A stretch of DNA of 64,000 nucleotides, from the sequence record PP534475.1; one strand, given 5' to 3'. A program made the position numbers and the translations under genes. How positions within the stretch are numbered: position 1 is the first letter of the stretch; the number at the start of each line of letters is the position of its first letter. The notes beneath the pieces are model-generated. The model was not told where the DNA came from and made no database searches. It was given only the letters and a program-made list of their open reading frames with translations. Source of the DNA: Escherichia phage YJin-2024a. Shown here piece by piece: positions 1 to 64,000 of the stretch.

Positions 1-2
1 AT

Positions 3-90
3 TGGTGGGGAAAGATGGAGTCGAACCACCCGAGTCGCAATGACAACTGATTTACAGTCAGCTCTGCTACCACTTACAGAATATTTCCCC
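3..90 (-). tRNA. tRNA-Tyr (anticodon GTA), class II with long variable arm
   Basis: Reverse complement folds with acceptor GGGGAAA/TTTCCCC, anticodon stem GCTGA/TCAGT, loop CTGTAAA, T-arm GGTGG-TTCGACT-CCATC, encoded CCA; resembles E. coli tRNA-Tyr from memory. Confidence 0.7.
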
Positions 91-221
91 ATATTTAGAA
101 GTATTCAAAAAATTCTAATTTAAACACTTTTAAATATGTTTCCAAATTAGATAACTATTATACCAAGTTTTAAGGCACTGAGCAAGTCAAATTTTAAAGA
201 ACTTGCTCAGTGCTGTATTAG

Positions 222-497
222 TTAGTCGAACTTAGGAGCGACAGTTAAGGAGAACGGAAGTTCGAAAACTTCTTCGCCCTCATCACTAACAGTAATTACA
301 CGACCTTTAAGTTCAGACATTGAAATATCAATATCAGCTTTTGCATCTGGAGCCATGCCAGCTTCAACACATTTAGCTTTAATTTCCGGCAGAAGTTCTA
401 CATCGTAGAAATAAAGCCATTCAATCTCACCTTCCCAGCCTTCCCAGGATTTACAGATTGCACTTTCAATACCAGTTGCTATAACACGATTTTGCAT
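222..497 (-). CDS. hypothetical protein
   Basis: 91-aa ORF downstream of a T5-type early promoter (approx 505-540, minus strand). Confidence 0.45.
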   Translation of the reverse strand: MQNRVIATGIESAICKSWEGWEGEIEWLYFYDVELLPEIKAKCVEAGMAPDAKADIDISMSELKGRVITVSDEGEEVFELPFSLTVAPKFD

Positions 498-587
498 TCG
501 TTAACTCCTTCATCAATTTATATAACTATTATACCAGAAATTTAAAGCAAAAGGCAAGTACATTTTTAAAAATTCTGTTTGGAGGAG

Positions 588-794
588 CTAAACTCCAGAT
601 TCTTCAGCCAAGTCTAGACTAATAAGAGATATAGCCATAATTGCCGCTCCATGTTCTTTTTCTCCAGTCTCTTTAGCTAGAGTTATAATGTCAAGAAATT
701 GCTTATGAAAATCTGCAACCTCTTGAGTTATACCTGCCTCAGCAATCATACCTTTAAGCATGAAACGTTGTGCGGTAATTTCAGGATTAGCCAT
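588..794 (-). CDS. hypothetical protein
   Basis: 68-aa ORF; start overlaps stop of upstream small ORF (ATGGCTAA). Confidence 0.45.
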   Translation of the reverse strand: MANPEITAQRFMLKGMIAEAGITQEVADFHKQFLDIITLAKETGEKEHGAAIMAISLISLDLAEESGV

Positions 795-954
795 GTTGTT
801 TCTCCAGTTTCATCTTTAATAGTCTACAAATAAAATCAATGTCTTCATCCGTGCCTAGATCTCTATCTTCAAGAGTTGCCTTGAAGTTTTTAGTCAATTC
901 CATAAGGATGACTTCCCTAGAACGACGTGTTGGCGGAGGTGGATGTCTATACAT
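787..954 (-). CDS. small Pro-rich hypothetical protein (55 aa)
   Basis: ORF below track threshold; stop overlaps the next start, suggesting translational coupling. Confidence 0.3.
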   Translation of the reverse strand: MYRHPPPPTRRSREVILMELTKNFKATLEDRDLGTDEDIDFICRLLKMKLEKQHG

Positions 955-969
955 CTTATTTCCTTAATT

Positions 970-1046
970 TGGTAGGGGTGGTGGGATTCGAACCCACAAA
1001 ACCTGAATTTTAAGTCCAGTACCTATGCCAATTCGATTACACCCCC
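970..1046 (-). tRNA. tRNA, probable anticodon TAA (identity uncertain)
   Basis: Acceptor GGGGGTG/CACCCCT, anticodon stem CTGGA/TTCAG with loop CTTAAAA, T-arm GTGGG-TTCGAAT-CCCAC, encoded CCA; D-stem pairs poorly and variable arm is short for Leu. Confidence 0.5.
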
Positions 1047-1147
1047 GTGTAATCAGTTTATTAGTTGATACATATTATAGCCTAGTGAAAATCCTACTAC
1101 TAGTCCCACAAACCAACCAATATAATAATCTTTTAGTTTCACAGGTA

Positions 1148-1333
1148 TTATCCTCGTTCAATATCTAGGGAAATACCACAGTTAGGATTAATACCTGTAC
1201 CACTGCAATTTGGGCAAACCCAGATATTGCAAAAAGTATCTCCTGCTTCTGCATCAGAACTTTCACCAATTCCCCTACACTCAGGGCAGACACATTCTTC
1301 TAGCTCTTGCTTGAGTTCTTGAAACTTAGACAT
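1148..1333 (-). CDS. small Cys-rich zinc-ribbon protein
   Basis: 61 aa with CPEC..CNIWVCPNC..C spacing typical of a zinc ribbon. Confidence 0.45.
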   Translation of the reverse strand: MSKFQELKQELEECVCPECRGIGESSDAEAGDTFCNIWVCPNCSGTGINPNCGISLDIERG

Positions 1334-1341
1334 ATAGTCTC

Positions 1342-1743
1342 CTAATTAAGTTTTTCAAAACGACCTAGAGAATCTCTAGTCATCTTATTTAAGATTTTTC
1401 CCATATTCTGCTTTCTTGTGAATAATTCTAGGTTAGGTAAAGCATTATTAGACTTATCATCATCTTTGTGCTCTATTTCATAGCCTTCCGGTATTTCACC
1501 GTTGAAAGCCATCCATACGAGTCTGTGCACATATTCATTTTTACCTAGTCCCTTATTGCAAATTTTCACCTGAAAATATCCAGATTTACCATTGCAACGT
1601 GGAGATAATACCTTTCCTTTTATAGTTCTAGTGTACTCGCTATATTGATTTCGTTGTGTTATTATTCTATCCTTAGTTTCTATTGTACCATTTAAGTGTA
1701 CAATTAAAATAACACCAAAGTACTCAAATTCAACCTTTTCCAT
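1342..1743 (-). CDS. HNH homing endonuclease
   Basis: HRLVW...IEHKDDDKSNNALPNLELFTRKQN matches the HNH motif; sits inside the tRNA cluster. Confidence 0.6.
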   Translation of the reverse strand: MEKVEFEYFGVILIVHLNGTIETKDRIITQRNQYSEYTRTIKGKVLSPRCNGKSGYFQVKICNKGLGKNEYVHRLVWMAFNGEIPEGYEIEHKDDDKSNNALPNLELFTRKQNMGKILNKMTRDSLGRFEKLN

Positions 1744-1757
1744 ACGTAATACCTAAT

Positions 1758-1832
1758 TGGTGGGTCGGAGGAGAATCTAACTCCTACTCATTAGCTTATG
1801 AGGCCACCGCTTTAACTTTAAGCTACCGACCC
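1758..1832 (-). tRNA. tRNA-like RNA with non-canonical anticodon arm
   Basis: Good acceptor GGGTCGG/CCGACCC, D-arm GCTT-AAAGTTA-AAGC, T-arm AGGAG-TTAGATT-CTCCT and CCA, but the only stable stem in the anticodon region (CTCAT/ATGAG) encloses a 6-nt loop. Confidence 0.4.
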
Positions 1833-1838
1833 TATGTT

Positions 1839-1932
1839 TGGAGGAAGATGCCAGACTCGAACTGGCACACCGTGTTTCCACAGTTACTGGCTGTTTAGCA
1901 AACAGCTCCCTTACCTTTAGGGTTAATCTTCC
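1839..1932 (-). tRNA. tRNA-Ser (anticodon GCT), class II
   Basis: Acceptor GGAAGAT/ATCTTCC, anticodon stem GCTGT/ACAGC with loop TTGCTAA, long variable arm, T-arm GCCAG-TTCGAGT-CTGGC. Confidence 0.65.
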
Positions 1933-1953
1933 AAATTTATAAGATATATTATA

Positions 1954-2466
1954 TTAGAAATTTAGCTTCATAGCAAGAAAATTTTTCAAGTTTTCGGTAG
2001 ACATCTCATCCACATCTATAGGAGAAACAAAGCCGTTTAATTTTCTAGCAAATTTTTCACCTGCAGGGTCATTATCCCCGACAGCTACCAATTTAAAAGG
2101 TAGTAATTTCAGTTGCTTTAATAACGCAACTGCCTTAAATACAGATTCAGCAATCAATACTACTTTTTCATCTCCATTGAGAGTTTCTAGTCCCCATACA
2201 CACTGGGTAGTAGAATGAGTAAAGTATTTAGCTTCAAAGGGGCACTTACCATGACCTTTTGGAGCAGAAGGATTATAAGTTTGATAGCCCCTCAACATCC
2301 CAGAGAAGTCATATAACGGGACTGTTAGCCATCCTTCCGGACTTAACCAGCAATGATATTTATCTGTATCAAATCCTCTAGATAAGAGGTGCTGTGTTAG
2401 CTCATCAACATTCATATTTGGTTCCTCTCTCAAATTTATAGATATATTATACAGAGAATTTAGCAT
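1954..2466 (-). CDS. hypothetical protein with Toprim-like motifs
   Basis: VVLIAESVFKA ... VAVGDNDPAGEKFARKL resembles the Toprim E and DxD signature. Confidence 0.4.
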   Translation of the reverse strand: MLNSLYNISINLREEPNMNVDELTQHLLSRGFDTDKYHCWLSPEGWLTVPLYDFSGMLRGYQTYNPSAPKGHGKCPFEAKYFTHSTTQCVWGLETLNGDEKVVLIAESVFKAVALLKQLKLLPFKLVAVGDNDPAGEKFARKLNGFVSPIDVDEMSTENLKNFLAMKLNF

Positions 2467-2590
2467 TCAAGCAATCAAATTTTTTAACTTTTTAGAGAAA
2501 AATCATAGGGCACTTAAGGATAGCAGATAAGTGGTGAGGACCAAAATTTGTGACCCCACTAAAAATCCGGGGGTAATTTTTAAAGACCCC

Positions 2591-2619
2591 TTGACATTTT
2601 CGCTGGGGTAGTGTAAAGT
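2591..2619 (+). promoter_or_regulatory. sigma70-type promoter TTGACA-17-TAAAGT
   Basis: Consensus -35, 17-nt spacer, near-consensus -10; AGGAGG RBS 8 nt before ATG at 2682. Confidence 0.6.
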
Positions 2620-2681
2620 ATATGTTATGGATGAGTGATCAAAGAGACACACATTTTCTATATACTAGGAGGTGTCAAAAA

Positions 2682-3674
2682 ATGACAGAAGAAGTAGCTA
2701 AGAGTCCTGAGACCGTCGCTAGCGTTGCAGCAGAACTGCACCGTCACGAGGAATCAGATAAGAAAAAGTGGGAGAAGGTCAGAGCCTACGAAGAGAAACA
2801 TCGTGAACACGATGAAGATGATGAAGAAGATGACGATGATGAGTATTGTCATAAATATGGAAAACGTAAAATGCAAGAACCAGTAAACGTATTCACTAGT
2901 GGCTTCCCTGGCCTAATGGGTGGTTACCCAGCAAACGCAGGTGCTTTCGGTGGTGAAGGTATGGGACTATTCGGAGCTATCCTAATCGGTGCTCTATTAA
3001 CAGGCGGATTCGGTGGTTTCGGTGGATTCGGTGGACGTGGTGTAGTTGGTGAAGGTACCGCAGTTGATGCAGTACTTCAGAACCAAGATACCGCTAGTAT
3101 TCTAGCAGCTATTAACACTACTCGTACAGAGGCTAACCAGGGTACTGGAGCTGTTTTAAGCGCAGTTAATAATGGTTTTAGCCAGACATCCCAAAACCAG
3201 AGCCGTGATACTCAGTCTGTACTAACTACGATCTATGGTACAGGTGCTAATCTGTCTAATCAGATCTGCCAGGAAACTCGCAACGTTATTCAGGGTCAGT
3301 TCGATCTTTCTCGCCAGATTGATCAAGCTTTCGCAGCTAATCAGATAGCTCGTGCACAAGATAAGTTTGATTCTGCACAGATCGCTTTCCAGCAGACTTT
3401 ACAAACTAATAACCAGTTTGCCGCTGTTCAGGCTCAGATGTGTGCTAACCAGAACTCTCTGGAACGTCAGATCGCTGAATGTTGCTGTGAACTTCAGACT
3501 GCGATTGCTGGTGTAACTACTGCGCGTATCCAGGATGAGTTAGACGCGTGTCGTCTACGTGAAGCAATCGCTGCGGGTAGCGGTGCTAACGGTCAGGTAA
3601 TTAATCAAATCGCTTTAAGTCTTGGTGCTATCACTCAGACTCTGGCTGGTCTGCAGGCTAAACTGCCGGCTTAA
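2682..3674 (+). CDS. membrane protein: acidic N-terminus, glycine-zipper segment, Gln/Asn/Thr-rich Cys-containing C-terminus
   Basis: Start moved to ATG 2682 because of the RBS; GGFGGFGGFGG hydrophobic Gly-zipper; DEDDEEDDDDE acidic tract; no recognisable family. Confidence 0.6.
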   Translation: MTEEVAKSPETVASVAAELHRHEESDKKKWEKVRAYEEKHREHDEDDEEDDDDEYCHKYGKRKMQEPVNVFTSGFPGLMGGYPANAGAFGGEGMGLFGAILIGALLTGGFGGFGGFGGRGVVGEGTAVDAVLQNQDTASILAAINTTRTEANQGTGAVLSAVNNGFSQTSQNQSRDTQSVLTTIYGTGANLSNQICQETRNVIQGQFDLSRQIDQAFAANQIARAQDKFDSAQIAFQQTLQTNNQFAAVQAQMCANQNSLERQIAECCCELQTAIAGVTTARIQDELDACRLREAIAAGSGANGQVINQIALSLGAITQTLAGLQAKLPA

Positions 3675-3695
3675 TATTAAGGGGAGGAGCCCATT

Positions 3696-4112
3696 ATGAG
3701 TAAATATGGTTTTGTAAATAACGGACTTAATCAAAGTATGGGCTCCCAGCAGCCCGTTCCGGGTCTGGATAACCCCTACTTACAACAGTTGCAACAGCGT
3801 TTAGCAGAAGCGCAACAGATGCAGCAACAACTCCAGCAAAACCCTGGAAGTGTAAGTCCTATGCAAATGATGCAGCAAATGAGCGGGCAGTCGCAAATGC
3901 CTCAACAAATGCAGCAACAGATGCCGCAGCAGCAAGTTCAGCAACAAACCCAACAACCGCAGGTTTCTGCGGAGGGACAGGCAGTACTAGCCCTTTTCGA
4001 AGACTTCGCAAAGACAGAGGATGGGAAACAGCTTGTATCACTTATGGGTAAGTTTAATAGCTTCTGCCAAAGCCAAGTTGCAAAAGCTCAAAATGGTGGT
4101 AATAACTCCTAA
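3696..4112 (+). CDS. Gln-rich low-complexity protein
   Basis: 138 aa with PQQMQQQMPQQQVQQQTQQPQ tract; GGAGG RBS upstream. Confidence 0.55.
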   Translation: MSKYGFVNNGLNQSMGSQQPVPGLDNPYLQQLQQRLAEAQQMQQQLQQNPGSVSPMQMMQQMSGQSQMPQQMQQQMPQQQVQQQTQQPQVSAEGQAVLALFEDFAKTEDGKQLVSLMGKFNSFCQSQVAKAQNGGNNS

Positions 4113-4121
4113 GGAGAAATT

Positions 4122-4316
4122 ATGTGTTGCAGAAAATCTGTTTCGTGCTGCCCAATGCCTGTAGCACGTTGTTGCTCTCCAGCAATGTTTACGCAAATAC
4201 CGGCGTTCAATCCGTTTGCCTTTAAGCCTACTCTTATCCTGCCCCCTAGAGTAGATTTTCAGTCAAGATTGGCCTCCCGTATGGGTGGTTGCTGTACACC
4301 GAGAGTGTGGTTCTAA
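4122..4316 (+). CDS. small Cys-rich hypothetical protein
   Basis: 64 aa with several CC pairs; last ORF before the terminator; may not be coding. Confidence 0.3.
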   Translation: MCCRKSVSCCPMPVARCCSPAMFTQIPAFNPFAFKPTLILPPRVDFQSRLASRMGGCCTPRVWF

Positions 4317-4329
4317 ACCAAAAACAAAA

Positions 4330-4362
4330 GCCCCTGCCGAAAGGTAAGGGGCTTTTTCTTTT
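4330..4362 (+). terminator. intrinsic terminator
   Basis: GCCCCT...AGGGGC hairpin with inner GAAA loop followed by TTTTTCTTTT. Confidence 0.7.
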
Positions 4363-4365
4363 GCC

Positions 4366-4408
4366 TTAAATACAGAAAAGCCCTGCGCTCTCCAGGAAAC
4401 GCAGGGCT
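4366..4408 (-). terminator. intrinsic terminator for the convergent SPFH gene
   Basis: 8-bp GC-rich hairpin GCCCTGCG/CGCAGGGC followed on the minus strand by TTTTCTGTATTT. Confidence 0.65.
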
Positions 4409-4432
4409 TACTTCAGATGTTACATGCGGGTA

Positions 4433-5380
4433 TTATTTATTACGCATATCCATAATCATTTGGCCATCGTAACCAGTTCCCACTACTGTTTGCGGTACAC
4501 CACCTTGGTATTTCTGAGCACGAATCATTTCGACTTCCAGTTGTTTCCAACGAATCATCTCAGGAGTAATGGTACGTTGCAGTGCGGCGTTAGCTTCAGC
4601 TTCTTTCTTAGCTGCATACAGTTTAGCATCTGCATCACGTTCGTTAGCAATAGCTTGGTTATTACGAGCTTCGCGATCTGCTTCTGCTTGTTTAACCTTC
4701 TGCTGTGCTTCTTGTTCAACACGAGCCAACTCAGCTTTTGCAGCATTAACTTGCTCTTCACGAACTTTGGTATTCTGTACCTGTTCCATGATTACTGGAG
4801 GCAGAGTAATATCCTGAAGGAATACCTGCTTAACTGTGTAACCATATGGGCGTGCATACTCTTCAACTTCTTGTTGAATTGCAGTTTGCAATTGAGCCTG
4901 AATTTTAGCATCAAACAAATCTTGTGCTTTAGGTACAGACTTACCAAACTCACGAATAGTAGACAGTAATTTTTCAGTTACATACTTGTCTAGCGCCTGA
5001 TCCTGAGTACCTGCGTTAATGCGGTTAATCGGTGCCTTAGAACCATCAAACTGCAACATAACAGTCAGGTCAACAGTGGATTTAAACTTATCCTGACTAG
5101 GAACCTGAAGTTTATCTAATTTTAGAGCAATATCTTTAGTACTAAAAGTATCGAAAGAAGCAAAAGGATTTACAATATGAAAGCCGGGTAATACTGGGCT
5201 AGGGTCAACTTTACCCAGGAAAGTCTGGGTTTTAACAGTACCGTCTTGAACAACAGTATAGGAGTTAAGGGCCAGAACTAAACCTACCAAACCAACTGCA
5301 GCACCAATACCCCAACGTTTGATATTACGCATCAATTTTTGCTCATAAGTCAGTTCTTTAGTGTTTTTAGTAGCAAACAT
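4433..5380 (-). CDS. SPFH/band-7 (prohibitin/HflKC-like) membrane protein
   Basis: N-terminal TM helix, SPFH-like core, long Ala/Glu/Gln-rich coiled coil (AKAELARVEQEAQQKVKQAEADREARNNQ). Confidence 0.65.
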   Translation of the reverse strand: MFATKNTKELTYEQKLMRNIKRWGIGAAVGLVGLVLALNSYTVVQDGTVKTQTFLGKVDPSPVLPGFHIVNPFASFDTFSTKDIALKLDKLQVPSQDKFKSTVDLTVMLQFDGSKAPINRINAGTQDQALDKYVTEKLLSTIREFGKSVPKAQDLFDAKIQAQLQTAIQQEVEEYARPYGYTVKQVFLQDITLPPVIMEQVQNTKVREEQVNAAKAELARVEQEAQQKVKQAEADREARNNQAIANERDADAKLYAAKKEAEANAALQRTITPEMIRWKQLEVEMIRAQKYQGGVPQTVVGTGYDGQMIMDMRNK

Positions 5381-5414
5381 ATATTTCCTTTGTTTTAGTT
5401 ACAGTTAATAAAAT

Positions 5415-5489
5415 TGGCCGAGGTGACAGGATTCGAACCTGCATAAAGGAATTTAGAAGACTCCTGCCTCTCCCTTAGACTACACCCCG
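5415..5489 (-). tRNA. tRNA-Arg (anticodon TCT)
   Basis: Acceptor CGGGGTG/CACCTCG, D-arm GTCT-AAGGGAG-AGGC, anticodon stem GGAGT/ATTCC with loop CTTCTAA, T-arm GCAGG-TTCGAAT-CCTGT, CCA. Confidence 0.7.
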
Positions 5490-6286
5490 TTTAAGTATTT
5501 TTAAGAACTCTCGTAAAAACTCTTAAAAATACAGACGATACCGGGAGAGTCATAAGTCTCACTCATTAAGTATTTCAAGACAAAATACAGTAACGTCTAT
5601 TATTTTCCAGTTTAAGTCAGGGTGACTTAGTGGTTATGTCCTGCGGTATATTGAGGACTCGGTTAGGCTTGGGGTCATGACTTCCCACCTTTTGCTGCTA
5701 CTCAACAGGAGTTATCGCGAATTACCTGTGCTATTGTGCACCATTAGTGACATCTCTCATGTCAGCATTTCCCACTTTGTGGATAGCTTGAAAAACTACT
5801 CCGATATGGAGAAAGAACTTCACTATCCTAGAATACCTTCTAAAGTTCTTCTTTAGCCTGGACATAGTTAAATCGTAATAAAACTATTCAGCAGACTGGT
5901 TGGTTAGTCTGGAACCAACTACCGCGTGGTTTAGGCAGTGCGCAACTAACCTCGGAAGCTTTTACATTAAAAGCACCAGTTATCCAGTTCTTACCGACCG
6001 TAGGACTCGAACCTACATCTTCCACCAGTTACGGCTTGATAATACCAATTATACTAGGACGGCAGTGTTACTACATAAGTGATTTCCACACCCCACTATT
6101 TATAAATTAGAGAAGAGTTTAGGGGAGAGGTTTCAGACGCCTCATTTTACACGTTCTAGCCACTAACCGGGATTGCCGCCCCCTGTGTACTAGTTTTACA
6201 ACTAACCCACCGACTCTATTCAATGCGCTCCGGTTGGGATTCTGCACTCAGCGTAATCGGCTCGCTGTTCTCTAATTTATGAATAT

Positions 6287-6315
6287 ATTATACAGAATTT
6301 AAAGGCATTTAGCAA
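6287..6315 (-). promoter_or_regulatory. T5-type early promoter (TTGCTA-17-TATAAT) firing into the ORF-free region 5490-6280
   Basis: Minus-strand consensus hexamers with AT-rich upstream element; -35 lies 9 nt after the stop of the 6324-6767 gene. Confidence 0.6.
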
Positions 6316-6323
6316 ATAAATTT

Positions 6324-6767
6324 TTAATTAAATTCGCCAGCAATCTGAGCAGCAGTACCGCCATCATAACGCCCAGGAAATTCTTCCTTAATCGCTTTCA
6401 TCAGCATACCCTTTGTAATTCCAGGGTTTAGCTTAACTAATTCTGCAAAGTATTTACGAATCTCAGTATCAGATAACTGAGGAGGCAGATACTCCTGCAA
6501 CCACTTATTTAGAATGTATTCATACTGAGCGGACTGCAAGCTATAACTATCAAGATCTTGACCATGAAGTTTAGCTTTCATCTGGTTAATGCTTTTTAGT
6601 TGCGCTTTGAGATAAGACACAAATTGTTCAGAAGTGATGAAATCTTTATCAATACGCTGAAGATCCCCGATTATGGTCTGATAGCTTTTAGCGACTTCTT
6701 TATCAGAACCATTAAACTTAGAATCCTGCAAAGCTCTACGCAAAACATCTAAAATATTCTCTTCCAT
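6324..6767 (-). CDS. YqeY/GatB-C-terminal-domain-like protein
   Basis: C-terminal GMLMKAIKEEFPGRYDGGTAAQIAGEF resembles the GatB/YqeY motif. Confidence 0.5.
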   Translation of the reverse strand: MEENILDVLRRALQDSKFNGSDKEVAKSYQTIIGDLQRIDKDFITSEQFVSYLKAQLKSINQMKAKLHGQDLDSYSLQSAQYEYILNKWLQEYLPPQLSDTEIRKYFAELVKLNPGITKGMLMKAIKEEFPGRYDGGTAAQIAGEFN

Positions 6768-6937
6768 TATTTCATTCCTAACGCTTGGTTAAAAGATTGT
6801 TCTGTCATAACTGCTGAGACTTTGGCGAAATCAAACTTTTTAGGGTTTGTAGTGATTTCAGCAACGTTAGAAGTTTTAACAGTTTTCGTAGTACGAATAC
6901 CGCGAGTGTTAACACCAATAATTACAACTGATTTCAT
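6767..6937 (-). CDS. small hypothetical protein (56 aa)
   Basis: ORF below track threshold; stop overlaps next start (TAATG); promoter at 6969-6997 upstream. Confidence 0.35.
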   Translation of the reverse strand: MKSVVIIGVNTRGIRTTKTVKTSNVAEITTNPKKFDFAKVSAVMTEQSFNQALGMK

Positions 6938-6968
6938 ATTTCGCTTCCTCTCATTAATTTATGGAAGT

Positions 6969-6997
6969 ATTATACGGAAATTTAAATATTTAAGCAA
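6969..6997 (-). promoter_or_regulatory. T5-type early promoter TTGCTT-17-TATAAT
   Basis: Consensus hexamers on the minus strand with AT-rich upstream region. Confidence 0.6.
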
Positions 6998-7005
6998 GTA
7001 AATTT

Positions 7006-7473
7006 TTAAGTTTTAGTGACAACAGGTTTATAGAATGTATGTCCCTTAATCTTAGTTGTTTTCTTAAATTTCTTTGTCCAGTAAGGTTTATCTTTACCAC
7101 TATGGAAGTATAGTGCTCCATATGTAGGATCTTGTGGTAAATCAACGTAGTATATCACTCTAGCTAAATTCTTAGCGGTTTGCCAAGCCTCATCAGTTTT
7201 ATCAACTTTTGGTCTCTTAGATACCCAAGAGAACTGGTTAGACTGATATACTACTTTACAGTAGGAATCTGGGAATTTACCGGAGTTTACACGGTTTTTA
7301 GTAACATGTGCAATCGCCGTCATTCCCTTTATGCCCTCACCACGACTCTCGAAATAGATATTTTTAGCAATGCAATCTATTTCTTTTGCATCGTGCGATG
7401 CCTGACTACTAAAGCTGAAGGTAAGGGCAGCTACTAAAAGCAAAGCTGCCTTCATTCTTTTTACTCCTGCCAA
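7006..7473 (-). CDS. secreted SleB-family cell-wall hydrolase
   Basis: Signal peptide MKAALLLVAALTFSFSSQA; NIYFESRGEGIKGMTAIAHVTKNRV matches the SleB hydrolase motif. Confidence 0.6.
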   Translation of the reverse strand: MAGVKRMKAALLLVAALTFSFSSQASHDAKEIDCIAKNIYFESRGEGIKGMTAIAHVTKNRVNSGKFPDSYCKVVYQSNQFSWVSKRPKVDKTDEAWQTAKNLARVIYYVDLPQDPTYGALYFHSGKDKPYWTKKFKKTTKIKGHTFYKPVVTKT

Positions 7474-7778
7474 TCATATTCAACACGATTGGGATTTTCT
7501 TTATACCCTAAGTCAAGCAAATCATTACGCATAGTTTGCTTAGCTACTGGGTTCGAGGTTACTAGTACCACTTTCTTTGGTCTCTGCCCAAATTCTAAGA
7601 GTAAACGAAGAATTTGATAACCTTCCATACCATCTACAGCTAAGTCATTATCCATATAAATGAAGTGGCCTGTGGTATCAGTTTTATTCAGAAACTCTAC
7701 AGCGGCTTCTGGGGTTCGAATGATAATGTCCATTCCGTGAAGATTACGCACATCATCAATCAAAATATGAAAAGTCAT
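7461..7778 (-). CDS. CheY-like receiver (REC)/flavodoxin-fold protein
   Basis: HILIDD, YMDNDLAVDGMEGYQIL and VVLVTSN align to REC Asp-pair, phospho-acceptor and Thr positions; overlaps hydrolase gene by 13 nt. Confidence 0.45.
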   Translation of the reverse strand: MTFHILIDDVRNLHGMDIIIRTPEAAVEFLNKTDTTGHFIYMDNDLAVDGMEGYQILRLLLEFGQRPKKVVLVTSNPVAKQTMRNDLLDLGYKENPNRVEYDWQE

Positions 7779-8220
7779 AATAGCCTCGTTTCATCAATTT
7801 AAAAATATATTATACATATAATTTAGTAGATTAGCAAATACATTTTTAAATTGTGAAACTAGTAAACCGATAAACAGCCTAGAGGCGCCACAGGCCATAT
7901 CTTATGAGCCATGTACCTTTGATCTAGGGTTTGAATCATCAACGAATACTTTGCATCTTTTAGCTTTAGAAGTTTAGAAGTTTGAGTTCTTTAAACTTTT
8001 CAGCTTTCATACTTAAATGTTGATCTTTGAAGTTGTGTCGGTAATATCAACGACGCTTTGTTCTTACGTGTCAGCTTAAAAGGCTGGTGTAATAAACATA
8101 ATCTCCAATAGATTATACTTTATAGTATGGTCAGCGGTCTTATTTAACCTCGTATTTCAACCGCTGCTGCGAGGTAAGATGCTTGGGCTTTCGTCTACCG
8201 ATTTACTAGCTTTTAAATTA

Positions 8221-8859
8221 TTACTCTACTTCAATGAAGGTAGAGGCGTTAGACTCGGACAGAACAAAGTCAACATTTGTTGCAAAGTCCTGGTATTCCT
8301 CGTCATGTTGCTTAATCAGCTTCTCCAGTTCCAGCGGATCAATCAAGAATGGAGTATTCTTGAGTTCCAGCAGGTTGAGCTGCATTTTAACTTCATCTTC
8401 GGAAGTTTTCTTATCGCGGGTAGCCATGCTATCCTGCAAACGCTCATATTTAGCGTCAAACTGTGCTTTCTGCGTATTAAACTTAACCGTAGCGGCATGG
8501 AACTGCTTACGCATGTTAGCCAGCAGCTGAGCTTTAAGCTCCATAGAACGCTTAGCTTCAATTGCTTCCGCAACAGTCATCTTACGAGAACCAATCTCAA
8601 CGATTGTTTCTGCATTGCTCTTAATCAGAGCAGATTTGATACTATCACGCTTAGACATCATATCCAGCAGAGACTGGAAATCAGTCTTAATACGAGTAGA
8701 CAGATCGGCTACTTCGATTGCAGCGCCAACTACAACCTGGTTTTTATCCTTACCTTCACCAACAGCGATCAGAAGCTGCTGTTCAGTAGCTTTACGGATT
8801 TTAGCTTCCAGAGATTTGATAGTTGCCAGAGCACGAGTTTTAGAAATACGAGTAGTCAT
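8221..8859 (-). CDS. hypothetical coiled-coil protein
   Basis: 212-aa ORF, no recognisable motif. Confidence 0.5.
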   Translation of the reverse strand: MTTRISKTRALATIKSLEAKIRKATEQQLLIAVGEGKDKNQVVVGAAIEVADLSTRIKTDFQSLLDMMSKRDSIKSALIKSNAETIVEIGSRKMTVAEAIEAKRSMELKAQLLANMRKQFHAATVKFNTQKAQFDAKYERLQDSMATRDKKTSEDEVKMQLNLLELKNTPFLIDPLELEKLIKQHDEEYQDFATNVDFVLSESNASTFIEVE

Positions 8860-8912
8860 TATTTGCTTCCTTATATGAAGTTTGAGATTTGAATTTGTTT
8901 AAATTTGGTCTA

Positions 8913-9095
8913 TTACAGACCAATTGCCAGCAGAGTGCGCAGAACAGTATCGTTACTGTTATCAATTTTAGGATTAGCACGATTTAGTAGATTAAAGATT
9001 TTCTGGATACCTGATTGACGTTCAGCCATACGACGGATACCCAGATCACGAGTAGCTTTCTTACCATTTTTACGAACATTTTTAGATACTGGCAT
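8913..9095 (-). CDS. small basic hypothetical protein
   Basis: 60-aa Lys/Arg-rich ORF. Confidence 0.4.
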   Translation of the reverse strand: MPVSKNVRKNGKKATRDLGIRRMAERQSGIQKIFNLLNRANPKIDNSNDTVLRTLLAIGL

Positions 9096-9165
9096 ATTTG
9101 TTTTCCTTTTATTGTTTTCTCAAATTTATGAATATATTATACAGAATTTTGGAGCCGGAAGCAAA

Positions 9166-9867
9166 TCAAATTTTCATTTTTTCGATCATAGCTGCAACAC
9201 AATAGCTCTCAACTAAGGCATCGAATGCTGGGTCGTGCTTAACCGGATAGATCCCATAACGAATAGTGTCCATCTTCTCCATTTTAGCTATTGCCCAGCT
9301 AATACCTTCGGTCTCTAGAGCTTTATAACTGTATCCAGCTTGCATCCAGAGATTACGAAGAGATCGAACATTGCCCAAATTCCAGAATTTCCACGGAACT
9401 ACCTCTTCATTGGTTCCAGCATGGAACGTATTTGCAGAGTAGATAGTCATATCAAACTCTGGGCCATTGCCATAATACAAAGCATTTTCGCCTAGAGCCA
9501 ACTCCATAATATTTTGAGCCATAGAGAAGGCAGCATAGTTTGAGCCTAATTTATTAGTGCAATGATGTTTACCATTTTGGAAGGCAATCAGTTTTGGATT
9601 ACGTTCCTTCATAGCTTCCATAATGTGGATAGCAGACGGACTATTTTTAGCTTGATCCATCCAGAATGCTAGAGTAGATGCTGTAACTTTGGCACCAGAA
9701 TTAAGTTGATCTTGCACATCCAAAGTAACAAATACTAGATCAGGGTCTTTATCAATTCCATGCATAGCCACAAAAGCGAAAGAAGGCATTGCGATATGAG
9801 TAGTACCACAATCTCCTGGAGTTCCTAGAGATTCAATATCTAGCATACCAAATGGTTTTACTTTCAT
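9166..9867 (-). CDS. DEDDh-family 3'-5' exonuclease
   Basis: Exo I motif GMLDIESLG and C-terminal HDPAFDALVES (H-x4-D). Confidence 0.6.
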   Translation of the reverse strand: MKVKPFGMLDIESLGTPGDCGTTHIAMPSFAFVAMHGIDKDPDLVFVTLDVQDQLNSGAKVTASTLAFWMDQAKNSPSAIHIMEAMKERNPKLIAFQNGKHHCTNKLGSNYAAFSMAQNIMELALGENALYYGNGPEFDMTIYSANTFHAGTNEEVVPWKFWNLGNVRSLRNLWMQAGYSYKALETEGISWAIAKMEKMDTIRYGIYPVKHDPAFDALVESYCVAAMIEKMKI

Positions 9868-9895
9868 AACTTATCCTTTATTGTGTAGAAAACTA

Positions 9896-10117
9896 TTAAA
9901 GAGCTGTCTCTTTAATAGACTCCCACTTCTTGGGGTCTTTAAAACCAGGAAGCATATCCTCACTGACATCCCAGTTCTCTTCCATATAGTGGTCATCTAA
10001 GTCTAACTCATCCACTGCTAAATCCATTATCTCATGACTAGAAAGTCGTGTGTAATCCCTAGCTGACTTATGAGTACTAGCACGGTTAAAATCATTCTTT
10101 ACTACAAAATTACGCAT
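9896..10117 (-). CDS. hypothetical acidic protein
   Basis: 73-aa ORF bounded by hairpin elements. Confidence 0.45.
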   Translation of the reverse strand: MRNFVVKNDFNRASTHKSARDYTRLSSHEIMDLAVDELDLDDHYMEENWDVSEDMLPGFKDPKKWESIKETAL

Positions 10118-10119
10118 AG

Positions 10120-10148
10120 TTTCTCCAAATAAGAGGGGCTTTCGCCCC
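10120..10148 (-). terminator. GNRA-tetraloop hairpin terminator
   Basis: Minus-strand GGGGC-GAAA-GCCCC followed by CTCTTATTT. Confidence 0.55.
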
Positions 10149-10158
10149 CTGATTTAAA

Positions 10159-10374
10159 TCACTTGCCCAGCAGTTTAAGGATATTTTCCATAATAGTTTG
10201 GGCAGATTTTTCACTCTTGTTGGTTTCAGCCAACTTTAAAGCGAGTTCTTCCTGCTGTTTCTGAATATCAGCAGCGATTTTTTGATCAGCCTCAATACGA
10301 GCTTGAAGCTCATCAGTGATAGTGCTAAAGGAAGCAACGATTTCAGTAACAGAACGTGGTTTCTTAGAGAACAT
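10159..10374 (-). CDS. hypothetical coiled-coil protein
   Basis: 71-aa ORF flanked on both sides by GGGGC-GAAA-GCCCC hairpins. Confidence 0.45.
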   Translation of the reverse strand: MFSKKPRSVTEIVASFSTITDELQARIEADQKIAADIQKQQEELALKLAETNKSEKSAQTIMENILKLLGK

Positions 10375-10438
10375 AAAAAATATCCTTGATTAGTTAGAGA
10401 ATTGGTCGATTGTAGGGGCTTTCGCCCCTATTTACCTG

Positions 10439-10954
10439 TTACTTCGCTTTACGCTTGCGAGCTGGTTTAGCAGATTTACGAGCAGAATCACCAGTGAACT
10501 TAATGCCTACACCATAACACAGAGCACGAACATTATCTTTACTATACTCTACGCCAAAGATATTTGGCTTAACAGAGCCAAACTGTCCACGAGTATCACG
10601 CAATACATCTGCTGTTGGTTTACGCTTCTGGTTAACTGCCTTCTCATAGTCTTTCATAGACATACCATTACGAGAGAACAATTCAGCCCCAGCGTTGAAG
10701 CTCAGGGAAACTGGGACAGATTTGTGGCCGTAATTTTCTACATACATAACCATTTTGTAGGATTTACGAGTAGCATTTTTAGCCTTAGGCTTCTGACGAA
10801 TCGGAGCCGGATTATTCAGTGCTTGAGCAGCCTGAGCATCGGTAGGATGCTTACGCAGGTGGCGTTCCAGACGAGCTTTGCGATTAGCCTCAGTCTTCGG
10901 GAAAGTTTTAACTGCCGGAGCTGCTTGAGTTTTTGCGTTTTTCTGCTTAGCCAT
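10439..10954 (-). CDS. Lys-rich basic protein, possible nucleic-acid binding
   Basis: Start moved to MAKQKN because of upstream AAGGAAAA RBS; both termini Lys/Arg-rich. Confidence 0.45.
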   Translation of the reverse strand: MAKQKNAKTQAAPAVKTFPKTEANRKARLERHLRKHPTDAQAAQALNNPAPIRQKPKAKNATRKSYKMVMYVENYGHKSVPVSLSFNAGAELFSRNGMSMKDYEKAVNQKRKPTADVLRDTRGQFGSVKPNIFGVEYSKDNVRALCYGVGIKFTGDSARKSAKPARKRKAK

Positions 10955-11030
10955 TATTTGTTTTCCTTTTTTGTTTATCAATTTATGAAGTATATTATAC
11001 GAGAATTTGAAGCGTTTAGCAAATGAATTT

Positions 11031-11480
11031 TTAATTTATTAACTGTAAGCTTCTTTTAATTTCAGACCTTACCTGCATCAAAAGAACTCCTAAAGTATTA
11101 TCCCCGATGCCTCGGCAAACACCCCAATATGTATCTCCCCAGGTATTTCCTTCGATCAAAGTTGCATTTTTTGTTGCTAACAGTTTGTCTCTCAAATCAG
11201 GAATTGCAAACTTTAACCGTAAAAGCTCTAGCATTACATCATCTTTTACCTTATCCCAGTCAGAGCGCAGAGTTAATTTACGTCCTCTACGTTTGGCAAC
11301 TCCTGCGTTTAGGGAGCGTAGTACATGGGCTACATTATCTTTTTGGTCTGATTTCATAGCCTGAAAAGCATGTTCTACAGTATCAGCATGCCATATTTCA
11401 TTTAGATATTCGAAAGTAATTGGTGATAAATAAAAGTTTGATAAGAAACTATAAGTACCTTTAAATTCAGTAATCTTCAT
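11031..11480 (-). CDS. NADAR (YbiA-like) domain protein
   Basis: LSNFY, EHAFQAMK and GNTWGDTYWGVCRGIGDNTLGVLLMQVR align with E. coli YbiA (FSNF, EHYFQAQK, ENDAYWGDGGHGKGKNRLGYLLMELR). Confidence 0.75.
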   Translation of the reverse strand: MKITEFKGTYSFLSNFYLSPITFEYLNEIWHADTVEHAFQAMKSDQKDNVAHVLRSLNAGVAKRRGRKLTLRSDWDKVKDDVMLELLRLKFAIPDLRDKLLATKNATLIEGNTWGDTYWGVCRGIGDNTLGVLLMQVRSEIKRSLQLIN

Positions 11481-11761
11481 TTTTTACGCCCCGCATCTTT
11501 AGCCTCCTCGGCGGTATAGATATACTGATAAGCCCCTTTGGAGTAGGCTGGAGCAGTACACATTTTCTTACGCTCAATCTCTTCTTGAGCTTTTCTTTCG
11601 CGTTCCGCTAATTCTTCGTCCAGATAAACTAAACGTTGTTCTGGAGGAGGTGGAAGACGTGTTTCTGGCTCACCAATATTAGCCTTTCTTATTTGACGAG
11701 GCGATTGTGCACGTTTTCTCAATGGTTTAAATCCTAATGAATTTGAGTTATAAATCCGCAT
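11477..11761 (-). CDS. hypothetical protein
   Basis: 94-aa ORF overlapping the NADAR start by 4 nt. Confidence 0.4.
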   Translation of the reverse strand: MRIYNSNSLGFKPLRKRAQSPRQIRKANIGEPETRLPPPPEQRLVYLDEELAERERKAQEEIERKKMCTAPAYSKGAYQYIYTAEEAKDAGRKK

Positions 11762-11837
11762 AAAGCCCTCCTCACTTTCAATACGAATATTATACTAAAT
11801 TAGAGGGCTTTAAGCAAGAAAATTTTTAATTTATTTA

Positions 11838-12326
11838 TCACATCTCAGCCATTTCAGCTTCAGTAATAACTGTATTACACAATGCATCTACAGCTTCATT
11901 ACCACTAATACCAGAATGCCCTTTAACCTTAATAAAGGTAGGATTAGTATTATGAAAGTTGATATACTGCTGTGTTAATTTAAATGCTTCCTGCCAAAGT
12001 TCTAGATTAAGAGGAACTTCACCATCTGCTTTCTTCCAGCCTTTCCTTTGCCAAGAAAACATCCAACTTTCCATGCCATTTTTGCAATAAGCAGAGTCAG
12101 TATAGATAGCAATTGGTCTATTATCTTTTTTAACAGACCAACGTAGAGCTTCTACAATAGCTGTGAGTTCCATCTCATTATTTGTAGTTTTAGGATTATA
12201 ACCAGATTTAGAACCCAAACGATCGTCGTTATCATTATAGACAATAAAACCCCAAGCACCTGGACCTGGGTTAGACTTACAAGCACCATCTGTGTAAATG
12301 TGGAAAACCGACATTATACCTCCCAA
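11838..12326 (-). CDS. rnhA: ribonuclease H
   Basis: YTDGAC..NPGPGAWG, NEMELTAIVEAL, IYTDSAY, KVKGHSGISGNEAVDAL. Confidence 0.85.
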   Translation of the reverse strand: MGGIMSVFHIYTDGACKSNPGPGAWGFIVYNDNDDRLGSKSGYNPKTTNNEMELTAIVEALRWSVKKDNRPIAIYTDSAYCKNGMESWMFSWQRKGWKKADGEVPLNLELWQEAFKLTQQYINFHNTNPTFIKVKGHSGISGNEAVDALCNTVITEAEMAEM

Positions 12327-12595
12327 CTAATTTTAAGACCCATGTCCACAAAGGCAGCTTCTCGGTAATATTGAGAGATATGATACCCCTTATCCGATAA
12401 GGTTTTTAGTACCGATTTAGCTGCTCCTGGCATTTCTCTAGGATTATATAGCCACCTAGCGTAAGGATTATCTCGAATAATTATTTCTGTATTTCCAGAC
12501 TTAGCAGCTTCTACAATCTTTTCTTCTATAAACTTTAGAAATGCGGGTACTTCTGTTAATCCTGCAAGTTCTTGAGCTTCTTTGGCTGAAATCAC
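12314..12595 (-). CDS. hypothetical protein
   Basis: 93-aa ORF overlapping the rnh start. Confidence 0.4.
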   Translation of the reverse strand: MISAKEAQELAGLTEVPAFLKFIEEKIVEAAKSGNTEIIIRDNPYARWLYNPREMPGAAKSVLKTLSDKGYHISQYYREAAFVDMGLKISWEV

Positions 12596-12688
12596 TATAT
12601 ACCTCCAATTTATAAAATATATTATATTTAAATTTCACTAAATAAGCAAATGAAATTTAAATATAATAGCCCCGAAGGGCTATTTGAG

Positions 12689-13042
12689 CTAAATTATAAT
12701 TAAGATTATGAGAGCATAGGTTAAGTAATGGAGTAACTGATCAAATCCTAAAGCTATCCAAAACCTGGAATCACTTATATCGTATTTACAGCATTGTGCT
12801 TTCCAGTAATCTATGATAAAGTGTAGAATTAATTCCATTATAGCTAAAGTTATAGCCATTCCTAGTGATGTGAACATAGTAAGAATTATAAAGGTTAGTC
12901 CAGCATGTACTAGAGAATGGGTTAGTAATGGAAGTTTCCACCCTATTTTGTGGGTCTTCCTTAACATGTATGGAGTTTGGAGTGGATAATCAGCCATAAA
13001 ATGTTTCAGGAAGAATACAACAAATAATAATATTGTCAACAT
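12689..13042 (-). CDS. small integral membrane protein
   Basis: 117 aa, three or four hydrophobic helices. Confidence 0.45.
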   Translation of the reverse strand: MLTILLFVVFFLKHFMADYPLQTPYMLRKTHKIGWKLPLLTHSLVHAGLTFIILTMFTSLGMAITLAIMELILHFIIDYWKAQCCKYDISDSRFWIALGFDQLLHYLTYALIILIII

Positions 13043-13045
13043 ATA

Positions 13046-13900
13046 TTATACCGTAAAGGGATATGCAATAGCAGGGTGGTGTTCGTAACCACGAACAGTA
13101 AAATCATCCTTGCTTACCCAGGTCAATACATCCTCCAGAGTTCGGATATTTGGATTGATTTCTAGAGTAGGAGGTGCAAAAGGTTCACGATCGAATTGCT
13201 TATGCTCCATCAAAACATTATACTGATCCTCATAGATATGAAGATTGATAATCTTCTGGCGTGCAATTCCTGGTTTAAGGCCTGTAATTTGTGCCATTAA
13301 TGCTAGAAGCGTATAACACTGAACCATGTTAAATACTTGGCCTAATAGGAAGTCATTAGATCTCTGGAAAGAGTTCAGGTATAATGTATCTCCCAAAATA
13401 GAGAACTGATGAGTGTGCATACATGGACGTAAGCAACCCTTTGAGAACTCCCCAGGATTCCAGAAGGTTAGAATTTCCCCCCGATCATCAATGCCCTTCT
13501 TCAGATTATGATAAATCTTGGCTAGTTGGTCAAACATAAGACCATCGGAATTAGTCCACTGACGTCCTTGAACACCATAGACTCGTCCCATATCATCCTC
13601 ACCTTTACGGTATGGATTGTCTAGCCAAGCTAAGTTTTCATTTGCATTAGCATTCCATGTGTTAACACCAATAGCGCGGAATTGTGCTGCTGAATCATAC
13701 CCACGTAGATACCCAATCATTTCCATTATTGCTTGTTTTGCAAACGCCTTACGAGTAGTAATAAGTGGAAATTCCCCTGCACCTACGTTAAAAGTAAAGT
13801 CTGCATCAATAATAGTGAGGCAACGAACCCCTGTTCTAGGATTCGTTACCCACTGACCCTCTGATAAAATACGTTTTCCAACTTCAATATACTGATCCAT
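13046..13900 (-). CDS. thyA: thymidylate synthase
   Basis: [13 protein letters not shown] and PCMHTHQF conserved ThyA segments, 284 aa. Confidence 0.9.
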
Positions 13901-14433
13901 TAATAAGTAACCAATTCCTGTACAAATCGCAGGCTGTTATCACTGTTTGCGCCAGTTGCGTAAACTAAACGAGTAGATTCATAGTTGTAATCTAGAATCG
14001 TATTATCCAGATGTACATCTGCCTCTAGTTTTTGATTACTAAAGATTGTGGATACAAAAGCACTTTCAATATGTCCATGAATATACATTTCGTACAATAA
14101 TGTTGCGCCACCTAAAACCACTGTCTGTTGATCTTTTAAGAATGTAGGTAATGTATCCCCAATCTTAGAAATTGGGGTATAGATACCATGTTTAATATCA
14201 TCAGGCAGAGGACGATCTGCACGAATAAAGAGGTCAGATTCTCCAATCATACGTTGTCGAACAACTTCTGGAAGTGCTAAATAAGTACCAGCACCAATGA
14301 TGATGTTATCTGGATTCAACATGTCCAGTTGAGAATAGAAAGCATCTAGTTCTTCTTTGAAGGAACCCCATGGAAGTTTACCGCGGAGGCCGAACTCCCC
14401 ATTCGGCCCAACTGCATACATTGCTGTAATCAT
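13900..14433 (-). CDS. frd: dihydrofolate reductase
   Basis: 177 aa, [11 protein letters not shown]-terminal motif, directly upstream of thyA. Confidence 0.75.
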
Positions 14434-15575
14434 AAGAAATCTCCAAATTCATTACCCAGATCTTTCAGAGTATCAGTAGAGGTTTCGGTGACTTGACCTA
14501 CACGATATGCTGCACCAATCTGGATTTCTTGTGGAGCAGGCTGTAAAGAAGTGGTATCCAGCCAGTTCATGATCCATGGAATAGGGTTCTTGGTGATTAC
14601 CGGCAGGTTACTTGGCCATTCTACACCAATGTGCATAAACGCATTACGTCCCACAAAATATAGGTACTCTTCTAGAAGTTCTGCGTTCAAACCAATCAGA
14701 CTACGACCTTTGAAAATGAAATGACCCCACTCAATTTCAGTTTTCAGAGTTTTCAGGAGCTGTGCTGGTGCTTTAGCTACTGCTTCATCTACCAGATCTT
14801 TGTCAAATTGTTGAAACATAATCTGGATGATTGCTTTGGACATCTGGGTGTGCAGAGCTTCATCTTTAGCGATTAATTGTAGATTTTTAGCAATACCTTG
14901 CAGAATATCGTTCTCTGCTAATGCAAAGGTACATGCAAAGGATGCGTAAAACTGCATTGCTTCCAGACCGTAGATCGCAAAGTAAGCGTCTAATAGTTTA
15001 GCCTGAGTTTCACGTTTAACTTCAGGGAACTCAGTTTCTGGATATGTATTGTCACCACGATGATCGCGTACTGCGATGAAATACTGACCTAACTGGTACA
15101 GTTCATCAAATAGTTCAACAGAATCAGCGATGCGTGCGAATGCTTCTTGGTTTTTGGTTACAGAATCAATAAATTCTGCTGGATCAGTTAACACATTACG
15201 AATAATATTGCTATAAGCACGACTATGCAGATCTTCGAAGTAGCTCCACTGTTTGAGCATACCCTCTAATTCTGGACGACTTACAAGCGGCATAATAGCT
15301 GCTTCAGGAGCACGACTGATAAAGGAATCAGTTTGAGTCTGCCATGCTAAGTTCAGGAGTGTAATTTCCTGAATTTCACGTGGGAGGTTAGGCCATTGTT
15401 TCTTATCTGCTTCCAGACTGATTTCAGTTTCAGTCCAAAATTGAGAGCGTTGCAGAAGTGCCAGACGTTCTAGTTCTGGATGTGCTACACGTACATAATC
15501 TGCGATACCGAGAGAATCTCCCAGGAAAAGGTCAGCGTTAGTATGATCCCAATTCAGGTTTAGTAAAGTAGTCAT
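14430..15575 (-). CDS. nrdB: ribonucleotide reductase class Ia small subunit
   Basis: Ferritin-like iron-ligand helices (LEAMQFYASFACTFALAE, KDEALHTQM), 381 aa. Confidence 0.9.
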   Translation of the reverse strand: MTTLLNLNWDHTNADLFLGDSLGIADYVRVAHPELERLALLQRSQFWTETEISLEADKKQWPNLPREIQEITLLNLAWQTQTDSFISRAPEAAIMPLVSRPELEGMLKQWSYFEDLHSRAYSNIIRNVLTDPAEFIDSVTKNQEAFARIADSVELFDELYQLGQYFIAVRDHRGDNTYPETEFPEVKRETQAKLLDAYFAIYGLEAMQFYASFACTFALAENDILQGIAKNLQLIAKDEALHTQMSKAIIQIMFQQFDKDLVDEAVAKAPAQLLKTLKTEIEWGHFIFKGRSLIGLNAELLEEYLYFVGRNAFMHIGVEWPSNLPVITKNPIPWIMNWLDTTSLQPAPQEIQIGAAYRVGQVTETSTDTLKDLGNEFGDFL

Positions 15576-15606
15576 TGATTTTCCTCTTTCTCACTATTTC
15601 AGGAAT

Positions 15607-15635
15607 ATTATAGCAAATCTGGTAGCGATTAGCAA
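15607..15635 (-). promoter_or_regulatory. promoter for nrdB (TTGCTA-17-TATAAT)
   Basis: Consensus hexamers between nrdA and nrdB on the minus strand. Confidence 0.55.
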
Positions 15636-15640
15636 GTAAA

Positions 15641-15674
15641 ATTTCAAAGAAAAAAGGAGACCCGAAGATCTCCT
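15641..15674 (-). terminator. intrinsic terminator after nrdA
   Basis: Hairpin GGAGA..TCTCC followed on the minus strand by TTTTCTTTG. Confidence 0.55.
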
Positions 15675-15682
15675 TGTTTTTA

Positions 15683-18013
15683 TTAAATAGTACAACCACC
15701 GGATGCACAACCGGCTGCTTCTTCTCCAGCACCTCCACCATTTGCGGTATTGAAGTTAGCATAATACCAAGTTTTCCACCCATACTTAACAGCAGTCATG
15801 AAATCACGAACTACTACTGGGCCAGGAATGATTTCATTCTCAAACTTGGTGTAGTCATAGTACATATTCGTACTGATAGACTGACTGAAGAATTTCTGCA
15901 TAGTTGCTACCCACTTGATCCACTCGATACGATCTACATCATAAGCCAGTTTATAGCTCATTAACATTTCCCAATCGGTTGCACCTGGAGCAATTGCAAT
16001 TACTTTATTAACTGCACTACCCTTGATAGATACAATCTTACGAGGTGGTTCGATAGAGTTAGTAACACCTAACAGAACAGAAGAACTTTCTCCCGGCATC
16101 TGAGCAGTCAGAACAGAGTTACGCATACCATATTTCAGAATATCTGCACGTAGAGACTCCCAATCCATTTCTAGACCTACGGATACCAGTTCATCAACAG
16201 TTTTCTTGTACGTGTCGATTACCAGAATTCCTTTAGATGGTTTAGTACGATCAAACCACTCACATGCGCCCTGTTCTTTAGCTAGGCGTACAGAGGCTTT
16301 ATGCAGGAAGTAAGACAGTTTTTCAGCCTCACGGTGAATCCAGTTACGGGCTTCAATACCTTCATAAGCCAGACCTTCTGCTGCCATTGCACCTGCTGCG
16401 TTCATCAGGCCAATACCCACATTACGACGTTTCTTAGCCGTATATTCCATAGTTGGGAACGGATAATCCTGAATTTCAATAATTGTATCAACGAATTTCA
16501 GGAGGATGTAGCAAGTTTTTTCCCACTCGGCCAGAGATTCCATGCGTCCAAGTACAACACCACCTAAGTTACACAGAGATACTTCACCAATATCCTCCGG
16601 CTTCATTTGATCAAGCTGCTCTTTTGTCTTGTACAGCTCTGTAATGTGATGGAACGGGCGTGTAGGCTGAGTAATTTCAACACAAAGGTTTGTCATACGG
16701 ATCGGATCAAGGAAGTTACCGTGACGATTAGATTCCCCAATGTGGTGAGCATACATACGTCCTGTTTCCATTCGGATACGTAGCCAAGTATCTAGGATTT
16801 CTTTTGCAGAGACTTTAGGAGCTGCAGGAACTGTTTTTCCTTCGTGGTCGATCTTTGTAAGAGATGCCACACGTTTCTCCGCTGCCACGTAGATTTCTTC
16901 AAATTTAGCCTCGTCATCACTATAAAACGCTTCATGAACTTCTGGAGCATAGAAGTATGACATTAGCGTAATATCTTCGTTTTTAAGATAACGTTTTAAC
17001 AAAAGATTGTTAAAGCTCAGAGAATAATCCATCTTATCGATTTTATTCTCATCTGTAGCACGTTGTTGCTTAACCTGCATCAATTGAATGATTTCAGGGT
17101 CGAAGTACGGATAAGACACTGTGGCAGAACCACCACGAGTTTGCTGAGTATTGGCCTTTACTGAGCGGTCAATGTGTCGATAATATGGCAGTTTTCCGGA
17201 ATGCGGGAATGCCCCATTTCGCACCGGATCAGCAATTGATCGGCTTTCAAGATGATACCCGATTCCCGCTCTGGCTGCGACCATTTTGAAGACGATGTGC
17301 TCGGCGGTGTCGATTGAATCCAACGTGTCAGTGGAATCCACGAGGCAGCAACTAGCAAATCCACGGTCACTAGAGCGCAGACCAACCAGTGGCGGCGTAG
17401 GAACGTTGATTTTGTGGAGTGACATTGCGTTATAGAGGTCGATTGCATCTAGAATTGTCCAGTTAGGTTGAGATAACATCGCCATTGCCATACCCATGTA
17501 GGCGAACTGCGGAGTTTCATAAATTTCACCAGTGGCTATGTTACGACGGGAATACTTATCAAAGAACTGTTTCAGTCCACCACTAGTAAAAAGACGATCA
17601 CGATCATGGTCGATAACTTGATTCAGAGCTTCAAATTGCTCATCGGTAATCCATGCACTCATGTTTTCCCATGCACCTACGCTAACCATGTGGTCATGGA
17701 AGAAGCGTAGAGAAGGTGGTTCGAAAGAATCATAAAGGCGTTTACGCATTTGCGCAAGACGTAATTCCTTTGCTGGCACATCATATGCTGGATTATCTTT
17801 GATAAGACTTTCAGCAGCTTTAATTAATGCATCCATCAGAGTGTCGGAATCTACAACCCCTTTAGGCAGAGTTTTTTGAGCAGCCATAGTAATGGCTGAC
17901 CAACTTACATCAACTGTTTTGCAACCATACTCCGCCCAACCATTGAGTTTTTCAGGAGCAAAGTCTTCTACAGTACCGTCACGTTTAATTACTTTTTCAA
18001 TGCGATGGCTCAT
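15683..18013 (-). CDS. nrdA: ribonucleotide reductase class Ia large subunit
   Basis: ATP-cone N-terminus, NLCVEITQP active-site region, C-terminal CASGGC pair; start moved to MSHRIEK (RBS AAGGAAAG) because the track N-terminal extension covers the promoter. Confidence 0.9.
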   Translation of the reverse strand: MSHRIEKVIKRDGTVEDFAPEKLNGWAEYGCKTVDVSWSAITMAAQKTLPKGVVDSDTLMDALIKAAESLIKDNPAYDVPAKELRLAQMRKRLYDSFEPPSLRFFHDHMVSVGAWENMSAWITDEQFEALNQVIDHDRDRLFTSGGLKQFFDKYSRRNIATGEIYETPQFAYMGMAMAMLSQPNWTILDAIDLYNAMSLHKINVPTPPLVGLRSSDRGFASCCLVDSTDTLDSIDTAEHIVFKMVAARAGIGYHLESRSIADPVRNGAFPHSGKLPYYRHIDRSVKANTQQTRGGSATVSYPYFDPEIIQLMQVKQQRATDENKIDKMDYSLSFNNLLLKRYLKNEDITLMSYFYAPEVHEAFYSDDEAKFEEIYVAAEKRVASLTKIDHEGKTVPAAPKVSAKEILDTWLRIRMETGRMYAHHIGESNRHGNFLDPIRMTNLCVEITQPTRPFHHITELYKTKEQLDQMKPEDIGEVSLCNLGGVVLGRMESLAEWEKTCYILLKFVDTIIEIQDYPFPTMEYTAKKRRNVGIGLMNAAGAMAAEGLAYEGIEARNWIHREAEKLSYFLHKASVRLAKEQGACEWFDRTKPSKGILVIDTYKKTVDELVSVGLEMDWESLRADILKYGMRNSVLTAQMPGESSSVLLGVTNSIEPPRKIVSIKGSAVNKVIAIAPGATDWEMLMSYKLAYDVDRIEWIKWVATMQKFFSQSISTNMYYDYTKFENEIIPGPVVVRDFMTAVKYGWKTWYYANFNTANGGGAGEEAAGCASGGCTI

Positions 18014-18155
18014 TTGGCTTTCCTTTTTATAGTTATCAGGATTTAAGGAATATTCTACTTTATTATCGGTCATTAGGCAAATAAAATTTTCTGATAGAAA
18101 AGGCCCGAGTATTTTCATACCCAGGCCCTGTATATTACCAGTCTAGCTTTTTAGC

Positions 18156-18377
18156 TTATTCAATTACTTTAGCTCTAGCTACTTCTTTTAATAGAATATC
18201 TATGGAGGTGCTCAGCTCGTTATAATTGAATGGTTTATTTGGATTTGAGGTTACAATTTTCCACGCTAGGGTTGTCTTAGGACTTTCTTCCCCTTCCTTA
18301 CGTGTAATCATATTAGCAGCACTCAGTGAAGTACGATGTATTTTAGTTTTACGGCTCAGATGAACGACGTTTCCCAT
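18156..18377 (-). CDS. small hypothetical protein
   Basis: Start ATG sits 1 nt after the phoH stop with AAGGTG RBS. Confidence 0.4.
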   Translation of the reverse strand: MGNVVHLSRKTKIHRTSLSAANMITRKEGEESPKTTLAWKIVTSNPNKPFNYNELSTSIDILLKEVARAKVIE

Positions 18378-18378
18378 A

Positions 18379-19140
18379 TTACACCTTCCCCATGTCTTTA
18401 AAAATATCATAGAATGCTTTAGACTCAACAGAACGAACGTTATCAATCAGTTCGATCATTGAGAATGGGGCATTTTCGTATTTCTCATAGACTTCCATAA
18501 GGAGTGCTAGACCTGAGTCACCTTTAATGTCTTTCTGAGCTATATCTCCGCAGATAATTAAACGGCAGTCTTGTCCTACACGAGTTAGGAGACAAATCAT
18601 TGCCTCAACGGAAATATTCTGAGCTTCATCGACAATTACATAGGAGTTGTTGAAAGTTCTGCCACGAGCATGTTCGATAGCCAAAAATTTAATTTTCTGA
18701 CGTTCGACATATCCCTTATAGGCATGATCGCCGATGGCCCATTTCATACCATCAGCTATTGGCTCCAACCAAGGCTCTAGCTTTTCTGCTAGATCACCAG
18801 GAAGCATACCAAGAGACTTACCTAGAGGTTCATTAGGACGTACGAGAATCACCTGCTCAATATCTGAGTGAATGTCTACGAGTTCCTGAGCTGCAAGAAC
18901 GGACGGAATAAAGGTTTTACCAGTACCTGGCTCACCGATACCCACAGTCACTGTGTTGTTCTTGATCATATTGATATATGATTTTTGCTCGCGGTTTTTA
19001 CCTACTAGGGATTTAGCAACTGGGTTAGCGTAATCATTAGAAAAATCAGCCTGAATTACGTTATTCTCATATTTGTTGCCACGCTTTCTTGAACCATTGC
19101 GGTTCTCTCTTTTTTGACGTGCTTTTCCCATAAATAACAC
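18379..19140 (-). CDS. phoH: PhoH-like ATPase
   Basis: Walker A GEPGTGKTF and Walker B VIVDEAQN. Confidence 0.85.
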   Translation of the reverse strand: MLFMGKARQKRENRNGSRKRGNKYENNVIQADFSNDYANPVAKSLVGKNREQKSYINMIKNNTVTVGIGEPGTGKTFIPSVLAAQELVDIHSDIEQVILVRPNEPLGKSLGMLPGDLAEKLEPWLEPIADGMKWAIGDHAYKGYVERQKIKFLAIEHARGRTFNNSYVIVDEAQNISVEAMICLLTRVGQDCRLIICGDIAQKDIKGDSGLALLMEVYEKYENAPFSMIELIDNVRSVESKAFYDIFKDMGKV

Positions 19141-19408
19141 TCCTATAGTGTACTTCGCTTCTAACAGAGGATCAACAAAGAGATCTTGTTTATCAACTTA
19201 CAAATACATTATAACAAGGTTTACAGCAAAAAGCAAGTATAATTTTAAATAAACCTATGATATTGCTTTTAAATAAAAAATTTACTTGCTTATAAAGGTA
19301 GAAGTATGATACTAGATAATCATTTATTTATATGTAAAGATATTATGCTGTATAGCATCAATAAAAATTGATAAAAATCAAAAGTCAAATAGTATTAGAA
19401 AAATGTAG

Positions 19409-19437
19409 TTGACGTATGGGGTGGAATTATGTATAAT
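19409..19437 (+). promoter_or_regulatory. sigma70 promoter TTGACG-17-TATAAT
   Basis: Near-consensus hexamers 22 nt upstream of ATG 19459 with AGGAG RBS. Confidence 0.65.
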
Positions 19438-19458
19438 ATGTAAATTAAGGAGAATTTA

Positions 19459-20130
19459 ATGGTAAGAAAGAGAATAACTACAGAAGATGTGAACTTAGCA
19501 CTTGCTCCTAGAGGAATAGTTATGCTAAGCACGTATATATCAGCTAAATCCAACGCTATATTTAAGTGCTCTAATGGGCATAGTTGGGAGGCTAGAGTAG
19601 ATAATGTAAAAGGTGGTAGAGGTTGCCCTTATTGTGCTAGCCGTACTTTGGATCTTAAAGAAGTAAATGAATCTTTAGCTGCCCGTGGAATAAAGATGGA
19701 AGGTAAATACATCAATTCCAAGAGTAAAATCATGTTTAGCTGTGAGAATGATCATAGGTGGGAGTCTACACTTGATAGTGTTAGGAATCATAATTCTGGC
19801 TGTCCTATATGTTTATTAGAGAAGGATAATTACCCTACTAACGTATATATTTTAGTAAGTAATATGGGAACCAAAATAGGGGTATCTAGCAGAACTAAAG
19901 ATAGACTCAGAGATATTAAAACTTCTTCTAACATACATGATTTAAAAATATTTAAGGAGTATAGCTTTTCAGATAGATCAAAAGCTATGCGTATTGAGAA
20001 AGAAACCCATTTACAGTTTAAGGAATATAATTGTCAATATAAAGATTTTGATGGTGCTACAGAATTTTTTAGTATTGAGCCAGAAGTAGTAGCAAGGTTT
20101 ATTGAGGAAATAATTAATGAACAAAGATGA
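19459..20130 (+). CDS. T5orf172/GIY-YIG-like protein with tandem N-terminal zinc ribbons (homing-endonuclease-like)
   Basis: Two KC.NGH.WE...CP.C repeats; NVYILVSNMGTKIGVSSRTKDRLRD resembles the T5orf172 core. Confidence 0.55.
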   Translation: MVRKRITTEDVNLALAPRGIVMLSTYISAKSNAIFKCSNGHSWEARVDNVKGGRGCPYCASRTLDLKEVNESLAARGIKMEGKYINSKSKIMFSCENDHRWESTLDSVRNHNSGCPICLLEKDNYPTNVYILVSNMGTKIGVSSRTKDRLRDIKTSSNIHDLKIFKEYSFSDRSKAMRIEKETHLQFKEYNCQYKDFDGATEFFSIEPEVVARFIEEIINEQR

Positions 20131-21964
20131 ATTGATTAGAAATTGTAAGGAAATTATTGAGGGATCTGCCAATGAAGAGTTACTTTTTAATAACGCGAAC
20201 AAACCGAGTGAACGTTTCCCTACACAAAGGGATATGCTTGCAGGTGAATTGAGTAAGTATCTGATTCTAGAAGAAATGCCAATTCAGATTCGAAATGCTC
20301 ATATGATTGGGGATATTCATTTCCATGATGCTGATTATGCTGCATTAGGCATGACTAACTGTTGTCTGGTAGCTCTGGAAGATATGCTGAAGAATGGTAT
20401 GAAGGTTGGTAATGCTGAAATTAGCACTCCAAACTCTATCACTACTGCGGCGGCTATTACTGCTCAGATTATCACTCAGGTTAGCTCTCATCAGTATGGT
20501 GGTACTTCTGTAGATCGCCTTGATGAAGTATTAGCCCCTTATGTTCGTAAATCCTATGACAAAAATCATGCGTTTGCAAAACGTTGGACTAAGGATGAAG
20601 CCAAAGCATCAGTAATGGCTACGGAGATGACTGAAAAGGAAGTCTATGATGCCTGTCAGGGTCTAGAGTATGAAATCAATACGATGTTCAACTCTAACGG
20701 TCAGAGTCCATTTATTACCTTTGGTTTTGGTCTAGGAACTTCTTGGGAAGCACGTCTAGTACAGAAAGCAATACTGAAAGTACGCATGGATGGTTTAGGT
20801 ATCAATAAACGTACAGCTATCTTCCCGAAACTGGTATTTGTACTTCGTGATGGCGTAAATATGAAACCAGGAGATGTTAATTATGACATCAAGAAGTTAG
20901 CTATGAAATGTACTGCTGAACGTATGTATCCAGATTATATCAGCTATGACAAGGTTGTAGAAGTTACTGGAGACTACAAAGTTTCTATGGGCTGTCGTTC
21001 ATTCCTAGCTGCTACAGAAGATGGTGAAACTGCCGGTCGTAATAACTTAGGTGTTGTTTCTGTAAACTTGCCTAGAATTGCTATCGAAGCTGAGGGAAAT
21101 ATTGACCTATTCTTTGATTTGCTTGAGCTACGTGTGGATACAGCATTAAAAGCGTTGGAATGGAGAGTTGATCGCTTAAAATACATTCAAGCTAAAGCTG
21201 CACCTATCCTCTATATGTCAGGAGCCTTTGGGTTACGCTTGGGGCCTGATGAATATGTATTCGATCATTTCTATAACCGTGCTTCTGTATCTCTAGGGTA
21301 TATTGGTTGCCATGAAATGCTACAGTTCATGTTTGGCAAAGATGTAGATACAATGTCCGAGACCTGCATCAAGTTTGTTCAGCGTGTATTGCAGTACATG
21401 CGGGATAGAGTAGATCAGAAGAAGGAAGAAACTAAATTAGGTTATAGCCTGTATGCTACACCATCAGAATCCCTATGTGACCGTTTTTGTCGTCTAGACC
21501 GTGAATATTTCCCGGAGCATGAAGATATTTTATCCAAAGGATACTACACTAACTCTCACCACCTTGATGTGGAACGTAAAGTTGCTCCTAACGTGAAATT
21601 TGATTATGAATCTAACTTTACTCCGATTGCTTCTGGTGGGTGTATTTCCTATGTAGAACTACCGGATATGAAACGATTCCCAGATGCACTGGAATGGGTT
21701 ATTAATTATGCTGCTAGTAAGGTTCATTACTTCGGTATTAATACTCCAGTGGATTCTTGTGGTAAATGTGGATTCTTAGGTGAAACAATAGCATCCGAAG
21801 ATGGATTTAAGTGCCCTATCTGTGGTAATCATGACCCCGAAACTCTTGAAGTAACTCGTCGAGTTTGTGGGTATCTTGGAAATCCGGGTGCTCGTCCATT
21901 TAACCCTGGCAAACAGCACGAGGTGATGGGCAGAGTGAAGCATCAGGATATTCGAGCTAAGTAA
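20117..21964 (+). CDS. nrdD: anaerobic ribonucleoside-triphosphate reductase (class III)
   Basis: C-terminal glycyl-radical motif RVCGYLG preceded by CGKCG..CPICG zinc site, 615 aa. Confidence 0.9.
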   Translation: MNKDELIRNCKEIIEGSANEELLFNNANKPSERFPTQRDMLAGELSKYLILEEMPIQIRNAHMIGDIHFHDADYAALGMTNCCLVALEDMLKNGMKVGNAEISTPNSITTAAAITAQIITQVSSHQYGGTSVDRLDEVLAPYVRKSYDKNHAFAKRWTKDEAKASVMATEMTEKEVYDACQGLEYEINTMFNSNGQSPFITFGFGLGTSWEARLVQKAILKVRMDGLGINKRTAIFPKLVFVLRDGVNMKPGDVNYDIKKLAMKCTAERMYPDYISYDKVVEVTGDYKVSMGCRSFLAATEDGETAGRNNLGVVSVNLPRIAIEAEGNIDLFFDLLELRVDTALKALEWRVDRLKYIQAKAAPILYMSGAFGLRLGPDEYVFDHFYNRASVSLGYIGCHEMLQFMFGKDVDTMSETCIKFVQRVLQYMRDRVDQKKEETKLGYSLYATPSESLCDRFCRLDREYFPEHEDILSKGYYTNSHHLDVERKVAPNVKFDYESNFTPIASGGCISYVELPDMKRFPDALEWVINYAASKVHYFGINTPVDSCGKCGFLGETIASEDGFKCPICGNHDPETLEVTRRVCGYLGNPGARPFNPGKQHEVMGRVKHQDIRAK

Positions 21965-21971
21965 GCTAATC

Positions 21972-22008
21972 AGCCGGGTTGCTAGTCGACCTGGCTTTTA
22001 TTTTATTT
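21972..22008 (+). terminator. intrinsic terminator after nrdD
   Basis: 8-bp hairpin then TTTTATTTTATTT; overlaps the -35 of the next promoter. Confidence 0.55.
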
Positions 22009-22035
22009 GCTTTCAGCCAAAAATTTATATATAAT
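22007..22035 (+). promoter_or_regulatory. T5-type early promoter TTGCTT-17-TATAAT
   Basis: Followed by conserved ATAAATTTGAGAGGAG leader and ATG 22064. Confidence 0.65.
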
Positions 22036-22063
22036 AGACTTATAAATTTGAGAGGAGAAAGCT

Positions 22064-22345
22064 ATGAGCGAATTGCTTCCTAAAGTAGATGTCTCCCATC
22101 TTGGAGAGCCTAGTGAAGAACGTAAGGCCCTAGATTGGTTGGGCGGATTTGATTATCGTCGTGTTGTTGCAACATGGAATGATAAGAAAGTTAAGAAGTT
22201 TCGGGTACATTATGTAGGTAAAGACAAGTGGCTCTGGATTGATTATGAAGAATCGAAGGGGTCTACTAAGGCTGTGAAAATTTATCGTATGTATGGGTAT
22301 TATTATGCTCACTGTGATAAGAATGAATTTACAGTACAGAACTAA
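22064..22345 (+). CDS. hypothetical protein
   Basis: 93-aa ORF directly after the promoter. Confidence 0.45.
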   Translation: MSELLPKVDVSHLGEPSEERKALDWLGGFDYRRVVATWNDKKVKKFRVHYVGKDKWLWIDYEESKGSTKAVKIYRMYGYYYAHCDKNEFTVQN

Positions 22346-22354
22346 GGAACAAGA

Positions 22355-22558
22355 ATGAAAAACGTAAAACATCTTAAATATCGCTTAATTTACAACGGAC
22401 GTATGGAAACAGAAGATCTGGCCCAGTTAGCTATTAATTCTAATGAGGTTACAGTGCGTGCGCTGGCAATTGAAAAGTTGCGTGCCTCCTATGAAAATCG
22501 TGTTATGGAACTAGAGGAGAAACTTTATGGCATTCTCGAAGCCGATGCTACCAGATAA
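22355..22558 (+). CDS. hypothetical protein
   Basis: 67-aa ORF. Confidence 0.4.
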   Translation: MKNVKHLKYRLIYNGRMETEDLAQLAINSNEVTVRALAIEKLRASYENRVMELEEKLYGILEADATR

Positions 22559-22748
22559 GGGTTTAAACGCCGCTTTGGAAAACGCATTAATGCAACACTG
22601 GGAAACTGGCTATAGGGATGGTGTTGAATCCTGCGCTACTATGCTAGAAGTTATTGCTAATACCTTAATGGAGAAAGGCAATAAAGAATTAGCTGAGCTA
22701 TTAGACAGTATTGGGCAAAACTTCAGAGAACAGGTGAAAAATGCGTAG
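22527..22748 (+). CDS. hypothetical protein
   Basis: 73-aa ORF overlapping both neighbours. Confidence 0.4.
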   Translation: MAFSKPMLPDKGLNAALENALMQHWETGYRDGVESCATMLEVIANTLMEKGNKELAELLDSIGQNFREQVKNA

Positions 22749-23556
22749 ATTAATTATTATTAGTGGTGCAGGTTTGAGTGTTGAAAGTGGTGTACGAGCT
22801 TTTCGTACTGATACTGCTAGTGGTAAAGCATTGTGGGATGATTATGATCTAGAAGAAGTATGTAATATTCATGCCTTTCGTGGTAATTTTTATCATAAAA
22901 CTCATATGTTTTACAACAAGCGTCGTGAAGAGCTAAAAACTGTTGAACCCAATCTTGCACATTTGCGTATTGGTGAATGGTATAAACAATATCCAGGTCA
23001 AATAGTAAACTTGACTACCAACGTTGATGACCTTATTGAGCGTGCTGGCGTTCCACATAGTGACATTCTGCACATTCACGGATATTTAAAAGAGGTTGTT
23101 GTAGCTGATAGCTACAATAGTAGCAATAAACGGATTATTGATGTAGGATACAATTCTATTGATCCAGATGATTATAAATGGGTTAAACCTAATGTAATCT
23201 TCTTTGGAGAGCATGCTCCTGCATATGCAGAAATGTACAATGTTTTTGATGGTATTACCAGTCAAGATATGATAGTTGTGGTTGGTTGTTCTAACCAAGT
23301 AATTAACTTCTACTGGGAATTATTTCCTGTTCTTAATTTGACTGCTGCGAAACTTATGGTTGTTAACTACTATGATAGTGCCCTAGCGGCGGAACCGGAC
23401 TATCAAGGTATGACTCGTAGTGAGATGTACCAGCTGGAAGAACGCGGTGTCCCTTACTGGAGTAAAGGTGCGGTAGATGCTTTCAGTGATCCTGATTTTA
23501 TTGCTCGTGTGGAAGCTCATTTAGAGGGTAGACCTTATGTGTCAGGAAATAAGTAA
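22741..23556 (+). CDS. Sir2 (sirtuin-fold) protein lacking the zinc-ribbon module
   Basis: SGAGLSVESGVRAFR, TTNVDDLIERAG, HIHGY, NVIFFGE, VVVGCS match sirtuin Rossmann-fold motifs; no CxxC pairs. Confidence 0.65.
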   Translation: MRRLIIISGAGLSVESGVRAFRTDTASGKALWDDYDLEEVCNIHAFRGNFYHKTHMFYNKRREELKTVEPNLAHLRIGEWYKQYPGQIVNLTTNVDDLIERAGVPHSDILHIHGYLKEVVVADSYNSSNKRIIDVGYNSIDPDDYKWVKPNVIFFGEHAPAYAEMYNVFDGITSQDMIVVVGCSNQVINFYWELFPVLNLTAAKLMVVNYYDSALAAEPDYQGMTRSEMYQLEERGVPYWSKGAVDAFSDPDFIARVEAHLEGRPYVSGNK

Positions 23557-24049
23557 TACTCCAATTATTTTTCTGGACATTGATGGGGTGCTCAATTCGA
23601 GCATCTCCCACCATCATGCACCTGATGATGAAAAGATTTTCTTTGGGAGTGACTGGGTTTTCAAACCGCTTCTCAAGGCTTTTCAAGATTTTATTCGTCC
23701 TTCCTCGATAATGATTGTTGGGGTATCCTCATGGTTCTCTGTCAGGAATGAGATGGAGAACGTTCAGATTATGACCGGATTAGGTCTTATCGATCGTTTT
23801 CTTGGTACAACGGATTTTACTGGTGGTGGATTATCTAGGGGTAATTCTGTTCTTCGCTTCGTTGAAAAGCATAAGCTCAAACATTGGTGTGTGCTGGATG
23901 ATGCCGGTGCTATGATGTATCAGTATCCAACGGTTATAGTCAATGGTAGGACTGGGATAAATCTTCAAGATTTAAAAGCTGTTAGCTATATGCTAGAATT
24001 TAGCCCAGATCTTGAAATGTGTAAATCCTTGCAACAATTTAAGGTGTAA
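23537..24049 (+). CDS. HAD-superfamily phosphatase
   Basis: Motif I FLDIDGVL and motif IV VLDDAG; overlaps the Sir2-like gene by 20 nt. Confidence 0.55.
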   Translation: MCQEISNTPIIFLDIDGVLNSSISHHHAPDDEKIFFGSDWVFKPLLKAFQDFIRPSSIMIVGVSSWFSVRNEMENVQIMTGLGLIDRFLGTTDFTGGGLSRGNSVLRFVEKHKLKHWCVLDDAGAMMYQYPTVIVNGRTGINLQDLKAVSYMLEFSPDLEMCKSLQQFKV

Positions 24050-24051
24050 AT

Positions 24052-24480
24052 ATGTTCAATAATGTATTCTCTAAAGAAGCTAACCCAATTTTGGTTAACT
24101 TTTGGCGTACTCTCCCAGCTAGCCTGTATAATGAGGCTATTAACTCTTTGAAAATATGGTGTGAGAATAACGAAATCTCCTTTGCTTTTAAAGATGATAT
24201 TGATGAGGCTCCCTGTATTGGTTTAATTGTGCAGGTAGAGGAGGGTCTTGAAGAGATTGTGGGCTGGAAAGAGTTAGACGAAATGGGCTTAGTTTTTGCG
24301 TTAAACTATAAGTTGTTTATGCCCAACAAACACCGTATTGCTATTAATTATAAAACTAGTGAATCTCCTGGTTTTCAGGTTAATGAACGTTACGGTTGGT
24401 CTTACTCACCAGAAGAAGTGAATGATGGCATCCAAAAACTTCGCCGTTTTGGTTATCAAATTCCGGGTTTAACTGCCTAA
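24052..24480 (+). CDS. hypothetical protein, paralog A of a tandem pair
   Basis: Shares with the next ORF the pattern D.PC.G......G.E...W.EL..MGL..ALN..LF.P......I...PGL. Confidence 0.5.
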   Translation: MFNNVFSKEANPILVNFWRTLPASLYNEAINSLKIWCENNEISFAFKDDIDEAPCIGLIVQVEEGLEEIVGWKELDEMGLVFALNYKLFMPNKHRIAINYKTSESPGFQVNERYGWSYSPEEVNDGIQKLRRFGYQIPGLTA

Positions 24481-24489
24481 GGAGGCAGG

Positions 24490-24879
24490 ATGGAACAAGT
24501 ATATTGGCGTCAGATTGACCCTAGTTTGGTGAAACGTGCGGAGAAGCTGCTACAACGTTGGTTGGGGGTAAGGCAAGCCTCCTTCACTTTTCCTGAGCAG
24601 CAAACAGATGATCCCTGTGTTGGTGTTTTCCTATCCGGCTACGCGGGGGAATGGGAATTAGATTGGAATGAATTGTCTGCTATGGGCTTGATTGTTGCCC
24701 TAAACTTCTCTTTGTTCCATCCACGTGGTTTGGCCATATGTCGTGTGCCGGATGACGGTTGTTCGCCCCATCTTTTACAGGTGGAAGATGATATTTGGGA
24801 GTACACTCCAGATATTCTCAAAGAAGCTAAAGAACAATTAAACCGTGTTGGGATCTATGTTCCGGGATTAAATGACTAA
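24490..24879 (+). CDS. hypothetical protein, paralog B of a tandem pair
   Basis: Same architecture as 24052-24480; own RBS AAGGAGG. Confidence 0.5.
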   Translation: MEQVYWRQIDPSLVKRAEKLLQRWLGVRQASFTFPEQQTDDPCVGVFLSGYAGEWELDWNELSAMGLIVALNFSLFHPRGLAICRVPDDGCSPHLLQVEDDIWEYTPDILKEAKEQLNRVGIYVPGLND

Positions 24880-24973
24880 TGATTTTTATTAGCTGAACTC
24901 TGATTACCGAGTCATTTTGGCTCGGATTATTACATAATCTTTCCAGTTAATTGACAGTATGAATAAATTGTCA

Positions 24974-25002
24974 TTGACAAATTGGATGGATTATGTAATA
25001 AT
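24974..25002 (+). promoter_or_regulatory. promoter TTGACA-17-AATAAT with TG extension
   Basis: Two TTGACA hexamers (24951, 24974) upstream of the HNH gene. Confidence 0.45.
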
Positions 25003-25021
25003 ATATGTATTGGAGGTAAAG

Positions 25022-25474
25022 ATGTCGCTCACACAACAAGAACTTTTAGATAATTTCCGATATGAAGATGGAAAATTATTTAGAACTACAGGAAGAAATG
25101 CAGGCAAGGAATGTTGTGTTTCAACGGGAAATGGTTATTACCGTATTTCTCTAGGGAGTAGAACTATGCTCCGACACAGAGCTATCTTCTTAATGCATCA
25201 TGGATACTTACCTGATTTGGTAGATCATGAGAACACTATAAAAGGTGATGATCGTATTGAAAATCTTAGGGAGCAGACAGTATCTGGTAATCTAAGAAAT
25301 ATCAAATATAAGAAAGGAATGCATGTTTACCCTTCTGGTAGTAAGAACTGGCAAGTAGTATTTACTATTAACCGTAAACGGATAGTTAAAGGAACATATG
25401 ACAACTATGAGGTTGCATGTTCTATGGCCAAGATGTTTAGAGGCCAATTATATGGTAGGGAATCAATCCAGTAA
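25022..25474 (+). CDS. HNH homing endonuclease
   Basis: HRAIFLMHHGYLPDLVDHENTIKGDDRIENLR is an HNH motif; start moved to MSLTQQ (RBS GGAGG). Confidence 0.6.
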   Translation: MSLTQQELLDNFRYEDGKLFRTTGRNAGKECCVSTGNGYYRISLGSRTMLRHRAIFLMHHGYLPDLVDHENTIKGDDRIENLREQTVSGNLRNIKYKKGMHVYPSGSKNWQVVFTINRKRIVKGTYDNYEVACSMAKMFRGQLYGRESIQ

Positions 25475-25482
25475 AATTTCAT

Positions 25483-25512
25483 TTGCAAGGGAGTATTATT
25501 TTATAGTATAAT
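25483..25512 (+). promoter_or_regulatory. T5-type early promoter TTGCAA-18-TATAAT
   Basis: Followed by CATAAATGAGAGAC leader; transcribes the ORF-poor region 25520-26000. Confidence 0.55.
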
Positions 25513-26009
25513 ATTCCCATAAATGAGAGACATTAGTAAAAATTGATTTTGCTAATTTTTCTTGTTTACAATCCGCGATACGGAACAGTTAGGCTGCCCC
25601 ATTAAGGGTTGTTTTAACTGTTACGTGTTGGTTTTTAAACAAATAGTTAATAGAATACTTAGCGATCTGCGTCCCGTAGGAACCCTGGTAAGGCCTCGAA
25701 GCAACCTAGATAGAGGTGGTTGTGAAGTGAGACGGGAGGAGTGAAAAACTCCGAGACGTGATTCTGTAAGTTATATTGCATCTAGTATGAGCTAGTATAT
25801 GAAGCATTAGGTGAGCAAATCTGGCTTAGCGGCCATCCTCAAGGATTTGTGCGGTATAGCAAAGCAGCAGCGCAGCGTGAAAGTGGAAGTTGCCACCCCA
25901 CTTCAGTATTTGCAATTAATTTGTTGAGAAATTGACAGTAACAGTTGTTCTATTCTCTCTGAATAGTCCTAAAGAAAACTTATTTCATTTCCAACACAGG
26001 AGTATTGTT

Positions 26010-28799
26010 GTGTTCTCAATCCTACAAGGTCATGCAGGATTTCATCGCGATTTAGCCACAGGCAATTGGCGAGAAGTTAAAGCAGAAGACTATCTTTTTG
26101 CTAAAAGATTTTCCTCAAAGCATCCTGAAGGTAAACCAGCTTCAATGCCCTTCAAGTTTGATGTAATTGATGAAGTTGATCCTCAAACCCTAGTAGAAAT
26201 GCTTCCTCTTATGAGACGTTTAACGTCTGACCCTCATATCGTTGCGGTACGAGGTCGATGTCTTGCACCTAAAAATAATGTGCGGCGTAAGAAGGGCAAC
26301 TTTAATGTATCTAACCCAAGTCATATAATTGCAATGGACGTGGATGGTATTGTAGATACAGGTGGTTGCAACAAGTTTGATCTTGTTGGCATGGCTCGAC
26401 ATATTATTAGAATGTTAAATAGTATTAGTGAGGATATGTTTCCTCTTGATGCAGGGTTTATCGCTCATGCATCGTCTTCGGCTGGGCTAAAACCAGGTAT
26501 CCGAATGCACTTAATACTAGAATCTAATGTTAAAGTAACTCAGGGTCAAATCAAATTCTTATTTACATCTATCAACGAAAGTAGTAGACAAAAGTATGGC
26601 TTTGATATTGCCGACTTAGCTTATTACTCTTCCGTACAGCTCCATTATTTTGCAGATCCGTTATTTACCGATGGTATAGTAGATCCGTTTAAAGCGGAGG
26701 GTGCTTCACGTCTGGTATTTGTTAAGGGTTCTAAAGTAAATTTACCTAATAATCTGGTTGACTATGAAACAACTAGAGGTGAGTTTAAGGAGGAGTTTTA
26801 CTCTTTACTCGACCAAATTAAAGGTAAAAAAGCTGCCTCCGATAAAGTAGAGGAAACTATCAGCGAACTAGAAGAAGCTGAGGATGGGGTGTATCTACGT
26901 ATTATCCCTAAACTCTATCATAGAGCTTTGGAGGATGGTGTTGATTTTGCATGGCTAGAAAAAGAAATTCGTCCAGCCTTATCAGAATATATTGCAACTA
27001 AAGATAATAGTCGTAATATTCAAGATTACTTTAATAATGGTCGTAAACAGGCTCTGAAAGCATTTGTTAATAATTCTAAACGTGATATACCCGATGTTTT
27101 AAAAGGTATTCCACTTAAAAAGCTAGAAACTAATTCTCTAGAAACTGATAACTTCTTGAAATTAAATACTGTACCACCAGAAGGTTATATGACTTTTGTA
27201 AAAGCAAGTCTAGGTACAGGTAAAACTACAGCGGTTGTGCGTTGGTTAGATTCAGGGGTTATTAAAGGTAATTTCTTAGCAATTACCAATACTCGAGCAC
27301 TGGTATCTTCAAATGCTAAGAAATTTAGTGCAGGACAATATGATAAGTCTGTAGATATGCTTAATTTTAAGCGTGGCGCTATTGACCGTATGTCCACAAC
27401 TATTCACTCTTTGCATAAGTTCAAGAGTTTTATTGGTCAAATCGATGCAATCTTTATCGATGAATGTGATGCTGTAATGAATGACCTATTATTCGCCCCT
27501 GTTGTTAAACAACGTCGTGAATGTATTCAGGTTCTTCGGGATATTCTTGCAACTGCAAAAATCATTATATTATCTGATGGGGATATTAGTGCAGAAACAA
27601 TTGAAGCATATGGTTCTTTGATTGAGTTTGATAAACCGGTTGCATTTTATAATCATCACCGTAAAATGCTATCAAAAGCTCATGCTTATGAGTTCCCTGA
27701 TGAATCCAGTATTTGGGTTGCACTTCAGACTTCTCTAGAAATGGGTGAGAAATCTATCCTAGTATCTGACTGTGGGCCGGATGAACTGAATGAGAAGGGT
27801 ATGGCACTGCGTCGTAATACGGGTGCGTTAGTTAAGGAAATCCACTCAAACTCCACATCTGATGTGGATATTAGACGTATTCTGGATTACACAACTAATG
27901 AGCTAATTGATCAACAAATTGATTGCTTATTATGTAGTCCATCCGTAACGAGTGGTGTTGACTTCAACTATTTTGATAACGTATTCGTTATTACTAGAAC
28001 CAGCAACCAAGCGCCAAACATGCGTTTCCAAGCAATCAGGCGCGACCGTGGCGCTCAGAACATTTATTATTTTATTGATAAATCTACGAGTGGATTCTCC
28101 GCAGGTTCTGAACAATATAACATTGATGAAGGTTGGCTGGAGTTAGCACAGCAACTATACGCACGTCGCAGGGAACTGGAGTCTAGGAATTATACTAGTA
28201 CTTTACGTTATTACTTGCTTGATCAGGGTGCAACTATTGATATTTTCAGTGAAAGCTGGGGAACTATCGAAGGTGCTGGGAAGGAATATACGGAAGAGCG
28301 AATCAAAGCCATTTTGCATTCAACTCCTGATTATTGTGCTCCACGCCATGCAGATGCGTATGAAGCTAAACTACTTCTTGTTCGTTATTATCATCTTGAG
28401 TCTATTAAAGATGTAACAGTTGAGCATGTTGAACAATATATCAAGGATAAACCGAATGATAGAGCTGCATTCTTCCATAAGATGCACGAGATGTTCTGGG
28501 AAGATATTAAGAAGTGCTCAAATGTCACTATCAAACCATTCATAGAAGCTCTGAAAGGCAAGAAGAAAGATTTCTTCCTTAAAACAGGTCAGAGTGCTAA
28601 CCCAAAATATGCCAGAATGTATCTTGGTATGATGGGTATTGGCAAGGATATGAACACGGAGAATATTGTAGACTGGTACAGAACTTATTGTAAAATCGAG
28701 TGTATGCCAATCCCATATAAGTTTATGACTGATGAGGAGAAACATATGCATGATGAAGCAATGGCAGAGCTAGGTGCTAGAAATGACAGTGAAGAATAA
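26010..28799 (+). CDS. primase-polymerase-like N-terminal domain fused to P-loop helicase (origin-binding-protein-like)
   Basis: N-terminal IIAMDVDG (hhDhD-like); Walker A SLGTGKTT, Walker B IFIDECD; probable GTG start at 26010 with AGGAG RBS 7 nt upstream (track ORF begins at TTG 25932). Confidence 0.55.
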   Translation: MFSILQGHAGFHRDLATGNWREVKAEDYLFAKRFSSKHPEGKPASMPFKFDVIDEVDPQTLVEMLPLMRRLTSDPHIVAVRGRCLAPKNNVRRKKGNFNVSNPSHIIAMDVDGIVDTGGCNKFDLVGMARHIIRMLNSISEDMFPLDAGFIAHASSSAGLKPGIRMHLILESNVKVTQGQIKFLFTSINESSRQKYGFDIADLAYYSSVQLHYFADPLFTDGIVDPFKAEGASRLVFVKGSKVNLPNNLVDYETTRGEFKEEFYSLLDQIKGKKAASDKVEETISELEEAEDGVYLRIIPKLYHRALEDGVDFAWLEKEIRPALSEYIATKDNSRNIQDYFNNGRKQALKAFVNNSKRDIPDVLKGIPLKKLETNSLETDNFLKLNTVPPEGYMTFVKASLGTGKTTAVVRWLDSGVIKGNFLAITNTRALVSSNAKKFSAGQYDKSVDMLNFKRGAIDRMSTTIHSLHKFKSFIGQIDAIFIDECDAVMNDLLFAPVVKQRRECIQVLRDILATAKIIILSDGDISAETIEAYGSLIEFDKPVAFYNHHRKMLSKAHAYEFPDESSIWVALQTSLEMGEKSILVSDCGPDELNEKGMALRRNTGALVKEIHSNSTSDVDIRRILDYTTNELIDQQIDCLLCSPSVTSGVDFNYFDNVFVITRTSNQAPNMRFQAIRRDRGAQNIYYFIDKSTSGFSAGSEQYNIDEGWLELAQQLYARRRELESRNYTSTLRYYLLDQGATIDIFSESWGTIEGAGKEYTEERIKAILHSTPDYCAPRHADAYEAKLLLVRYYHLESIKDVTVEHVEQYIKDKPNDRAAFFHKMHEMFWEDIKKCSNVTIKPFIEALKGKKKDFFLKTGQSANPKYARMYLGMMGIGKDMNTENIVDWYRTYCKIECMPIPYKFMTDEEKHMHDEAMAELGARNDSEE

Positions 28800-29016
28800 A
28801 AAATGGGAAACAAGGAAGTTCCCAGTAAAAGAACGTAAAGTTCCTGTTTATGATACTTCGGAAAAGCTATGTAGGGTGGTACCGCATAGACTAGCTGGCA
28901 TCCCTAACATATCCGAGTGGTTACTTAAACAACGGAAAACAAACGTGTCTCTTCGCATCGGCTTTGAGTTAGATAAAGTCTATGCTGAACTTGCTTCTTT
29001 GCTCAAGGAATCGTAA
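28783..29016 (+). CDS. small hypothetical protein
   Basis: ORF overlapping the end of the helicase gene; start uncertain. Confidence 0.3.
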   Translation: MTVKNKKWETRKFPVKERKVPVYDTSEKLCRVVPHRLAGIPNISEWLLKQRKTNVSLRIGFELDKVYAELASLLKES

Positions 29017-29024
29017 AAATTTAT

Positions 29025-29053
29025 TTGCATAGTTCAAAAAATTTCTGTATAAT
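29025..29053 (+). promoter_or_regulatory. PN25-like T5 early promoter TTGCAT-17-TATAAT
   Basis: TTTATTTGCAT..TCTGTATAATAGATTCATAAATTTGAGAGAGGAG closely matches the classical T5 PN25 sequence as recalled. Confidence 0.75.
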
Positions 29054-29084
29054 AGATTCATAAATTTGAGAGAGGAGTTTAAAT

Positions 29085-29789
29085 ATGGCTGGTTCTCGTA
29101 GAAAGAAACATATCCATGAAATCCCGGATGAAGTCTTTAAAAAGGTTATAGAGCATCTGGAGAACGGTGGTACTAAGAAAGCAGCTTGTGAAATGCTAGG
29201 CGTATCATCCAATCCAACTATGGAAAGGATGATTGAAGAATGGCAAGATCGCCAAATTCAAGTTGCCGAAATGAAGAAAAAGAAACGCGGCACACTTATT
29301 GAAGGCATTGAGTTAGCTAACGTTATTGAGCAGTATTTATCTGGGGATTCTTTTGAAGAAATTGCCGATCGTAATTATCGCTCTGTAGCAATGGTTAAAT
29401 CTGTTCTGGAACGATATGGTGCTTTGCTTCGTTTGAACGATATTGTAGATCCATTGAATCCTCCAATTATTCCTGATGATGCTGTAGCAGAAGAATTTGC
29501 AGTTGGTGAGCTTGTTTGGGTTCCTGGATACCAGTGTATTGGTGAAATCAAAAAAGCAATGGATAATCCTGTTGGTTGCTACCGTGTATGGCTTCTATCA
29601 GAAGGCAAACAACAGAACGTTCATTATATGAATTACGAGCTGGCTTCTGTTAAACACCTGGAAAAGCTAGGGGTTGATGTAAAATCTCTAGGGTACAAGT
29701 GGACTCGTGAAGAAATTATTACGTTGATTAACGAAGCTGTTAAGGCTGCCCTGAAACTTGATAAAGAAAAAGGAAAACGCCGTGAGTAA
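29085..29789 (+). CDS. HTH-domain DNA-binding protein
   Basis: N-terminal GGTKKAACEMLGVS helix-turn-helix; Lys-rich C-terminus. Confidence 0.45.
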   Translation: MAGSRRKKHIHEIPDEVFKKVIEHLENGGTKKAACEMLGVSSNPTMERMIEEWQDRQIQVAEMKKKKRGTLIEGIELANVIEQYLSGDSFEEIADRNYRSVAMVKSVLERYGALLRLNDIVDPLNPPIIPDDAVAEEFAVGELVWVPGYQCIGEIKKAMDNPVGCYRVWLLSEGKQQNVHYMNYELASVKHLEKLGVDVKSLGYKWTREEIITLINEAVKAALKLDKEKGKRRE

Positions 29790-30012
29790 GCTAACAGATT
29801 TGCTCAAAGATGGAGATGTAAAATATCTCCAGCGGGATAGCTGGGAAAATAATAAATGCTTTACAGTAGTTTTAGAATTTAACGTAGAGCAGGGTACAGT
29901 GACCGAACATGTGTGGGAGAACGGTATGGAATCCCCACTTATCCGTCAAGTAAACCTTACCCTAGACGAGGCTCTGGCTGACGATTGGGAGATTGTTGAA
30001 CTAGATGTGTAG
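29782..30012 (+). CDS. small acidic hypothetical protein
   Basis: Probable GTG start overlapping the upstream stop (GTGAGTAA); track start is TTG 29758. Confidence 0.35.
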   Translation: MSKLTDLLKDGDVKYLQRDSWENNKCFTVVLEFNVEQGTVTEHVWENGMESPLIRQVNLTLDEALADDWEIVELDV

Positions 30013-30118
30013 CAATTACCGAAAAATTTCAGTTGCTTAATCCTATAATTCTTGATATAATATTCTCATAGTTTGAAAGAACTATTCTGTTTAATTCTTA
30101 ATTAAGGAAATATAAAAT

Positions 30119-30529
30119 ATGACTACTCCAACTCAGTGGACTGATGAACTGTTCGAAAAAATGTCTTCCGAATACGTTGCTCGTATGGAGCAATTCCCCG
30201 AGGATGAACGTCCGGGTGTTAGCATGGAAATTGTTAGCGAAATTGCCCAGGAAAATGGTGTAACTCCGAACGGTTTTCGTATGAAGCTGACTAAAGCAGG
30301 TTTGTATATCAAGAAAGCTGCTGGCTCCGCTTCTAAATCTAGCGCATCTACTGGAGAAAAAGCTTCTGGTGGTTCTCGTACCTCCAAAGCCCAGGCTCAT
30401 GCTGATCTTCGTTCAGCATTCTCTGATGCTGGCCTAGCACCAGATTTTCTGGATGATGCAATTATCGACAAACTGACCGGTAAAGCAGCCGCTCATCTGG
30501 CAGAAGCAATCCGAGCTATCACTAAGTAA
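30119..30529 (+). CDS. hypothetical protein
   Basis: 136-aa ORF behind a TATAAT promoter near 30055. Confidence 0.45.
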   Translation: MTTPTQWTDELFEKMSSEYVARMEQFPEDERPGVSMEIVSEIAQENGVTPNGFRMKLTKAGLYIKKAAGSASKSSASTGEKASGGSRTSKAQAHADLRSAFSDAGLAPDFLDDAIIDKLTGKAAAHLAEAIRAITK

Positions 30530-30565
30530 TTTTTAGATAAATCCACCAACAAAAGGAATACAGTT

Positions 30566-30862
30566 ATGACCAAAGCTGAAATTATCGCACAATGTGAAAA
30601 ATTTGGTGAGTTTTATCTTCATTACGAGAAACTTCGTCAGAAAGGAACTACGTACCTTCAGGGTACGATGGAATTTGATCCAGCCCAAGATAAATATCTG
30701 GCTGAGCGTATTAAACGTGAACGTATTCGTAAAGCGAAAGATGATGAGATCCTTGTCTTCTCTCGTACTAATGATAGCTTCCGTTTTATTCCTGTCGAGA
30801 AAGTCCGTCGTGTGACTAGCCTCCAATCAGAGTTAGATCGTGCTTCTCCAGTAGGCCGATAA
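30566..30862 (+). CDS. hypothetical protein
   Basis: 98-aa ORF followed by a terminator. Confidence 0.45.
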   Translation: MTKAEIIAQCEKFGEFYLHYEKLRQKGTTYLQGTMEFDPAQDKYLAERIKRERIRKAKDDEILVFSRTNDSFRFIPVEKVRRVTSLQSELDRASPVGR

Positions 30863-30872
30863 GAAACCAATT

Positions 30873-30894
30873 AGCCCCTATATGGGGCTTTTTG
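30873..30894 (+). terminator. intrinsic terminator
   Basis: AGCCCC-TATAT-GGGGCT followed by TTTTTG. Confidence 0.65.
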
Positions 30895-30912
30895 TGTATT
30901 TGGGATATGTAA

Positions 30913-31221
30913 ATGAGCGAACAGGTAAATCAAAACTATGAAGGACACGTTGATGACCAGTCCATCATACTTTGGGAGAAGGAGGGAGAACAAGTAAGAT
31001 TAACAGTATCTGAATTTCGTGGGAATCTATACATGGGTATTCGTTACTGGCTTCTTGATATTAATGATGAATGGTTTCCAACGAAATCTGGCTTCTCTTT
31101 TCCTTACACCCTAGAAACAACATCACAGCTTTTCTATGCGTTTACACAGATTCTTAGCGAATCTGAGGTTTTACATGAAGTACAGAAACGAGCTGAAGAA
31201 CTCAAAGCCAAGAATGCCTAG
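30913..31221 (+). CDS. PC4/YdbC-like ssDNA-binding protein
   Basis: RLTVSEFRGNLYMGIRYW...WFPTKSGFSFP matches the PC4 fold motif. Confidence 0.55.
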   Translation: MSEQVNQNYEGHVDDQSIILWEKEGEQVRLTVSEFRGNLYMGIRYWLLDINDEWFPTKSGFSFPYTLETTSQLFYAFTQILSESEVLHEVQKRAEELKAKNA

Positions 31222-31239
31222 TTCTTGGCTTTTTCTTTA
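31207..31239 (+). terminator. intrinsic terminator
   Basis: GCCAAGAA/TTCTTGGC hairpin containing the stop codon, then TTTTTCTTTAT. Confidence 0.65.
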
Positions 31240-31248
31240 TAAATGTAT

Positions 31249-31277
31249 TTGCTTTCAACTCAGTTTTGTTATATAAT
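31249..31277 (+). promoter_or_regulatory. T5-type early promoter TTGCTT-17-TATAAT
   Basis: Consensus hexamers upstream of the ligase N-terminal gene. Confidence 0.65.
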
Positions 31278-31308
31278 ATTTATATAAATTGATGAGAGAT
31301 ATAAATAA

Positions 31309-32280
31309 ATGACTAATGTAAAAGAATTTATTAAACGCTGTCAAGAAGCATATTATCAAGGCATGTCTTTAATCTCTGATGAGGAATATGATCGTCTTAT
31401 TAAAAGATTCCCACTAGAGGAAGAGATCGGGCCTAAGGGCGATATTCCACATCTATATCGTATGTATTCTTTACAGAAAGTTTATTATAATCGTGGAGAT
31501 AAGCCCCCATTTAACCCATTAGGTCAGGTAGAAACTGATAAGTTAGATGGTTGTGCGATTTCTCTGTTATATATTAATGGCGAATTTGTTCAAGCACTAA
31601 CTCGTGGTAATGGCATTCTAGGGAATGATGTCACAAGCAACGTAAGACTGCTGAACATCCCTAAAAAGATTTCCCAAAAAGTACCTACTCAAATCACTGG
31701 TGAAGTTCTAATTACAAAAGAAGTAGAAAATAAACGTAACTTTGCCTCTGGTGCTATTAACCTCAAAGATAGTGATGATTTCGTACAACGTATCGGAGAA
31801 GGTGGTTTAATCTTCGTCGCATATGGTATCCAGTGTTCTGCTGAATCTGTAGGTATTACAGAAACGTATTTAAAAGATATGCTTTGGCTAGAGAATGAGA
31901 ACTTCTTAACAGTTGTTAATGTGCGTTCCTTCTTTAAATGGATTCCGACGGATGGTAAAGTTGTTCGTATTAATGACAACAACAAATTCTTCCGAGAAGG
32001 CTGGACTAATAAATTCCCTCGTGGAGCATTCGCTATTAAAGAGGATGAAGAAGGCGAGATTACAACTCTTACTAAAGTTGAATGGCAGGTAGGGGCTTCT
32101 GGTAAAGTAACTCCAGTTGGTTATTTTGAACCGGTAATTATTGATGATGCTACAATTGTTAAAGCGACTCTTAATAACGTTGATTATATTAACTCTCTTG
32201 ATCTAGAGATCGGTTGCCAGATTCGAGTGATTCGTGCTGGTGGTGTAATCCCGTGCATAGTAGAGCGAGTATACGATTAA
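31309..32280 (+). CDS. NAD-dependent DNA ligase, N-terminal adenylation/OB part
   Basis: KxDG active-site motif ETDKLDGCAI; ends where the LigA zinc-finger region would start. Confidence 0.75.
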   Translation: MTNVKEFIKRCQEAYYQGMSLISDEEYDRLIKRFPLEEEIGPKGDIPHLYRMYSLQKVYYNRGDKPPFNPLGQVETDKLDGCAISLLYINGEFVQALTRGNGILGNDVTSNVRLLNIPKKISQKVPTQITGEVLITKEVENKRNFASGAINLKDSDDFVQRIGEGGLIFVAYGIQCSAESVGITETYLKDMLWLENENFLTVVNVRSFFKWIPTDGKVVRINDNNKFFREGWTNKFPRGAFAIKEDEEGEITTLTKVEWQVGASGKVTPVGYFEPVIIDDATIVKATLNNVDYINSLDLEIGCQIRVIRAGGVIPCIVERVYD

Positions 32281-32330
32281 TACATAACCCTTTGCTACCC
32301 ATCTACCATATCGGAATTATAAAGTGGTTA

Positions 32331-32359
32331 TTGACATTTTCGCCGCTTAGGTATATACT
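32331..32359 (+). promoter_or_regulatory. promoter TTGACA-17-TATACT inside the ligase gap
   Basis: Shares the 13-mer TTGACATTTTCGC with the promoter at 2591; only an 8-codon mini-ORF follows. Confidence 0.5.
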
Positions 32360-32423
32360 ATTATCATTCAGTTGAGGGATAGAAAGTTATGGCGAGGGTA
32401 AGCAAAGTTAGTTAAAATTGTGG

Positions 32424-32452
32424 TTGCTAAATGCTTAAATACTTGCTATAAT
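32424..32452 (+). promoter_or_regulatory. T5-type early promoter TTGCTA-17-TATAAT
   Basis: Followed by TATAAATTGATAAGGAAG leader and ATG 32483. Confidence 0.65.
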
Positions 32453-32482
32453 ATTTATATAAATTGATAAGGAAGAAATTTG

Positions 32483-33253
32483 ATGAAAATCGAAATTCCA
32501 ACACAATGTCCCTCTTGTGGTTCTAAGCTAGATCTTGTCAACGGACAATTATTCTGTCGGAATAAGTCCAACTGTCCAGCGCAATCAAGTAAGTTAATTG
32601 AGAACTTCTGTACAAAAATGAAGTTAAAGGGCTTTGGCCCAAAAACTATTGAGAAGCTGGAGCTGACGAAGATTTCAGAACTATTTTACCTAACCGAAGA
32701 AGATTTGGTTAGAGCCGTGGGTAGCAAGGTTGCCGCTAAGTTAATTAGCGAATTAAATACTAAAGTTCGCGGAGACATTGACTTTGGTTCAGTTCTCGGT
32801 TCTTTAGGAATCCCTCTAATTGGAGAGGTTGCAGCAAAGAAATTATCCCAAAATTGCACTAGCTTCCACGATGTGAAGGCTGACGGCAAGGCTGGAGAAA
32901 ATTATAAAGCCTGGCTAAATTCCCCACAAGGCAAGGATGTTATCGAACTGCCGTGGAAATTCTCAACTGGTGCTAAAGCTAAAACTGTCGTTACAGATGA
33001 ATTAGTTGCCCAGTCAAACGGAATCGCGGTATGTATTACCGGATCTTTGCAAGATTTTGCAAATAGAACGGATGCAACAAACTATTTAGAAAGTCTAGGG
33101 TATACGGTTAAGAAATCCGTTACTAAAGACGTCAAATACCTAATCTGTGAGGATGAATCAAAACGTTCTTCCTCATCTTATAAGAAAGCCGAAACGAATG
33201 GGATAGAAATCCTGTCGATTAAAGAACTATTGGAGAAAAATAATAATGTCTAA
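32483..33253 (+). CDS. NAD-dependent DNA ligase, C-terminal Zn-finger/HhH/BRCT part
   Basis: CPSCGSKLDLVNGQLFCRNKSNCPAQ is the LigA zinc-finger; start taken at ATG 32483. Confidence 0.75.
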   Translation: MKIEIPTQCPSCGSKLDLVNGQLFCRNKSNCPAQSSKLIENFCTKMKLKGFGPKTIEKLELTKISELFYLTEEDLVRAVGSKVAAKLISELNTKVRGDIDFGSVLGSLGIPLIGEVAAKKLSQNCTSFHDVKADGKAGENYKAWLNSPQGKDVIELPWKFSTGAKAKTVVTDELVAQSNGIAVCITGSLQDFANRTDATNYLESLGYTVKKSVTKDVKYLICEDESKRSSSSYKKAETNGIEILSIKELLEKNNNV

Positions 33254-34013
33254 ACTGAACTGGAACGTAGAAGGTGTAACCGAGTCTCTGAAAGCAAAAG
33301 CCACTGCTCTGGGTGTTGCTGTAATCTCTCAAGAACAAGTAGCTGCTATTGCTGCTGAACTGGCTACTGAAACTGGCAAAGATGTTACTGCTCGCTCTGT
33401 TGGCTCTAAACTGCGTAAAGAAGGTTTTGAAGTACAGAAAGCTAACGAAGTACAGAAATCCCCGTGGACTCCTGAGCAGGAAGCTGAACTGGTTGATTTC
33501 CTGAACGCTCATGCTGGTCAGTATACCTATGCTGAAATCGCTGCTGCTGTAGCTGGTGGTCAGTTCGGCGCTAAGCAGGTACAGGGTAAGATTCTGAGCC
33601 TGGAAATGACCGCTTCTGTTAAGCCAACTGAAAAAGCTGCTGCTGTTCGTTCCTTCACTCCGGATGAAGAAACTGATTTTGTTAATCAGGTTGTTGCTGG
33701 TGCTACTATTGAAGCTATCGCTGCTCACTTCGGTCGTAATATCAAGCAGATCCGTGGTAAAGCTCTGAGCCTGCTTCGTGAAGGTCGTATCGCTGCTATG
33801 CCGGTACAGGAAACTTCAAGTGCTAAAACTCGTGAAGATCTGTTAGAAGGTCTGGATCTGGTTAACATGACTGTTGCTGAGATCGCTGAGAAAACTGGTA
33901 AGTCTGAGCGCGGTGTTAAATCTATGCTGTCTCGTCGTGGTCTGGTTGCTAAGGACTATGATGGTGCCGCTAAGCGTGCTAAACTGGATGCAAAAGCTGC
34001 GGCTGCTGAATAA
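33246..34013 (+). CDS. abundant DNA-binding protein with three HTH-like repeats
   Basis: Three similar segments (YAEIAAAV..AKQVQGKILSLE / IEAIAAHFGRNIKQIRGKALSL / VAEIAEKTGKSERGVKSML); codon usage of a highly expressed gene. Confidence 0.45.
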   Translation: MSKLNWNVEGVTESLKAKATALGVAVISQEQVAAIAAELATETGKDVTARSVGSKLRKEGFEVQKANEVQKSPWTPEQEAELVDFLNAHAGQYTYAEIAAAVAGGQFGAKQVQGKILSLEMTASVKPTEKAAAVRSFTPDEETDFVNQVVAGATIEAIAAHFGRNIKQIRGKALSLLREGRIAAMPVQETSSAKTREDLLEGLDLVNMTVAEIAEKTGKSERGVKSMLSRRGLVAKDYDGAAKRAKLDAKAAAAE

Positions 34014-34030
34014 TCTGGTAAATTAAACCT

Positions 34031-34065
34031 AAGGGGAGGGGGCTATGCTCCTTCCCCTTTTTGCA
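34031..34065 (+). terminator. intrinsic terminator
   Basis: AAGGGGAGGGG...CTCCTTCCCCTT hairpin followed by TTTTGCATTT. Confidence 0.7.
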
Positions 34066-34095
34066 TTTAGAAGGCACGAAAGCGTGCAAAGGAGA

Positions 34096-35568
34096 ATGAC
34101 CTTGTTTAACGTGCAAGCTGTAGTGTTGAAGATGCTTCTAGCTTCTGAACAGAAGCAAATAGCATTGGAAACATTCTCAAAACTGCATAAAGATCATTTT
34201 AATGACGCTTTCTCCTCAATTTACCAAGCCGTCCAGAATTATTATAAAAAATATAACACAATGCCGTCCATTGACGCACTTATGCTTGAAGCTAATAGGA
34301 ACGCCCGCCTTTCTCAAGCTCTAGTCGTCTTAGCTAACACTCAAATTCCAGAAGTGAGCATGGAACAGGCACTTGAAGTCCTAGAAGCCGAATATACACA
34401 GGATTTATTCCTGAAACTTCTAGAAACAGACGTGCTTCAAGATTTAACAATGCTGGATCAGGGAGAAATTCTCAACCGAGTTGCCTCCCTTCACTTAAAA
34501 TTAGAAGAGAAAGTAACGAATACTGGAAAAGTATTCAACGCAGATAACATGCGTATTTTCCAGAGAGAAGAAGATACCAAACTGAACTTAATCGCTCTTG
34601 GTATTTGTAATGAGTTCGACGCTCAAATTGGTTTAGCTCGCACAGAAACGTTACTGCTTGGTGGTTGGCGTGGTACTGGTAAATCCATTATCTGTTCAAA
34701 CATACAGGTTCAGCAATATTTGAATGGAGATATTGCTCCATACTTCTCAATTGAGATGAAAGAACATGAAGTATTTAGACGTAATCTAGCCATGTTAGCA
34801 GGTGTATCAGCACTAGCAATGCGTAATAATACTCTAGAAGGTGCAGCTCTGTTGAGATTAGCCAGAACTAGAGCTAGAATGTTTAATGGTGGTGAAGAGC
34901 TTTTCGATAGCTTTGTTAAACAGTACACAATGGCTAAGATGAGTGATTTCTACGATATGGAGAGTAAGCTAATAGAAGGGTATGAGCTACATACTCCTAT
35001 GATTATTGTTTATGACCCTGAGCTGTCTATTACAACAGTTGACGTAGAACTAAATAAATTAGTTGCTAGATATGGTGATAAAGTTACAGTAGCTTTACTG
35101 GACTATATTAACCAAACCCGACTTCCAGACTCTAAAACCATTGATATGTATGACTGGAAAGAACAGATGGTTGTTAGCTCGTCTTTCAAATCTATCTGCC
35201 AGAAACATAACGTGGCTGGTGTAGCTCCTTACCAGATAGATCAAGATGGTAGAACACGTATGTCAAAGGGGATTCTTGATTCCGCTGACATGGCTGCTAA
35301 TCTTAATGCTGCAAAAGCTGATAATGGTCAAGGTGCTATTATGTTTGACTTCGTTAAGACTCGTTCTTCTGATAGCGTGAAGTTTATGCCTAAAATGAAC
35401 TGGGAAACTCTGCGAATGGATAACACTACCAACCTAGCAATGGAAGATATATCTCAAATGGAAGCTGAGTTCGTTATCCCTATTGAGAAGGATAAGCCGG
35501 CTCAACCTAAACGTGCTAAGAAAGACAAAGCTGAAAATTCAACAGGTGAACAGGCCAGCGATATATGA
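34096..35568 (+). CDS. RecA-fold replicative helicase (DnaB-like)
   Basis: Walker A GGWRGTGKS, Walker B VALLDY; start moved to MTLFNV (RBS AAGGAG) because the track start lies inside the terminator. Confidence 0.65.
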   Translation: MTLFNVQAVVLKMLLASEQKQIALETFSKLHKDHFNDAFSSIYQAVQNYYKKYNTMPSIDALMLEANRNARLSQALVVLANTQIPEVSMEQALEVLEAEYTQDLFLKLLETDVLQDLTMLDQGEILNRVASLHLKLEEKVTNTGKVFNADNMRIFQREEDTKLNLIALGICNEFDAQIGLARTETLLLGGWRGTGKSIICSNIQVQQYLNGDIAPYFSIEMKEHEVFRRNLAMLAGVSALAMRNNTLEGAALLRLARTRARMFNGGEELFDSFVKQYTMAKMSDFYDMESKLIEGYELHTPMIIVYDPELSITTVDVELNKLVARYGDKVTVALLDYINQTRLPDSKTIDMYDWKEQMVVSSSFKSICQKHNVAGVAPYQIDQDGRTRMSKGILDSADMAANLNAAKADNGQGAIMFDFVKTRSSDSVKFMPKMNWETLRMDNTTNLAMEDISQMEAEFVIPIEKDKPAQPKRAKKDKAENSTGEQASDI

Positions 35569-36455
35569 GTAGAATAACAGAACTACTTGATCTGAAAGGC
35601 ATTGAATATAAAGACACAGGTGGGGACATCCTCATCTGTTGTCTCAATCCAGATCATGACGATAAACACCCAAGTTTGCGTATTGATCCTGAAACAGGTA
35701 TTATGCACTGCTTGAGTTGTGGCTTCGGTAAAGGTATACCGAGCATTTACCATTATTTTAATGAGACTCAGTACCGACAGTCCCCAAGACTATCGCAGGT
35801 ACGTAAAAAGATTTCAGAGATTAGGAATGGATCTACGAATCTTGCAATTCCTGAATCTGCTTACCTTTTCGAAGGTGATTTCCGAGGTATAAGTTCTAAG
35901 ACCTTGAAGAAATATTTTGCTTTCCAACACCAAGCAGATTGGGAAGGCAGAATTGTATTCCCAATCACAGATGCTGTTGGACGCAATATCCTATTTTTGG
36001 GTCGTTCTATAAACAGTTCTGCCCCTCCTAAATACTTAGTAAAACCAAAACAAGTTTCACCACCGATTTTTCCTGTACGATATAATACTCCAGTTCTTAT
36101 TCTAGTTGAAGGTATCTTTGATATGCTGAACCTAGAGGATAATGGTATAGACTATGCTTCTTGCTGCTTTGGTACACATCAGTTCACTTCAGATAACATT
36201 GCAGATAAGTTCAGTCCTTATATTATTGCTGGTGTAAAAGTTGTTGTTATCTTACTAGATAATGATGCTTCTGGTAATAAAGCTGCACAAGCATTGGCTA
36301 AGCTAATTCGTACAAAAACGCGTTTAATACCTGTAGTTGCTAACTTTCTCCTGCCTGAAGGCAAAGATCCAGGTGATTTAAACAAAGATGAAATTGATAT
36401 GTTAGCAAAACGTATTGAAATTTTAATTGCTGAATCGCTTAAAGATTTGGTATAA
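35565..36455 (+). CDS. DnaG-type DNA primase
   Basis: CHC2 zinc finger CCLNPDHDDKHPSLRIDPETGIMHCLSCG plus Toprim segment VLILVEG...LLDNDASG. Confidence 0.8.
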   Translation: MSRITELLDLKGIEYKDTGGDILICCLNPDHDDKHPSLRIDPETGIMHCLSCGFGKGIPSIYHYFNETQYRQSPRLSQVRKKISEIRNGSTNLAIPESAYLFEGDFRGISSKTLKKYFAFQHQADWEGRIVFPITDAVGRNILFLGRSINSSAPPKYLVKPKQVSPPIFPVRYNTPVLILVEGIFDMLNLEDNGIDYASCCFGTHQFTSDNIADKFSPYIIAGVKVVVILLDNDASGNKAAQALAKLIRTKTRLIPVVANFLLPEGKDPGDLNKDEIDMLAKRIEILIAESLKDLV

Positions 36456-36517
36456 TATATTGGTAAGTTAGAGAAGAAACACTGAAGTTATACTTACTTA
36501 CCAAGAGGAGATTAAAT

Positions 36518-39085
36518 TTGAAAATCGCAGTAGTTGATAAAGCTCTAAATAACACTCGTTACGATAAACATTTCCAGCTATACGGCGAGGAAGTTGATGT
36601 ATTCCATATGTGTAACGAGAAGTTATCTGGTCGTTTGCTTAAAAAGCACATTACTATTGGAACACCAGAAAACCCATTTGATCCGAATGATTACGATTTT
36701 GTTATACTAGTAGGTGCTGAACCTTTTCTGTATTTCGCAGGTAAGAAAGGCATTGGTGACTATACTGGTAAACGTGTAGAGTATAATGGATATGCTAACT
36801 GGATTGCGAGTATTAGCCCAGCCCAGTTACACTTTAAGCCTGAAATGAAACCAGTTTTCGATGCAACAGTAGAGAATATCCACGATATTATCAATGGTCG
36901 TGAGAAGATTGCAAAAGCTGGTGATTACCGTCCCATTACTGACCCTGACGAGGCGGAAGAATATATCAAGATGGTGTATAATATGGTTATCGGACCTGTC
37001 GCATTCGACTCCGAAACCTCAGCACTATACTGTCGAGATGGTTATCTGCTTGGTGTTTCTATATCTCACCAAGAATATCAGGGTGTATATATCGATTCTG
37101 ATTGTCTCACAGAGGTTGCGGTATATTATCTCCAGAAAATTCTAGATAGTGAAAACCACACTATTGTTTTTCACAACTTGAAGTTTGATATGCACTTTTA
37201 TAAGTACCATCTGGGACTTACTTTTGATAAAGCACATAAAGAACGCAGGCTCCATGATACAATGTTGCAGCATTATGTTCTAGATGAGCGTCGTGGTACT
37301 CATGGCTTGAAATCTCTAGCAATGAAGTATACCGATATGGGTGACTATGACTTTGAACTAGATAAGTTCAAGGAGGATTACTGCAAAGCATATAAAATCA
37401 AGAAAGAAGATTTCACATATGATTTAATTCCGTTTGATATTATGTGGCCTTACGCTGCAAAAGATACCGATGCCACTATACGTTTGCACAACTTCTTCTT
37501 ACCAAAAATTGAGAAGAATGAAAAACTTTGCAGTCTGTATTATGATGTTCTAATGCCTGGTTGTGTATTTCTCCAGCGTGTTGAGGATCGTGGTGTACCA
37601 ATTTCTATTGATCGCTTGAAAGAAGCTCAGTATCAGTTAACTCATAATCTGAATAAAGCCCGTGAGAAGCTGTATACTTATCCAGAAGTCGTTCAGCTAG
37701 AGAAAGATCAGAACGAAGCGTTTAACCCAAACTCTGTTAAACAACTCCGTGTTCTTCTGTTTGATTATGTTGGCTTAACTCCAACAGGTAAATTGACGGA
37801 TACTGGAGCAGACTCTACAGATGCAGAAGCTCTGAACGAATTGTCTACGCAGCATCCAATTGCTAAGACCCTACTAGAGATTCGTAAGCTGACCAAGCTG
37901 ATCTCTACTTACGTTGAGAAGATTCTTCTAAGCATTGATGCTGATGGTTGCATTCGTACTGGCTTCCATGAGCATATGACTACTTCTGGTCGCCTGAGTT
38001 CTTCTGGTAAACTGAACCTGCAGCAGCTACCTCGTGATGAATCTATTATCAAGGGTTGTGTAGTAGCTCCTCCAGGGTATCGTGTAATCGCATGGGACTT
38101 AACAACTGCGGAAGTTTATTATGCTGCTGTTCTATCTGGTGATAGAAATATGCAACAAGTATTTATCAACATGAGAAATGAACCAGATAAATACCCTGAC
38201 TTCCACTCTAACATCGCACACATGGTATTTAAGCTCCAATGCGAACCTCGTGATGTTAAAAAGTTATTCCCAGCCCTGCGTCAAGCAGCTAAAGCAATCA
38301 CCTTTGGTATTTTGTATGGTTCTGGCCCGGCTAAAGTAGCTCATTCTGTTAATGAGGCTCTTTTGGAACAAGCTGCTAAGACAGGCGAACCGTTTGTAGA
38401 GTGTACTGTTGCAGATGCTAAAGAGTACATTGAAACTTACTTCGGTCAGTTCCCACAGCTTAAGCGTTGGATTGATAAGTGCCACGACCAGATCAAGAAC
38501 CATGGGTTTATCTATAGTCACTTTGGTCGTAAACGTCGTCTGCATAATATCCACTCCGAAGACCGTGGTGTTCAGGGTGAAGAAATTCGTTCTGGATTTA
38601 ACGCAATCATTCAGTCTGCTTCTTCTGATAGTCTCCTTTTAGGGGCTGTAGACGCAGATAATGAGATCATTTCTCTTGGCCTAGAACAAGAGATGAAGAT
38701 TGTTATGCTGGTTCACGACTCCGTGGTTGCTATTGTTCGTGAGGATTTGATCGACCAGTACAATGAAATCCTGATTCGTAATATCCAGAAAGACCGTGGT
38801 ATCAGTATTCCTGGCTGTCCGATTGGTATTGATTCAGATTCTGAAGCTGGAGGTTCTCGTGACTATTCTTGTGGTAAGATGAAGAAACAGCACCCATCAA
38901 TCGCTTGTATTGATGATGATGAATATACTCGTTATGTCAAGGGTGTATTACTTGACGCAGAGTTCGAGTATAAGAAACTAGCTGCAATGGATAAAGAGCA
39001 TCCAGATCATAGCAAATACAAGGATGATAAGTTTATTGCTATATGTAAAGATTTGGATAACGTGAGAAGGATTCTCGGTGCTTGA
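36518..39085 (+). CDS. family A DNA polymerase with 3'-5' exonuclease domain
   Basis: Exo motif FDSETSALY; polymerase motifs KAITFGILYGSG and LVHDS; TTG start with AAGAGGAG RBS; 855 aa. Confidence 0.9.
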   Translation: MKIAVVDKALNNTRYDKHFQLYGEEVDVFHMCNEKLSGRLLKKHITIGTPENPFDPNDYDFVILVGAEPFLYFAGKKGIGDYTGKRVEYNGYANWIASISPAQLHFKPEMKPVFDATVENIHDIINGREKIAKAGDYRPITDPDEAEEYIKMVYNMVIGPVAFDSETSALYCRDGYLLGVSISHQEYQGVYIDSDCLTEVAVYYLQKILDSENHTIVFHNLKFDMHFYKYHLGLTFDKAHKERRLHDTMLQHYVLDERRGTHGLKSLAMKYTDMGDYDFELDKFKEDYCKAYKIKKEDFTYDLIPFDIMWPYAAKDTDATIRLHNFFLPKIEKNEKLCSLYYDVLMPGCVFLQRVEDRGVPISIDRLKEAQYQLTHNLNKAREKLYTYPEVVQLEKDQNEAFNPNSVKQLRVLLFDYVGLTPTGKLTDTGADSTDAEALNELSTQHPIAKTLLEIRKLTKLISTYVEKILLSIDADGCIRTGFHEHMTTSGRLSSSGKLNLQQLPRDESIIKGCVVAPPGYRVIAWDLTTAEVYYAAVLSGDRNMQQVFINMRNEPDKYPDFHSNIAHMVFKLQCEPRDVKKLFPALRQAAKAITFGILYGSGPAKVAHSVNEALLEQAAKTGEPFVECTVADAKEYIETYFGQFPQLKRWIDKCHDQIKNHGFIYSHFGRKRRLHNIHSEDRGVQGEEIRSGFNAIIQSASSDSLLLGAVDADNEIISLGLEQEMKIVMLVHDSVVAIVREDLIDQYNEILIRNIQKDRGISIPGCPIGIDSDSEAGGSRDYSCGKMKKQHPSIACIDDDEYTRYVKGVLLDAEFEYKKLAAMDKEHPDHSKYKDDKFIAICKDLDNVRRILGA

Positions 39086-39575
39086 TTTCAAATTGCCCGT
39101 ATATGCTTTACGGGCGTTTGTATCAATTGAGCAAGAAGGTGATTATTCCGTAATTACAACAAGATATAATAAATATGTGCTAGATAACAGGAAGTTGCCT
39201 GGCACTTTTTCTCAACGTAGGCTTATTCTATTTGAGAAACGGAAAGAATTACCATACAAGCTCTATCCTATTAGAGGTAGAATATCCATGTTATCTCAAT
39301 TAGTTGGGTCAAAGCGTAACCAATTCATAGATTCTGATGGAAATCTTATTAATTGGAAGAAAACTACGTTTTATGATGTTGTCACCTCTAAAGTTTTGCA
39401 TTCAGCTAGAATTTATAACGGAAAATACCAATGCTATGTAGCTAAAGTTCCATATCCATTTGTATTATCCTATGTTCCAGCTTATATAAGTTATATTCTG
39501 GTAAATAATAGCCCTGTTATTTATCAAGTCCATCAAGAGGAGCCTGAAATTCCTAGACTTAGAATAAAATTATGA
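39078..39575 (+). CDS. hypothetical protein
   Basis: 165-aa ORF overlapping both neighbours; start uncertain. Confidence 0.35.
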   Translation: MLDFKLPVYALRAFVSIEQEGDYSVITTRYNKYVLDNRKLPGTFSQRRLILFEKRKELPYKLYPIRGRISMLSQLVGSKRNQFIDSDGNLINWKKTTFYDVVTSKVLHSARIYNGKYQCYVAKVPYPFVLSYVPAYISYILVNNSPVIYQVHQEEPEIPRLRIKL

Positions 39576-40924
39576 AGGTTGTTATATCTAATAAAGCCTA
39601 TTTCAAGCCCGATGATGAACTTTGGGATTATTGTAGTAAGCAAACCACTTATCACATTGAGACAATGACTAGTAAATACCCTATTATGTATAAGAATAGT
39701 GGTGTTGTTGCTAAAGAGATTAAGTGGATTCCTATCACGCGTCTGGATCTACTAGATGCTAAAGGAGTAAAATACGAATTAGTTGATAAACGCACATTAG
39801 CTCCGGTAGATATACCAAAACCTACGTTCAAGCTGCGCGAAGAAGATCAGCTTCCAATATACGAAGAATGCGATGATACCTGTATTATTAATGGTAAGCC
39901 TGGATTTGGCAAAACTATCCTAGCCCTGGCACTTGCGTATAAATTTGGCCAGAAAACTCTGGTAATTTGTACCAACACATCTATTCGTGAAATGTGGGCG
40001 GCAGAAGTTCGTAAATGGTTTGGGTTTGAACCGGGTATCATAGGTTCTGGGAAATACAATATTGATCCACCAATTGTGGTCAGTAATATTCAAACAGTGA
40101 ATAAACATGCGAATAATCTGTCTAAAGTATTCGGTACTGTTATAGTTGATGAAGTTCACCATTGTGTGGCCACAACTTTCACTAACTTCCTAGAAATATC
40201 ATGTGCTCGCTATAAGATTGGACTATCTGGAACATTAAAACGTAAAGATGGTCTACAAGTTATGTTCAAAGATTTCTTTGGATATAAGATCTTTAGCCCA
40301 CCAGTTAATAATACTGTTGCACCTACAATCCATAGGTACTCCGTACCTGTTGAGTTATCAGGGAACCAAAACGTACCCTGGGCATTACGTGCTAACGATG
40401 TGTATAATCATCCTGAATATCGAGAGACTATTATAAACCTGGCACATTTATACGTGAATATGGGGCATAAAGTACTCATTGTAAGTGATAGAACAGAGTT
40501 AATCCAAACAGTGCTAGAAGCTCTTGCACAGCGTGGTGTTACAACATATGAAATTATAGGGGCAACCCACTTAGATGACCGATTAAAAATTCAGGAAGAT
40601 ATAGCAAAAGGTGGACCTTGTGTACTTGCAGCAGCTCAAAGTATCTTCTCTGAAGGTATTTCTCTTAACGAGTTGTCTTGTTTAATAATGGGGAGTCTCA
40701 TTAATAATGAATCTCTCATCGAACAGCTTGCAGGACGTGTTCAACGTATTGTCAATGGTAAACTCGACCCTATTGTTGTAGATCTAATTATGAAAGGTGG
40801 CACTGGACTAAGACAGGCTTCTGGACGTATGGCAGTATATCGTAACAACGGGTGGAAAACTATTACTATGACTCCGGAGAAAGCAGTTCAATTAGCTAAA
40901 ATTGCATTTGGCAACAGCTCATAA
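39572..40924 (+). CDS. SF2 DNA helicase (T5 D10-like)
   Basis: Walker A GKPGFGKT, DEAH-type VIVDEVHH. Confidence 0.8.
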   Translation: MKVVISNKAYFKPDDELWDYCSKQTTYHIETMTSKYPIMYKNSGVVAKEIKWIPITRLDLLDAKGVKYELVDKRTLAPVDIPKPTFKLREEDQLPIYEECDDTCIINGKPGFGKTILALALAYKFGQKTLVICTNTSIREMWAAEVRKWFGFEPGIIGSGKYNIDPPIVVSNIQTVNKHANNLSKVFGTVIVDEVHHCVATTFTNFLEISCARYKIGLSGTLKRKDGLQVMFKDFFGYKIFSPPVNNTVAPTIHRYSVPVELSGNQNVPWALRANDVYNHPEYRETIINLAHLYVNMGHKVLIVSDRTELIQTVLEALAQRGVTTYEIIGATHLDDRLKIQEDIAKGGPCVLAAAQSIFSEGISLNELSCLIMGSLINNESLIEQLAGRVQRIVNGKLDPIVVDLIMKGGTGLRQASGRMAVYRNNGWKTITMTPEKAVQLAKIAFGNSS

Positions 40925-41144
40925 ATGATGTATAATATATACATAAATTTGAGAGAGAAAGTTTCGGATTGATAAGAAAGTCCGAAGCAGAAAAATAAAA
41001 ATTTTAGTTGCTAAATTCTCTCGAAATCTAGTATAATATATACATAAATTCGAGGAGAAAACAAAAATTAAATTCTTCGATTATGAAAAGCTATACTTAC
41101 TAGCTAGAGGAAATTCCGACCTAATTATTAAGCTATTCAAAAGA

Positions 41145-41429
41145 ATGCTTACAGAGCCTGATGCTCACCAATTATTGGTCGGTTCCTCATTCATTTTGAA
41201 TGAATCAACAATAGTTGATAATCCAAATAAATTGTCTAATAGACAACTGGCAGAATATCTAGGAATTTTAAGTCTACGAAATTATGCCGAATACAAGTTT
41301 ACAAACGATCCTAGTTTGGACATACAATATGTTCCAGTATGGATACCACGTTTAGTAATCGACACTAACCCACTAATCGCAATTAACAAATCGAAATTAA
41401 TCTTTAAAGAGGAAATAAAATATGGCTAA
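41145..41429 (+). CDS. hypothetical protein
   Basis: 94-aa ORF with weak RBS. Confidence 0.3.
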   Translation: MLTEPDAHQLLVGSSFILNESTIVDNPNKLSNRQLAEYLGILSLRNYAEYKFTNDPSLDIQYVPVWIPRLVIDTNPLIAINKSKLIFKEEIKYG

Positions 41430-42195
41430 GTCTTGGGGCGAAACTACTGGCGGTTCTAACGATAAAATCGAATTCCTGAAGTTCAACAACGGTATCACTC
41501 GTGTTCGTATCGTTTCTGGTGTTCTTCCACGTTATGTCTATTGGCTGACTAATAAAGAGGGTAACGCAGCTCCTTTCGAATGTCTCCGTTTTAACCGTGA
41601 CAAAGAGAGCTTTGTTCGTGGTAAAGCTGATCCAGTTCATGAGATGGGCTTCTTCGAGAAAGAGCTGGATAAAGAGGGTAATCGTGTTCCGCTGAAACCG
41701 AAGAAAAACTATATCGCTTTTGTTATCGACCGTTCTGATAACAAACTGAAAGTAATGGAAGTCAAGGCTACTATTCTGAAAGGCATCCAGTCTATCATGA
41801 AGCAGTTGAATCTGGCAACTCCGTTTGATATTGATATTTCTATCGAGAAAAAAGGTAAAGGTTTCGATACTGAGTATGATGTACAGCAGATTGCTGCTAT
41901 GCAGTTCCAGATTAAGCTGCAAGATCCTAACAGTGCGGAATCTAAGCAATATGCTGCGGATGTAGATCTGATCGGTGAAGCTATGTGTGACGAAGATGGC
42001 GACATCATTAAGTTCGAAAAAGTTCCTTCTCTGGAACAAACCTATCCGGTTCCTACCTATGAAGAGCAGAAAGAAGCAATTCAAGCCTTCATGGAGGGTC
42101 GTGAGAATAAAGATGATGATGCCAAATCTGGTAATAGCAATGTAGGCTCCCAGAAAGGTATTGACACAGAAGCTGCAAGCGATCTGGACGACTAA
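41422..42195 (+). CDS. gp32-like ssDNA-binding protein with acidic C-terminal tail
   Basis: RVRIVSGVLPR...NAAPFECLRF resembles T4 gp32 AVIRFLPSK...QAPFAIL; C-terminus ...EAASDLDD; high-expression codon usage. Confidence 0.5.
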   Translation: MAKSWGETTGGSNDKIEFLKFNNGITRVRIVSGVLPRYVYWLTNKEGNAAPFECLRFNRDKESFVRGKADPVHEMGFFEKELDKEGNRVPLKPKKNYIAFVIDRSDNKLKVMEVKATILKGIQSIMKQLNLATPFDIDISIEKKGKGFDTEYDVQQIAAMQFQIKLQDPNSAESKQYAADVDLIGEAMCDEDGDIIKFEKVPSLEQTYPVPTYEEQKEAIQAFMEGRENKDDDAKSGNSNVGSQKGIDTEAASDLDD

Positions 42196-42201
42196 TAAAT
42201 A

Positions 42202-42226
42202 GAGGGGCTTCGGCCCCTTTCTTTTT
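42202..42226 (+). terminator. UUCG-tetraloop intrinsic terminator
   Basis: GGGGC-TTCG-GCCCC followed by TTTCTTTTT. Confidence 0.7.
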
Positions 42227-42231
42227 AACCA

Positions 42232-43209
42232 ATGAGAATATTATTTAGTGCTGATCATCATATCAAACTAGGACAAGATAAAGTTCCAAAGGAATGGCAG
42301 AAGCGTCGCTTCCTGATGCTAGGAGAACGGTTAAATGATATATTCCATAATCATAACTGTGATCTCCATATTGCTGGTGGTGATATACTTGATGTTGCCG
42401 ACCCGTCGTCAGAAGAAATAGAACTGCTTGAACAGTTCATGTCAAGACTTGACCATCCAGGCAAAATCTTTACTGGAAATCATGAAATGTTAACTAAAAC
42501 CATTTCATGCCTATATCATTATGCAGGAGTTATTAATAAAGTAACGAGTGGTAAGTGGGAAGTAATTACCAAACCATATCGTTCCCCTGAATTTGATATT
42601 GTTCCGTATGATGAGATCCATAAATCCAAATGGAAACCGTCTGAATCAAAACTATGTTTCACGCATGTTCGTGGTGAAATCCCTCCACATGTAAAACCAG
42701 AAATTGATCTAACTAAGTATAACTGTTATGATACTGTAATTGCTGGCGATTTACATTCTTATACTAATAGCCAGACTATCGGATCTACTAGACTTCTCTA
42801 CCCAGGGTCTCCATTAACTACATCGTTCCATAGAGAACGCACAAAAGGTACAAATGGTTGCTTTATCATTGATACCGACACATTAAAAGTAGAATGGATT
42901 GAACTAGGGGATTTACCACAACTGATTCGTAAAACAATCGGAGCCGGTGAAGAGATGGAACCTAGTGATTATGATCGTGTAGTCTATGAAGTTACTGGTG
43001 ACGTTGTTCAACTAAAGTCTATCAAAGACTCTGATTTATTAGATAAGAAGATTAACCATCGAGTTACTAAAGACGCTAAGTTAAATCTTGTTGATCTTGA
43101 TATGTTAGGTGAACTTGAACTTTACTTCCGTGAAGTCGAGAAGCTATCTCAAGGCGACATTGATAGAATCTTGGCTAGAGCTGCGAAATATGTCAAAGAT
43201 TACAATTAA
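42232..43209 (+). CDS. SbcD/Mre11-like nuclease
   Basis: Calcineurin-like phosphoesterase motifs DHH, GGDILD, GNHE. Confidence 0.8.
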   Translation: MRILFSADHHIKLGQDKVPKEWQKRRFLMLGERLNDIFHNHNCDLHIAGGDILDVADPSSEEIELLEQFMSRLDHPGKIFTGNHEMLTKTISCLYHYAGVINKVTSGKWEVITKPYRSPEFDIVPYDEIHKSKWKPSESKLCFTHVRGEIPPHVKPEIDLTKYNCYDTVIAGDLHSYTNSQTIGSTRLLYPGSPLTTSFHRERTKGTNGCFIIDTDTLKVEWIELGDLPQLIRKTIGAGEEMEPSDYDRVVYEVTGDVVQLKSIKDSDLLDKKINHRVTKDAKLNLVDLDMLGELELYFREVEKLSQGDIDRILARAAKYVKDYN

Positions 43210-45028
43210 GACACTAAAATTTAGTAACGTTATGTCTTACGGTAAGGACATCGTAATTCATTTCGATAAGAATCCAGTTACTCAACTAATTGGTGGCAAT
43301 GGACTAGGGAAATCTACAATTGCTACGGTTATTGAAGAACTCTTTTATAATAAGAACTCACGTGGTATTAAGAAGGATGCTCTGTTCTCCTGGTCTTCTC
43401 CGAAAAAAGAATACGATATGCACGCTTACTTCTCGAAAGATGAAGATGAGTACGAACTGCATAAAGTAGTTAAATCAACTGCTAAAGTAACTCTTATTAA
43501 GAATGGAGAAGATATTAGTGGGCATACGGCAACCCAAACATACAAGATGATTGAAGAGATTATGGGTGGTGACTTCCAAACATTCACCAAACTAATCTAT
43601 CAATCAGTGGGTTCCAATCTAGACTTTCTAAAAGCAACAGATGCAACACGTAAGGCTTTTCTTGTTAACTTGTTCAATCAAGAACAGTATAAAGAAATGT
43701 CAGAAACTATTAAGGCTGATCGTAAAGAAATAGCAAATACCTTAAATAATTTGCAGGGCCAAATGGCTGTAATTACGAAAATCCTTAATGGAAAGAATAC
43801 TCTGGGAACCTTACAAGAACCAGTAGAAGTGCCTGAGTTTGACGAAGAACCCTTAGCACAAGAACTTACTGAATCGAAAATTAAGGCGGCATTAGCCAAG
43901 TCTCAAGAGGCTAATATTACTAAATTGCGTAATTTGGACAAAGCTGTACAAGTTGCCGAACAATCTTTCGAGCCTTTCAAAAATTTGCCCGCGCCCACTG
44001 ACCAAAACGAAGAGATCTCGAGTGTTACGCGTGACCTAACGATTGTGACCTCACGTGCGAGCGAAGTTAAGAAACGTTATCAGAAGTTCAAGCAAGAGGC
44101 TTCAAATACTGAATGTCCTACTTGTGGTACTCATCTGGATACAACTGCTGCTCAAAAAGCAATGGATATGGCTAGAACAGAATATGATCCTCTGTTCAAA
44201 GAGAAGCAATCTCTTGAAGCTAAGTTAGAACAGTTGAAGAAAGAACAACTTGAGTACGTTGCGTATACTAGAGCAAAGGATGCTTTGGATAAAGCAGTGG
44301 TAGCTAGAGACGAGTTCAAAAATTCAATGAGTGATGCTTCTTTTGAAGAACTCAATGTGCAAATCCTACAAGTGCAAATCCGACAATTAGAACAGGAAAT
44401 AGCTGATGGCCGTTCTAAGGTTGCAATTGCCAAAGAGCATAATGCAAATGTTGAATTAGCCAATGCAAAATATAAAGCGAAACTAGAACAGATTGAGAAA
44501 GCTGAGGCAGAAATGTCTGAGATTACTTCCAAACTGGATGGAGTATCAGAAGCTGTTGCTGATCTCGATATTCTGATCGCCGCATTGAAAAATCTGGTAG
44601 GGTATAAACTAGAACATAGTGTGAAAGTATTTGAAGAACTAATTAATAAATACCTTTCTATTATGACTGGTGGTAAGTTCGCACTTGGATTTGAACTTGA
44701 TGAAACGAAATTACAAGTAGTAATCTTCAATGATGGAAACCGTACTAGTATGGAGAACTGCTCTACTGGTCAGCAAAGTCGAATCAACCTAGCAACTCTG
44801 TTAGCTATTCGAATGCTACTAACATCTATTAGTAAAGTTAATATTAATCTTCTATTCCTTGATGAAGTAATTAGCTTTATTGATACGAAAGGACTTGACA
44901 CTCTTGTTGAATTATTAAATGAGGAAGAAAGTCTAAATTCTATCATTGTTTCTCATGGGCATACGCATCCATTAGCTCATAAGATTACTGTCAAAAAAGA
45001 TGCAGAAGGATTTTCCTACTTAGAATAA
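43190..45028 (+). CDS. SbcC/Rad50-like ATPase
   Basis: Walker A GGNGLGKST, long coiled coil, CPTCG zinc hook, C-terminal LLFLDE; start taken at MSKITIK. Confidence 0.8.
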   Translation: MSKITIKTLKFSNVMSYGKDIVIHFDKNPVTQLIGGNGLGKSTIATVIEELFYNKNSRGIKKDALFSWSSPKKEYDMHAYFSKDEDEYELHKVVKSTAKVTLIKNGEDISGHTATQTYKMIEEIMGGDFQTFTKLIYQSVGSNLDFLKATDATRKAFLVNLFNQEQYKEMSETIKADRKEIANTLNNLQGQMAVITKILNGKNTLGTLQEPVEVPEFDEEPLAQELTESKIKAALAKSQEANITKLRNLDKAVQVAEQSFEPFKNLPAPTDQNEEISSVTRDLTIVTSRASEVKKRYQKFKQEASNTECPTCGTHLDTTAAQKAMDMARTEYDPLFKEKQSLEAKLEQLKKEQLEYVAYTRAKDALDKAVVARDEFKNSMSDASFEELNVQILQVQIRQLEQEIADGRSKVAIAKEHNANVELANAKYKAKLEQIEKAEAEMSEITSKLDGVSEAVADLDILIAALKNLVGYKLEHSVKVFEELINKYLSIMTGGKFALGFELDETKLQVVIFNDGNRTSMENCSTGQQSRINLATLLAIRMLLTSISKVNINLLFLDEVISFIDTKGLDTLVELLNEEESLNSIIVSHGHTHPLAHKITVKKDAEGFSYLE

Positions 45029-45031
45029 AAC

Positions 45032-45514
45032 ATGGCCGTAGATAGTAGAGAGAAAGGTAAACGTGGTGAGTATCAAGTAAGAGATATTTTACGTGAACGT
45101 ACAGGTCTTGAGTGGGAACGTGTTCCTGGCTCTGGTGCTTTTGGCCAGAGCCATGGACTGAAGGGTGACATCTACCTTCCACCACAAAGCGGACACATTA
45201 GTAAATACTGCTTCGAAGTTAAGTGGTATAAAGATGATGCATTATCAAGTAATTTATTTAATGTTGGTGAATCTACTCTAGAGAAGTGGTGGCAGCAATG
45301 CTCACGTGAAGGTGAGCAGATGAACTCCAAACCTGCATTAATATTCAAAAAAGACAGAGGACAGTGGTTAATAGCTTTGGATAGCTCAGACCCGATGGTT
45401 GACAACTTAATGAGTCGTACCCATATGGTGTTAAATAAGAAAGACATGGAAATCGTAATTGGTTTATTTGAGCCGTGGCTACATCATGCATCTGTTGAGG
45501 ACTTAATTAAATAA
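45032..45514 (+). CDS. PD-(D/E)xK nuclease, Hjc-like Holliday-junction resolvase
   Basis: KGKRGEYQVRDIL..G....VPGSG.....KGDIY.....CFEVKW follows the Hjc pattern. Confidence 0.45.
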   Translation: MAVDSREKGKRGEYQVRDILRERTGLEWERVPGSGAFGQSHGLKGDIYLPPQSGHISKYCFEVKWYKDDALSSNLFNVGESTLEKWWQQCSREGEQMNSKPALIFKKDRGQWLIALDSSDPMVDNLMSRTHMVLNKKDMEIVIGLFEPWLHHASVEDLIK

Positions 45515-46389
45515 TGAGTAAATCCTGGGGAAAATTTATTGAAGAAGAGGAAGCTGAAATGGCTTCCCGTCGTAACCTAATGATTGTTGATGGAACTAAC
45601 TTAGGCTTTCGCTTCAAACATAACAATAGTAAAAAACCATTTGCCTCAAGTTATGTTTCCACTATTCAGTCTCTTGCAAAATCTTATTCTGCTAGAACTA
45701 CAATAGTTTTAGGGGATAAAGGGAAGTCTGCATTCCGCTTAGAGCATTTACCTGAGTATAAGGGTAATCGAGATGAGAAATACTCACAGCGTACGGAAGA
45801 GGAGAAAGCGTTAGATGAGCAGTTCTTCGAGTATTTGAAAGATGCTTTCGAATTATGTGAAACTACATTCCCAACTTTCACTATTCGTGGTGTAGAAGCA
45901 GATGATATGGCGGCTTATATTGTTAAGCTCATCGGACATCTGTATGATCACGTTTGGTTGATTTCTACTGATGGTGACTGGGATACTTTATTAACTGATA
46001 AAGTTTCTCGATTCTCTTTCACAACACGTCGTGAATACCATCTTCGTGATATGTATGAACATCATAATGTTGACGATGTAGAGCAGTTTATATCTCTAAA
46101 AGCAATTATGGGTGATTTAGGGGATAATATCCGCGGTGTTGAAGGTATTGGGGCGAAACGCGGGTATAATATTATTCGTGAATTTGGTAATGTTCTGGAT
46201 ATTATTGATCAGCTTCCCTTGCCTGGAAAACAGAAATATATACAGAATTTAAATGCTTCGGAAGAATTGCTTTATAGAAACCTAATTTTGGTTGATTTAC
46301 CTACCTACTGTGTGGATGCTATTGCTGCTGTAGGTCAAGATGTATTAGATAAGTTTACAAAAGATATTTTGGAGATTGCAGAACAATGA
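45514..46389 (+). CDS. 5'-3' flap endonuclease (T5 D15-type)
   Basis: N-terminal MIVDGTNLGFRF; 291 aa. Confidence 0.9.
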   Translation: MSKSWGKFIEEEEAEMASRRNLMIVDGTNLGFRFKHNNSKKPFASSYVSTIQSLAKSYSARTTIVLGDKGKSAFRLEHLPEYKGNRDEKYSQRTEEEKALDEQFFEYLKDAFELCETTFPTFTIRGVEADDMAAYIVKLIGHLYDHVWLISTDGDWDTLLTDKVSRFSFTTRREYHLRDMYEHHNVDDVEQFISLKAIMGDLGDNIRGVEGIGAKRGYNIIREFGNVLDIIDQLPLPGKQKYIQNLNASEELLYRNLILVDLPTYCVDAIAAVGQDVLDKFTKDILEIAEQ

Positions 46390-46832
46390 TTAAAATTAAA
46401 TTAACTCATCCAGATTGTATGCCTAAGATTGGTTCCGAAGATGCCGCAGGTATGGATCTGCGAGCATTCTTTGGTACTAACCCTGCTGCAGATTTACGTG
46501 CTATTGCACCAGGCAAATCCTTGATGATTGACACCGGTGTCGCGGTAGAAATTCCGCGAGGTTGGTTCGGTTTGGTAGTTCCTCGTAGCTCTTTAGGTAA
46601 GCGTCATCTGATGATTGCAAACACCGCAGGAGTGATAGACTCAGACTATCGTGGAACTATTAAGATGAACCTTTATAACTACGGTTCTGAAATTCAAACT
46701 CTGGAGAATTTTGAAAGACTTTGTCAGTTGGTAGTAGTACCACACTACTCAACTCATAATTTTGAAATTGTTGATGAACTAGGGGAAACTGATCGTGGAG
46801 AAGGCGGATTTGGAAGCTCAGGAAGTAAATAA
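46386..46832 (+). CDS. dut: dUTP diphosphatase
   Basis: AAGMDLRA, RSSLG..H, GVIDSDYRG dUTPase motifs. Confidence 0.9.
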   Translation: MIKIKLTHPDCMPKIGSEDAAGMDLRAFFGTNPAADLRAIAPGKSLMIDTGVAVEIPRGWFGLVVPRSSLGKRHLMIANTAGVIDSDYRGTIKMNLYNYGSEIQTLENFERLCQLVVVPHYSTHNFEIVDELGETDRGEGGFGSSGSK

Positions 46833-46853
46833 TCCTCTAATTAATTAATAATA

Positions 46854-46890
46854 AACCCCAATGGATTTTGTCCATTGGGGTTTTATTTTA
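46854..46890. terminator. bidirectional terminator between early and late modules
   Basis: 12-bp hairpin AACCCCAATGGA/TCCATTGGGGTT with U-tracts on both strands, between convergent dut and tail-fibre genes. Confidence 0.75.
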
Positions 46891-48618
46891 CTTAGCTTTC
46901 AATATATTTATTTCTTCTTGTAATTCTTCAACTTTATTAATAAGCCACTTAACTGCAGCAACGGAATCAAGCAACATAACATTTTCATCAATGGCTAACG
47001 TTTTCTCTCTTCCGGGATCTCCGTATTCCCGTACATATTGGGGATCTATTTTCTGTAAATCCTGGGCTATAAAACCGCGCCTCACCTGTTCATTCTCATC
47101 ATTTTTATAGATGTATGATTTATAGGGCATCTGCTTAATATTACCTATTGCAATATTAGTATCAATGGACTGAATATTTTTCTTTAATCTTTCATCACAA
47201 ATCGGAGATTTTGAAAAAATATAGTTTAGCGAACCATCGTTATACCCATATTGAAGATCAAATGAATTATCAATAAACGTAAACACGGTAATACTCTTGC
47301 CGTTACCTTGTTCACCATCTGGTAGTGCCCAATCCCTTACTTGAGCAATTGCAGCTCTAGGATAACTATTACTAGAATCAGGATAAGATATTTGTCCAAA
47401 ACAAGCAAAAGATCTATAGTTCTTTAGTGAATTACCACTACCACCCCCAAGAATTGGGACGAAGGCACTATATGCTGTGTTATTCCACCAGTCCGGCGCG
47501 CGATAAGCGCAGTGACTATAGGAACTCCCTGTACCGACTCCGGACGGCCTATGGGATGTTGAAAACTGACCATTACTGTCATACTTAATGCTTACAGGGA
47601 TCCCTCTATCATCTGTTATAGTTAAGCTAACACCCCATGCGCCATTAATTACTTTACTTGATTTTAGTTCCGCTGTTACATTTGCACTGGGCGATTTATA
47701 TTCAGATTTAACACTACCACCAGAAACAACAACACCTGAATCGGGGGTTGTTTTATCAGCGTTAATAACACTCCATGATGTATTTGCTGCAACGAAACCA
47801 CCGGACGCCCGGATTACCCATACACCGGTGAAGTTATTAGGGGTAATCTCTTCGGTATTACCATAACGCCCATACACACTAGATTGACGAGAAGCATCAA
47901 AGTTCCATCTACGTGGATAATTCGTTACTGCAGCATTTTCTACAATGGCGTTTAGGTTAGCATATTTTTGGAATGCCTCGGACGGATATCCAGCACCACT
48001 TGCACCATCATTTTCAATAATTGATGTAGAAGTTACGGTTCTAAAGTAGGCAGTTAAGTTAGGAGCAGAAGACTCATTCGCTCTACCGAGGTTAGAAGTT
48101 ACCCCACCATCACCACGTCCAAAAAGACCCTTAAAGGAGCCAGATTGAACACCATTTCGATCAGGAACACGGAAGGTTGTTTGACCATCACCAACTGAGT
48201 ATTTGCCTCTCTCATGTGGATCTGCTAACCATTCTGCATCACTGATAGGACTTAACATTTGAGCATATGCCCAAAGCTCCGGCCAGTCAGCACGGTTTAG
48301 CAATTGACCATCGGAAACCACCTCGTAAGGTTGAATATACGCACGACTATCACGCAGGTGGAAATCGCCAACCCCGTAATTCATAACGCCATTCATTGTA
48401 GGGCCAACTGTGCCAGTATTAATCTTATTCTCTACCCAACGCTTAGTAACCGCATCATAGTCACTAACAGGGTCTCCCGCAAGGGGAGTAGACCCAATAG
48501 GACGCACATTTAACCATGCTGCTGCACGATCTGCTAAGTCGCTTAAGTTATTATTCTTATTAAGCGACTCATTTTTAAGTTTTGTAATATCCGTAGGAAT
48601 TACTGTTTTAGTTACCAT
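46888..48618 (-). CDS. L-shaped tail fibre distal protein with C-terminal S74 intramolecular-chaperone domain
   Basis: C-terminal GFIAQDLQKIDPQYV...LAIDENVMLLDSVAAVKWLINKVEELQEEINILK resembles the autoproteolytic chaperone domain. Confidence 0.7.
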   Translation of the reverse strand: MVTKTVIPTDITKLKNESLNKNNNLSDLADRAAAWLNVRPIGSTPLAGDPVSDYDAVTKRWVENKINTGTVGPTMNGVMNYGVGDFHLRDSRAYIQPYEVVSDGQLLNRADWPELWAYAQMLSPISDAEWLADPHERGKYSVGDGQTTFRVPDRNGVQSGSFKGLFGRGDGGVTSNLGRANESSAPNLTAYFRTVTSTSIIENDGASGAGYPSEAFQKYANLNAIVENAAVTNYPRRWNFDASRQSSVYGRYGNTEEITPNNFTGVWVIRASGGFVAANTSWSVINADKTTPDSGVVVSGGSVKSEYKSPSANVTAELKSSKVINGAWGVSLTITDDRGIPVSIKYDSNGQFSTSHRPSGVGTGSSYSHCAYRAPDWWNNTAYSAFVPILGGGSGNSLKNYRSFACFGQISYPDSSNSYPRAAIAQVRDWALPDGEQGNGKSITVFTFIDNSFDLQYGYNDGSLNYIFSKSPICDERLKKNIQSIDTNIAIGNIKQMPYKSYIYKNDENEQVRRGFIAQDLQKIDPQYVREYGDPGREKTLAIDENVMLLDSVAAVKWLINKVEELQEEINILKAK

Positions 48619-48627
48619 TATAAAACC

Positions 48628-48903
48628 TTATGCCCACTCTCTAAGAGGCTGTGCAAGAATAACACTATGATCACTGTATTGAGTGAAGTCAAATGAATCA
48701 TCAATAACCCTTACGTTCACATAATACCCCTCATTCTGGGTATATATGGGCTCATCCTCTGAGCCACCAGTTTGTGTATAGGTATATCCGATAACATCAA
48801 GCATTATTTGATTTTGCAAAGTTTCATTGCCTTCCCAATCAATAACCACAAGGAAGTCTTCAAATGCTTTCTTGTCCTTAAATTTCATAGTTAAGTCTTT
48901 CAT
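48628..48903 (-). CDS. small hypothetical protein between tail-fibre genes
   Basis: 91-aa ORF. Confidence 0.4.
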   Translation of the reverse strand: MKDLTMKFKDKKAFEDFLVVIDWEGNETLQNQIMLDVIGYTYTQTGGSEDEPIYTQNEGYYVNVRVIDDSFDFTQYSDHSVILAQPLREWA

Positions 48904-51221
48904 ACAGATTCCTTCATTTGACGATCTGTTAATTCTTTATGCCAGATTCTAAAGTTACGAATATGACCGAATAAACTACGCTCTCCGTTAGCAAGGTTGT
49001 AGCCAATACGTATTGTGTGTGCACCATTCACGCTAGACCATGACGATTTAGTTTGCGTTGAAAATATACCATTTGAAACGACCTTGAAATTTCCTTCTGT
49101 ATTTCTTACAAATCCTGCAATTAGTTTTCTTTCTGAATCCACAGCCGGAAATGAAACAATACTACCAAACTGAACGTAAGGTCTTCCATTTCCAGTAGCA
49201 GATCTAAACCCGAATACCAATGCATCATCAGCAGTCTTAAAGCCACTGATATCAAATATTCTTGGCGCTAAGTTAGGAGCAACATCCCAATTTTTGTTAA
49301 CCTCAACAAGGCAAGAAACAGGAGCATTATAAAGGTTATTTTTTATTGGTATAGTAACCAGATCGCTCGCCCTTGTGGCTGGCGTTCCTTCTGTAATAAT
49401 AAAAGATGATGCGCAAGAGCCAACTTCAATTTGAGGCATTGAAATATCAGCGGTGCTTGTGTCGTCAAAAATAGCGCCACCAGTTTTGTTGGCCATATTA
49501 ATAACGCCTCGAACATCTGTAGATGTATCGGTTATCTTATACACAACCTCTACAACTATCCAATCACCATCTTTTGATACATTTTTTACGATAATATTGT
49601 TTGCATCACTACCAGAGGTCGATATTCCCATGTTATCAAGGTCAATAAATGCAACTGCTGACGTCGTTAATGGATCTCCCTTGTCAAATCTAGCCCCGAT
49701 CCGCAAATTCACACCCTTTGCACGAAATGATATTACCACATGATCACCGCTAACCACTGGTATCTTATTTGGTGTTAAGCCTGCAATTATCGTGTACGCA
49801 CCGGTTTGGCCCATATAATCACCAGGCGTGAACGTTGCATATTTAAAACCGCGATTATCAGTTTTTGTCTCACTTCTGCTCAGACCTGGATTTGGATTCC
49901 ATGATTCCGGTGTATTTGAGTTTATAAAATAATTTGTCCTCTGACCTTCAATTAGCAAACCTTCTTTTTCAAATCGCGGTTCGTCAACTTCAGCAACGGT
50001 AAATACTCCTGATTTATTAATGTATGTTGCACCTGTCGCGCGTTTAAAGTTAACAACCTTATCAGATGGCATGGTGATCACGTCATCATCAACAGTTATT
50101 TGTTTATAGCCTGGTGCAAATCCTGCTAGCATGTCCAGTGAATCATTGAATGGAATCCACACATCAGGGAAAGACTGAACTTCTGTGGTATTGCTAATAG
50201 CAACTTCTACTTTATCCACCTCAGCCTGGGCACGATCAGCTTCGGTTTTTGAGCGATCGGCTTCTGTCTTAGCAGTTTTAGCACTATTAGCAGCATTAGT
50301 AGCTTGTTTTCCCGCTTCAGTAGCAGATGCAGCAGCATTAGTTGCAGAAGTAGCCGCTTGATCTTTTAAAGCTGTTGTCTCCGTTACAGCACTATTCTTG
50401 ATGGTTTGAGTATCAGATTTTAATGCCTCAACATCAGATTTTAGACCTTGAATAGTGGTTACTGATTGACTAGCTGAAGTTGCAGAACTAGCAGCATTTG
50501 TTTCACTAGCCTTAGCTTTAGTTTCGCTAGACTTTGCATTAGTTTCTGATGTTTTTGCCTTAGTCTCGGATACTTTAGCAGCAGCAGCAGAGGCAGCCGC
50601 TTGTGCAGCAAATGCTTCCGCTTCATCCCTAAAACCTTTAGAATCGGCAGCAGACGCAGCAGATTCAGCAGCTCTAGTTTCACTAGTCTTAGCATTAGTT
50701 TCACTAATTTTTACAGCAGCAGCGGAAGCAGCAGCATTAGTCTCACTAATTTTAGCATTAGTCTCGGAGGCTTTAGCTTTGGTTTCACTAGACTTTGCAT
50801 TGGTTTCTGATGCTTTTGCATTAGTCTCTGAGGTTTTAGCCTTAGTTTCACTAGCTTTTGCATTAGTCTCAGATACTTTAGCTGCTGCGGCTGATTCTGC
50901 AGATCTATCCGCTGATGCAGCAGATTGAGTAGCAGATGTAGCGGACTGAGTGGCAGAGGCTTCAGAAGCTCCAGCAGATATAGCAGCTTCTTGTTCAGAA
51001 TCCTTAGCGTTAAGTTCCGAAGTCTTAGCAGCTATCTCAGAATCTTTTGCAGCTGCAGCAGACTTAGCTGCTGCCTCAATAGACGATACTAGCTCACTTG
51101 CAGTAATAGAACTAATAGAGTTACCAAGAGTTACTGTATATCTAGGAAATTTACTAGCAGTAGCTTTAGTATCATCAATATTTAGTATCTGTTGTACAAT
51201 AATCTTAGTAGTTACTGCCAT
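48900..51221 (-). CDS. L-shaped tail fibre proximal protein with tandem heptad repeats
   Basis: About 18 copies of SETNAKA/SETKAKA near the N-terminus followed by a beta-rich domain. Confidence 0.65.
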   Translation of the reverse strand: MAVTTKIIVQQILNIDDTKATASKFPRYTVTLGNSISSITASELVSSIEAAAKSAAAAKDSEIAAKTSELNAKDSEQEAAISAGASEASATQSATSATQSAASADRSAESAAAAKVSETNAKASETKAKTSETNAKASETNAKSSETKAKASETNAKISETNAAASAAAVKISETNAKTSETRAAESAASAADSKGFRDEAEAFAAQAAASAAAAKVSETKAKTSETNAKSSETKAKASETNAASSATSASQSVTTIQGLKSDVEALKSDTQTIKNSAVTETTALKDQAATSATNAAASATEAGKQATNAANSAKTAKTEADRSKTEADRAQAEVDKVEVAISNTTEVQSFPDVWIPFNDSLDMLAGFAPGYKQITVDDDVITMPSDKVVNFKRATGATYINKSGVFTVAEVDEPRFEKEGLLIEGQRTNYFINSNTPESWNPNPGLSRSETKTDNRGFKYATFTPGDYMGQTGAYTIIAGLTPNKIPVVSGDHVVISFRAKGVNLRIGARFDKGDPLTTSAVAFIDLDNMGISTSGSDANNIIVKNVSKDGDWIVVEVVYKITDTSTDVRGVINMANKTGGAIFDDTSTADISMPQIEVGSCASSFIITEGTPATRASDLVTIPIKNNLYNAPVSCLVEVNKNWDVAPNLAPRIFDISGFKTADDALVFGFRSATGNGRPYVQFGSIVSFPAVDSERKLIAGFVRNTEGNFKVVSNGIFSTQTKSSWSSVNGAHTIRIGYNLANGERSLFGHIRNFRIWHKELTDRQMKESV
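50486..50878 (-). repeat. tandem 21-bp (heptad-coding) repeat array inside the tail-fibre gene
   Basis: Direct repeats visible at nucleotide level, coding residues approx 116-245. Confidence 0.6.
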
Positions 51222-51643
51222 TATTTAGTTACCCCATCACTGATAAATACTTTACCCTCCATTATGCGAAAGGAGCTAATTGCAGATCCTATAACATCTC
51301 TAGTCATGATTATATCATAGTATCCAGCAAATCGCTGACGAGGATTATATTTATCTCTATCTTTAGACGCTTTAGCCCCTATATTTTCCACAGATTCTAC
51401 GGGTAAACTTATAGCTACAGCCCCCTGAGCAGCATCAATAATATTAGTAGTAAAGGATGCTAATATCTCCGCATTCTCATCTAGGCTATTTTTTACAGTA
51501 CCTCTTAGAGAATATCCGGTTAAGTTAACAGGAGTATTTGTAGGCGGATAAGTACTATCATCAACGTCTAAGAACTGCATCATTAGACCATATGGTACAT
51601 TTTCGTCTATTACTAAATCTATAACTCTATTTTCAGTACTCAT
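51221..51643 (-). CDS. tail collar/Ig-like protein (T5 p132-like)
   Basis: 140 aa, position between tail-fibre and pb4-like genes. Confidence 0.5.
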
Positions 51644-51646
51644 TAT

Positions 51647-53719
51647 TTACCTTATATGGATGTACCCGTTTTGCAGGTCTATCTTCATTCTGTAATAGGC
51701 TTCCGGGTTCCCTGATAACGCAGCATTTCTATCATAGATTATATTAACACCGATTTGTGATAAGAAGGCATTTCCTGCCACAATCTTATCAGCAGTCACA
51801 GTTCCATTAACAATCATGTTGCCATGAAGAACCATTGCAGGGTTAATCCAACCGGAACCATTCCATTGACGAGTAAATGCTGTTTGCGGAGCATTACTAT
51901 TAAACTCAGTCAATACATCATATCTAACTGGTGGACTACCAAAGTTATTCTGGAAGAAGGCATTAGCTTGTCCACCATCCCAGCCTCCAAGACCTGGAAT
52001 ACCTAAGGAATACATGCCAGGGCCTCTTTGCCCATCTGCACCAATAGTACCTTCAGTACCACTCCACTGAACTACATCAGACCAGCTAGTACCTTCAAGA
52101 AGTTTGTTAGTAACTGGATCAAGTGTACCCGTAGTCGCATAGATATTTTGTGTCATATCTGTGCGGTTAGGTGGAGTTTTTGACCAACCAGGAGGCGGAT
52201 AATCTTGTTCTAGTGGTTTAGCAGGTAGAGATGTTGCTAACTTATAAACAAATACTGTTTGTTTACCCTGCATCCCAGTACCAATATCTACGTCACCATT
52301 AGGAGTTCCAATAACAACTCCGCTAGAAATACGAAGAGTATCACCATCATAACGTATCCACTGAGTAGCATTACCTATATCTAACTTTGGCTTAGCAGAA
52401 GTGTTATCCATTCCCATCCAGATACCAGATTTTGTATCTCCCCAAGTTTTACCTTGAGTATAGATTGCCGGATTATCTCGACCAGTTAGATTAGTCATTA
52501 CAAAGTTAGCAGCATTGATAGTTTTAGTTATAACACTACCATCAACGTTAACTATCTTTTTAATAGGATCGAAAGATATTGGTGCTTTTCCTTCTGCATC
52601 TAGGAGGCCTATATTAATAGCACCAGTAGCAGCATCGATTAAAAATGTTTGCTTCCACGTGGAGCCATCTTTAATCTTACCTTTAATATACGCATAGTTT
52701 ACTTCTATACCAGTTTCATTAACAAAACTATTATCAAGAGGAGTATCCTCATTTAGTATAAAAGTCTGTACTGCAGAATCTGTTACATCTTGAGCATCTG
52801 GTCCCCACGCTATAGAGGAGACTTTAAATTTATGCTCAATTTTCCACGGAAACGATATAATAGTTGCCGCTTGTGCAGCACCTACGTTAATTTTTTGGGC
52901 CTTAGTCCATCCAGTTCTTGCAAATTCTGCGGAGTCTATATAAGACACGACAAATTCACGAACATTGGCTCCAGACCCCCTGTTCCAATCCCATTGCACA
53001 CGTAAATCATAACGTTCTTTACCATCTGCAATTCTTGCAGCCTTGAAGGTAATATTGCTAGGAGCAGTGGGCGGTACAAAGTTATACTCTACAGTAAGAA
53101 CTTTAGAAAACTCAAAGTATCCAGAGGAGTCTACAGTTACACCATCAGGCATAGTAACTTGCCCTGATATGCGTACTTTATAATCCCCAATAGGAACACC
53201 ACCAAATCTAATAGTGTGGGATAGTGGACCTATATAATACTTTACCCACGGGCTATTTGAAGGTTGAGTACTCTTTAGCTCAATAGTACAATAACTAGCT
53301 TCTCCCGTAGTTTCTATAACTACTATTGGAGCACCAACACCCACATCTACTGGATCTGCTTCTGATCGAGCAGCAGTAATAGTAGGTTTTTCTTTGGTAC
53401 TAAAAGTAGTTTTATTAGATAAATTTATACCGATCTTAGCCTCTAATAGCTCAGAGTCTATAATAGAATCATAAAAAGCCCCTTGAATCTCGTAAGAGGT
53501 TGAAGGGGTTAGATTATTAATCATTACGAAGAAAGTATCTATACCAGTATAATCACGTCTATCTATACTTTCTCCTGTCTTTAACCAAAAAGATCTACCA
53601 ATAACGTCATAGTCAGTATATATAGAGTGCTGGACATATGCCATTGTATATCCAGTCATTATACTATTTAAGACCATTTTGGCTGGTGCATTATTCGAAA
53701 TCATTAAATGGATGCCCAC
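51647..53719 (-). CDS. tail tip/baseplate protein (T5 pb4-like)
   Basis: 690 aa, beta-rich, downstream of hub gene. Confidence 0.55.
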   Translation of the reverse strand: MGIHLMISNNAPAKMVLNSIMTGYTMAYVQHSIYTDYDVIGRSFWLKTGESIDRRDYTGIDTFFVMINNLTPSTSYEIQGAFYDSIIDSELLEAKIGINLSNKTTFSTKEKPTITAARSEADPVDVGVGAPIVVIETTGEASYCTIELKSTQPSNSPWVKYYIGPLSHTIRFGGVPIGDYKVRISGQVTMPDGVTVDSSGYFEFSKVLTVEYNFVPPTAPSNITFKAARIADGKERYDLRVQWDWNRGSGANVREFVVSYIDSAEFARTGWTKAQKINVGAAQAATIISFPWKIEHKFKVSSIAWGPDAQDVTDSAVQTFILNEDTPLDNSFVNETGIEVNYAYIKGKIKDGSTWKQTFLIDAATGAINIGLLDAEGKAPISFDPIKKIVNVDGSVITKTINAANFVMTNLTGRDNPAIYTQGKTWGDTKSGIWMGMDNTSAKPKLDIGNATQWIRYDGDTLRISSGVVIGTPNGDVDIGTGMQGKQTVFVYKLATSLPAKPLEQDYPPPGWSKTPPNRTDMTQNIYATTGTLDPVTNKLLEGTSWSDVVQWSGTEGTIGADGQRGPGMYSLGIPGLGGWDGGQANAFFQNNFGSPPVRYDVLTEFNSNAPQTAFTRQWNGSGWINPAMVLHGNMIVNGTVTADKIVAGNAFLSQIGVNIIYDRNAALSGNPEAYYRMKIDLQNGYIHIR

Positions 53720-56553
53720 TCCACAGACTGTTCTCCATCATCTCCTTCTGCTCTAATACGAAAATATAGTTTTCTATTGATTCCTAGAGCATCACTGTTA
53801 TGAAGAGCAAAATCTGCCTTATTATACATTAATAAATAGTCATAAGTATACTGATTTTCAATACGTACACTTCTTAGCATTCTATTCTGAGAATCATAGA
53901 TCTCCAGAGTATAGAATATACTTTCTATTATATCTTCTTCTGGTATCCTATCCCAAGCTAGTTTTACATCTGGGCCGACAAACTCAGTTACATCCCCAGA
54001 AGCCGTATTAGTTACCCTAAAATTAGATACTACGCTTAGGTTTTTAGCAGAGTTAAGTTCTATAGATAATGTTACTGGAGAACTTCTTCTACCATTTATA
54101 TCCACAGCCCTTATTTCAAATATTGCTAAACCTGCAGGCTCTCCAATTATCTCTTGGATCATGCGTTCATTGGGATTTGTTTCTAGTTGCTGCACAATAT
54201 AAGGCTCAGCATGCCCGGAATGCACGATAGAGTAATAAACTACATTATTAGTTAAGCTTGGAAGCCAAGATAACTCACCATTTTTTCCTATAGAACCAAC
54301 TAAACCACCGGGTGTAGGGGTATATTTAAAATCTCTAGGAGGGAGGACATTGTTACTAATATCTGGTATATCATTACCACTATTATCTACTTGATCAGAG
54401 TTGATAAATACATCTTCCCCATACTCTTGTAGAGTAACATTTATCTTTCCTTCCCTAGAGTTTTCGACTTCATCTACTAAAAAGTATTTCTTATCCCATC
54501 CGTAACGGTCATATGTAAATGCAATAGCATCGTTAGGCTCAATACCAATGAATTGATACGGTAAAGAAAATGAGAGGGTTCTAGAATACCTAGATTTCTT
54601 AAGTTCTCTGTCTGCAAAACTTCTAGCAGTATAGTAGTTAGTTATATTTGCAAAAGATAATTGTAATTTTTTGTCTAAATTTTTATCTTGCTCTTTATAT
54701 CTAGAGTTATAAAAGGTAATAGAGTTAGTTTTCCAGCTAAGAGCTGGGTCTACGATAGATGCTTGAACTGAGTTGAACTTATTTCTACCAGTAGTATCTG
54801 ATAGCTCTAAATCACCATAAGTATCCAGAAAATTAATTTCTAATGGAGTATTAGAATATTTTTCTACAGTAATCCTATATTGACCAGATAAGTTGTTAAT
54901 AGCCCCACCGTAGGACTCTAGCAAACCTTGCACGTTTTTAAATACTGATTCAGATGTATCTAGAATAGTATTCATTTGTACTATTTGTCTATTTTCTGCT
55001 AATGGATCATTCCACCCAACGTATCTCCAGTATGGCTGCCAAGATACCTGGTAAGATTCATCTATAATATCTAAGATAGCAGCTTCTTGTATCAATTGTT
55101 GAAGAGGGAACTGATCAATAGTAATGTTAGCACCATATCTATCTGAAGTTAAGTAATCAAGTGTTTGCCAGATACCATTTAAACTAGTGCTATTAGCAGT
55201 TACTCTACCATCAGAATGATAGATTTTTATCTTCTTACCCTGAATCTCAGCACTAACTTCTGGGATCTCAGTTCTATTTTCATTAATAGTAAAGCGTACT
55301 ACCGCGTATGCAGTATCTAATAGTTTATATCTAGCATCCCAGTACTCAGGCCCATTACCGTTCATACTTTGGAGATAGAACCCACGCTCCTTCGCTATAT
55401 TTACTAATACTTCAGAAGCCGTTTGATCAGCTTTTCCATGATAAGTCCAAATCCTTATATCACCATTACCATCGTTATATTTATATTCCTGACCATGCAC
55501 GGAAGGACTACTAGAGGATGTTCCTGATGCTATTCTTTGCATGGTGTCTCCGGCTACTTTTTTAACACCAAAACAGGTTCTAGCAGAGCTATCATTAGAG
55601 TCCATACAAATCATAGGGTTATCCCCAAAGGAAAAGTCAAGAAAACCGTCTATCTCCCCTTCAGCAAAGGCGTATACTACATAAACTATATTAGGGTTGT
55701 GTAATTCCGTATCCGCAAAAATAGGTATTCCCGGTATTTTCTGTACACCATAAACTACTGGTATATATTTAGCAGCAAGGTTAAAATCTATATCTACTTC
55801 TTTAGTAACAGTCTCATAATACTTTTTAAGACTATAACTTCTGGATAGTCCAAATAGCTTTTTCTTAGACTTTAGCTTGTATCTTTCTTCCTGTACCTGA
55901 TACTTTGCTAGAATAGAGATACTTTTATTGGCGTGAAAGAAACCGTAGTCTTCTTGGTACTCAAGTCTTTTAGCCCCGTTAGATGGAAGTAATTGCCCTG
56001 CTACAACTTCAAGCCCTCTATGAGAAGCATCATCAGTAAATCTACCATTAACCCTATCAAAATCATAGAATTGGTTAGAACAATTCCAAGTAATTGTGGA
56101 GGTTCCAACTCCCGAAGTACTAATATTATCCTTAATACCTCCACCAGTAATTCTACCTCTAAAGTATAATAAAGGCCCGTTTGTGTCTGGGTCTACAGGT
56201 AAAATAGAACCATCCTCTGTAATAATTGCTTGGTGGATTGATACTGTTCTATCTAAAAAGGACACACCATTCTGCACTAATTTCAGTACTTCATCCTGCG
56301 CTGTACCCGTAATAGTAAAAGATAGACTGCCAATAGATAAATCTCTGTTTTGTTTATGTGCGCTAATAGATTTAACTTTACCAGCCTGATACAAAATACC
56401 GTTATATAGTACATCTCTAAAATAATCAGTTAAATAAATAAAAGCAGTACTAGTACCAGTAGAGCTAGGCAACTCTAGAGAAATTAGACTAGCAGTTTTT
56501 ATTCTGCTGTTAGTTTTTAAGTAGCTTCTAGCACTATCTAATATTTTTTTCAT
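53704..56553 (-). CDS. baseplate hub/Tal-like protein (T5 pb3-like)
   Basis: 949 aa, immediately after Dit-like gene. Confidence 0.6.
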   Translation of the reverse strand: MKKILDSARSYLKTNSRIKTASLISLELPSSTGTSTAFIYLTDYFRDVLYNGILYQAGKVKSISAHKQNRDLSIGSLSFTITGTAQDEVLKLVQNGVSFLDRTVSIHQAIITEDGSILPVDPDTNGPLLYFRGRITGGGIKDNISTSGVGTSTITWNCSNQFYDFDRVNGRFTDDASHRGLEVVAGQLLPSNGAKRLEYQEDYGFFHANKSISILAKYQVQEERYKLKSKKKLFGLSRSYSLKKYYETVTKEVDIDFNLAAKYIPVVYGVQKIPGIPIFADTELHNPNIVYVVYAFAEGEIDGFLDFSFGDNPMICMDSNDSSARTCFGVKKVAGDTMQRIASGTSSSSPSVHGQEYKYNDGNGDIRIWTYHGKADQTASEVLVNIAKERGFYLQSMNGNGPEYWDARYKLLDTAYAVVRFTINENRTEIPEVSAEIQGKKIKIYHSDGRVTANSTSLNGIWQTLDYLTSDRYGANITIDQFPLQQLIQEAAILDIIDESYQVSWQPYWRYVGWNDPLAENRQIVQMNTILDTSESVFKNVQGLLESYGGAINNLSGQYRITVEKYSNTPLEINFLDTYGDLELSDTTGRNKFNSVQASIVDPALSWKTNSITFYNSRYKEQDKNLDKKLQLSFANITNYYTARSFADRELKKSRYSRTLSFSLPYQFIGIEPNDAIAFTYDRYGWDKKYFLVDEVENSREGKINVTLQEYGEDVFINSDQVDNSGNDIPDISNNVLPPRDFKYTPTPGGLVGSIGKNGELSWLPSLTNNVVYYSIVHSGHAEPYIVQQLETNPNERMIQEIIGEPAGLAIFEIRAVDINGRRSSPVTLSIELNSAKNLSVVSNFRVTNTASGDVTEFVGPDVKLAWDRIPEEDIIESIFYTLEIYDSQNRMLRSVRIENQYTYDYLLMYNKADFALHNSDALGINRKLYFRIRAEGDDGEQSVEWASI

Positions 56554-57164
56554 AGACTTTCCCGTAAGTTTAATGAGATGTTGGAGTATGTTCCATTATT
56601 ATTTAGTGTAGATCCAAAAGCATCACCATTCATAAGTTTTGTTCTAAATAGTATTCCATTAAATACTGGCTTCTCTGCTCCAGTAGTAGTTATAAATAAA
56701 TCAGGGTATAAGTTCATAGACCACGTATTGCCTGATTTACTGAATGATGTTATTTTATATACTTTTGGGTGGTTGGACAGCTTAAACAGGTCACCAGGTT
56801 TTGGGGTACCTGTAAGAAGCCCTTTTGTATCCATAGTTATATTAGAACCCTTCTGTCCAGCAGGTATATTTACTAGACTAGTATTACCTCTAACTCTAAA
56901 AGCTTCGTATTGGGGTAATATAACATCTATATAACCACCAGTCCTTTTGTATTCTAGAATAAAAGCGTCTAGAACACTATATTCATCTGGAAATAATTCT
57001 GGATAAGAAATATTTATACCCCAGTATTGAGCAGATACCTTAACTTCGTTAACTTTACCATTTGGTAACTCATCACGAATTACTGGGTCATTATCAATCA
57101 GGTTAACACTTTCGAATCCTAAGCCTGAAAGTTCTGGATTCGTGTATGGGTCTGGTAATCTCAT
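56550..57164 (-). CDS. distal tail protein Dit (T5 pb9-like)
   Basis: 204 aa, directly downstream of tape-measure gene. Confidence 0.6.
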   Translation of the reverse strand: MRLPDPYTNPELSGLGFESVNLIDNDPVIRDELPNGKVNEVKVSAQYWGINISYPELFPDEYSVLDAFILEYKRTGGYIDVILPQYEAFRVRGNTSLVNIPAGQKGSNITMDTKGLLTGTPKPGDLFKLSNHPKVYKITSFSKSGNTWSMNLYPDLFITTTGAEKPVFNGILFRTKLMNGDAFGSTLNNNGTYSNISLNLRESL

Positions 57165-57235
57165 AGTTAATTTCTCCTCTTTAATAACAATATTATAATA
57201 GTATTAGAAAATTTTATCAAGAAATTTTTATTTTT

Positions 57236-57266
57236 CCATAAAGAAAAGGAGGACTCAAAGTCCTCC
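57236..57266 (-). terminator. intrinsic terminator after the tape-measure gene
   Basis: GGAGGACT/AGTCCTCC hairpin followed on the minus strand by TTTTCTTTATGG. Confidence 0.6.
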
Positions 57267-57273
57267 TCCAGTT

Positions 57274-60200
57274 TTAAGAATTTCCTAATGTTTTCAGACT
57301 AGCACCGTTCTCATTCAGAGCTAATTCTACTGCGTCTCTTAGAGCACCACTATTACTAGAGGCAAACTCTCTAAAACTTGCAGCATCCATAGCACTAATA
57401 TTCAGGATGATAGGTCTTCCTGAAGTTGAGTTAGATGAGGTTTTTAGCTCATCATTAGGTGTAGCTTTCATAGGAACCATAGGGGTAACTACTTCTGTAC
57501 CATGCTCACCCATTTGATAGCTAACCCCAGGGTACATATTACCACCCTCAGCACGAGGAACGAAAGAGTTAGCACCACCTATACCTTTATCGCCTCTGAT
57601 ATAAGATAATTCACCAGCATTAGCAGACATAGACACATCTATATTCTTCTGACGCTCTCCTAAGGTTAGGTAACTAGTTGTACTTGCTCCAGAATCCACA
57701 GAGGGTATAGAGGATGCACTAGAAGCAGCGGCTAAGGATAGTGCGCCTGCAGCAGCCGCAGTGGCCATCATCGTTAACCCTAATGGTAAGAACGGACGGG
57801 TAGCTGCAGCGTTCATCATAGCTACGGCTGTAGATATGATTATTTGCTTTTTAGCTTCTCGCTGTTGTATCTTAGTCTTTTCTGCCTCCAACTTCTTGAT
57901 TTTAGCTTTAGATTCCTCAGATTTACCATCACGCTTCTGTTCTGCTGCAATAGCCTGGTCTATTGCACTTATTTGCTGGTTAGCGGAATATGCCATCATC
58001 TGTCCCACCATCTGCATACCTGCAGATATGGTTGTTATACTATCCAAGCTATCTTGTGCATTAGCCACCACTGCTAAGGAGAAATTACCTATGCTGTTAG
58101 CCAATGCTGTAGAAGCAGAATCCACTTCTGACATCTTAGCTATAGCCTGATCATACATAGACATTCTATTCTCAAAATCAGCAAACTCTTTATCTGCTCC
58201 AGATAGACCAGTTGTAGGAGTGAATGTACCCCCTAGTGAGGATATGACTGATTTGTACGTTTGATCCTCTCTTTGCTTTTTAAGCTGTTCTAAGGCTGCT
58301 GAAGTTTTATAAATCTCATTACGATATTTAATTTCTTCTTCAGTATTACCTTTAGACAGCTCCAGCTGCTGCTGCAGAATAGATAACCTTTCAGTGAGAA
58401 TCTGGGACTGACCAGTGACATTTCTCTGCGTTTGGCTAACCTCTAAGTCATCCATGAGACCTGACACAAGTGAGGCAGCAGCCTGTTTCTCTGCTTCCCA
58501 TTTTTCTCTACGTATTTGTGCTTGAGCACGTCTAGATTGCTCTATCTTAGCTTGGCTGTTTTCTTGTTTAGCATATAGCTCAGTTTTTTTCTTCTCTATC
58601 TCTAGTTCAAGATTTAACTGTTCTAGACGATACTGAGTATCAGTCATAGTACGGTTATTTAAAAGGGCTATTTCTTCGTCAATGCCGAGAATTTTATCTG
58701 TAAGATCTTTAACCTTCTTCTGAGCTTCCATACCCTGATTGGTAAGTTTAAGTTTCTCCAGCTGAACTTTTTCAATTTCTTTCTCAACAGCTTTATTTCC
58801 CTGGTTTGTTTGAAGAACACGGCGTAAAGCAGCTTCTTGCTCTTCTAGCTGTTGGAGTTCTAAACGCCTACCGGCTTCCTGTGCTTTTTCTTTATCCTTA
58901 GTTTGGTTATATACATCAGCTATCTTCTGTTGAACTGCTAACTGGTTCTTAGTCTCATTACCAGTTAGTTTAACGTACTCAGATAGAGCCTGGGATGCAG
59001 TTTTCATTTCAGATAAAGTGTTAAACCCTAAGTTGAGATTTTTAACATACTCATCAGCACTCTTACCAGTTCCTGCGGATAGAGATTCTACATTTCTAAT
59101 TACATCTTCAAAAGTTGCACTGGTTTTAGCAGCAGTATCTGTGCTCATAGCTATATTTTGAAAGTCATTAGCTAAATCACCAGAAGTTTTCTTAGTTTGA
59201 TTATATGCTTTTTGTTGCTCTACTAGACCCTTTAGAGCAGCAGAGTTAAAGTCATATACAGCATCAGGATCCGTAGCATCTTTCTGTAGATTAATCTGTT
59301 TCTGGAACTCTGGATTAGCTTTTGCAACAGCAGCTCCGGCAGTTTGAAACGCTGATTTCCAAGCATTAAGGTTTTCAGTAGAATCTGCAACTTCTTTATC
59401 TAAGCGTTCTACTTGTAGACCCATAGCTGCAGTTTCTGCTACAAATTGCTTATTGGCCTCCGAAGCACCTATTGTTAAAAGATCAACAGGGTCACCTTTA
59501 CTAACTTGATTTATAGCTAGTCTTGTATAGAAATCTGCTTGTCCCATACGTTTATCATACTCAGCCTTTAGTTTGTTACGCTTATCAAGAGATTCCCTAT
59601 ACATACCTAAAGCTTTATTGTATCCTTCTTCAGAAGCAGATAAACTTAGAGCAACAGCACCTACATTACTGGGATCTATCAGTTTATTAGTTTTTTCTTG
59701 AGCTCTAGCTGCTTCAGCAGATATAGAAGCCTGAGAGATATAGAATATTGTGTTGATATAATCCATCATTGGTCCTAAGTACTTAGCAGCAGCTTGTTGT
59801 ACTTTTCTTAGGGCAGAGTTAGCGTTAGCAGCAAATAGCTCCCAAGGAGTTAATTTAAGAACCTCATCTAGGTAGCCAAGCTGCTTAGTAGATTCAGTAA
59901 TTATCGCGTTAGCGTATGCTTGTTGTCTCTGGAAAGTGGTAAGACTATTAATATTATAAGTTATACCTGTGTTAGCAGCATTTAACTGTTTAACATAGTC
60001 AGCATATGCGTCATTAAGACGAATGGTGATACCAAGCTCATCTAGAAGTTCGATCTCTTGTTTTGATACACCCTTAATTACACGGTTAAGTGCATCAGTC
60101 ATATCAACACCAAGAACAGCCGCCGCACGACGAGCTACTAAACCAAATTTACTAAGTTGTTCAGCATCAAATCCGTAGGCTGAGGCAGTGGAGGCCTGTC

Positions 60201-60954
60201 TCATCGCTTCCTCAAAAGAAATAGCGTATCCAGTAGCTTCTTGTAGTGATCTGGCAAGAGACTGAACAGGAGTACCTGTCTGAGCGCCTACTATAACACC
60301 AAACTGTTCCAATCTGTTTAGCTGATCACCTATTTTAAGTTGTTCGAATGCAGCTTGCAAAACGTAGAGATTGGAAGCAATACCTGCGTATAGCATAGGT
60401 AAACCACCACCGATCTTAGCCATTGCCGCAAAATTACGAGTAGCTCCGCGTGCGGAACCGGAAGTATTACCTAAAGCTCTAGAAGCTCTACCAGCAGCAC
60501 CAGCAGTGTCATTAAAACCTCTAGTTGTACCACCTAATGCTCTATTAGTATCATATAATCTATCTTGAACTTTCTCTGTTGCAGCTGCAACATCATTACC
60601 CATTGCTTTAACAGATCTAGAAACTCCATCGAATCCCATCTCTAGTTTATCTGTTATTTCAATAAGTTGGATAGCTAGGTAGTCTAGTTTATCACCAATA
60701 TCATTGATAGATTTAGTGATACCAGCCATACCCCTACTAGCTTGCATTTTAGTAAGACTTTTTGCTGCTCTATCTGCTGCCCTCTCAATGGAGTAAAGGG
60801 TTTTGGGCATTTTACCTAACTGCTCATTTGTCAGTTCGGAAGCAGCAGCAGCGTTTTCCAACGCATCAGATACGTTTTCAATAGACTTTGCAGTACGAGT
60901 TGCCCCCTTCTGTTTAACGTCTATTAGTAATTCTCGTATTAGCTTATCAGTCAT
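57274..60954 (-). CDS. tail tape measure protein
   Basis: 1226 aa, coiled-coil-rich, internal hydrophobic/Ala-rich segment. Confidence 0.85.
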   Translation of the reverse strand: MTDKLIRELLIDVKQKGATRTAKSIENVSDALENAAAASELTNEQLGKMPKTLYSIERAADRAAKSLTKMQASRGMAGITKSINDIGDKLDYLAIQLIEITDKLEMGFDGVSRSVKAMGNDVAAATEKVQDRLYDTNRALGGTTRGFNDTAGAAGRASRALGNTSGSARGATRNFAAMAKIGGGLPMLYAGIASNLYVLQAAFEQLKIGDQLNRLEQFGVIVGAQTGTPVQSLARSLQEATGYAISFEEAMRQASTASAYGFDAEQLSKFGLVARRAAAVLGVDMTDALNRVIKGVSKQEIELLDELGITIRLNDAYADYVKQLNAANTGITYNINSLTTFQRQQAYANAIITESTKQLGYLDEVLKLTPWELFAANANSALRKVQQAAAKYLGPMMDYINTIFYISQASISAEAARAQEKTNKLIDPSNVGAVALSLSASEEGYNKALGMYRESLDKRNKLKAEYDKRMGQADFYTRLAINQVSKGDPVDLLTIGASEANKQFVAETAAMGLQVERLDKEVADSTENLNAWKSAFQTAGAAVAKANPEFQKQINLQKDATDPDAVYDFNSAALKGLVEQQKAYNQTKKTSGDLANDFQNIAMSTDTAAKTSATFEDVIRNVESLSAGTGKSADEYVKNLNLGFNTLSEMKTASQALSEYVKLTGNETKNQLAVQQKIADVYNQTKDKEKAQEAGRRLELQQLEEQEAALRRVLQTNQGNKAVEKEIEKVQLEKLKLTNQGMEAQKKVKDLTDKILGIDEEIALLNNRTMTDTQYRLEQLNLELEIEKKKTELYAKQENSQAKIEQSRRAQAQIRREKWEAEKQAAASLVSGLMDDLEVSQTQRNVTGQSQILTERLSILQQQLELSKGNTEEEIKYRNEIYKTSAALEQLKKQREDQTYKSVISSLGGTFTPTTGLSGADKEFADFENRMSMYDQAIAKMSEVDSASTALANSIGNFSLAVVANAQDSLDSITTISAGMQMVGQMMAYSANQQISAIDQAIAAEQKRDGKSEESKAKIKKLEAEKTKIQQREAKKQIIISTAVAMMNAAATRPFLPLGLTMMATAAAAGALSLAAASSASSIPSVDSGASTTSYLTLGERQKNIDVSMSANAGELSYIRGDKGIGGANSFVPRAEGGNMYPGVSYQMGEHGTEVVTPMVPMKATPNDELKTSSNSTSGRPIILNISAMDAASFREFASSNSGALRDAVELALNENGASLKTLGNS

Positions 60955-60960
60955 GTTTTA

Positions 60961-61002
60961 TTTTTCCCAATAAAAAAGGCTCTGGGCAAATCACCCAGAG
61001 CC
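60961..61002 (-). terminator. hairpin terminator/attenuator upstream of the tape-measure gene
   Basis: 9-bp hairpin GGCTCTGGG/CCCAGAGCC followed on the minus strand by TTTTTATTGGG. Confidence 0.55.
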
Positions 61003-61037
61003 AAGCCTCATCGTGGAACGCCCATTGGAGGAAACTT

Positions 61038-61493
61038 TTACCGTGCGCGAGATTTAGCATGTGGCTTAACGTTAGGAATCCTCCCGTTTTGCGGTTTATG
61101 CTTCTCAGCACGTTTACGTGCAGCATCTACAGCTTTAGCATCAAATATATTGATAATGTGTAGAACAAATTCTTTTTCTATAGGATCAGTAATCCCATAA
61201 ATATCAAATAAAACACCTAGAGCAGCTTTATCTTTACCTATAAAAATAGGAAAGTCACCTGGTATGAAACAATCAATTAGACTGTTATAAATATTCATAC
61301 TAATAGATACAATAGGTGGAAAATCTTCGAGTTCAACAGGCATAGCCTTAGGATCAGGTTCTATACCCATTGACTCGCAAAGTATTAAATATTGTTGTTT
61401 AGTCATTTTAGACGCTGAGCTTTTAATACATTTGTCTGCAAAATCAGCAACAGCATCTAGGAGTTCTTTACGCTTTTGGGCTACGAAAAGTGT
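61038..61493 (-). CDS. tail assembly chaperone, downstream (+1) frame
   Basis: Frame open from 61493 and overlapping the end of the upstream chaperone ORF by 26 nt; ATG at 61406. Confidence 0.45.
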   Translation of the reverse strand, partial: TLFVAQKRKELLDAVADFADKCIKSSASKMTKQQYLILCESMGIEPDPKAMPVELEDFPPIVSISMNIYNSLIDCFIPGDFPIFIGKDKAALGVLFDIYGITDPIEKEFVLHIINIFDAKAVDAARKRAEKHKPQNGRIPNVKPHAKSRAR

Positions 61494-61872
61494 CTAAGTG
61501 GAACACTGTCTGGTTGATCCAAGAATCAAACGCAGCAGAGTTCTGCATGAGCATTACAGCATTATCGCGGCTAAAAGGAACTTCAGTAGCAGGATCAGCA
61601 TCTGTTTCAATCAGCATCAGTTTTTCAACGTCACCTACAGTCAAACCAGTCCAACCTTTAATAGCTGCGTCAACAAAGGCTTCAATGAACTTATCGTCAT
61701 CCTGTACCTGAATCAAAGTACCGTTAACCCATTCATCGCGTTTAGCAGAGGAGATAACACGTTTAGAGGTAGCACGAGACATATAGTTAAGTTCTAATTT
61801 AAAGTTCGGCATACCTGGGTAGGAAAGAGTAATAGTACGAGTATCAAGAGTAATATCTTTTAAATTAATCAT
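61468..61872 (-). CDS. tail assembly chaperone (G-like)
   Basis: 134-aa acidic ORF upstream of the tape-measure gene. Confidence 0.5.
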   Translation of the reverse strand: MINLKDITLDTRTITLSYPGMPNFKLELNYMSRATSKRVISSAKRDEWVNGTLIQVQDDDKFIEAFVDAAIKGWTGLTVGDVEKLMLIETDADPATEVPFSRDNAVMLMQNSAAFDSWINQTVFHLDTFRSPKA

Positions 61873-62768
61873 TTTTTAATTTCTCCAAAGAAATCTATTC
61901 TCACTGGGTCTGAAGAAGCAGTAGGTATAATATCCCACTCGACTCTATACACATCTGAGAACTCTAGGCGTTTTGTAATACGTGCTGAAGGAAAATCTAT
62001 AGAAATATTATTATTTCTTATCGTTAAAGGTATATCTGTCTCCGGTTCTATATTATAAACCATATCTCCTGCAAAACGTTTTAAGTAGTACAGAGAAATG
62101 GTTGCCGAAGCATTCATTTCAGTTACATAAGCTCTTTTATTATTATAAATTTTATTTATATCAAAAACACTCTTATCCTCTCTCCAGGAGCACTGCTGTT
62201 GGAAAGATAAAGAGGCAGAAATAAGACCAGGTAAGATGCTACCATTAGTAGAAGCTACTACTGGGCTATAAGACATTACTTCACCCTGTATAATAGAAGC
62301 TGCTTCTCTATATATAGATACTTCGGAAAATTTCCCCGATTCAATACCAACATTAAGAATTGGTATATTCTTATCTAAAGAAAAATCTACTGTAGATACA
62401 TAGCAGTTTTCAAAATATACACAGTTATTATCTTTATTTACTATATAGATATTGAACATAATAGGTTCAATATTACTACTATATAGTGGGAGTAAGAAAG
62501 TATTACCTTTTCTATCAAAACCTAACCATTCAAAGAAGTTAGCCTCAGTAAGAGTATTACTGAAATTTACTGCTAGAGAGATAGAAGAGGGGGTTTGAGC
62601 ATTTATAATAGAGTCTGCATAGTTAGTTCTACGATGAACAGTCCTACGAAGAGTCTTGAATTCCTCGTAGGAAGTCTGTATATCATAGTTTGATAGGGCA
62701 TCAAAATGAAATGCCCTACCATCATACTCAACTATAACTTTTGACTCTCTCATTAGAGAGTAATACAT
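61869..62768 (-). CDS. tail structural protein
   Basis: 299-aa ORF between tail-tube and chaperone genes. Confidence 0.45.
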   Translation of the reverse strand: MYYSLMRESKVIVEYDGRAFHFDALSNYDIQTSYEEFKTLRRTVHRRTNYADSIINAQTPSSISLAVNFSNTLTEANFFEWLGFDRKGNTFLLPLYSSNIEPIMFNIYIVNKDNNCVYFENCYVSTVDFSLDKNIPILNVGIESGKFSEVSIYREAASIIQGEVMSYSPVVASTNGSILPGLISASLSFQQQCSWREDKSVFDINKIYNNKRAYVTEMNASATISLYYLKRFAGDMVYNIEPETDIPLTIRNNNISIDFPSARITKRLEFSDVYRVEWDIIPTASSDPVRIDFFGEIKK

Positions 62769-62772
62769 TTAA

Positions 62773-64000
62773 TTAGCCACCTGCTGTTACAGTAATGCTC
62801 TTAGTACCTTCTACACCAGAACTGTCTTTAGCTACAGCTTTCACAGTAACTTCTCCAGTCTTAGTAGTATCTGCAGTTAATAGACCAGACTCTGGATCAA
62901 TTGTAGCTGCATCACCACTAGAAATAGACCAAGGTACGGCACTATTAGTAGCATCTGGCGGAGTTACTTCAACAGACATCTGTAGAGTATTGCTATTCTC
63001 CACTGAAGTGACATTACCAGCGGATTTAACTGTGATTGATTCAACTAGTTTTGGGGGAGTTTTAGCGCCATCTCCTGTAGCAATCAGATTAGCCACAGTG
63101 GTTTTAGTATACTTGCTAGAGAAACCAAGATAACCTTCATCACCAGTATCCAGATCTGTAGGAATAGCTTTAAACTCTACTGAAGTACCAAGTACATCAT
63201 CAGTTTCAATAGTAGGAATATTAACGTGTGCTTGTTTAGCTACCAGAATAGCCGCAGGACGTTCTTCATCATATTCACCACCAAGTACTAGAGCAATTTC
63301 GAAGCGGTTAACTACCTTAAGAGTTTTAATTAGATCTTTATATAGCTCCATAGATCCTAGAGCTTTATCATTAAGGTAAGCTGTCAGAGAACCAGTTAGT
63401 TCAAACGCACCAGTAAATGAACCGATTGGAATATTTACACGGGACATAATATTTGGGGTTAGGTACGTGATGTTATTATTAATGGTGAAAGTACCCCCAG
63501 TAATAGGGATATCATATGCCTTATCAGAATCCATATCCTTAATTTTCAGGATAGTCAGTTTGTTCTTAATATAAGAACTCTGAATAGTCATATAAGTTTC
63601 ATCATCAATACCTACCACATCTGGATCAAATGGCTGAGCATCCAGAGGAATAAGCTGATTACCATTACCAGACCAAGTTACACGACCAATATCTTCGATA
63701 TCAACGTTAACTTCTGCCTGATTAATCTGACAGGAATCGATATAACTCCATGCTTTATCAGTCAGAATATAAATATGTAACATTGCTAACTCGTGATAAG
63801 AGTTATCTTTGAAGTTAACCATAAAGTTAGCTTCGTTATTGTGTGCCCCTGTATTACCTTCTAAGTTAATAGCTTTACCACTAGAAAGTGCATGCCATAA
63901 CATATAGTCAGGAACAATTTGTTTGCTAGTAGTTTTGTCTTTATATGGCAGGATATAAGTAGAGAAACTCCACTCAGCTGCGTTTAAAGAGTCGTTAAAA
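62773..64000 (-). CDS. major tail tube protein with C-terminal Ig-like domain (T5 pb6-like); 5' end beyond window
   Basis: Frame stays open to the window edge; C-terminal Big_2-like segment. Confidence 0.65.
   Translation of the reverse strand, partial: FNDSLNAAEWSFSTYILPYKDKTTSKQIVPDYMLWHALSSGKAINLEGNTGAHNNEANFMVNFKDNSYHELAMLHIYILTDKAWSYIDSCQINQAEVNVDIEDIGRVTWSGNGNQLIPLDAQPFDPDVVGIDDETYMTIQSSYIKNKLTILKIKDMDSDKAYDIPITGGTFTINNNITYLTPNIMSRVNIPIGSFTGAFELTGSLTAYLNDKALGSMELYKDLIKTLKVVNRFEIALVLGGEYDEERPAAILVAKQAHVNIPTIETDDVLGTSVEFKAIPTDLDTGDEGYLGFSSKYTKTTVANLIATGDGAKTPPKLVESITVKSAGNVTSVENSNTLQMSVEVTPPDATNSAVPWSISSGDAATIDPESGLLTADTTKTGEVTVKAVAKDSSGVEGTKSITVTAGG

Follow-up and report, generated by a model that had tools for sequence, protein, structure and literature searches.

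What is the half kilobase that separates an HNH endonuclease gene from a helicase gene in a T5-like phage? The window, a stretch of 64,000 nucleotides from Escherichia phage YJin-2024a (record PP534475.1), belongs to a Tequintavirus. In it, an HNH_3 gene ends at 25474 and the next gene begins at 26010. A sequence-only reading had described the interval as structured and untranslated, and had offered four explanations for it: a regulatory leader, a stable non-coding RNA, a replication origin, or the remnant of an intron.

Near the upstream end of the interval lies an early sigma-70 promoter, as had been proposed (25483-25512, + strand, like all features below). Its -35 element TTGCAA (25483-25488) and its -10 element TATAAT (25507-25512) are separated by 18 nt and match the consensus at 10 of 12 positions. 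Both are kept in lineages A, B and K, and the T5 record AY587007 labels the homologous site “putative early promoter T5P32.” From the promoter spacing we infer a transcription start at about 25519. The untranslated leader of the D2 helicase mRNA then spans 25519-26009 (491 nt), an untranslated stretch as first described, but of about 0.49 kb rather than 0.4 kb. There is no promoter-like site on the + strand from 25572 downstream to the start codon, nor any terminator-like site within the leader, so the D2 mRNA carries at least the segment from hairpin P0 to hairpin H3 (see below). Between 25600 and 25899 G+C is 0.41-0.475, compared with about 0.39 in the window as a whole, a modest excess that agrees with the “relatively GC-rich” of the earlier description.

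Comparison of relatives shows the leader to be non-coding. The only longer frame, 60 codons from a TTG (25562-25744), is unconserved: it is shortened to 50 codons in close relatives and is missing from the T5 lineage. In lineages A and B, the frames of 38 codons are non-homologous and are interrupted by stops in other members. No PHROG family matches, and a protein-coding test across relatives finds no open frame whose product is conserved. The absence of a convincing ORF is thereby upheld, and no conserved frame exists for a protein spanning the region. Some genome records annotate “hypothetical proteins” of 30-60 codons here.

The downstream gene (26010-28799, 929 aa) encodes a D2-type helicase or “replication origin binding protein.” Pfam PF02399 matches residues 394-533, and is found at the same position in T5 D2 (PMC3632103). 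The protein resembles a plasmid Rep helicase and the herpesvirus origin-binding helicase, with herpesvirus origin-binding proteins as its PDB matches (E 2e-5), while a match to NCBIfam CyRepA1 falls under the cut-off. Of the original label “primase-helicase,” the second half stands, the only domain detected being a helicase of the origin-binding-protein type, and the primase half is unsupported. The predicted GTG start at 26010 fits the Shine-Dalgarno AGGAG at 25998-26002 and the annotations of T5, Stokescottia, Lindwurm and HildyBeyeler; the ribosome-binding site and start codon are annotated in relatives, the Met-Phe N-terminus is invariant, and the start is ATG in three lineages. The segment from the AGGAG to the start codon (25998-26012, with GTG at 26010-26012) lies inside a small hairpin, AACAC/GUGUU, for which the Klebsiella lineage has AACAU/AUGUU and lineage-B relatives such as L037 have AACAU/GUGUU.

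Homologues of the leader RNA are present in 445 phage records, at one place per record and always directly upstream of D2. A non-coding gap of 590-1590 nt precedes the D2-type gene in every Demerecviridae subfamily examined. Most of the 445 records that retain the RNA lack the HNH gene, which by this distribution is a sporadic insertion; a homing endonuclease gene forming part of the RNA element was rejected on the same grounds. In the catalogues, cmscan against Rfam 15 gives no match to the leader near a gathering threshold (best matches 13-22 bits against thresholds of 34-98, E 0.2-10, none inside the structured core) and none in the homologous loci, and ARAGORN finds no tRNA or tmRNA at the leader. 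Group I (RF00028) and group II intron models have no match at E<=10 in 24000-27500, nor at E<=1 in five homologous loci. The Rfam/Infernal and intron-core searches that had been recommended thus return neither family nor intron, and by their measure the leader fold is an RNA family absent from the catalogues. An intron interrupting a gene was rejected as well, since a terminator and a promoter lie upstream and the D2 N-terminus is intact at 26010 in all lineages.

The same architecture is common to five deeply diverged phage lineages that share only 36-56% identity over the leader: a 5' hairpin, P0, a long-range helix, nested P3/P4/P4b/P5/P6/P7, and the CUUAGCGG apical hairpin. From the P0 motif it is 421-446 nt to the start codon and 249-258 nt to CUUAGCGG. 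The 5'-terminal hairpin H1 (25520-25568; -16.3 kcal/mol, z -5.7) has the core GAGAGA-C-AUUAGUAAAA / UUUUGCUAAU-U-UUUCUU and includes G·U pairs; equivalents with other sequences exist in Klebsiella, My1 and DU_PP_V phages (z -3.1 to -3.8). P0 follows at 25568-25612 with its near-invariant motif GAUACGGAACAGUUAGGCUGCCCCAUU, most positions of which are invariant among 44 sequences from 5 lineages. Its helix 1 is 97.6% paired, with GG/CC replaced by AG/CU in the Klebsiella lineage, and in IMG/VR the motif is found in T5-like contigs only. The long-range helix P1/P2 then encloses about 265 nt with 28-39 bp. Its 5' arm (25615-25659) consists of P1 25615-25648 and P2 25653-25659, and its 3' arm (25905-25947) of P2 25905-25911 and P1 25914-25947. 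All six representatives of the five lineages have a duplex energy of -25 to -38 kcal/mol, where shuffled arms give -9 to -13, and column pair 55/398 alternates between G-C, A-U and G·U. A further long-range complementarity, GGAACAG (25582-25588) with UUGUUCU (25945-25951), is also conserved.

Within P1/P2, the 5' strands of P3x (25662-25664) and P3 (25667-25672), separated by a conserved AU bulge, pair with 25870-25878. These helices are 96.9% paired with changes on both sides in 5 of 9 pairs, and at the same positions P3 reads CUGCG/CGCAG, CUACA/UGUAG, CUGUG/CACAG, CUAGAA/UUCUAG or CUACAC/GUGUAG. The P4 domain (25673-25736) is closed by 25673-25677/25732-25736 and holds inner hairpins that include P4b (25701-25706/25718-25723). 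Depending on the lineage, P4 is CCCGU/ACGGG, ACCC/GGGU, UGCGG/CCGCG, UUCG/CGAA or CCCG/CGGG, and P4b is GCAACC/GGUUGU, AGCUC/GAGCU, UAUUUGUUC/GAGCAAAUA, GCGGCA/UGCCGA or ACAAUC/GAUUGU; a change from G-C to A-U occurs in the P4 domain inside lineage A. P7 (25738-25752; GGAGU-GAAAAA-ACUCC) varies to AGAGU/ACUCU in relatives and to GGUC/GACC in the Klebsiella lineage, and has no clear equivalent in the T5 lineage. It corresponds to GGAGTGAAAAACTCC, a hairpin already singled out from the letters, and it is real and covaries. Of the other elements singled out, AACAGTTA...TAACTGTT is present, but its local pairing lacks covariation. The partner of TAACTGTTAC found by comparison is GTAACAGTT at 25938-25946, and this long-range pair does covary. 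The CTAGTAT repeat also exists, with no sign of function, in a variable segment (25753-25814) where predictions differ by lineage and which was left out of the structure count. P5 (25815-25822/25843-25850) is 99.1% paired, and both sides have changed in 7 of its 8 pairs (8 of 8 on the covariance-model alignment, with up to six pair types per position). Its cap P5a (25823-25834, GGCU-UAGC-GGCC) is 98.3% paired, and CUUAGCGG is invariant within this element (25815-25850). P6 (25881-25903, AAGUGG-loop-CCACUU) covaries across lineages as AAGGGG/CCCCUU, AUAUGA/UCAUAU, GUAUGG/CCAUAC, GAGG/CCUC and AAGGG/CCCUU. Directly 3' of P1 lies H3 (25950-25966, CUAUUC-UCUCU-GAAUAG), which is CUAUC/GAUAG in the Klebsiella lineage and CUUUCC/GGAAAG in DU_PP_V at the same position. 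H3 and the start-codon hairpin covary and keep a distance of 55-63 nt from P1. The resolved structure leaves out 25753-25814 and the 3' half of lineage B.

At any one position the helix sequence differs from lineage to lineage, and independent RNAalifold and MFE runs on each lineage give the same architecture. Over 44 distinct homologues, 84.1% of cells are paired against 33-46% with slid partners, compensatory changes on both sides affect 45 pairs against 20-29 in slid controls, and the covariation score is 0.221 against 0.06-0.095. None of 500 shuffles reaches the observed percentage paired, both-side changes or covariation score, in a control that takes no account of kinship among the 44 sequences; because members of one lineage are close relatives, counting cells exaggerates how many independent events there were. 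When lineages B, M and D are withheld from its seed, a covariance model still recovers all three at E 4e-5 to 0.015. The MFE z-score of the + strand of the leader is -3.0 to -4.0, and some lineages do not stand out (Klebsiella -0.4, Providencia -0.9). Non-canonical cells contain 703 G·U and U·G against 103 A·C and C·A, a ratio of about seven to one that assigns the fold to the sense-strand transcript. Compensatory changes are thus found in at least five lineages, and both conservation and structure, whose lack at homologous loci would have spoken against the original proposal, are present in five. By these comparisons, the leader is a large RNA whose shape, and not its sequence, is preserved across hundreds of related phages.

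Both the “regulatory leader” and the “stable non-coding RNA” first suggested fit a transcribed, non-coding RNA with a conserved structure directly upstream of D2. Most likely, we infer, it acts in cis on D2 expression; the whole proposition, that 25519-26009 is the 5' leader of the D2 mRNA and a large conserved uncatalogued fold acting in cis on D2, seems to us about evenly balanced. At 28-39 bp, P1/P2 has the length of an RNase III substrate, for which a double-stranded helix of about 20 bp or more with few interruptions is expected, and is a putative RNase III site. A cut there would detach the 5' hairpins and the inner domain of about 265 nt from the D2 message, which would retain H3 and a start codon partly buried in its small hairpin. 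The invariant P0 motif and the CUUAGCGG hairpin would be likely contact sites of a putative protein, either D2 itself or another early or host factor, and this contact would set the amount of initiator helicase made. Both the RNase III cleavage and the protein partner are guessed from the anatomy of the fold. Against the cis-acting leader, about 265 nt of conserved multi-helix structure far exceeds what RNase III cleavage or simple operator control of translation would need, and no anti-Shine-Dalgarno pairing is consistent across lineages.

Known systems resemble the cis-acting leader in part. As in the lambda N leader and the R sites of T7 early mRNA, an early phage transcript carries a long, near-continuous double-stranded helix before a ribosome-binding site. 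The known phage RNase III sites, however, are local hairpins of about 20-30 bp that enclose no conserved 265-nt insert of several helices; RNase III-processed leaders have no sequence or family relationship to the D2 leader, whose cleavage is only predicted. Replication-initiator genes with a folded 5' leader are also found in plasmids (IncFII repA/CopT, IncB and IncI-alpha repA/repZ), and the GGAACAG/UUGUUCU complementarity could act like the IncB/IncI-alpha pseudoknot that controls initiator translation. The homology is conceptual only: the D2 leader is several times larger than the plasmid leaders and has neither an antisense-RNA promoter nor a leader peptide. The T4 gene 32 pseudoknot, gene 43 hairpin and RegA sites, translational operators all, likewise control replication-protein mRNAs through RNA structure close to the 5' end, and the D2 start codon is partly sequestered in a covarying hairpin. 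These T4 operators span tens of nucleotides, whereas about 430 nt of the D2 leader are under structural constraint.

A possible but improbable alternative is a stable non-coding RNA acting in trans: RNase III would cut P1 and free an inner domain of about 300 nt (about 25615-25947). In this account, no likelier in its second part, the target of the excised RNA would be a factor of the host or the phage, and placement in the D2 leader would do no more than secure early expression. The closing duplex of 28-39 bp, its length conserved without its sequence in all lineages, would suit such excision, as with the long-range stems around 16S and 23S rRNA, from which the large folded rRNA is cut out. 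With its several helices and invariant loops the inner domain folds autonomously, exceeds known translational operators in size, and behaves as an exchangeable cassette, A- and B-type cores occurring with either flank type (L015, L023, L028). Several-hundred-nucleotide, multi-helix RNAs supported by covariation are known among the large ornate RNAs of bacteria and phages, namely GOLLD, ROOL, OLE, HEARO and raiA; their Rfam models do not match the leader, and they are usually free-standing genes, often near tRNAs, whereas the D2 RNA is the leader of one gene. Excision is opposed by the location of the RNA, found in single copy and nowhere but directly upstream of D2, and by the elements outside P1 (H1, P0, H3 and the start-codon hairpin), which are conserved at least as well as the core. 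Moreover, even where distant family members have no recognisable homologue, a long leader persists at the D2-type gene, which points to a locus-bound role.

We also consider unlikely, though worth weighing, that the early-promoter transcript is the element acting in cis at the central replication origin of T5. As such it would be a pre-primer with a fold, or an RNA that forms R-loops, comparable to ColE1 RNA II or the T4 oriF/oriG transcripts, a suggestion with the same small chance, and at a similarly low probability it would be used by the initiator-type helicase D2, processed by nucleases, and prime leading-strand synthesis. ColE1 RNA II has a comparable length and requires a specific fold. 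The T5 locus lies beside an initiator-type helicase at 59.05-59.54 kb of 121.75 kb (48.5-48.9%), the protein is akin to herpesvirus origin-binding and plasmid Rep helicases, and the first 50 nt behind a strong early promoter are AT-rich. T5 also encodes a UvsW-like helicase, D10 (PMC5180179), and T4 UvsW removes origin R-loops according to a reference cited in that paper. Other expected marks of an origin are missing from the region: there are no iterons, short repeats are at chance level with two copies only, DnaA-like boxes occur at the chance rate, and G+C (0.36-0.475) is above the surroundings with no AT-rich minimum. Cumulative GC skew turns elsewhere (about 18 kb and 46 kb), and the old electron-microscopy mapping is coarse, with multiple origins reported. 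The AACAGTT copies vary in concert as a base-paired helix and are not fixed like initiator-binding repeats; selection has preserved a strand-specific fold and not a duplex-DNA motif. The likeness to RNA II and oriF/oriG is that of a promoter-driven transcript of about 0.5 kb adjoining replication functions. The D2 leader lacks a mapped origin, a G-run/C-run pair to form a hybrid, and an RNA I-type antisense partner, no promoter-like site being present on the - strand within 25519-26009. We know of no requirement for a conserved fold in T4 origin transcripts. No observation here demands that DNA synthesis start at the leader. More doubtful still is the specific proposal that the leader RNA is the functional core of the central origin, a folded pre-primer made from the early promoter; equally doubtful is its corollary, in which D2 would recognise the P0 and CUUAGCGG hairpins and the RNA would become the first-round primer.

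The fold could act in the displaced or unwound + DNA strand, like a single-strand initiation signal or sso, but we think this very improbable. The strand asymmetry fits + strand DNA equally well as RNA. The ssoA elements of rolling-circle replicons have an RSB site and a CS-6 hexamer, TAGCGT, in a terminal loop. TAGCG in the invariant apical loop resembles this CS-6, although the sixth base differs and so does the type of replicon. A conserved strong promoter is placed exactly for transcribing the element, which is continuous with the ribosome-binding region, and 17 of the 107 pairs in the window are G·U, tolerated in RNA but weak as G·T in DNA. We know of no need for an sso in a phage with its own replication machinery. 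Finally, an intron remnant, cargo of the HNH homing endonuclease or small unannotated protein genes, which the HNH_3 gene ending at 25474 and the annotated 30-60-codon proteins might suggest, can practically be dismissed: intron models are unmatched at E<=10 across 24000-27500, a promoter and a terminator but no exon lie upstream, most relatives with the RNA lack the HNH gene, and the small ORFs are truncated or interrupted, with unrelated peptides and no PHROG match.

Phages like T5, itself a classical model, are often found in collections for therapy and biocontrol. An RNA fold of about 430 nt kept in more than 440 sequenced phages is the marker of a functional element, one that genome annotations overlook or mislabel in part as tiny hypothetical proteins. 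This has practical value for annotating and engineering T5-like phages, because insertions at the “intergenic” leader would not be neutral. If the pre-primer proposal were true, it would mean an RNA-structure-dependent origin in a large virulent phage, unlike either the ColE1 design or the R-loop design of T4. With its defined helices and two invariant hairpins, the leader offers a mutable target for both RNA-level control of D2 and an RNA-dependent central origin, and with it the catalogue would gain a class of large structured RNA whose source is a well-studied phage.

The non-coding leader in front of D2, the T5-type helicase gene (26010-28799, plus strand), is a genuine feature, and it is very probably a functional RNA whose structure is conserved. 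Its consensus early promoter (TTGCAA-18-TATAAT, plus strand, 25483-25512) had been picked out by the sequence-only reading. It is confirmed by a promoter scan, by the conservation of its -35 and -10 elements in other lineages, and by its counterpart in the T5 record AY587007, the annotated “putative early promoter T5P32.” With a start at about 25519, the leader is 491 nt long (25519-26009), so the untranslated leader first described is real, but longer than the roughly 0.4 kb estimated. A second promoter-like site (25543-25572) is not conserved among the Klebsiella phages and is set aside as chance. The scan found no promoter-like sites on the plus strand between 25573 and 26386 or on the minus strand inside the leader, and no terminator-like sites in the leader. 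At a minimum, then, the structure that runs from hairpin P0 to hairpin H3 must be part of the D2 mRNA. The minimum free energy fold of the plus strand beats its shuffles (z -3.0 to -4.0), and G+C content is raised across the leader as previously remarked, the excess being modest.

The leader holds no convincing ORF, as had been said from the start. The 60-codon TTG frame does exist in the window, but it is cut short in close relatives and absent from the T5 lineage. Frames of 38 codons occur in two lineages, where they encode unrelated peptides, and they are interrupted in other members. Since these small ORFs are unconserved and have no PHROG family match, small protein genes are rejected. 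The relatives' records leave the region blank or fill it with tiny hypothetical proteins, and the T5 records annotate only the promoter. Translation from GTG 26010, also proposed earlier, is well founded: a Shine-Dalgarno sequence (AGGAG, plus strand, 25998-26002) precedes this codon, four relatives are annotated as starting here, and it aligns with the beginning of an invariant Met-Phe N-terminus, where three lineages have ATG.

Homologous leaders were gathered from IMG/VR, metagenomes, and GenBank phages. The 44 distinct ones fall into five deep lineages: the window belongs to A, T5 and Epseptimavirus phages to B, Klebsiella phages to K, and the Pectobacterium phages My1 and DU_PP_V to M and D, respectively. 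The metagenome scan contributed few new lineages. Identity between lineages is only 36-56%; the leader ends are nearly invariant, and the middle has diverged past blastn detection. Across lineages, a conserved 5' motif lies 421-446 nt from the start codon and 249-258 nt from the invariant CUUAGCGG. When the lineages are folded one by one, a common plan emerges. It begins with the 5' hairpin H1, retained in four lineages with differing sequences, followed by P0, the hairpin bearing GAUACGGAACAGUUAGGCUGCCCCAUU. Next comes a long-range helix, P1/P2 (25615-25659 with 25905-25947), inside which P3x/P3 closes a domain made up of P4 (with P4b), P7, and a variable segment without settled pairing. P5 is capped by GGCU-UAGC-GGCC, hairpin P6 lies between the 3' strands of P3 and P2, H3 is found immediately 3' of P1, and a small hairpin taking in the start codon ends the plan. 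Every one of the six representatives has a P1/P2 duplex of 28-39 bp at -25 to -38 kcal/mol, while shuffled arms give -9 to -13; duplex prediction with unrestricted halves over-extended and was uninformative. Compared to the window, L015, L023, and L028 join an inner core of A-type or B-type to flanks of the other type. Thus the inner core behaves like an exchangeable cassette that recombines within conserved ends.

Covariation in related phages bears out the description of the region as rich in hairpins, and the fold is kept across all five lineages. Lineage A supplied the structure, and its 107 pairs were counted on a MAFFT alignment of all 44 sequences. Cells that pair amount to 84.1%, vs. 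33-46% when partners are slid by 1-3 columns; 45 pairs are changed on both sides (20-29 when slid), and the covariation score is 0.221 (0.06-0.095 when slid). Not one of 500 shuffles reached the observed value for any of these measures. The best-supported helices are P3, P5, P5a, P0, and outer P1, with P3 96.9% paired on this alignment (five of nine pairs compensated) and P5 99.1% paired (seven of eight). The lower scores of several helices are due solely to the different register of lineage B in the alignment. Read directly, every helix is at an equivalent position in all lineages, with a differing sequence. For P3, the variants are CUGCGU/GCGCAG, CUACAU/GUGUAG, CUGUGU/GCACAG, CUAGAA/UUCUAG, and CUACAC/GUGUAG. 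Compensatory changes also occur inside lineages: in A, G-C becomes A-U in P3, P4, and P7, while U-A becomes G-C in P6, and in B there is variation in P3, P4b, P5, and P6. The support is thus not dependent on a single split between A and B.

A covariance model of the P5-P6 piece (R1) was seeded from lineages A and K plus one metagenomic sequence (L053) only, because MAFFT misregistered A and B over this piece. Lineages M, B, and D, absent from the seed, are found by the model at E-values of 4e-5 to 0.015, and a Providencia-phage lineage and one other weakly. It has no match in the Vibrio, Aeromonas, or 43%-identity groups. All eight P5 pairs are changed on both sides in the model-fitted alignment, which leans towards the model according to the tool's warning. 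In the paired columns, G.U and U.G fill 703 cells as compared to 103 for A.C and C.A, and G.U makes up 17 of the 107 pairs in the window itself. Such pairs are mismatches on the opposite strand and are not tolerated by a duplex-DNA palindrome, so the fold belongs to the sense strand. As the conserved promoter is placed to transcribe this fold, the folding molecule is RNA, with folding of a displaced plus DNA strand a minor alternative.

The local hairpin first suggested between AACAGTTA (25585) and TAACTGTT (25615) has been replaced. The two segments are indeed complementary, but their pairing is not conserved: in lineage B, the TAACTGTT segment becomes TAACTATT and its partner at 25938-25946 changes in step to GTAATAGTT, with T5 itself carrying a G.U intermediate. 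This concerted change identifies the long-range pairing as the conserved one. An alternative long-range pairing of GGAACAG (25582-25588) with UUGUUCU (25945-25951), proposed by RNAalifold from the full alignment, would form at the expense of the top of P0 and the base of H3. Its strands are nearly invariant, and in the Klebsiella lineage the two G.U pairs become A-U and G-C; such a pairing may act as a switch or as a tertiary contact. By eye, nothing consistent across lineages was seen for an anti-Shine-Dalgarno element or for P4b-P6 loop-loop complementarity, and CsrA-type GGA motifs are not enriched.

The leader region matches 445 T5-like (Demerecviridae) records at one place each, the best being Escherichia phage Stokescottia (99.8%). 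The 929-residue D2 product carries, at residues 394-533, a helicase domain of the herpesvirus origin-binding type (PF02399), in a placement identical to that reported for the bipolar helicase D2 of T5 (PMC3632103). It resembles solved UL9-type origin-binding proteins (PDB sequence comparison), and also the plasmid Rep helicase family CyRepA1 of NCBIfam, but below the cut-off. Residues 1-390 (26010-27180) match nothing in Pfam, NCBIfam, or PDB sequences, despite being conserved across the D2 family. The “primase” label found in several records, and adopted in the sequence-only reading alongside the helicase, is therefore unsupported by these searches. Upstream, a free-standing HNH_3 homing-endonuclease gene (25022-25474, 150 aa, PF13392) sits between a terminator and the leader's promoter, with its own promoter-like site at 24974-25002 (stretch 24959-25474), and is preceded by Sir2-like and small hypothetical genes. 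It occurs in a few relatives (Stokescottia, SP76, L005, L015, and L023, for example). In these phages, the sequence of the leader's promoter from -35 to about +6 differs from the T5 version, which suggests that the flank was co-converted when the gene inserted. The five minus-strand tRNA genes (Tyr, Leu, Met, Ser, and Arg; 3-5489) at the window's left end are those expected in the T5-like tRNA region. The turning points of the cumulative GC skew, near 18 and 46 kb, probably follow transcription direction.

Leaders in other phages show further variation. A 97-nt module flanked by duplicated TTTTTCTT is inserted directly after H1, at the point equivalent to 25563/25564, in L003 (2560-2660), L010, L025, L032, and L135. 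Among phage records from both lineage A and lineage B, 51 have it as a single copy at 90-100% identity; it has no Rfam match and no significant fold, and is either an optional extra leader module or a small insertion element. In My1, Vibrio phages Brizo, D153, and PG07, and Aeromonas phage TS3 (L038-L042), 590-1590 nt without a credible gene precede the D2 homologue, each gap beginning at a strong promoter-like site; that of D153 is annotated as four hypothetical proteins of 29-55 codons. For the Vibrio thalassavirus leader, L039 was compared with L118 in front of the D2 homologue (about 720 nt upstream); one phage has an additional insert of about 95 nt. The predicted pairs of this leader show 17 structure-preserving and 6 breaking substitutions (2-8 and 16-26 in slid controls), counted on the same alignment that yielded the structure. 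This could represent a structured leader that is independent or very distantly related. The 1.6-kb TS3 leader (L042:219-1818) has three copies of UUAGCGG, one capping an 11-bp hairpin (CCCGAAAAGCU-UAGC-GGUUUUUCGGG), and three of CGGAAC, seen by eye. These are the two invariant motifs of the T5-type RNA. R1 gave the copies no score; this leader is possibly a repeated, distant version of the T5-type domain. In the PG07 leader, a sequence of about 57 nt (GACTATCACTTTGTAGCCTCAATCCTCGGATTGTGTGAGTCAGTTAACTTCTGTCG; L041:1434-1604) is repeated exactly and in direct orientation, its copies about 114 nt apart, and the arms of a 22-nt long-range inverted repeat are separated by 454 nt. In the more distant Providencia phages L035 (2018-2329) and L036, along with L033 and L034, a 17-bp long-range helix persists, its arms separated by 278 nt, as does a P5-like hairpin containing GCUUAGCGGC. 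Here the domain lies some 100 nt farther from the start codon, and no P0 motif can be recognized.

What the RNA does can be approached from its setting. It is single-copy and always immediately upstream of D2, and the H3 and start-codon hairpins both covary, their spacing from P1 being fixed at 55-63 nt. In each Demerecviridae subfamily examined (Pectobacterium, Vibrio, and Aeromonas phages), 590-1590 nt of non-coding sequence precede the D2 homologue, even where homology to the T5-type leader RNA is undetectable. Together these favor a role in cis on D2 expression, to which we give about an even chance. This is one of the options first listed, a regulatory leader: its non-coding, structured, and locus-bound nature and its placement for transcription stand, while the action on D2 is the favored interpretation. 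The P1/P2 duplex, with the dimensions of an RNase III substrate, would then be a candidate processing site, and the invariant P0 and CUUAGCGG hairpins putative recognition sites. An RNA associated with a replication origin is unlikely. The locus is at 48.5-48.9% of the T5 genome, where origins are reported near the center, and its neighbor is an initiator-type helicase, as the earlier proposal of an origin would have it; but DNA-level signatures are absent, with no iterons, DnaA boxes, AT-rich minimum, or GC-skew switch found in the leader. An RNA excised to act in trans fits the autonomous, cassette-like core but leaves the strict synteny unexplained, and seems improbable. The other options share what probability remains. 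The intron remnant once suggested by the adjacent HNH gene is rejected, as this gene is missing from Lindwurm, HildyBeyeler, T5, and most other records with the non-coding region, and no Rfam intron model matches.

The leader RNA falls outside the known families searched. The Rfam/Infernal and group I intron comparison advised at the outset returned no family: Rfam 15 has no match in the window at E≤10, nor in five homologues at E≤1, and ARAGORN detects no tRNA or tmRNA in the leader region. Short-motif likenesses to RNase P RNA and 5S rRNA are unsupported by the Rfam models. In IMG/VR the invariant P0 motif is confined to T5-like contigs; nine further pattern matches elsewhere all lack the extended motif and are put down to chance. 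No description of the leader RNA was found in the full-text literature, whose coverage was partial, so an earlier account may exist. As far as these resources show, the T5-like phages possess an uncatalogued family of large structured RNA, tied to their replication helicase gene.

Follow-up and report, generated by a model that had tools for sequence, protein, structure and literature searches.

T5 is a classic model phage, and its D2 protein has so far been studied solely as an odd "bipolar" helicase. In vitro, T5 D2 is an ATP-dependent helicase that works in both the 3'-5' and the 5'-3' direction, and its activity depends on K405 (PMC3632103). The domain scheme published for T5 D2 assigns nothing to residues 1-269 and suggests just an HTH, at residues 308-329 (Wong, Sayers & Sanders 2013, PMC3632103). 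Neither that paper nor the literature that we searched mentions an archaeo-eukaryotic primase (AEP) domain, or a primase domain, in T5 D2.

Several described systems resemble D2 in part. HSV UL9 is a replication initiator helicase without a primase domain, since herpesviruses encode their AEP primase, UL52, as a protein of its own. N15 RepA is a primase-helicase-DNA-binding initiator (PMC9170930), CyRepA combines a Toprim-related DUF3854 with DEXDc (PMC10079941), and N15 RepA and CyRepA1/2 are initiators of their own replicons (PMC9170930 and PMC10079941, respectively). An AEP, a helical domain and an NTPase/helicase are combined in pRN1 ORF904, NrS-1 polymerase, S-2L PrimPol, poxvirus D5/E5, and ASFV C962R. 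Finally, fusions of all3500-like AEPs to a remote UL9-like SF2 helicase have already been described bioinformatically (Kazlauskas et al. 2018, PMC5862659); neither T5 nor any of its relatives is named in the text and supplements of that study that we searched.

The D2 gene and its helicase core

The window analyzed here is a 64,000-nucleotide stretch of Escherichia phage YJin-2024a (PP534475.1), which is a T5-like phage, Tequintavirus. Judged by sequence and gene neighborhood, the ORF ending at 28799 is the ortholog of T5 gene D2. The two proteins share 93% amino-acid identity across 926 aa, phrog_3712 ('replication origin binding') aligns to the window D2 over profile positions 1-927 of 927, and the order of genes around D2, in an early replication gene cluster, is identical to that in T5 and SaI_NFG_5581. 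T5 D2 (AAU05245) also has the same length, start, neighborhood, and Walker A K405 as the window D2. The original prediction had placed the gene at 25932-28799. The end was right; the start was not, as the TTG at 25932 is merely the first TTG past a stop codon. The correct start is a GTG at 26010, which sits 7 nt downstream of AGGAG, is the start annotated in both the closest relative and T5, and is equivalent to the start from which active T5 D2 was expressed (PMC3632103). The gene (26010-28799, plus strand, as are all features below) encodes 929 aa, versus 955 from the earlier start, and comprises an AEP-like domain, a helical linker, an SF2 helicase, and a C-terminal domain. The original prediction held that related phages annotate a similar gene as an origin-binding protein, and they do label it 'replication origin binding protein'; roughly 900 phage genomes in our collection carry it.

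Profile matches assign residues of about 391-710 (27180-28139) to an SF2 helicase core of the UL9/N15 RepA/CyRepA type. As predicted, Walker A and Walker B motifs follow the N-terminal region: GTGKTT at residues 402-407 (27213-27230) and FIDECD at residues 482-487 (27453-27470), both invariant in orthologs. The Walker A residue K405 is the one changed in the K405E control of T5 D2 (PMC3632103). Helicase motif VI, QAIRRDRG (28029-28052), forms the arginine finger region; its residues R672, Q674, R678, and R680 do not vary among 30 orthologs, and the motif has been located at 668-682 in T5 D2 (PMC3632103). Given the orthology, we predict with confidence that the helicase activity of T5 D2 transfers to the window D2.

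The helicase core matches several initiator helicases. Herpes_ori_bp (PF02399) matches at E 3.6e-7 and 29.1 bits, above the cut-off of 20, within profile positions 51-197 of 820, and UL9 structures (PDB 9hgj and 9hgi) match by profile at E 3.4e-8 over UL9 residues of about 80-238. The likeness to UL9 thus covers SF2 domain 1, about 150 residues only; D2 is predicted to have UL9-similar helicase motifs I, II, V, and VI. CyRepA1 (NF042913) matches at E 5.7e-35 with 121 bits, below the curated equivalog cut-off of 200, and the match takes in the helicase part alone (positions 3-317 of 595). D2 falls outside CyRepA1, for which membership combines the cut-off score with an N-terminal DUF3854. The N15 RepA helicase matches at E 6e-5.

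An AEP-like domain at the N terminus

Fold matches and motif residues define an AEP-fold domain at residues 20-268 (26067-26813). The nine best matches in a fold search of the D2 N-terminal domain are all AEPs, the AEP domains of primase-helicase fusions being the best of them, and no HAD or Rossmann-like structures are among the top matches. The original prediction had suggested an AEP domain here, with a non-primase fold as the finding that would speak against it, and the fold bears the suggestion out. A single-sequence model of residues 1-390 had a pLDDT of 34.7 and was unusable for fold.

Candidate AEP motifs follow one another along the domain. Motif I is IIAMDVDG at residues 106-113 (26325-26348), the string that had been read as hhDhD-like. 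Its aspartates, D110 and D112, fall in beta-strand E85-95 of the domain model and are invariant both in an alignment of the 38-sequence family and in the 30-ortholog alignment. The motif II region, SSSAGLKPGIRMHLIL (26472-26519), holds S155 and H167, both invariant in the orthologs, with H167 positioned in strand E145-157 of the domain model. In the motif itself (sxH), a conserved Arg and not a small residue stands two positions ahead of H167; AEP families elsewhere also vary in motif II (PMC5862659). D202, invariant in both alignments, lies in the motif III region, FDIADLAYY (26601-26627), which is followed by a conserved VQxHY. A candidate motif IV, ASRLVFV (26703-26723), was recognized by its pattern alone (Arg plus hydrophobic), and its R234 is nearly invariant in the 30 orthologs; an 'Rh' motif located after motif III has been described in AEPs (PMC5862659). 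D110, D112, S155, H167, and D202 stay invariant in the 30 orthologs at identities down to 22%, as do the Walker residues. By itself the hhhDhD pattern is not diagnostic, because it occurs at 4 sites among the roughly 22,000 residues that the long ORFs of the window encode, one of them a HAD motif. We infer only from strand position and motif order that D110, D112, H167, and D202 lie in an AEP-like active site. Residues 20-268 would retain the metal/nucleotide set of the AEP fold as a predicted site made up of DxD, His, Asp, and an Arg further along.

Sequence searches link this domain to primases at a single point. Searches of Pfam, NCBIfam, and PDB sequences with the N-terminal part of D2, by itself or as a profile of the 38-sequence family, gave no match. 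Aligned by hhalign to S-2L PrimPol, a solved AEP that is among the fold matches of D2, the family profile gave no signal (probability <1%) with either the AEP domain or a 4-sequence alignment as target; the known-AEP targets were shallow, with homolog searches yielding only 2, 8, and 4 sequences. The sole sequence-level link from the domain to a primase annotation is phrog_16950 'DNA primase', which matches 21 of the 38 family members. A phmmer search of 1.8 billion proteins found distant relatives in which the domain stands ahead of PriCT_2 and VapE, DUF5906, or D5 SF3 helicases. These relatives are encoded by plasmids and integrative elements, where they are called "hypothetical protein", and the names of their clusters hold no functional information.

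Proposed role and alternative explanations

We consider it fairly probable that D2 is a modular replication initiator consisting of an AEP fold with an intact site, a helical domain, an SF2 helicase, and a C-terminal domain. At the onset of replication, D2 would recognize and open the phage DNA by means of its ATP-driven helicase, and its AEP domain may then make the first primer or primers on the exposed strand. The T5 family A polymerase would take over these primers, after which a separately encoded DnaB-like helicase and DnaG-type primase would take charge of the fork and of Okazaki-fragment priming. The front third of D2 is AEP-like and its predicted catalytic residues are intact, so that a second primase, of the initiator type, is probable in T5-like phages alongside their bacterial-type one.

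The second helicase/primase pair is real: the original prediction spoke of a DnaG-type primase plus RecA-fold helicase set elsewhere in the genome, and we find it at 34045-36455. The DnaB-like replicative helicase (34045-35568), a separate fork helicase, matches DnaB_C at E 7.9e-9 and is annotated likewise in relatives and T5. The DnaG-type primase (35565-36455) has matches to the CHC2 zinc ribbon, DNAG_N, and Toprim, and the two genes share an ATGA overlap. Within the phage collection, the D2 N-terminal domain and the DnaG-type primase have matching counts by genus (Vibrio, 357 vs 357; Escherichia, 129 vs 129; Proteus, 10 vs 10; Aeromonas, 7 vs 7), which suggests that the two are not redundant. 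The N15 replicon is not known to have a DnaB/DnaG set of its own.

UL9 lacks a primase domain, unlike D2 with its AEP-like domain. N15 RepA and CyRepA1/2 belong to the helicase clade of D2 and likewise carry a primase-type domain N-terminally. Theirs is Toprim-type (Toprim_3 or DUF3854), whereas that of D2 is AEP-like; D2 therefore resembles a version of this primase-helicase design in which an AEP has taken the place of the Toprim-type module. N15 RepA is also longer (1324 aa); Pfam finds a weak Toprim_3 plus Herpes_ori_bp in it, and we rejected an AEP domain in N15 RepA on account of that Toprim_3 match. D2 follows the domain order of pRN1 ORF904 and the similar AEP fusions listed above, but those have SF3 (D5/VirE-type) helicases and AEPs that Pfam recognizes, whereas D2 has an SF2 helicase and an AEP-like domain that escapes Pfam and NCBIfam. 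With the all3500-like proteins, D2 shares the layout of an AEP and a UL9-like SF2 helicase. D2 would then be an AEP primase-helicase fusion of a known kind, inside an already known protein.

An active AEP could also serve elsewhere than at an origin. D2 might be a primase-polymerase for PrimPol-like repriming or extension where forks have stalled, at nicks, or in recombination intermediates, where a bipolar helicase would reach either strand; we regard this as unlikely. It is less probable still that the fold of the N-terminal domain derives from an AEP but has lost enzymatic function and serves in DNA binding or origin recognition, much like the related RRM-like origin-binding domains of the Rep and E1 proteins. 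Against such a role, the four AEP site residues are invariant in orthologs down to 22% identity and in relatives on mobile genetic elements that carry different helicases, which would not be expected of a purely DNA-binding relic, and the domain has no HUH or catalytic Tyr pattern.

We give very little credence to the idea that the DxDG motif is coincidental or belongs to another family, such as the HAD phosphatases, and that the N terminus is unrelated to primases. The pattern hhhDhDG does double as HAD motif I, the window's own HAD protein has IIFLDIDGV at 23564, and the failure of every Pfam AEP model to match would agree with such a reading. However, the nine best fold matches are AEPs with nothing HAD or Rossmann-like at the top, and we rejected the HAD-phosphatase reading on these matches. 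The strand positions and the succession of motifs, DxD...H...D...R, also fit AEPs, as does the PriCT-2/SF3 helicase architecture of the relatives.

If its front third works as a primase, D2 is the obvious candidate for the T5 initiator, which would explain its likeness to the initiators UL9 and N15 RepA. We also put forward, tentatively and as a possibility that may well prove wrong, that D2 and its relatives are an undescribed, catalytically active AEP family fused to a UL9-type SF2 helicase in Demerecviridae, giving T5 a two-primase system. Were this true, the AEP-helicase would fire T5 replication, perhaps using DNA primers, with the DnaG/DnaB pair confined to servicing the fork. D2 would be the bacterial-virus counterpart, in one polypeptide, of what herpesviruses divide between UL9 and UL52. 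With a working primase in D2, a divergent AEP family would be added to the catalog of replication enzymes, and the transferred annotation "origin binding protein" would be corrected in the roughly 900 phage genomes.

The linker, the C-terminal domain and the upstream region

Between the AEP-like domain and the helicase, residues 269-390 (26814-27179) form an alpha-helical linker in a low-confidence single-sequence model and are a candidate helix-bundle accessory domain. The published scheme of T5 D2 predicts a coiled coil in the linker in addition to the HTH (PMC3632103). R358 is invariant, and A306 and Y340 nearly so, in the 30 orthologs. Pfam found no PriCT in this region (256-392) in the 30 orthologs, hhalign of 256-392 to the regions that follow the AEP domain in relatives yielded a probability of 2%, and no zinc-finger accessory domain was detected in D2. 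Residues 276-348 resembled GapR/UPF0335 chains at E 0.03-0.27, which we judged to be noise from helical composition.

The C-terminal domain, residues 711-929 (28140-28799), matches no family or PDB sequence, and no counterpart of the UL9-type C-terminal origin-binding domain is detectable in D2. It is conserved among orthologs, with R720, E724, G740, and G876 among the conserved residues, and is a candidate DNA-recognition module. Upstream of D2, the region 25483-26009 contains a structured leader of ~490 nt and, at 25483-25512, a promoter-like site that is conserved, TTGCAA-18-TATAAT.

The D2 gene and its helicase module

The flagged frame (25932-28799) is a mechanical longest ORF with a TTG at its start. 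The biological start of D2, a gene usually annotated as replication origin binding protein, is the GTG at 26010, with AGGAG 7 nt upstream. This is the annotated start in the nearest relative and in T5, and active T5 D2 was expressed from the same start, with a primer encoding M-V-F-S-I-L-Q-G (PMC3632103). The start codon of the original prediction therefore has to be moved from 25932; its motifs are all present, namely IIAMDVDG (residues 106-113), Walker A GTGK405TT (402-407) and Walker B FIDECD (482-487). The product (26010-28799, + strand) has 929 aa and shares 93% identity with T5 D2 across 926 residues.

Purified T5 D2 acts as an ATP-dependent helicase with unwinding in either polarity, and K405E removes both unwinding activities; the protein was likened to HSV UL9 and to the RepA proteins of N15-like phages, and a role in initiation was suggested (PMC3632103). 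Our sequence searches confirm the helicase assignment. The Pfam Herpes_ori_bp match to D2 exceeds the gathering score, and NCBIfam CyRepA1 matches the helicase part only (E 5.7e-35, under the equivalog cut-off). UL9 structures match a profile of 30 full-length D2 orthologs (E 3.4e-8), and N15 RepA residues 528-843 match D2 pairwise (E 6e-5). As judged by its 93% identity to the assayed T5 enzyme, the D2 protein of the window is shown to be a helicase. None of the tests lent support to origin-specific DNA binding. In both the Pfam and the profile matches, the UL9 origin-binding domain lies outside the matched part, which makes the label "origin binding protein" a transferred one.

The published scheme of T5 D2 places the helicase at 389-690, a predicted HTH at 308-329 and two coiled coils, and leaves residues 1-269 blank (PMC3632103). 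We found no zinc finger or PriCT accessory domain in D2. The conserved helical region 269-390, with an invariant R358, is by position a candidate helix-bundle accessory domain. Several GapR/UPF0335 DNA-binding chains match the ortholog profile weakly (E 0.03-0.27) at 26835-27053 (residues 276-348); this sole external match to the linker overlaps the predicted HTH of T5 D2 and is probably helical-composition noise.

The N-terminal domain of D2

The N-terminal part (residues 20-268) has no match in Pfam or NCBIfam, and neither the single protein nor a profile of its 38-sequence family matches any PDB chain sequence. A profile-profile comparison, limited to the shallow S-2L PrimPol family, gave no signal. 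When 1.84 billion representative proteins were scanned in full with HMMER, 81 relatives came up, about 35 of them D2-like proteins of 900-1050 aa. In the remainder (E 1e-8 to 1e-3), similarity is limited to residues ~28-260, and distant relatives carry PriCT_2 plus VapE, DUF5906 or D5-type SF3 helicase domains downstream of the common domain, which by sequence is the classic arrangement of archaeo-eukaryotic primase (AEP) primase-helicases of mobile elements. Of the 38 family members, 21 have a match to phrog_16950 ("DNA primase"), and in some GenBank records the T5-like gene is already named "DNA primase", "putative DNA primase" or "DNA primase C".

The family alignment has the pattern hhhhDhD, SSSAGxKPGxRxH-hhhh, hDxALYxxVQxHY and DPF....R-h. 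D110, D112, S155, H167 and D202 are invariant in the 30 full-length orthologs, down to 22% identity, as are the Walker A/B residues, and R234 is nearly so. In Vibrio phage orthologs the helicase core is 51-58% identical and the AEP-like domain 28-33%, with the AEP motif residues still invariant. At the level of sequence, this shows strict constraint on the putative AEP catalytic residues. Motif II has a conserved Arg at a position that is usually a small residue in AEPs; this motif varies in several AEP families, and an Arg-hydrophobic motif IV has been described downstream (Kazlauskas et al., PMC5862659), which the sequence of R234-L235 would fit.

A single-sequence model was unusable (pLDDT 34.7). 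A model of residues 20-268 from the 38-sequence alignment, built without templates and from an alignment without any recognised AEP, reached pLDDT 94.1 and pTM 0.89. In a structure search with this model the nine best matches were AEPs, with modest scores; eukaryotic and archaeal PriS, CAPP, ASFV PrimPol and RepB' occupied lower ranks. Foldseek returned the same families from the PDB with weak E-values (0.01-0.5) and, from predicted viral structures, phage proteins labelled primase, PriCT-2, VirE or NrS-1-like helicase (E 1e-6 to 1e-3). In the model, whose numbering is that of the protein minus 19, strand 85-95 holds the DxD and strand 145-157 the His; each strand is followed by a helix, and the third Asp falls just past the second helix. 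This predicted order agrees with that of AEP catalytic motifs I, II and III. The D2 N-terminus is shown, in a confident model, to have an AEP fold.

The D2 gene is already known, and AEP primase-helicase fusions as a class are well known; fusions of AEPs with UL9-like SF2 helicases have been noted in a survey (Kazlauskas et al., PMC5862659). What appears to be new relative to the searchable literature is that the unassigned third of T5 D2 is a predicted AEP-fold domain with intact catalytic motifs, of a family that escapes current Pfam and NCBIfam profiles. One distant relative (5864-7132 of its own contig) has genes for a ParA-ParB fusion, an integrase and a transposase as contig neighbours, and others come from small plasmids. 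They carry the label "hypothetical protein" and are likely unrecognised replication proteins of mobile elements. On Roseomonas mucosa plasmid NZ_CP025065 (3887-7432), a 1181-aa "hypothetical protein" has no Pfam match anywhere, and a terminase small subunit gene adjoins it on this 24-kb plasmid-like record.

Role of D2 in replication

All characterised relatives of the D2 helicase module are replicon initiators with an N-terminal primase-type module, which supports reading D2 as an initiator. CyRepA combines a Toprim-related DUF3854 with DEXDc, and by analogy D2 resembles a version of this design in which an AEP takes the place of Toprim. In the phage collection, genus counts of the D2 N-terminal domain and the DnaG-type primase match (357/357 Vibrio, 129/129 Escherichia, 269/270 Salmonella, 81/82 Klebsiella, 10/10 Proteus, 7/7 Aeromonas), which suggests an old division of labour rather than redundancy and also supports the initiator reading. 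The AEP domain would synthesise primers: D2 would act at initiation, where it would open the DNA and provide the T5 polymerase with its first primer, and the DnaB-like/DnaG-type pair would then serve the fork.

The main alternative, which we hold to be unlikely, is that an active AEP serves repriming or recombination-dependent restart, not origin firing. A non-catalytic AEP relic that binds DNA is less probable still, since the active-site residues are invariant. The window's long ORFs contain the short motif pattern four times, once as a HAD phosphatase motif I, and the pattern is therefore not evidence by itself; even so, a chance motif or a HAD-like domain in D2 is very improbable, and the modelled fold would exclude it.

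Genes and conserved leader around D2

Salmonella phage SaI_NFG_5581, like hundreds of other T5-like phages (Demerecviridae, Tequintavirus), shares 98% DNA identity with the flagged region. The surrounding genes are the T5 early replication cluster: nucleotide-metabolism genes and, beyond D2, a split NAD-dependent ligase (31309-32280 and 32480-33253, + strand), a DnaB-like helicase (34045-35568), a DnaG-type primase (35565-36455) and a family A polymerase of 855 aa (36518-39085). The ligase ORFs lie ~200 nt apart, and T5 has the same split (ligA, ligB, promoters between).

Directly upstream of D2 is a 171-aa HNH_3 endonuclease ORF (24959-25474, + strand; E 1.5e-10). At this spot the closest relative has nothing but small ORFs; in T5 one HNH gene follows D2 immediately and a second lies between dnaB and the primase gene. 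These differing positions suggest mobile homing endonucleases shuffling around replication genes.

A gene-free stretch of ~500 nt (25483-26009) precedes D2. Conserved elements in it are a promoter-like site, TTGCAA-18-TATAAT (25483-25512); the block GATACGGAACAGTTAGGCTGCCCCAT (25577-25602), which occurs once in the window and forms a hairpin showing a few compensatory changes; and a further block, GGCTTAGCGGC. The leader RNA folds better than 100/100 shuffles (z = -3.2) and has no Rfam match; every Demerecviridae locus examined has a gap of 590-1590 nt at the same position. Possible readings are a structured leader, an ncRNA and an origin-proximal transcript.

A 170-aa protein (23537-24049, + strand) matches HAD_SAK_2 (E 2.8e-20), the HAD domain found in RNA repair proteins of the 'Swiss Army Knife' type, and the Sir2 deacetylase label on its SaI_NFG_5581 counterpart is probably a mis-annotation.

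Follow-up and report, generated by a model that had tools for sequence, protein, structure and literature searches.

A T5-type NAD+-dependent DNA ligase encoded in two genes on either side of a promoter-bearing spacer

An NAD+-dependent DNA ligase divided between two genes, ligA and ligB (T5p114/T5p115), was reported together with the T5 genome (Wang et al., 2005, Virology 332:45). An orthologous two-subunit enzyme, with the same split point and domains, occurs in Providencia phage PR1, for which Protein Data Bank entries 9HU3 and 9I5I (released 2026) contain both chains; the title of 9HU3 reads [quoted passage not shown] In E. coli LigA (2OWO), by contrast, the domain series Ia-NTase-OB-Zn-HhH-BRCT, with its KxDG motif and Cys4 finger, is carried by one 671-aa chain. 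Another replication-related enzyme gene present as two co-oriented ORFs whose products reassemble is nrdA of the T4-like phage Aeh1, which is reported to be split by mobE (PMC3045599, PMC2988022). Our literature search found no paper on 9HU3 or on the biochemistry of the T5 split ligase. The split ligase, the heterodimer structure (PR1), and both promoters discussed below are all already known, and as a discovery the locus described here adds little: it is real but ordinary.

The window, that is, the whole 64,000-nucleotide stretch of Escherichia phage YJin-2024a DNA that we analyzed (PP534475.1), comes from a Tequintavirus (T5-like phage), and its best matches are ~98% identical. The ligA gene (31309..32280, + strand) encodes 323 aa with an Ia-like N-terminus, an adenylation domain (DNA_ligase_aden, PF01653, 6.5e-24 in Pfam) in whose translation the KxDG lysine motif reads K78-L-D-G81, and a subsequent OB fold (DNA_ligase_OB, PF03120, 3.8e-22, residues 252-321). 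The ligB gene (32483..33253, + strand) encodes 256 aa from its ATG, with a Cys4 Zn finger, HhH, and BRCT; the span of this second ORF can be given as 32480/32483-33253. In Pfam, BRCT scored above the cut-off (5.4e-8) and HHH_2 slightly under it (24.7 vs. 27), and the Zn-finger cysteines C9/C12/C25/C31 are invariant in 52 homologs. Residues 214-320 of LigA align to residues 284-390 of 2OWO and residues 3-122 of LigB to residues 402-529, placing the break between about residue 393 of E. coli LigA, where the phage LigA ends, and about residue 400, where LigB begins. Together the two chains, 579 aa in total, cover 2OWO end to end, with about six linker residues unaccounted for. The sequence-only reading had described a ligase in two genes, cut between the OB fold and the Zn finger, and the Pfam domains and 2OWO alignments bear it out. 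The domain content is thus that of a NAD+-dependent ligase (LigA), but it is distributed over two ORFs 202 bp apart instead of a single polypeptide, and these ORFs are co-oriented, adjacent, and broken at the position characteristic of the T5-type heterodimeric ligase.

Comparison with homologous ligase loci, which that reading had proposed, showed the split arrangement to be shared by T5, AKFV33, BF23, PR1, My1, and Klebsiella, Proteus, and Vibrio phages. T5 itself (AY692264) has the same genes in the same order and a gap of ~200 bp, with one mismatch in 209 aligned bases; it differs in that the T5 st0 record has an HNH-like ORF between the helicase and primase genes, which the window lacks. 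Upstream of ligA, a terminator-like hairpin (31204..31232, + strand; a 12-pair stem followed by a T-run) ends a PC4-like gene 5' of the ligA promoter, and the AKFV33 record annotates a terminator at the corresponding place. Downstream, a 255-aa gene (33246..34013, + strand), annotated in relatives as D5 or as a transcription factor, overlaps the ligB stop by 8 nt and, because of this overlap, is probably co-transcribed with ligB from the promoters in the gap.

The assembly of the two halves is indicated for the PR1 orthologue by the title of the PDB entry. Chain A of 9HU3 matches the window's LigA (E 4e-104) and chain B its LigB (E 1e-82), both over the full length, and chain B is 100% identical to the LigB of PR1. 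In addition, an AlphaFold model of LigB (pLDDT 92.5) has 9hu3_B as its top PDB match and also matches 2OWO. By analogy with the PR1 pair, the LigA and LigB of the window phage would be expected to assemble in the same manner, the orthologues being ~55-60% identical in amino acid sequence. The PR1 locus also has two promoters in its gap, and it differs from the window in having a terminator predicted right past ligA.

The gap (32281-32482, 202 bp) consists of two unequal parts. Directly 3' of the ligA stop, alignment delimits a variable spacer of ~36 bp (32281..32316), which is the insertion point in relatives, while the last 166 bp are conserved and promoter-bearing. That the spacer carries two promoters had been recognized from the sequence alone, and both are found by our scan, conserved, and annotated in the gap of T5 st0. 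The first, P1 (32331..32359, + strand; TTGACA-17-TATACT, 11/12 matches), is identical in sequence to the T5 st0 feature P-K 28b (P-K28b). The second, P2 (32424..32452, + strand; TTGCTA-17-TATAAT, 10/12 matches), corresponds to P-K 28a (P-K28a) and has an upstream TG (extended -10), an A/T-rich UP-like tract on its 5' side, and the T5 early-type sequence (TATAATATT...ATAAATTGA). The AKFV33 and BF23 records likewise mark a promoter at the site of P2. The names P-K28a and P-K28b reportedly go back to Gentz and Bujard in the 1980s, and a literature search on them found nothing relevant. Downstream of P2, a Shine-Dalgarno-like AGGAAG (32470..32475, + strand), read from the sequence, lies 7 nt 5' of the ligB ATG. 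The ligA gene has a promoter of its own, P0 (31249..31277, + strand), identified by a regex match to the T5 early type as TTGCTT-17-TATAAT followed by ATTTATATAAATTGA; AKFV33 and BF23 list a promoter at this site, and T5 st0 labels it "putative promoter."

P1 and P2 are the top two sites of a 3-kb promoter scan, in which promoter-like sites were not in excess (6 vs. 6.6 in shuffles), and we regard both as real because they are conserved, not because of their scan scores. The -35 and -10 of P1 are invariant, with a variable spacer, in 7-8 aligned sequences from several genera, and the same pattern of invariant hexamers and variable spacers holds for the promoters of 11 phages from at least seven genera. 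In 10 of these 11 phages, the -35 of P1 lies 148-155 nt and that of P2 54-60 nt 5' of the ligB ATG, the exception being My1 (-126 and -38); the spacing from P1 to P2 is constant at 88-96 nt. P2 is conserved in all genera examined, and a promoter stands directly 5' of ligB in every split locus examined. Within Epseptimavirus, the promoter module is 98.2% conserved vs. ~90-93% for coding sequence.

The two promoters belong to different types. The T5 early class has a TTGCTn -35, a 17-18-nt spacer, and TATAAT followed by ATT, often with ATAAATTGA downstream; an "ATATT" discriminator element has been described for this class (Klimuk et al., 2020). The window contains 18 such sites, including P2 (32424) and the ligA promoter (31249). 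P1 falls outside the class, reading TATACTATTATC without the ATATT element, and shares its extended -35 and -10 (GTTATTGACA ... ATATACT) with the T5 late promoter P-J5. Both P1 and P2 are likely to fire in vivo, and the P-J5-like sequence of P1, lacking ATATT, suggests that its timing differs from that of P2.

Overall, the locus very probably represents the T5-family heterodimeric NAD+-dependent DNA ligase, derived from a ~560-aa ancestor by a cut in the linker between OB fold and Zn finger, with two assembling subunits and a spacer that serves as a promoter entry point. The ancestral compact LigA would have been cut in this short linker, so that LigA (nucleotidyltransferase and OB) and LigB (Zn finger, HhH, and BRCT) would be made as separate polypeptides and would come together on nicked DNA as a full LigA-like enzyme. 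The last 166 bp of the spacer would act as the site of transcription entry, with tandem sigma-70 promoters, P-K28b and then P-K28a, followed by the ribosome-binding site, and would provide separate transcription for ligB and for the next gene, which overlaps it translationally. With no terminator predicted anywhere in the gap of this phage, including the stretch between P1 and P2, transcripts started at the ligA promoter may also run on into these two genes.

Compact fused ligases of the T5 type (~555-578 aa) are encoded by uncultivated T5-like phages. Both halves are homologous to the window's proteins, the LigB part being 33-41% identical and the N-terminal motifs T5-like, but the frame is continuous, a 10-15-aa linker joins the halves, and the junction has no promoter. 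Neighboring genes match in the two longest contigs, where the fused forms of 557 and 576 aa share the order ligase, ~240-aa gene, DnaB, primase, with a PC4-like gene 5' in one of them; two more fused forms (568 and 562 aa) are on shorter contigs. An IMG/VR scan with one fused protein (P0100) yielded no confirmed relative, and a neighbor-joining tree of 129 LigB regions is star-like, being as compatible with a single fission as with fused forms that arose by secondary fusion. Uncultivated split loci have a single promoter, 52-55 nt 5' of ligB. Minimal split loci contain only a promoter between the halves, and in one of them (L018) the -35 begins 4 nt past the ligA stop.

Tentatively, the promoter pair at the break could be an ancient unit of fixed geometry, present in at least seven Demerecviridae genera and combining a late-like P1 with an early P2. 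It is possible that the ligase came to be, or remained, divided because an interruption here supplies ligB and the D5-like regulator with separate early-plus-late transcription, and that homing endonucleases and small cargo genes later used the junction as a landing site.

An account that we consider unlikely takes the gap as the scar of a mobile element, in which a free-standing homing endonuclease gene broke an intact ligase gene and was later lost in most lineages. The Salmonella phages SP3 and RUS_R2 lend it support, as in both of them a 213-aa GIY-YIG gene sits precisely after the ligA stop and before the promoter module. The identity of SP3 ligA to the window, otherwise 95-100%, drops to 88, 70, and 69% in the last 240 nt beside this gene, which in sequence terms resembles a homing co-conversion tract. 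Other small genes occupy the same point in other lineages, including a 64-aa ORF just after the ligA stop in smaug/8sent65 and genes between the halves in Vibrio phages at the corresponding place, past ligA and ahead of the promoter module. In an all-vs.-all blastp, these small junction ORFs had matches only within their genera, apart from the DprA-like proteins found in Vibrio phages and My1. The existence of fused orthologues and the precedent of nrdA and mobE would also fit a scar. However, a GIY-YIG endonuclease is at the junction in only 3 of ~1100 records and looks like a recent arrival in a pre-existing spacer, and the minimal split loci hold a promoter alone. The likeness to Aeh1 extends to the free-standing endonuclease gene at the ligase junction of some relatives (SP3), but the ligase split is family-wide and old rather than strain-specific, and the new termini of the ligase show no added interaction peptides. 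Within the window's gap, there is neither an endonuclease gene, as homing-endonuclease "genes in pieces" would have, nor, in a variable stretch of 36 bp that is too short to be informative, any visible endonuclease remnant. The suggestion that the gap marks an excised element is not supported: the promoter-bearing 166 bp are a functional module conserved across the family and regulatory rather than endonuclease-derived.

It is less probable still that the chief role of P1 is to yield a short functional product encoded in the ~90 nt separating the two promoters, either an sRNA or a leader peptide regulating ligB and the downstream gene. The constant P1-P2 spacing is consistent with such a product, as are a purine-rich GAGGGA-like box past the P1 start in several genera and an inverted repeat (AGCAA...TTGCT) around the P2 UP/-35 region in several lineages. 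The P1 leader also folds beyond shuffles in the window (z -3.3 to -3.8) and in My1 (z -4.1), but z-scores in other genera are only -0.1 to -1.6, and RNAalifold returned zero consensus pairs for the leaders of six genera. We do not claim an RNA element here, as there are no consensus pairs and z is significant only in the window and My1. A permissive Rfam scan of 31100-33400 (E up to 5) gave two chance-level matches and no intron or sRNA family, and the lack of a predicted terminator between P1 and P2 likewise argues against a short transcript.

As for a leader peptide, the 8-codon mini-ORF noted earlier in the gap is present at 32389-32415 (+ strand; MARVSKVS, ATG GCG AGG GTA AGC AAA GTT AGT TAA), within the P1 leader, and the gap contains no longer ORF in the direction of the ligase genes. 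A tiny ORF opening with ATGGC occurs in both the window and PR1, but the 9-codon ORF at this place in PR1 is unrelated. In a Klebsiella phage, the start reads TTG for ATG and an early stop follows; the mini-ORF is deleted in My1 and absent in Brizo/Cody. With start codon, length, and sequence all unconserved, we rejected the mini-ORF as a leader peptide.

The 13-mer TTGACATTTTCGC of P1 had been taken as a sign of a repeated regulatory module. Its sharing with the promoter at 2591 is confirmed by two exact copies, at 2591 and 32331 (~0.16 matches expected by chance; two or more in 1 of 100 shuffles), and a search of the window gave no others. The idea of a module does not stand, since the likeness ends at the 13 bases, the flanks are unrelated, and the spacer part is variable in other genera. 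The genuinely recurrent promoter type is instead the T5 early one, to which P2 and the ligA promoter belong.

Two explanations can be set aside. Rejoining of the ORFs, as polypeptide or as mRNA frame, by an intron, an intein, or translational bypass is effectively refuted: nothing favors it, Rfam gives no intron family and Pfam no intein/Hint family in either ORF, LigA stops right past the OB fold and LigB opens right at the Zn finger, the gap has promoters plus its own ribosome-binding site and ATG, and the chains are separate in the solved structure. A sequencing or assembly frameshift, or a decaying pseudogene, in place of a single real ORF would fit the a priori expectation of LigA as one polypeptide, but is refuted by a 202-bp gap with 5, 4, and 4 stop codons in the three frames and ligB in a different frame from ligA, by intact catalytic and Zn motifs in both halves, by two distinct crystallized chains (PDB 9HU3, PR1), and by the phage records. 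Matches to the region come from 444 T5-like phage records, and in 430 of these they span ≥80% of it; >400 genomes, each sequenced independently, carry this gap at ≥95% identity; and every Demerecviridae record in a spread sample (60 of 1161 matching phage records) matched in at least two pieces, down to 48% amino acid identity.

As a heterodimeric ligase with a promoter-bearing spacer, the locus is of value as a clean natural case of gene fission at a domain linker for which three states can be compared: fused, in uncultivated relatives; minimally split, with a promoter only; and expanded, with cargo genes or a homing endonuclease between the halves. This series is useful for asking what maintains a two-piece ligase in T5-like phages, how these phages deal with the nicks in their genomes, and how internal promoters shape phage operons.

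The NAD-dependent DNA ligase of this phage is encoded by two ORFs, ligA (31309-32280, plus strand, 323 aa) and ligB (32483-33253, plus strand, 256 aa counted from the ATG, which an in-frame TTG precedes at 32480). The sequence-only reading had assigned the adenylation/OB part to the first and the Zn-finger/HhH/BRCT part to the second, and this division is borne out: by Pfam, the first ORF carries the NAD-ligase adenylation and OB domains and the second has BRCT above threshold with HhH slightly below it, and the four Zn-finger cysteines of LigB are retained in every one of 52 aligned homologues. In alignments with the E. coli LigA structure (2OWO), residues 284-390 correspond to LigA residues 214-320 and residues 402-529 to LigB residues 3-122, so the break sits in the short linker that joins the OB fold to the Zn finger, with only ~6 residues unaccounted for and no domain lost. 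A sequencing frameshift hiding a single ORF can be dismissed, since every frame of the 202-bp gap (32281-32482) is interrupted by stop codons (5, 4 and 4) and ligB lies in a different frame from ligA, so that one continuous ORF could not be regained through any single frameshift. Separately, the record of Proteus phage VTCCBPA139 lists its ligA (801-1430 of its locus) as a hypothetical protein of 209 aa; tblastn matches this gene in three pieces, and the record probably contains a frameshift or sequencing error.

Matches to the ligase region came from 444 phage records, with a coverage of 80% or more in 430; all of these phages are T5-like (Tequintavirus and Epseptimavirus), and the top identity is 98.1%. 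In Salmonella phage L6jm (1608-1796 of its locus) a 62-aa ORF is inserted directly upstream of ligA and overlaps the ligA start; this insert explains why the match is ~180 bp longer in several records. Both ligA and ligB are among the T5 genes named in published papers. In PDB entries 9HU3 and 9I5I, chain A matches the window's LigA (E 4e-104) and chain B its LigB (E 1e-82), chain B being identical to LigB of Providencia phage PR1. Entry 9HU3, released in January 2026, is titled 'PR1 phage heterodimeric DNA ligase in complex with 21-mer nicked DNA containing phage nick sequence', which answers, for an orthologue, the earlier question of whether the two halves assemble.

The gap had been said to carry two consensus promoters, and these are the top two sites of a 3-kb consensus scan: P1 (TTGACA-17-TATACT, 32331-32359) and P2 (TTGCTA-17-TATAAT with an extended -10, 32424-32452). 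Promoter-like sites are not in excess in the scanned 3 kb, where their total is not above that of shuffled sequences. The T5 st0 GenBank record annotates 'promoter P-K 28b' and 'promoter P-K 28a' between ligA and ligB, and the T5 gap differs from that of the window by one base in 209; the two sites are thus the named T5 promoters P-K 28b and P-K 28a. We aligned gaps from Tequintavirus, Epseptimavirus, Klebsiella T5-like phages, Pectobacterium phage My1, Proteus phages and the Vibrio phages Brizo, Cody and D332, adding Providencia phage PR1 and a second Proteus phage for distance measurements. Across genera, the variable part is confined to the first ~36 bp past the ligA stop, beyond which 166 bp (about 32317-32482) are conserved as a module. 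The -35 elements of P1 and P2 lie 148-155 and 54-60 nt upstream of the ligB ATG, respectively, in 10 of 11 phages representing at least seven genera, with the promoters separated by 88-96 nt; the outlying distances in My1 (-126 and -38) are probably due to a ligB start annotated too far upstream. The hexamers are invariant among the aligned phages and the spacers variable, a pattern that would be expected of working promoters. In both Tequintavirus and Epseptimavirus, conservation of the module exceeds that of the coding sequence on either side (98.2% versus about 90-93% in Epseptimavirus). The window's gap has no predicted terminator, so ligB could also be transcribed from the ligA promoter; in PR1, by contrast, a terminator is annotated directly past ligA. 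Because ligB overlaps the next gene (255 aa, annotated in relatives as D5 or a transcription factor) by 8 nt, the gap promoters probably serve this gene as well. The P-K 28a/b promoters were reportedly isolated functionally by Gentz and Bujard in the 1980s.

The sequence-only reading further linked P1 to a repeated regulatory module, based on the 13-mer TTGACATTTTCGC. Both copies (2591 and 32331) were recovered, with no third within the window and no likeness between the two outside the 13 bases. The counterpart in other genera is TTGACATTTTCAT, TTGACATTTACGC, TTGACGTACACAT or TTGACAATTTTGG, indicating that the spacer half is unconstrained. Given 23 TTGACA sites in the window, the chance that some pair shares the next 7-mer is roughly 0.02; the repeat is unusual, yet no evidence for a module. 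The copy at 2591 (region 2540-2625) is flanked by inverted CCCC/GGGG runs, lies directly past a terminator-like hairpin (GACCCC...GGGGGT, then a T-run) and has TAAAGT as its would-be -10. Five tRNA genes (Tyr, Leu, Met, Ser and Arg; 3-5489, minus strand) represent the end of the T5-type tRNA cluster.

The regulatory module that is truly repeated is the T5 early promoter type, TTGCTn, 17 nt and TATAATAT, often followed by ATAAATTGA. It occurs at 18 sites within the window, including 11022, 57220 and 2474 (minus strand) and 40908 and 41008 (plus strand), of which those at 11022 and 57220 agree in sequence with the classic P-H207 and P-D/E20 promoters. Both P2 and the ligA promoter (31249) are of this type. 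According to a 2020 study, ATATT directly follows the -10 in all known T5 early promoters; this element is absent from P1 in the genera examined, and P1 is the sole TTGACA/TATACT-type site within the window. T5 P-J5, located upstream of the gene for the major tail protein and published as yielding late transcripts, has the same extended -35 and -10 as P1 (GTTATTGACA ... ATATACT). This resemblance raises the idea that P1 might be a late-type entry point.

The 8-codon mini-ORF noted in the gap (MARVSKVS, 32389-32415, plus strand) is present, though not conserved: a Klebsiella phage has TTG for ATG and an early stop, My1 has it deleted, Vibrio phages lack it, and the 9-codon ORF that PR1 carries at a similar position is a different one. 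For the predicted P1 leader (32366-32482), folding gives a long hairpin (-26.1 kcal/mol, z about -3.3) in which the region of the mini-ORF is paired with that of the P2 -10; z-scores elsewhere are weak and no consensus structure of the leader was found across genera. In several genera, AGCAA and TTGCT form an inverted repeat on either side of the P2 UP/-35 region.

The idea of a mobile element at this site, raised by the suggestion that the gap marks an excised one, is correct for some relatives; in the window itself no remnant is recognisable. The content directly past the ligA stop differs between phages. Salmonella phages SP3 and RUS_R2 carry a 213-aa GIY-YIG endonuclease gene there (in SP3, NC_048001, 1965-2606 of its locus). 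The SP3 ligA is 95-100% identical to that of the window and then 88, 70 and 69% over its last 240 nt, the low-identity end adjoining the endonuclease gene, and this drop resembles a homing co-conversion tract. With only 3 records carrying it, the endonuclease gene is too rare to have been a likely cause of the split seen across the family. An identical 64-aa ORF overlaps the ligA stop in the Epseptimaviruses smaug (1603-1797 of its locus) and 8sent65 (1765-1959), with no blastp match to other ORFs at or beside the ligase junction. Vibrio phages have two or three genes between the halves, in Brizo (2469-3687) and Cody (1769-2661) a DprA-like gene accompanied by one or two small ones; My1 has the DprA-like gene directly upstream of ligA instead (993-1505). 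Two uncultivated contigs have two small ORFs past the ligA stop.

A tblastn query of LigA and LigB joined matched 1161 phage records. Of 60 sampled across this set, records down to 48% amino acid identity all matched in at least two pieces and those at or below 29% in one, the multi-piece records all being T5-like or Demerecviridae, Vibrio phages included. When cluster representatives were searched with LigB, the 128 near-full-length proteins classified among the best 150 matches comprised about 100 stand-alone LigB clusters (~240-265 aa), 11 compact fused ligases (511-578 aa, 32-41% identity) and 11 long cellular-type ligases. Four fused genes (557-576 aa) were located on metagenome contigs of uncultivated phages, where they take the place of ligA and ligB. 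Gene order is T5-like on the two longest contigs, the ligase being followed by a ~240-aa gene, DnaB and primase; one of these contigs also has PolA beyond them, and the other has a PC4-like gene before the ligase. The two shorter contigs show less, one with a Phage_T5_A2 match upstream. Each of the four fused proteins has an uninterrupted linker of 10-15 aa, and no promoter lies at the domain junction of any of the four genes. Uncultivated split loci in a minimal state have a gap of about 60-75 nt and one promoter 52-55 nt upstream of ligB, its -35 in one case beginning four bases past the ligA stop. Taken with the cross-genus gaps, these loci leave a promoter directly upstream of ligB as the sole constant of the examined split loci. 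A neighbour-joining tree of LigB regions is star-like and does not give the number of fissions. In the window the primase gene (35565-36455) lies directly 3' of the helicase gene, whereas in T5 st0 the two are separated by an HNH-endonuclease-like ORF, T5p118.

Overall, the split ligase is confirmed, its earlier interpretation was right in part, and all essentials were already known. The additions are modest: tandem promoters conserved family-wide, a series of fused, minimal and expanded ligase loci, and an endonuclease at the junction.

Follow-up and report, generated by a model that had tools for sequence, protein, structure and literature searches.

The region from 40925 to 41144 is the control gap between the D10 helicase gene and the operon of T5.125 and D11, the latter encoding single-strand DNA-binding protein (SSB). 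Comparative evidence indicates that T5.125 probably starts at an ATT codon at 41067, behind a strong Shine-Dalgarno (SD) sequence. In the explanation proposed here P31A and P31B are consensus sigma-70 early promoters, 101 nt apart, which would read into a bicistronic T5.125-D11 unit ending at 42201-42228. The P31B transcript would carry the standard short T5 leader, with the SD GAGGAG in its initial transcribed sequence and the start codon 9 nt on. A near-cognate ATT would replace ATG and give a product of 120 residues, the first 26 of which would be missing from public annotations. A hairpin would sit in a leader of ~125 nt exclusive to P31A transcripts. Taken as a whole, from the two promoters to the ATT-started 120-residue T5.125 and D11, this explanation is considered very probable on the strength of sequence comparison. 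The re-annotation is the useful result and the promoters add nothing new.

The window is the whole stretch of 64,000 nucleotides that was analysed. A megablast search with the region 40700-41500 matched 441 phage records, all from T5-like Demerecviridae, and 78 of these reached ≥99% identity. The window is from a T5-like phage of the genus Tequintavirus. Its coordinates are offset by 34,579 bases from those of T5 (NC_005859), the NC_005859 coordinate being the higher, and the IMG/VR copy of T5 has the same sequence as the window across the region. Comparison of the ORF list with NC_005859 showed that the ORFs around the region match the T5 early replication block. The order of this block is 855-aa DNA polymerase, 165-aa ORF, D10, small ORF, D11, D12 and D13. 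The genes and the terminator of the region are as follows.

39572 to 40924, plus strand: D10 ATP-dependent helicase gene, 450 aa (from the ORF list; T5.124/D10 in NC_005859).
41067 to 41429, plus strand: T5.125 coding sequence as proposed here, 120 codons plus stop, with the putative start ATT at 41067-69; PHROG 4258.
41422 to 42195, plus strand: D11 single-strand DNA-binding protein (SSB) gene, the second cistron after T5.125.
42201 to 42228, plus strand: intrinsic terminator AGAGGGGCTTCGGCCCCTTT followed by CTTTTT (from the terminator scan and the sequence).

The terminator at 42201-42228 is the "putative rho-independent terminator" of the T5 annotation and closes the P31A/P31B transcription unit of T5.125 and D11. 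The terminator scan found none between 40925 and 42200, after either promoter. At 41422-41429 the T5.125 stop overlaps the D11 start (ATGGCTAA). D11 is preceded by an SD of its own, GAGGAAA, and translation of the two cistrons may be coupled.

The sequence-only reading had proposed two tandem early promoters in this region, and every element of the T5 early-promoter consensus was indeed present. They are the P31A and P31B of NC_005859, where "promoter P31A" at 75467-75541 corresponds to window positions 40888-40962 and "promoter P31B" at 75568-75642 to 40989-41063. Both promoters are therefore already known and annotated in the T5 RefSeq record. Their parts are listed below.

40896 to 40943, plus strand: promoter P31A, with -35 TTGGCA at 40908-13, a 17-nt spacer and -10 TATAAT at 40931-36.
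40896 to 40907, plus strand: UP-like block of P31A, CTAAAATTGCAT (by consensus alignment).
40943, plus strand: predicted +1 A of P31A, after the discriminator ATATAC (by analogy with other T5 promoters).
40943 to 40960, plus strand: initial transcribed sequence of P31A, ATAAATTTGAGAGAGAAA (by consensus alignment).
40989 to 41007, plus strand: A-rich tract AGAAAAATAAAAATTTTAG, the UP element of P31B.
41008 to 41044, plus strand: promoter P31B, with -35 TTGCTA at 41008-13, an 18-nt spacer and -10 TATAAT at 41032-37.
41044, plus strand: predicted +1 A of P31B, after the discriminator ATATAC (inferred from the consensus).
40930 to 40949 and 41031 to 41050, plus strand: exact shared string GTATAATATATACATAAATT.

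In the promoter scan P31A had 11/12 consensus matches and P31B 10/12. The UP-like block and -35 of P31A lie within the 3' end of D10. An A/T-rich UP block adjoins the -35 in both promoters, CTAAAATTGCAT in P31A and AGAAAAATAAAAATTTTAG in P31B. The A-rich tract that had been noticed after the hairpin is thus present and is identified as the UP element of P31B. Both promoters continue with ATATAC and then ATAAATT, which fits the T5 discriminator and initial transcribed sequence. The initial transcribed sequence of P31A conforms to the T5 consensus; its SD is degenerate, no start codon comes after it, and the sequence is 100% identical to that of Epseptimavirus.

A repeat beginning with TATAAT had been described as occurring twice about 100 nt apart. 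The direct repeat is real and its spacing is 101 nt, but exact identity is limited to GTATAATATATACATAAATT. Past this string the copies diverge, the first continuing as TGAGAGAG and the second as CGAGGAGA, with 87% identity over 31 nt. The pattern TATAATANNNNCATAAATT with ≤2 mismatches was found 15 times in the window against 0.72 expected, so the repeat is not random. The shared 20-mer represents the general consensus of T5 early promoters and is no duplication peculiar to this locus. Alignment of the 15 sites gave an A/T UP block, TTGCT(T/A), a spacer of 17-18 nt, TATAAT, an ATAT-type discriminator and ATAAATT(T)GAGAGAGGAG. Nearly every consensus promoter in the window has an A/T block resembling TTAAAAATTTAT directly 5' of its -35. 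The same alignment placed the SD already within the first 20 nt of the consensus transcript. Genes directly after consensus promoters usually have their ATG ~20-30 nt past the predicted +1, behind the leader-embedded SD. Under the strict pattern P31A and P31B were the sole promoter pair ~100 nt apart in the window. The P31B spacer UUCUCUCGAAAU was considered as an anti-SD element that might pair with the T5.125 SD in P31A transcripts, and this was set aside as an unproven idea. The pairing is predicted, though weakly (z -2.1), AAATTCTCT is a generic T5 promoter spacer motif, and the pairing was not clearly preserved in Epseptimavirus.

Three other consensus promoters of the window have no obvious gene start close behind them. 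On the plus strand at 53459-53530 a long hairpin, AGCCCCTTgaatctcgtaagaggttgAAGGGGTT, comes immediately after a consensus-like promoter (TATAATAGAATCATAAAAA), in the place of an SD and ATG. The transcript of a consensus promoter at 25507-25580, also on the plus strand, has no nearby start codon, and a second promoter-like site (TTGCTA...TACAAT) lies ~40-60 nt downstream. These sites may be another tandem pair. On the minus strand at 6220-6292, within the part of the window that bears tRNAs, a perfect consensus promoter (TATAATATATTCATAAATT) leads into GC-rich sequence whose first 60 nt contain neither an SD nor an ATG. Its product may be a tRNA or a non-coding RNA.

The P31B leader (ATAAATTCGAGGAGAAAACAAAA) is of the standard type, and at +24 it holds ATT (41067) where other promoters have ATG. 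The elements that bear on translation are the following.

41052 to 41057, plus strand: Shine-Dalgarno sequence GAGGAG, 9 nt 5' of the ATT.
41145 to 41147, plus strand: internal codon Met27, with no SD; the start of the public 94-aa product.
41083 to 41103, plus strand: mini-ORF MKSYTY*, 6 codons (ATG AAA AGC TAT ACT TAC TAG), out of frame (+1).

The region had been read as containing only mini-ORFs, which proved incorrect. The frame of the ORF at 41145-41429 is open upstream to 41037. No in-frame ATG, GTG or TTG occurs between 41037 and 41145, and for this reason the extension of T5.125 was overlooked. ATT 41067 is the sole near-cognate codon at a working distance from the SD. A start at this rare codon would explain why public annotations truncate the gene and why the region looked like one of mini-ORFs only. 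Translation from the ATT gives (M/I)KFFDYEKLYLLARGNSDLIIKLFKR-MLTEPDAH.... The next real ORF had been credited with a weak ribosome binding site; its ATG at 41145 does lack an SD, but this ATG is internal Met27 of the predicted 120-residue protein. The 6-codon ORF noted after the second promoter likewise exists, but as an out-of-frame artefact inside the conserved T5.125 coding sequence. Its ATG arises from GAT-TAT-GAA and is lost where relatives have TAC-GAG or TAC-GAA; it is absent in Epseptimavirus and other lineages.

Six independent kinds of evidence indicate a coding extension with its start at the ATT: homology, orthologue starts, profile and residue conservation, selection, the boundary of indels, and predicted structure. 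Homologues of the extended protein were found throughout the family. A tblastn search with the 120-residue query matched 906 phage records, 904 of them with ≥80% query coverage. Matches began from residue 1 in phages of Klebsiella (66%), Proteus (54%), Providencia (51%) and Vibrio (45-47%), and at residue 4 in one Vibrio phage group. Annotated orthologues from Klebsiella, Proteus, Providencia and Vibrio phages and from Epseptimavirus have ATG at the homologous codon, with GTG in Vibrio phage D212. Across six other lineages the orthologues have ATG, GTG or TTG at the position equivalent to the ATT. The change is seen directly when Seafire (...gagagacaaaaATGaaattctttgattac) is set against the window (...gaggagaaaacaaaaATTaaattcttcgattat). 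The SD of the ATT clade, GAGGAG, is stronger than the GAGAGA of the ATG-bearing sister genus Epseptimavirus. Residues 1-120 aligned to all 120 positions of PHROG 4258 (208 bits, E 7.5e-62), and no Pfam family was found for the protein. L12, G15 and L19 were invariant in seven orthologues from six lineages, while position 27 varies and is M or L in homologues.

Variation within the ATT clade was assessed in 34 genomes, comprising the window, 22 from IMG/VR, 4 from GenBank and 7 metagenomic genomes. ATT was retained in 34/34. Codons 2-26 contained 8 synonymous variants and 1 non-synonymous variant, with no stops and no indels, a synonymous excess with a binomial P of 3e-5. If these codons were untranslated ~22 non-synonymous variants would be expected, as scaled from the synonymous variant density of the remaining gene, against the 1 seen (Poisson P 6e-9). 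Compared with Epseptimavirus pN/pS was 0.15 in the extension and 0.09 in the rest of the gene. This pattern of substitution indicates that the 26 extra codons are translated and under purifying selection. Single-base insertions and deletions were found in the A-tract spacer AAAACAAAA just 5' of the ATT (genomes L050 and L055) and none downstream. Their confinement to the spacer places the coding boundary at the ATT.

An AlphaFold2 model from an 18-sequence alignment had a pLDDT of 92.8 and a pTM of 0.87, with residues 1-30 at 95-97. The predicted N-terminus comprises a strand at 2-4 and helices at 6-12 and 17-29. The model suggests a winged-helix-like fold for the T5.125 product. The 94-residue form would be without three structural elements of this predicted fold, the strand and the two helices.

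Base pairing is possible in the P31B transcript at 41050-41080 between the SD region UCGAGGAG and codons 3-5 (UUCUUCGA). The stem leaves the AUU in a 15-nt loop, and the whole fold has a predicted energy of -9.8 kcal/mol (z -1.7). A similar SD/start stem was predicted in the ATT-bearing metagenomic lineage L090 and not in the ATG-bearing Epseptimavirus. The predicted stem might add structural control of initiation.

A 6-bp hairpin had been described after the first promoter. The hairpin is real and is longer than described.

40961 to 40988, plus strand: hairpin GUUUCGGAUU / AGUCCGAAGC with loop GAUAAGAA, 10 bp, no U-tail.

Its ten base pairs join 40961-70 with 40979-88 and include two G-U pairs. 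The fold has an energy of -14 kcal/mol (z -5.5) and lies at ~+19 to +46 of the P31A transcript, just 5' of the P31B UP element. Since the sequence after it, CAGAAAAAUAAAAA, is A-rich and not U-rich, the hairpin is no terminator. The minus strand was also considered as a terminator and rejected, as a proper U-tail is missing. Between Tequintavirus and Epseptimavirus the hairpin is 28/28 identical, and together with the P31A initial transcribed sequence 46/46 identical, compared with 72% identity in the P31B core and 78-91% in the neighbouring coding sequence. Sugarlandvirus keeps the core 7-bp stem CUUCGGA/UCCGAAG with a 3-nt loop, a U-G pair having become C-G. Five single-base stem variants were found among relatives, of which two keep pairing through G-U and three break a pair. 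No compensatory double change in the stem was found among the relatives. A comparable hairpin is absent from the inter-promoter regions of Novosibvirus and the metagenomic L073 lineage, and the window contains no second copy of the hairpin and no complementary target. In the preferred explanation the hairpin would function at the RNA level in the long leader, affecting stability or processing and not termination. With low confidence, it may be a conserved element of the long P31A leader affecting mRNA stability or processing, or a DNA-level site beside P31B.

The sequence-only reading had suggested that the region may specify short regulatory RNAs or a leader peptide. That P31A, and perhaps P31B, makes short discrete regulatory RNAs, or that the genes downstream are regulated by a leader peptide or an attenuator, is very unlikely. 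Such RNAs would suit the stability of the hairpin in the P31A leader, its 100% conservation between two genera beside flanks of 72-91% identity, its retention with a shorter loop in Sugarlandvirus and the degenerate P31A SD without a start codon behind it. Against them, the hairpin has no U-tract after it and there is no terminator before 42201. A search of 40700-41500 against Rfam at a permissive E-value gave chance-level matches only (SprD and mir-205; best E 0.21); SprD scored 19 bits where the gathering score is 100. MKSYTY lacks conservation and is an out-of-frame reading of conserved coding sequence. A 22-codon basic ORF running from ATT 40968 to a TAA inside the P31B -10 was rejected as a leader peptide. 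Its start lies in a hairpin arm, the changes between genera are mostly non-synonymous and track the promoter elements, and Sugarlandvirus has lost the ORF. The inter-promoter regions of other genera have no common hairpin or peptide.

Production of both a full-length protein from the ATT and a shorter isoform from Met27 is also highly improbable. Nested isoforms occur in phages and the in-frame ATG is present in all T5-type and Epseptimavirus sequences, but 41145 has no SD before it, Met27 is Leu in several lineages and the truncated form would be missing part of the predicted core. The least probable alternative, with hardly any likelihood, is that the ancestral ATG was lost in T5-type phages and the 94-residue form is made from ATG 41145 only, the 26 codons being an untranslated relic; AUU is a poor initiator and the 94-residue annotation is found in three T5 genome records, in the five Tequintavirus records inspected and on 177 contigs, but the 26 codons are open and free of indels with an 8:1 synonymous ratio across 34 genomes (P 3e-5 and 6e-9), ATG 41145 is without an SD while the ATT has GAGGAG at 9 nt, stronger than that of the ATG-bearing sister genus, residues 1-26 make up three secondary-structure elements of a confidently predicted fold, and Met27 is not conserved.

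With the ATT start proposed here, T5.125 would be systematically shortened in public records. The 285-nt (94-residue) form is annotated in 5/5 Tequintavirus records inspected, these being the T5 RefSeq record, Lindwurm, HASG4, Tennessee and DaisyDussoix. An exact-sequence look-up placed the 94-residue protein, named "D10-3'" in UniProt, on 177 contigs including three T5 genome records. The same look-up did not find the 120-residue sequence of the window, with either M or I first, among ~15 billion deposited proteins. One NCBI pipeline entry has the extended frame (EEKTKIKFFDY...) and is flagged "partial". Homology-based annotation evidently noticed the missing start and left it unsolved. A literature search gave no report of what T5.125 does or of an ATT start in T5. 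T5.125 is conserved across Demerecviridae and, with the start proposed here, is 26 residues short in all five records. Expressing, deleting or modelling it from the deposited sequence would then mean working with a protein missing a predicted strand and two helices. Gene finders restricted to ATG, GTG and TTG produce promoter regions that are seemingly "empty". T5.125 is a clean and testable candidate for AUU initiation in a model coliphage.

The start codon of T5.125 is variable across the family. TTG is the start in three lineages (L079, L091 and L101) and GTG in Vibrio phage D212. The metagenomic lineage L090 (56% identity) has ATT at the same codon, with an AAGGAG SD and a 7-nt spacer. In a neighbour-joining tree the ATG-bearing Epseptimavirus and Sugarlandvirus fall between the T5 clade and L090, which implies that ATT arose at least twice. 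A more distant orthologue (L087, IMGVR_UViG_3300028829_003282, locus 701; 35% identity) carries GAGGGG followed by ATA at the start position, with no canonical in-frame start nearby. AUA initiation is possible in this genome. In another genome (L086, IMGVR_UViG_2974604416, locus 701-1045) the orthologue has in-frame stops (MLFYSYEKLYLL*RGDSDKIMYLFKRLA*N). These could come from sequencing error or stop recoding, or mark the gene as a pseudogene.

The promoter arrangement is also widely shared. All lineages examined have a T5-type promoter 5' of the orthologue, and the gene 3' of the orthologue was always D11 (SSB) in the genomes examined. Two T5-type promoters 95-101 nt apart precede it in Tequintavirus, Epseptimavirus, Novosibvirus and the metagenomic lineages L073 and L079. 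In L082 the promoter is evidently duplicated. Sugarlandvirus has three tandem T5-type promoters at spacings of 92 and 100 nt, seen in its genomes L068, L069 and L003 ~230 nt 5' of the orthologue. With the Sugarlandvirus ATG just 4 nt past the last -10 hexamer, translation would have to start either on leaderless mRNA or on transcripts from upstream promoters, by way of a GGTG SD overlapping the promoter. Priunavirus and Cetovirus have an extra small gene between the helicase gene and the proximal promoter. A different 177-codon open frame ends at the P31A UP block in an Epseptimavirus variant (L061, locus 2-535), where it replaces the helicase 3' end seen in Seafire. This frame may be an inserted gene, for example a homing endonuclease, abutting the promoter.

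Weak starts that recur after tandem strong promoters are a feature deserving experiment. In the preferred explanation the ATT start would throttle translation of the first cistron in an IF3-sensitive manner, as for infC and pcnB. A throttled T5.125 would let strong tandem promoters supply abundant SSB mRNA, and this supply may be their main purpose. It is possible, though doubtful, that this is a conserved Demerecviridae design in which the first cistron repeatedly evolved weak or IF3-sensitive starts behind two to three strong promoters ~100 nt apart. If so, high transcription would serve the SSB gene and the translational throttle would set a low dose of T5.125, which would be a winged-helix-like replication accessory protein. 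The throttle would possibly respond to IF3 or ribosome status in infection. The E. coli translation apparatus would in that case read T5.125 as a further AUU-initiated gene, in addition to infC and pcnB. As for a phage tRNA that might read AUU as an initiator, the window offers only an ordinary-looking tRNA-Met(CAT), at 1758-1832 on the minus strand. Its type (initiator, elongator or lysidine-modified Ile) could bear on the decoding of AUN starts.

The elements of the region were compared with known systems. T5 promoters of the PN25/P25/P26 type were reportedly the subject of work by Gentz and Bujard in 1985. P31A and P31B of the window are alike in position, sequence and architecture to the T5 early promoters of that name in NC_005859. 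The shared architecture is an A/T UP block, -35 TTGCT, 17-18 nt, TATAAT, an ATAT discriminator and ATAAATT(T)GAGAG carrying the SD. They do not differ in substance, the phage being nearly identical and the element the same. The T5 early promoters have an ATATT discriminator consensus (Klimuk et al. 2020, PMC7472727), and the discriminator of the window promoters agrees with it. The gene belongs to PHROG 4258 (unknown function; the T5.125/"D10-3'" family of Demerecviridae), and its position between the D10 helicase and D11 SSB genes is conserved.

The closest counterparts of the proposed start are in E. coli, where AUU starts are known for infC and pcnB only and IF3 discriminates against AUU (PMC5499595). 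T5.125 resembles these genes in having a near-cognate AUU behind a good SD and in having orthologues with canonical starts at the same codon. By analogy its initiation would be expected to be low and IF3-sensitive (PMC5499595). It differs from infC and pcnB in that initiation at AUU is inferred from comparison, and in that the start of the T5.125 family is not fixed but varies between ATG, GTG, TTG, ATT and ATA. It is a phage gene without a link to IF3 itself, and autoregulation is therefore not implied.
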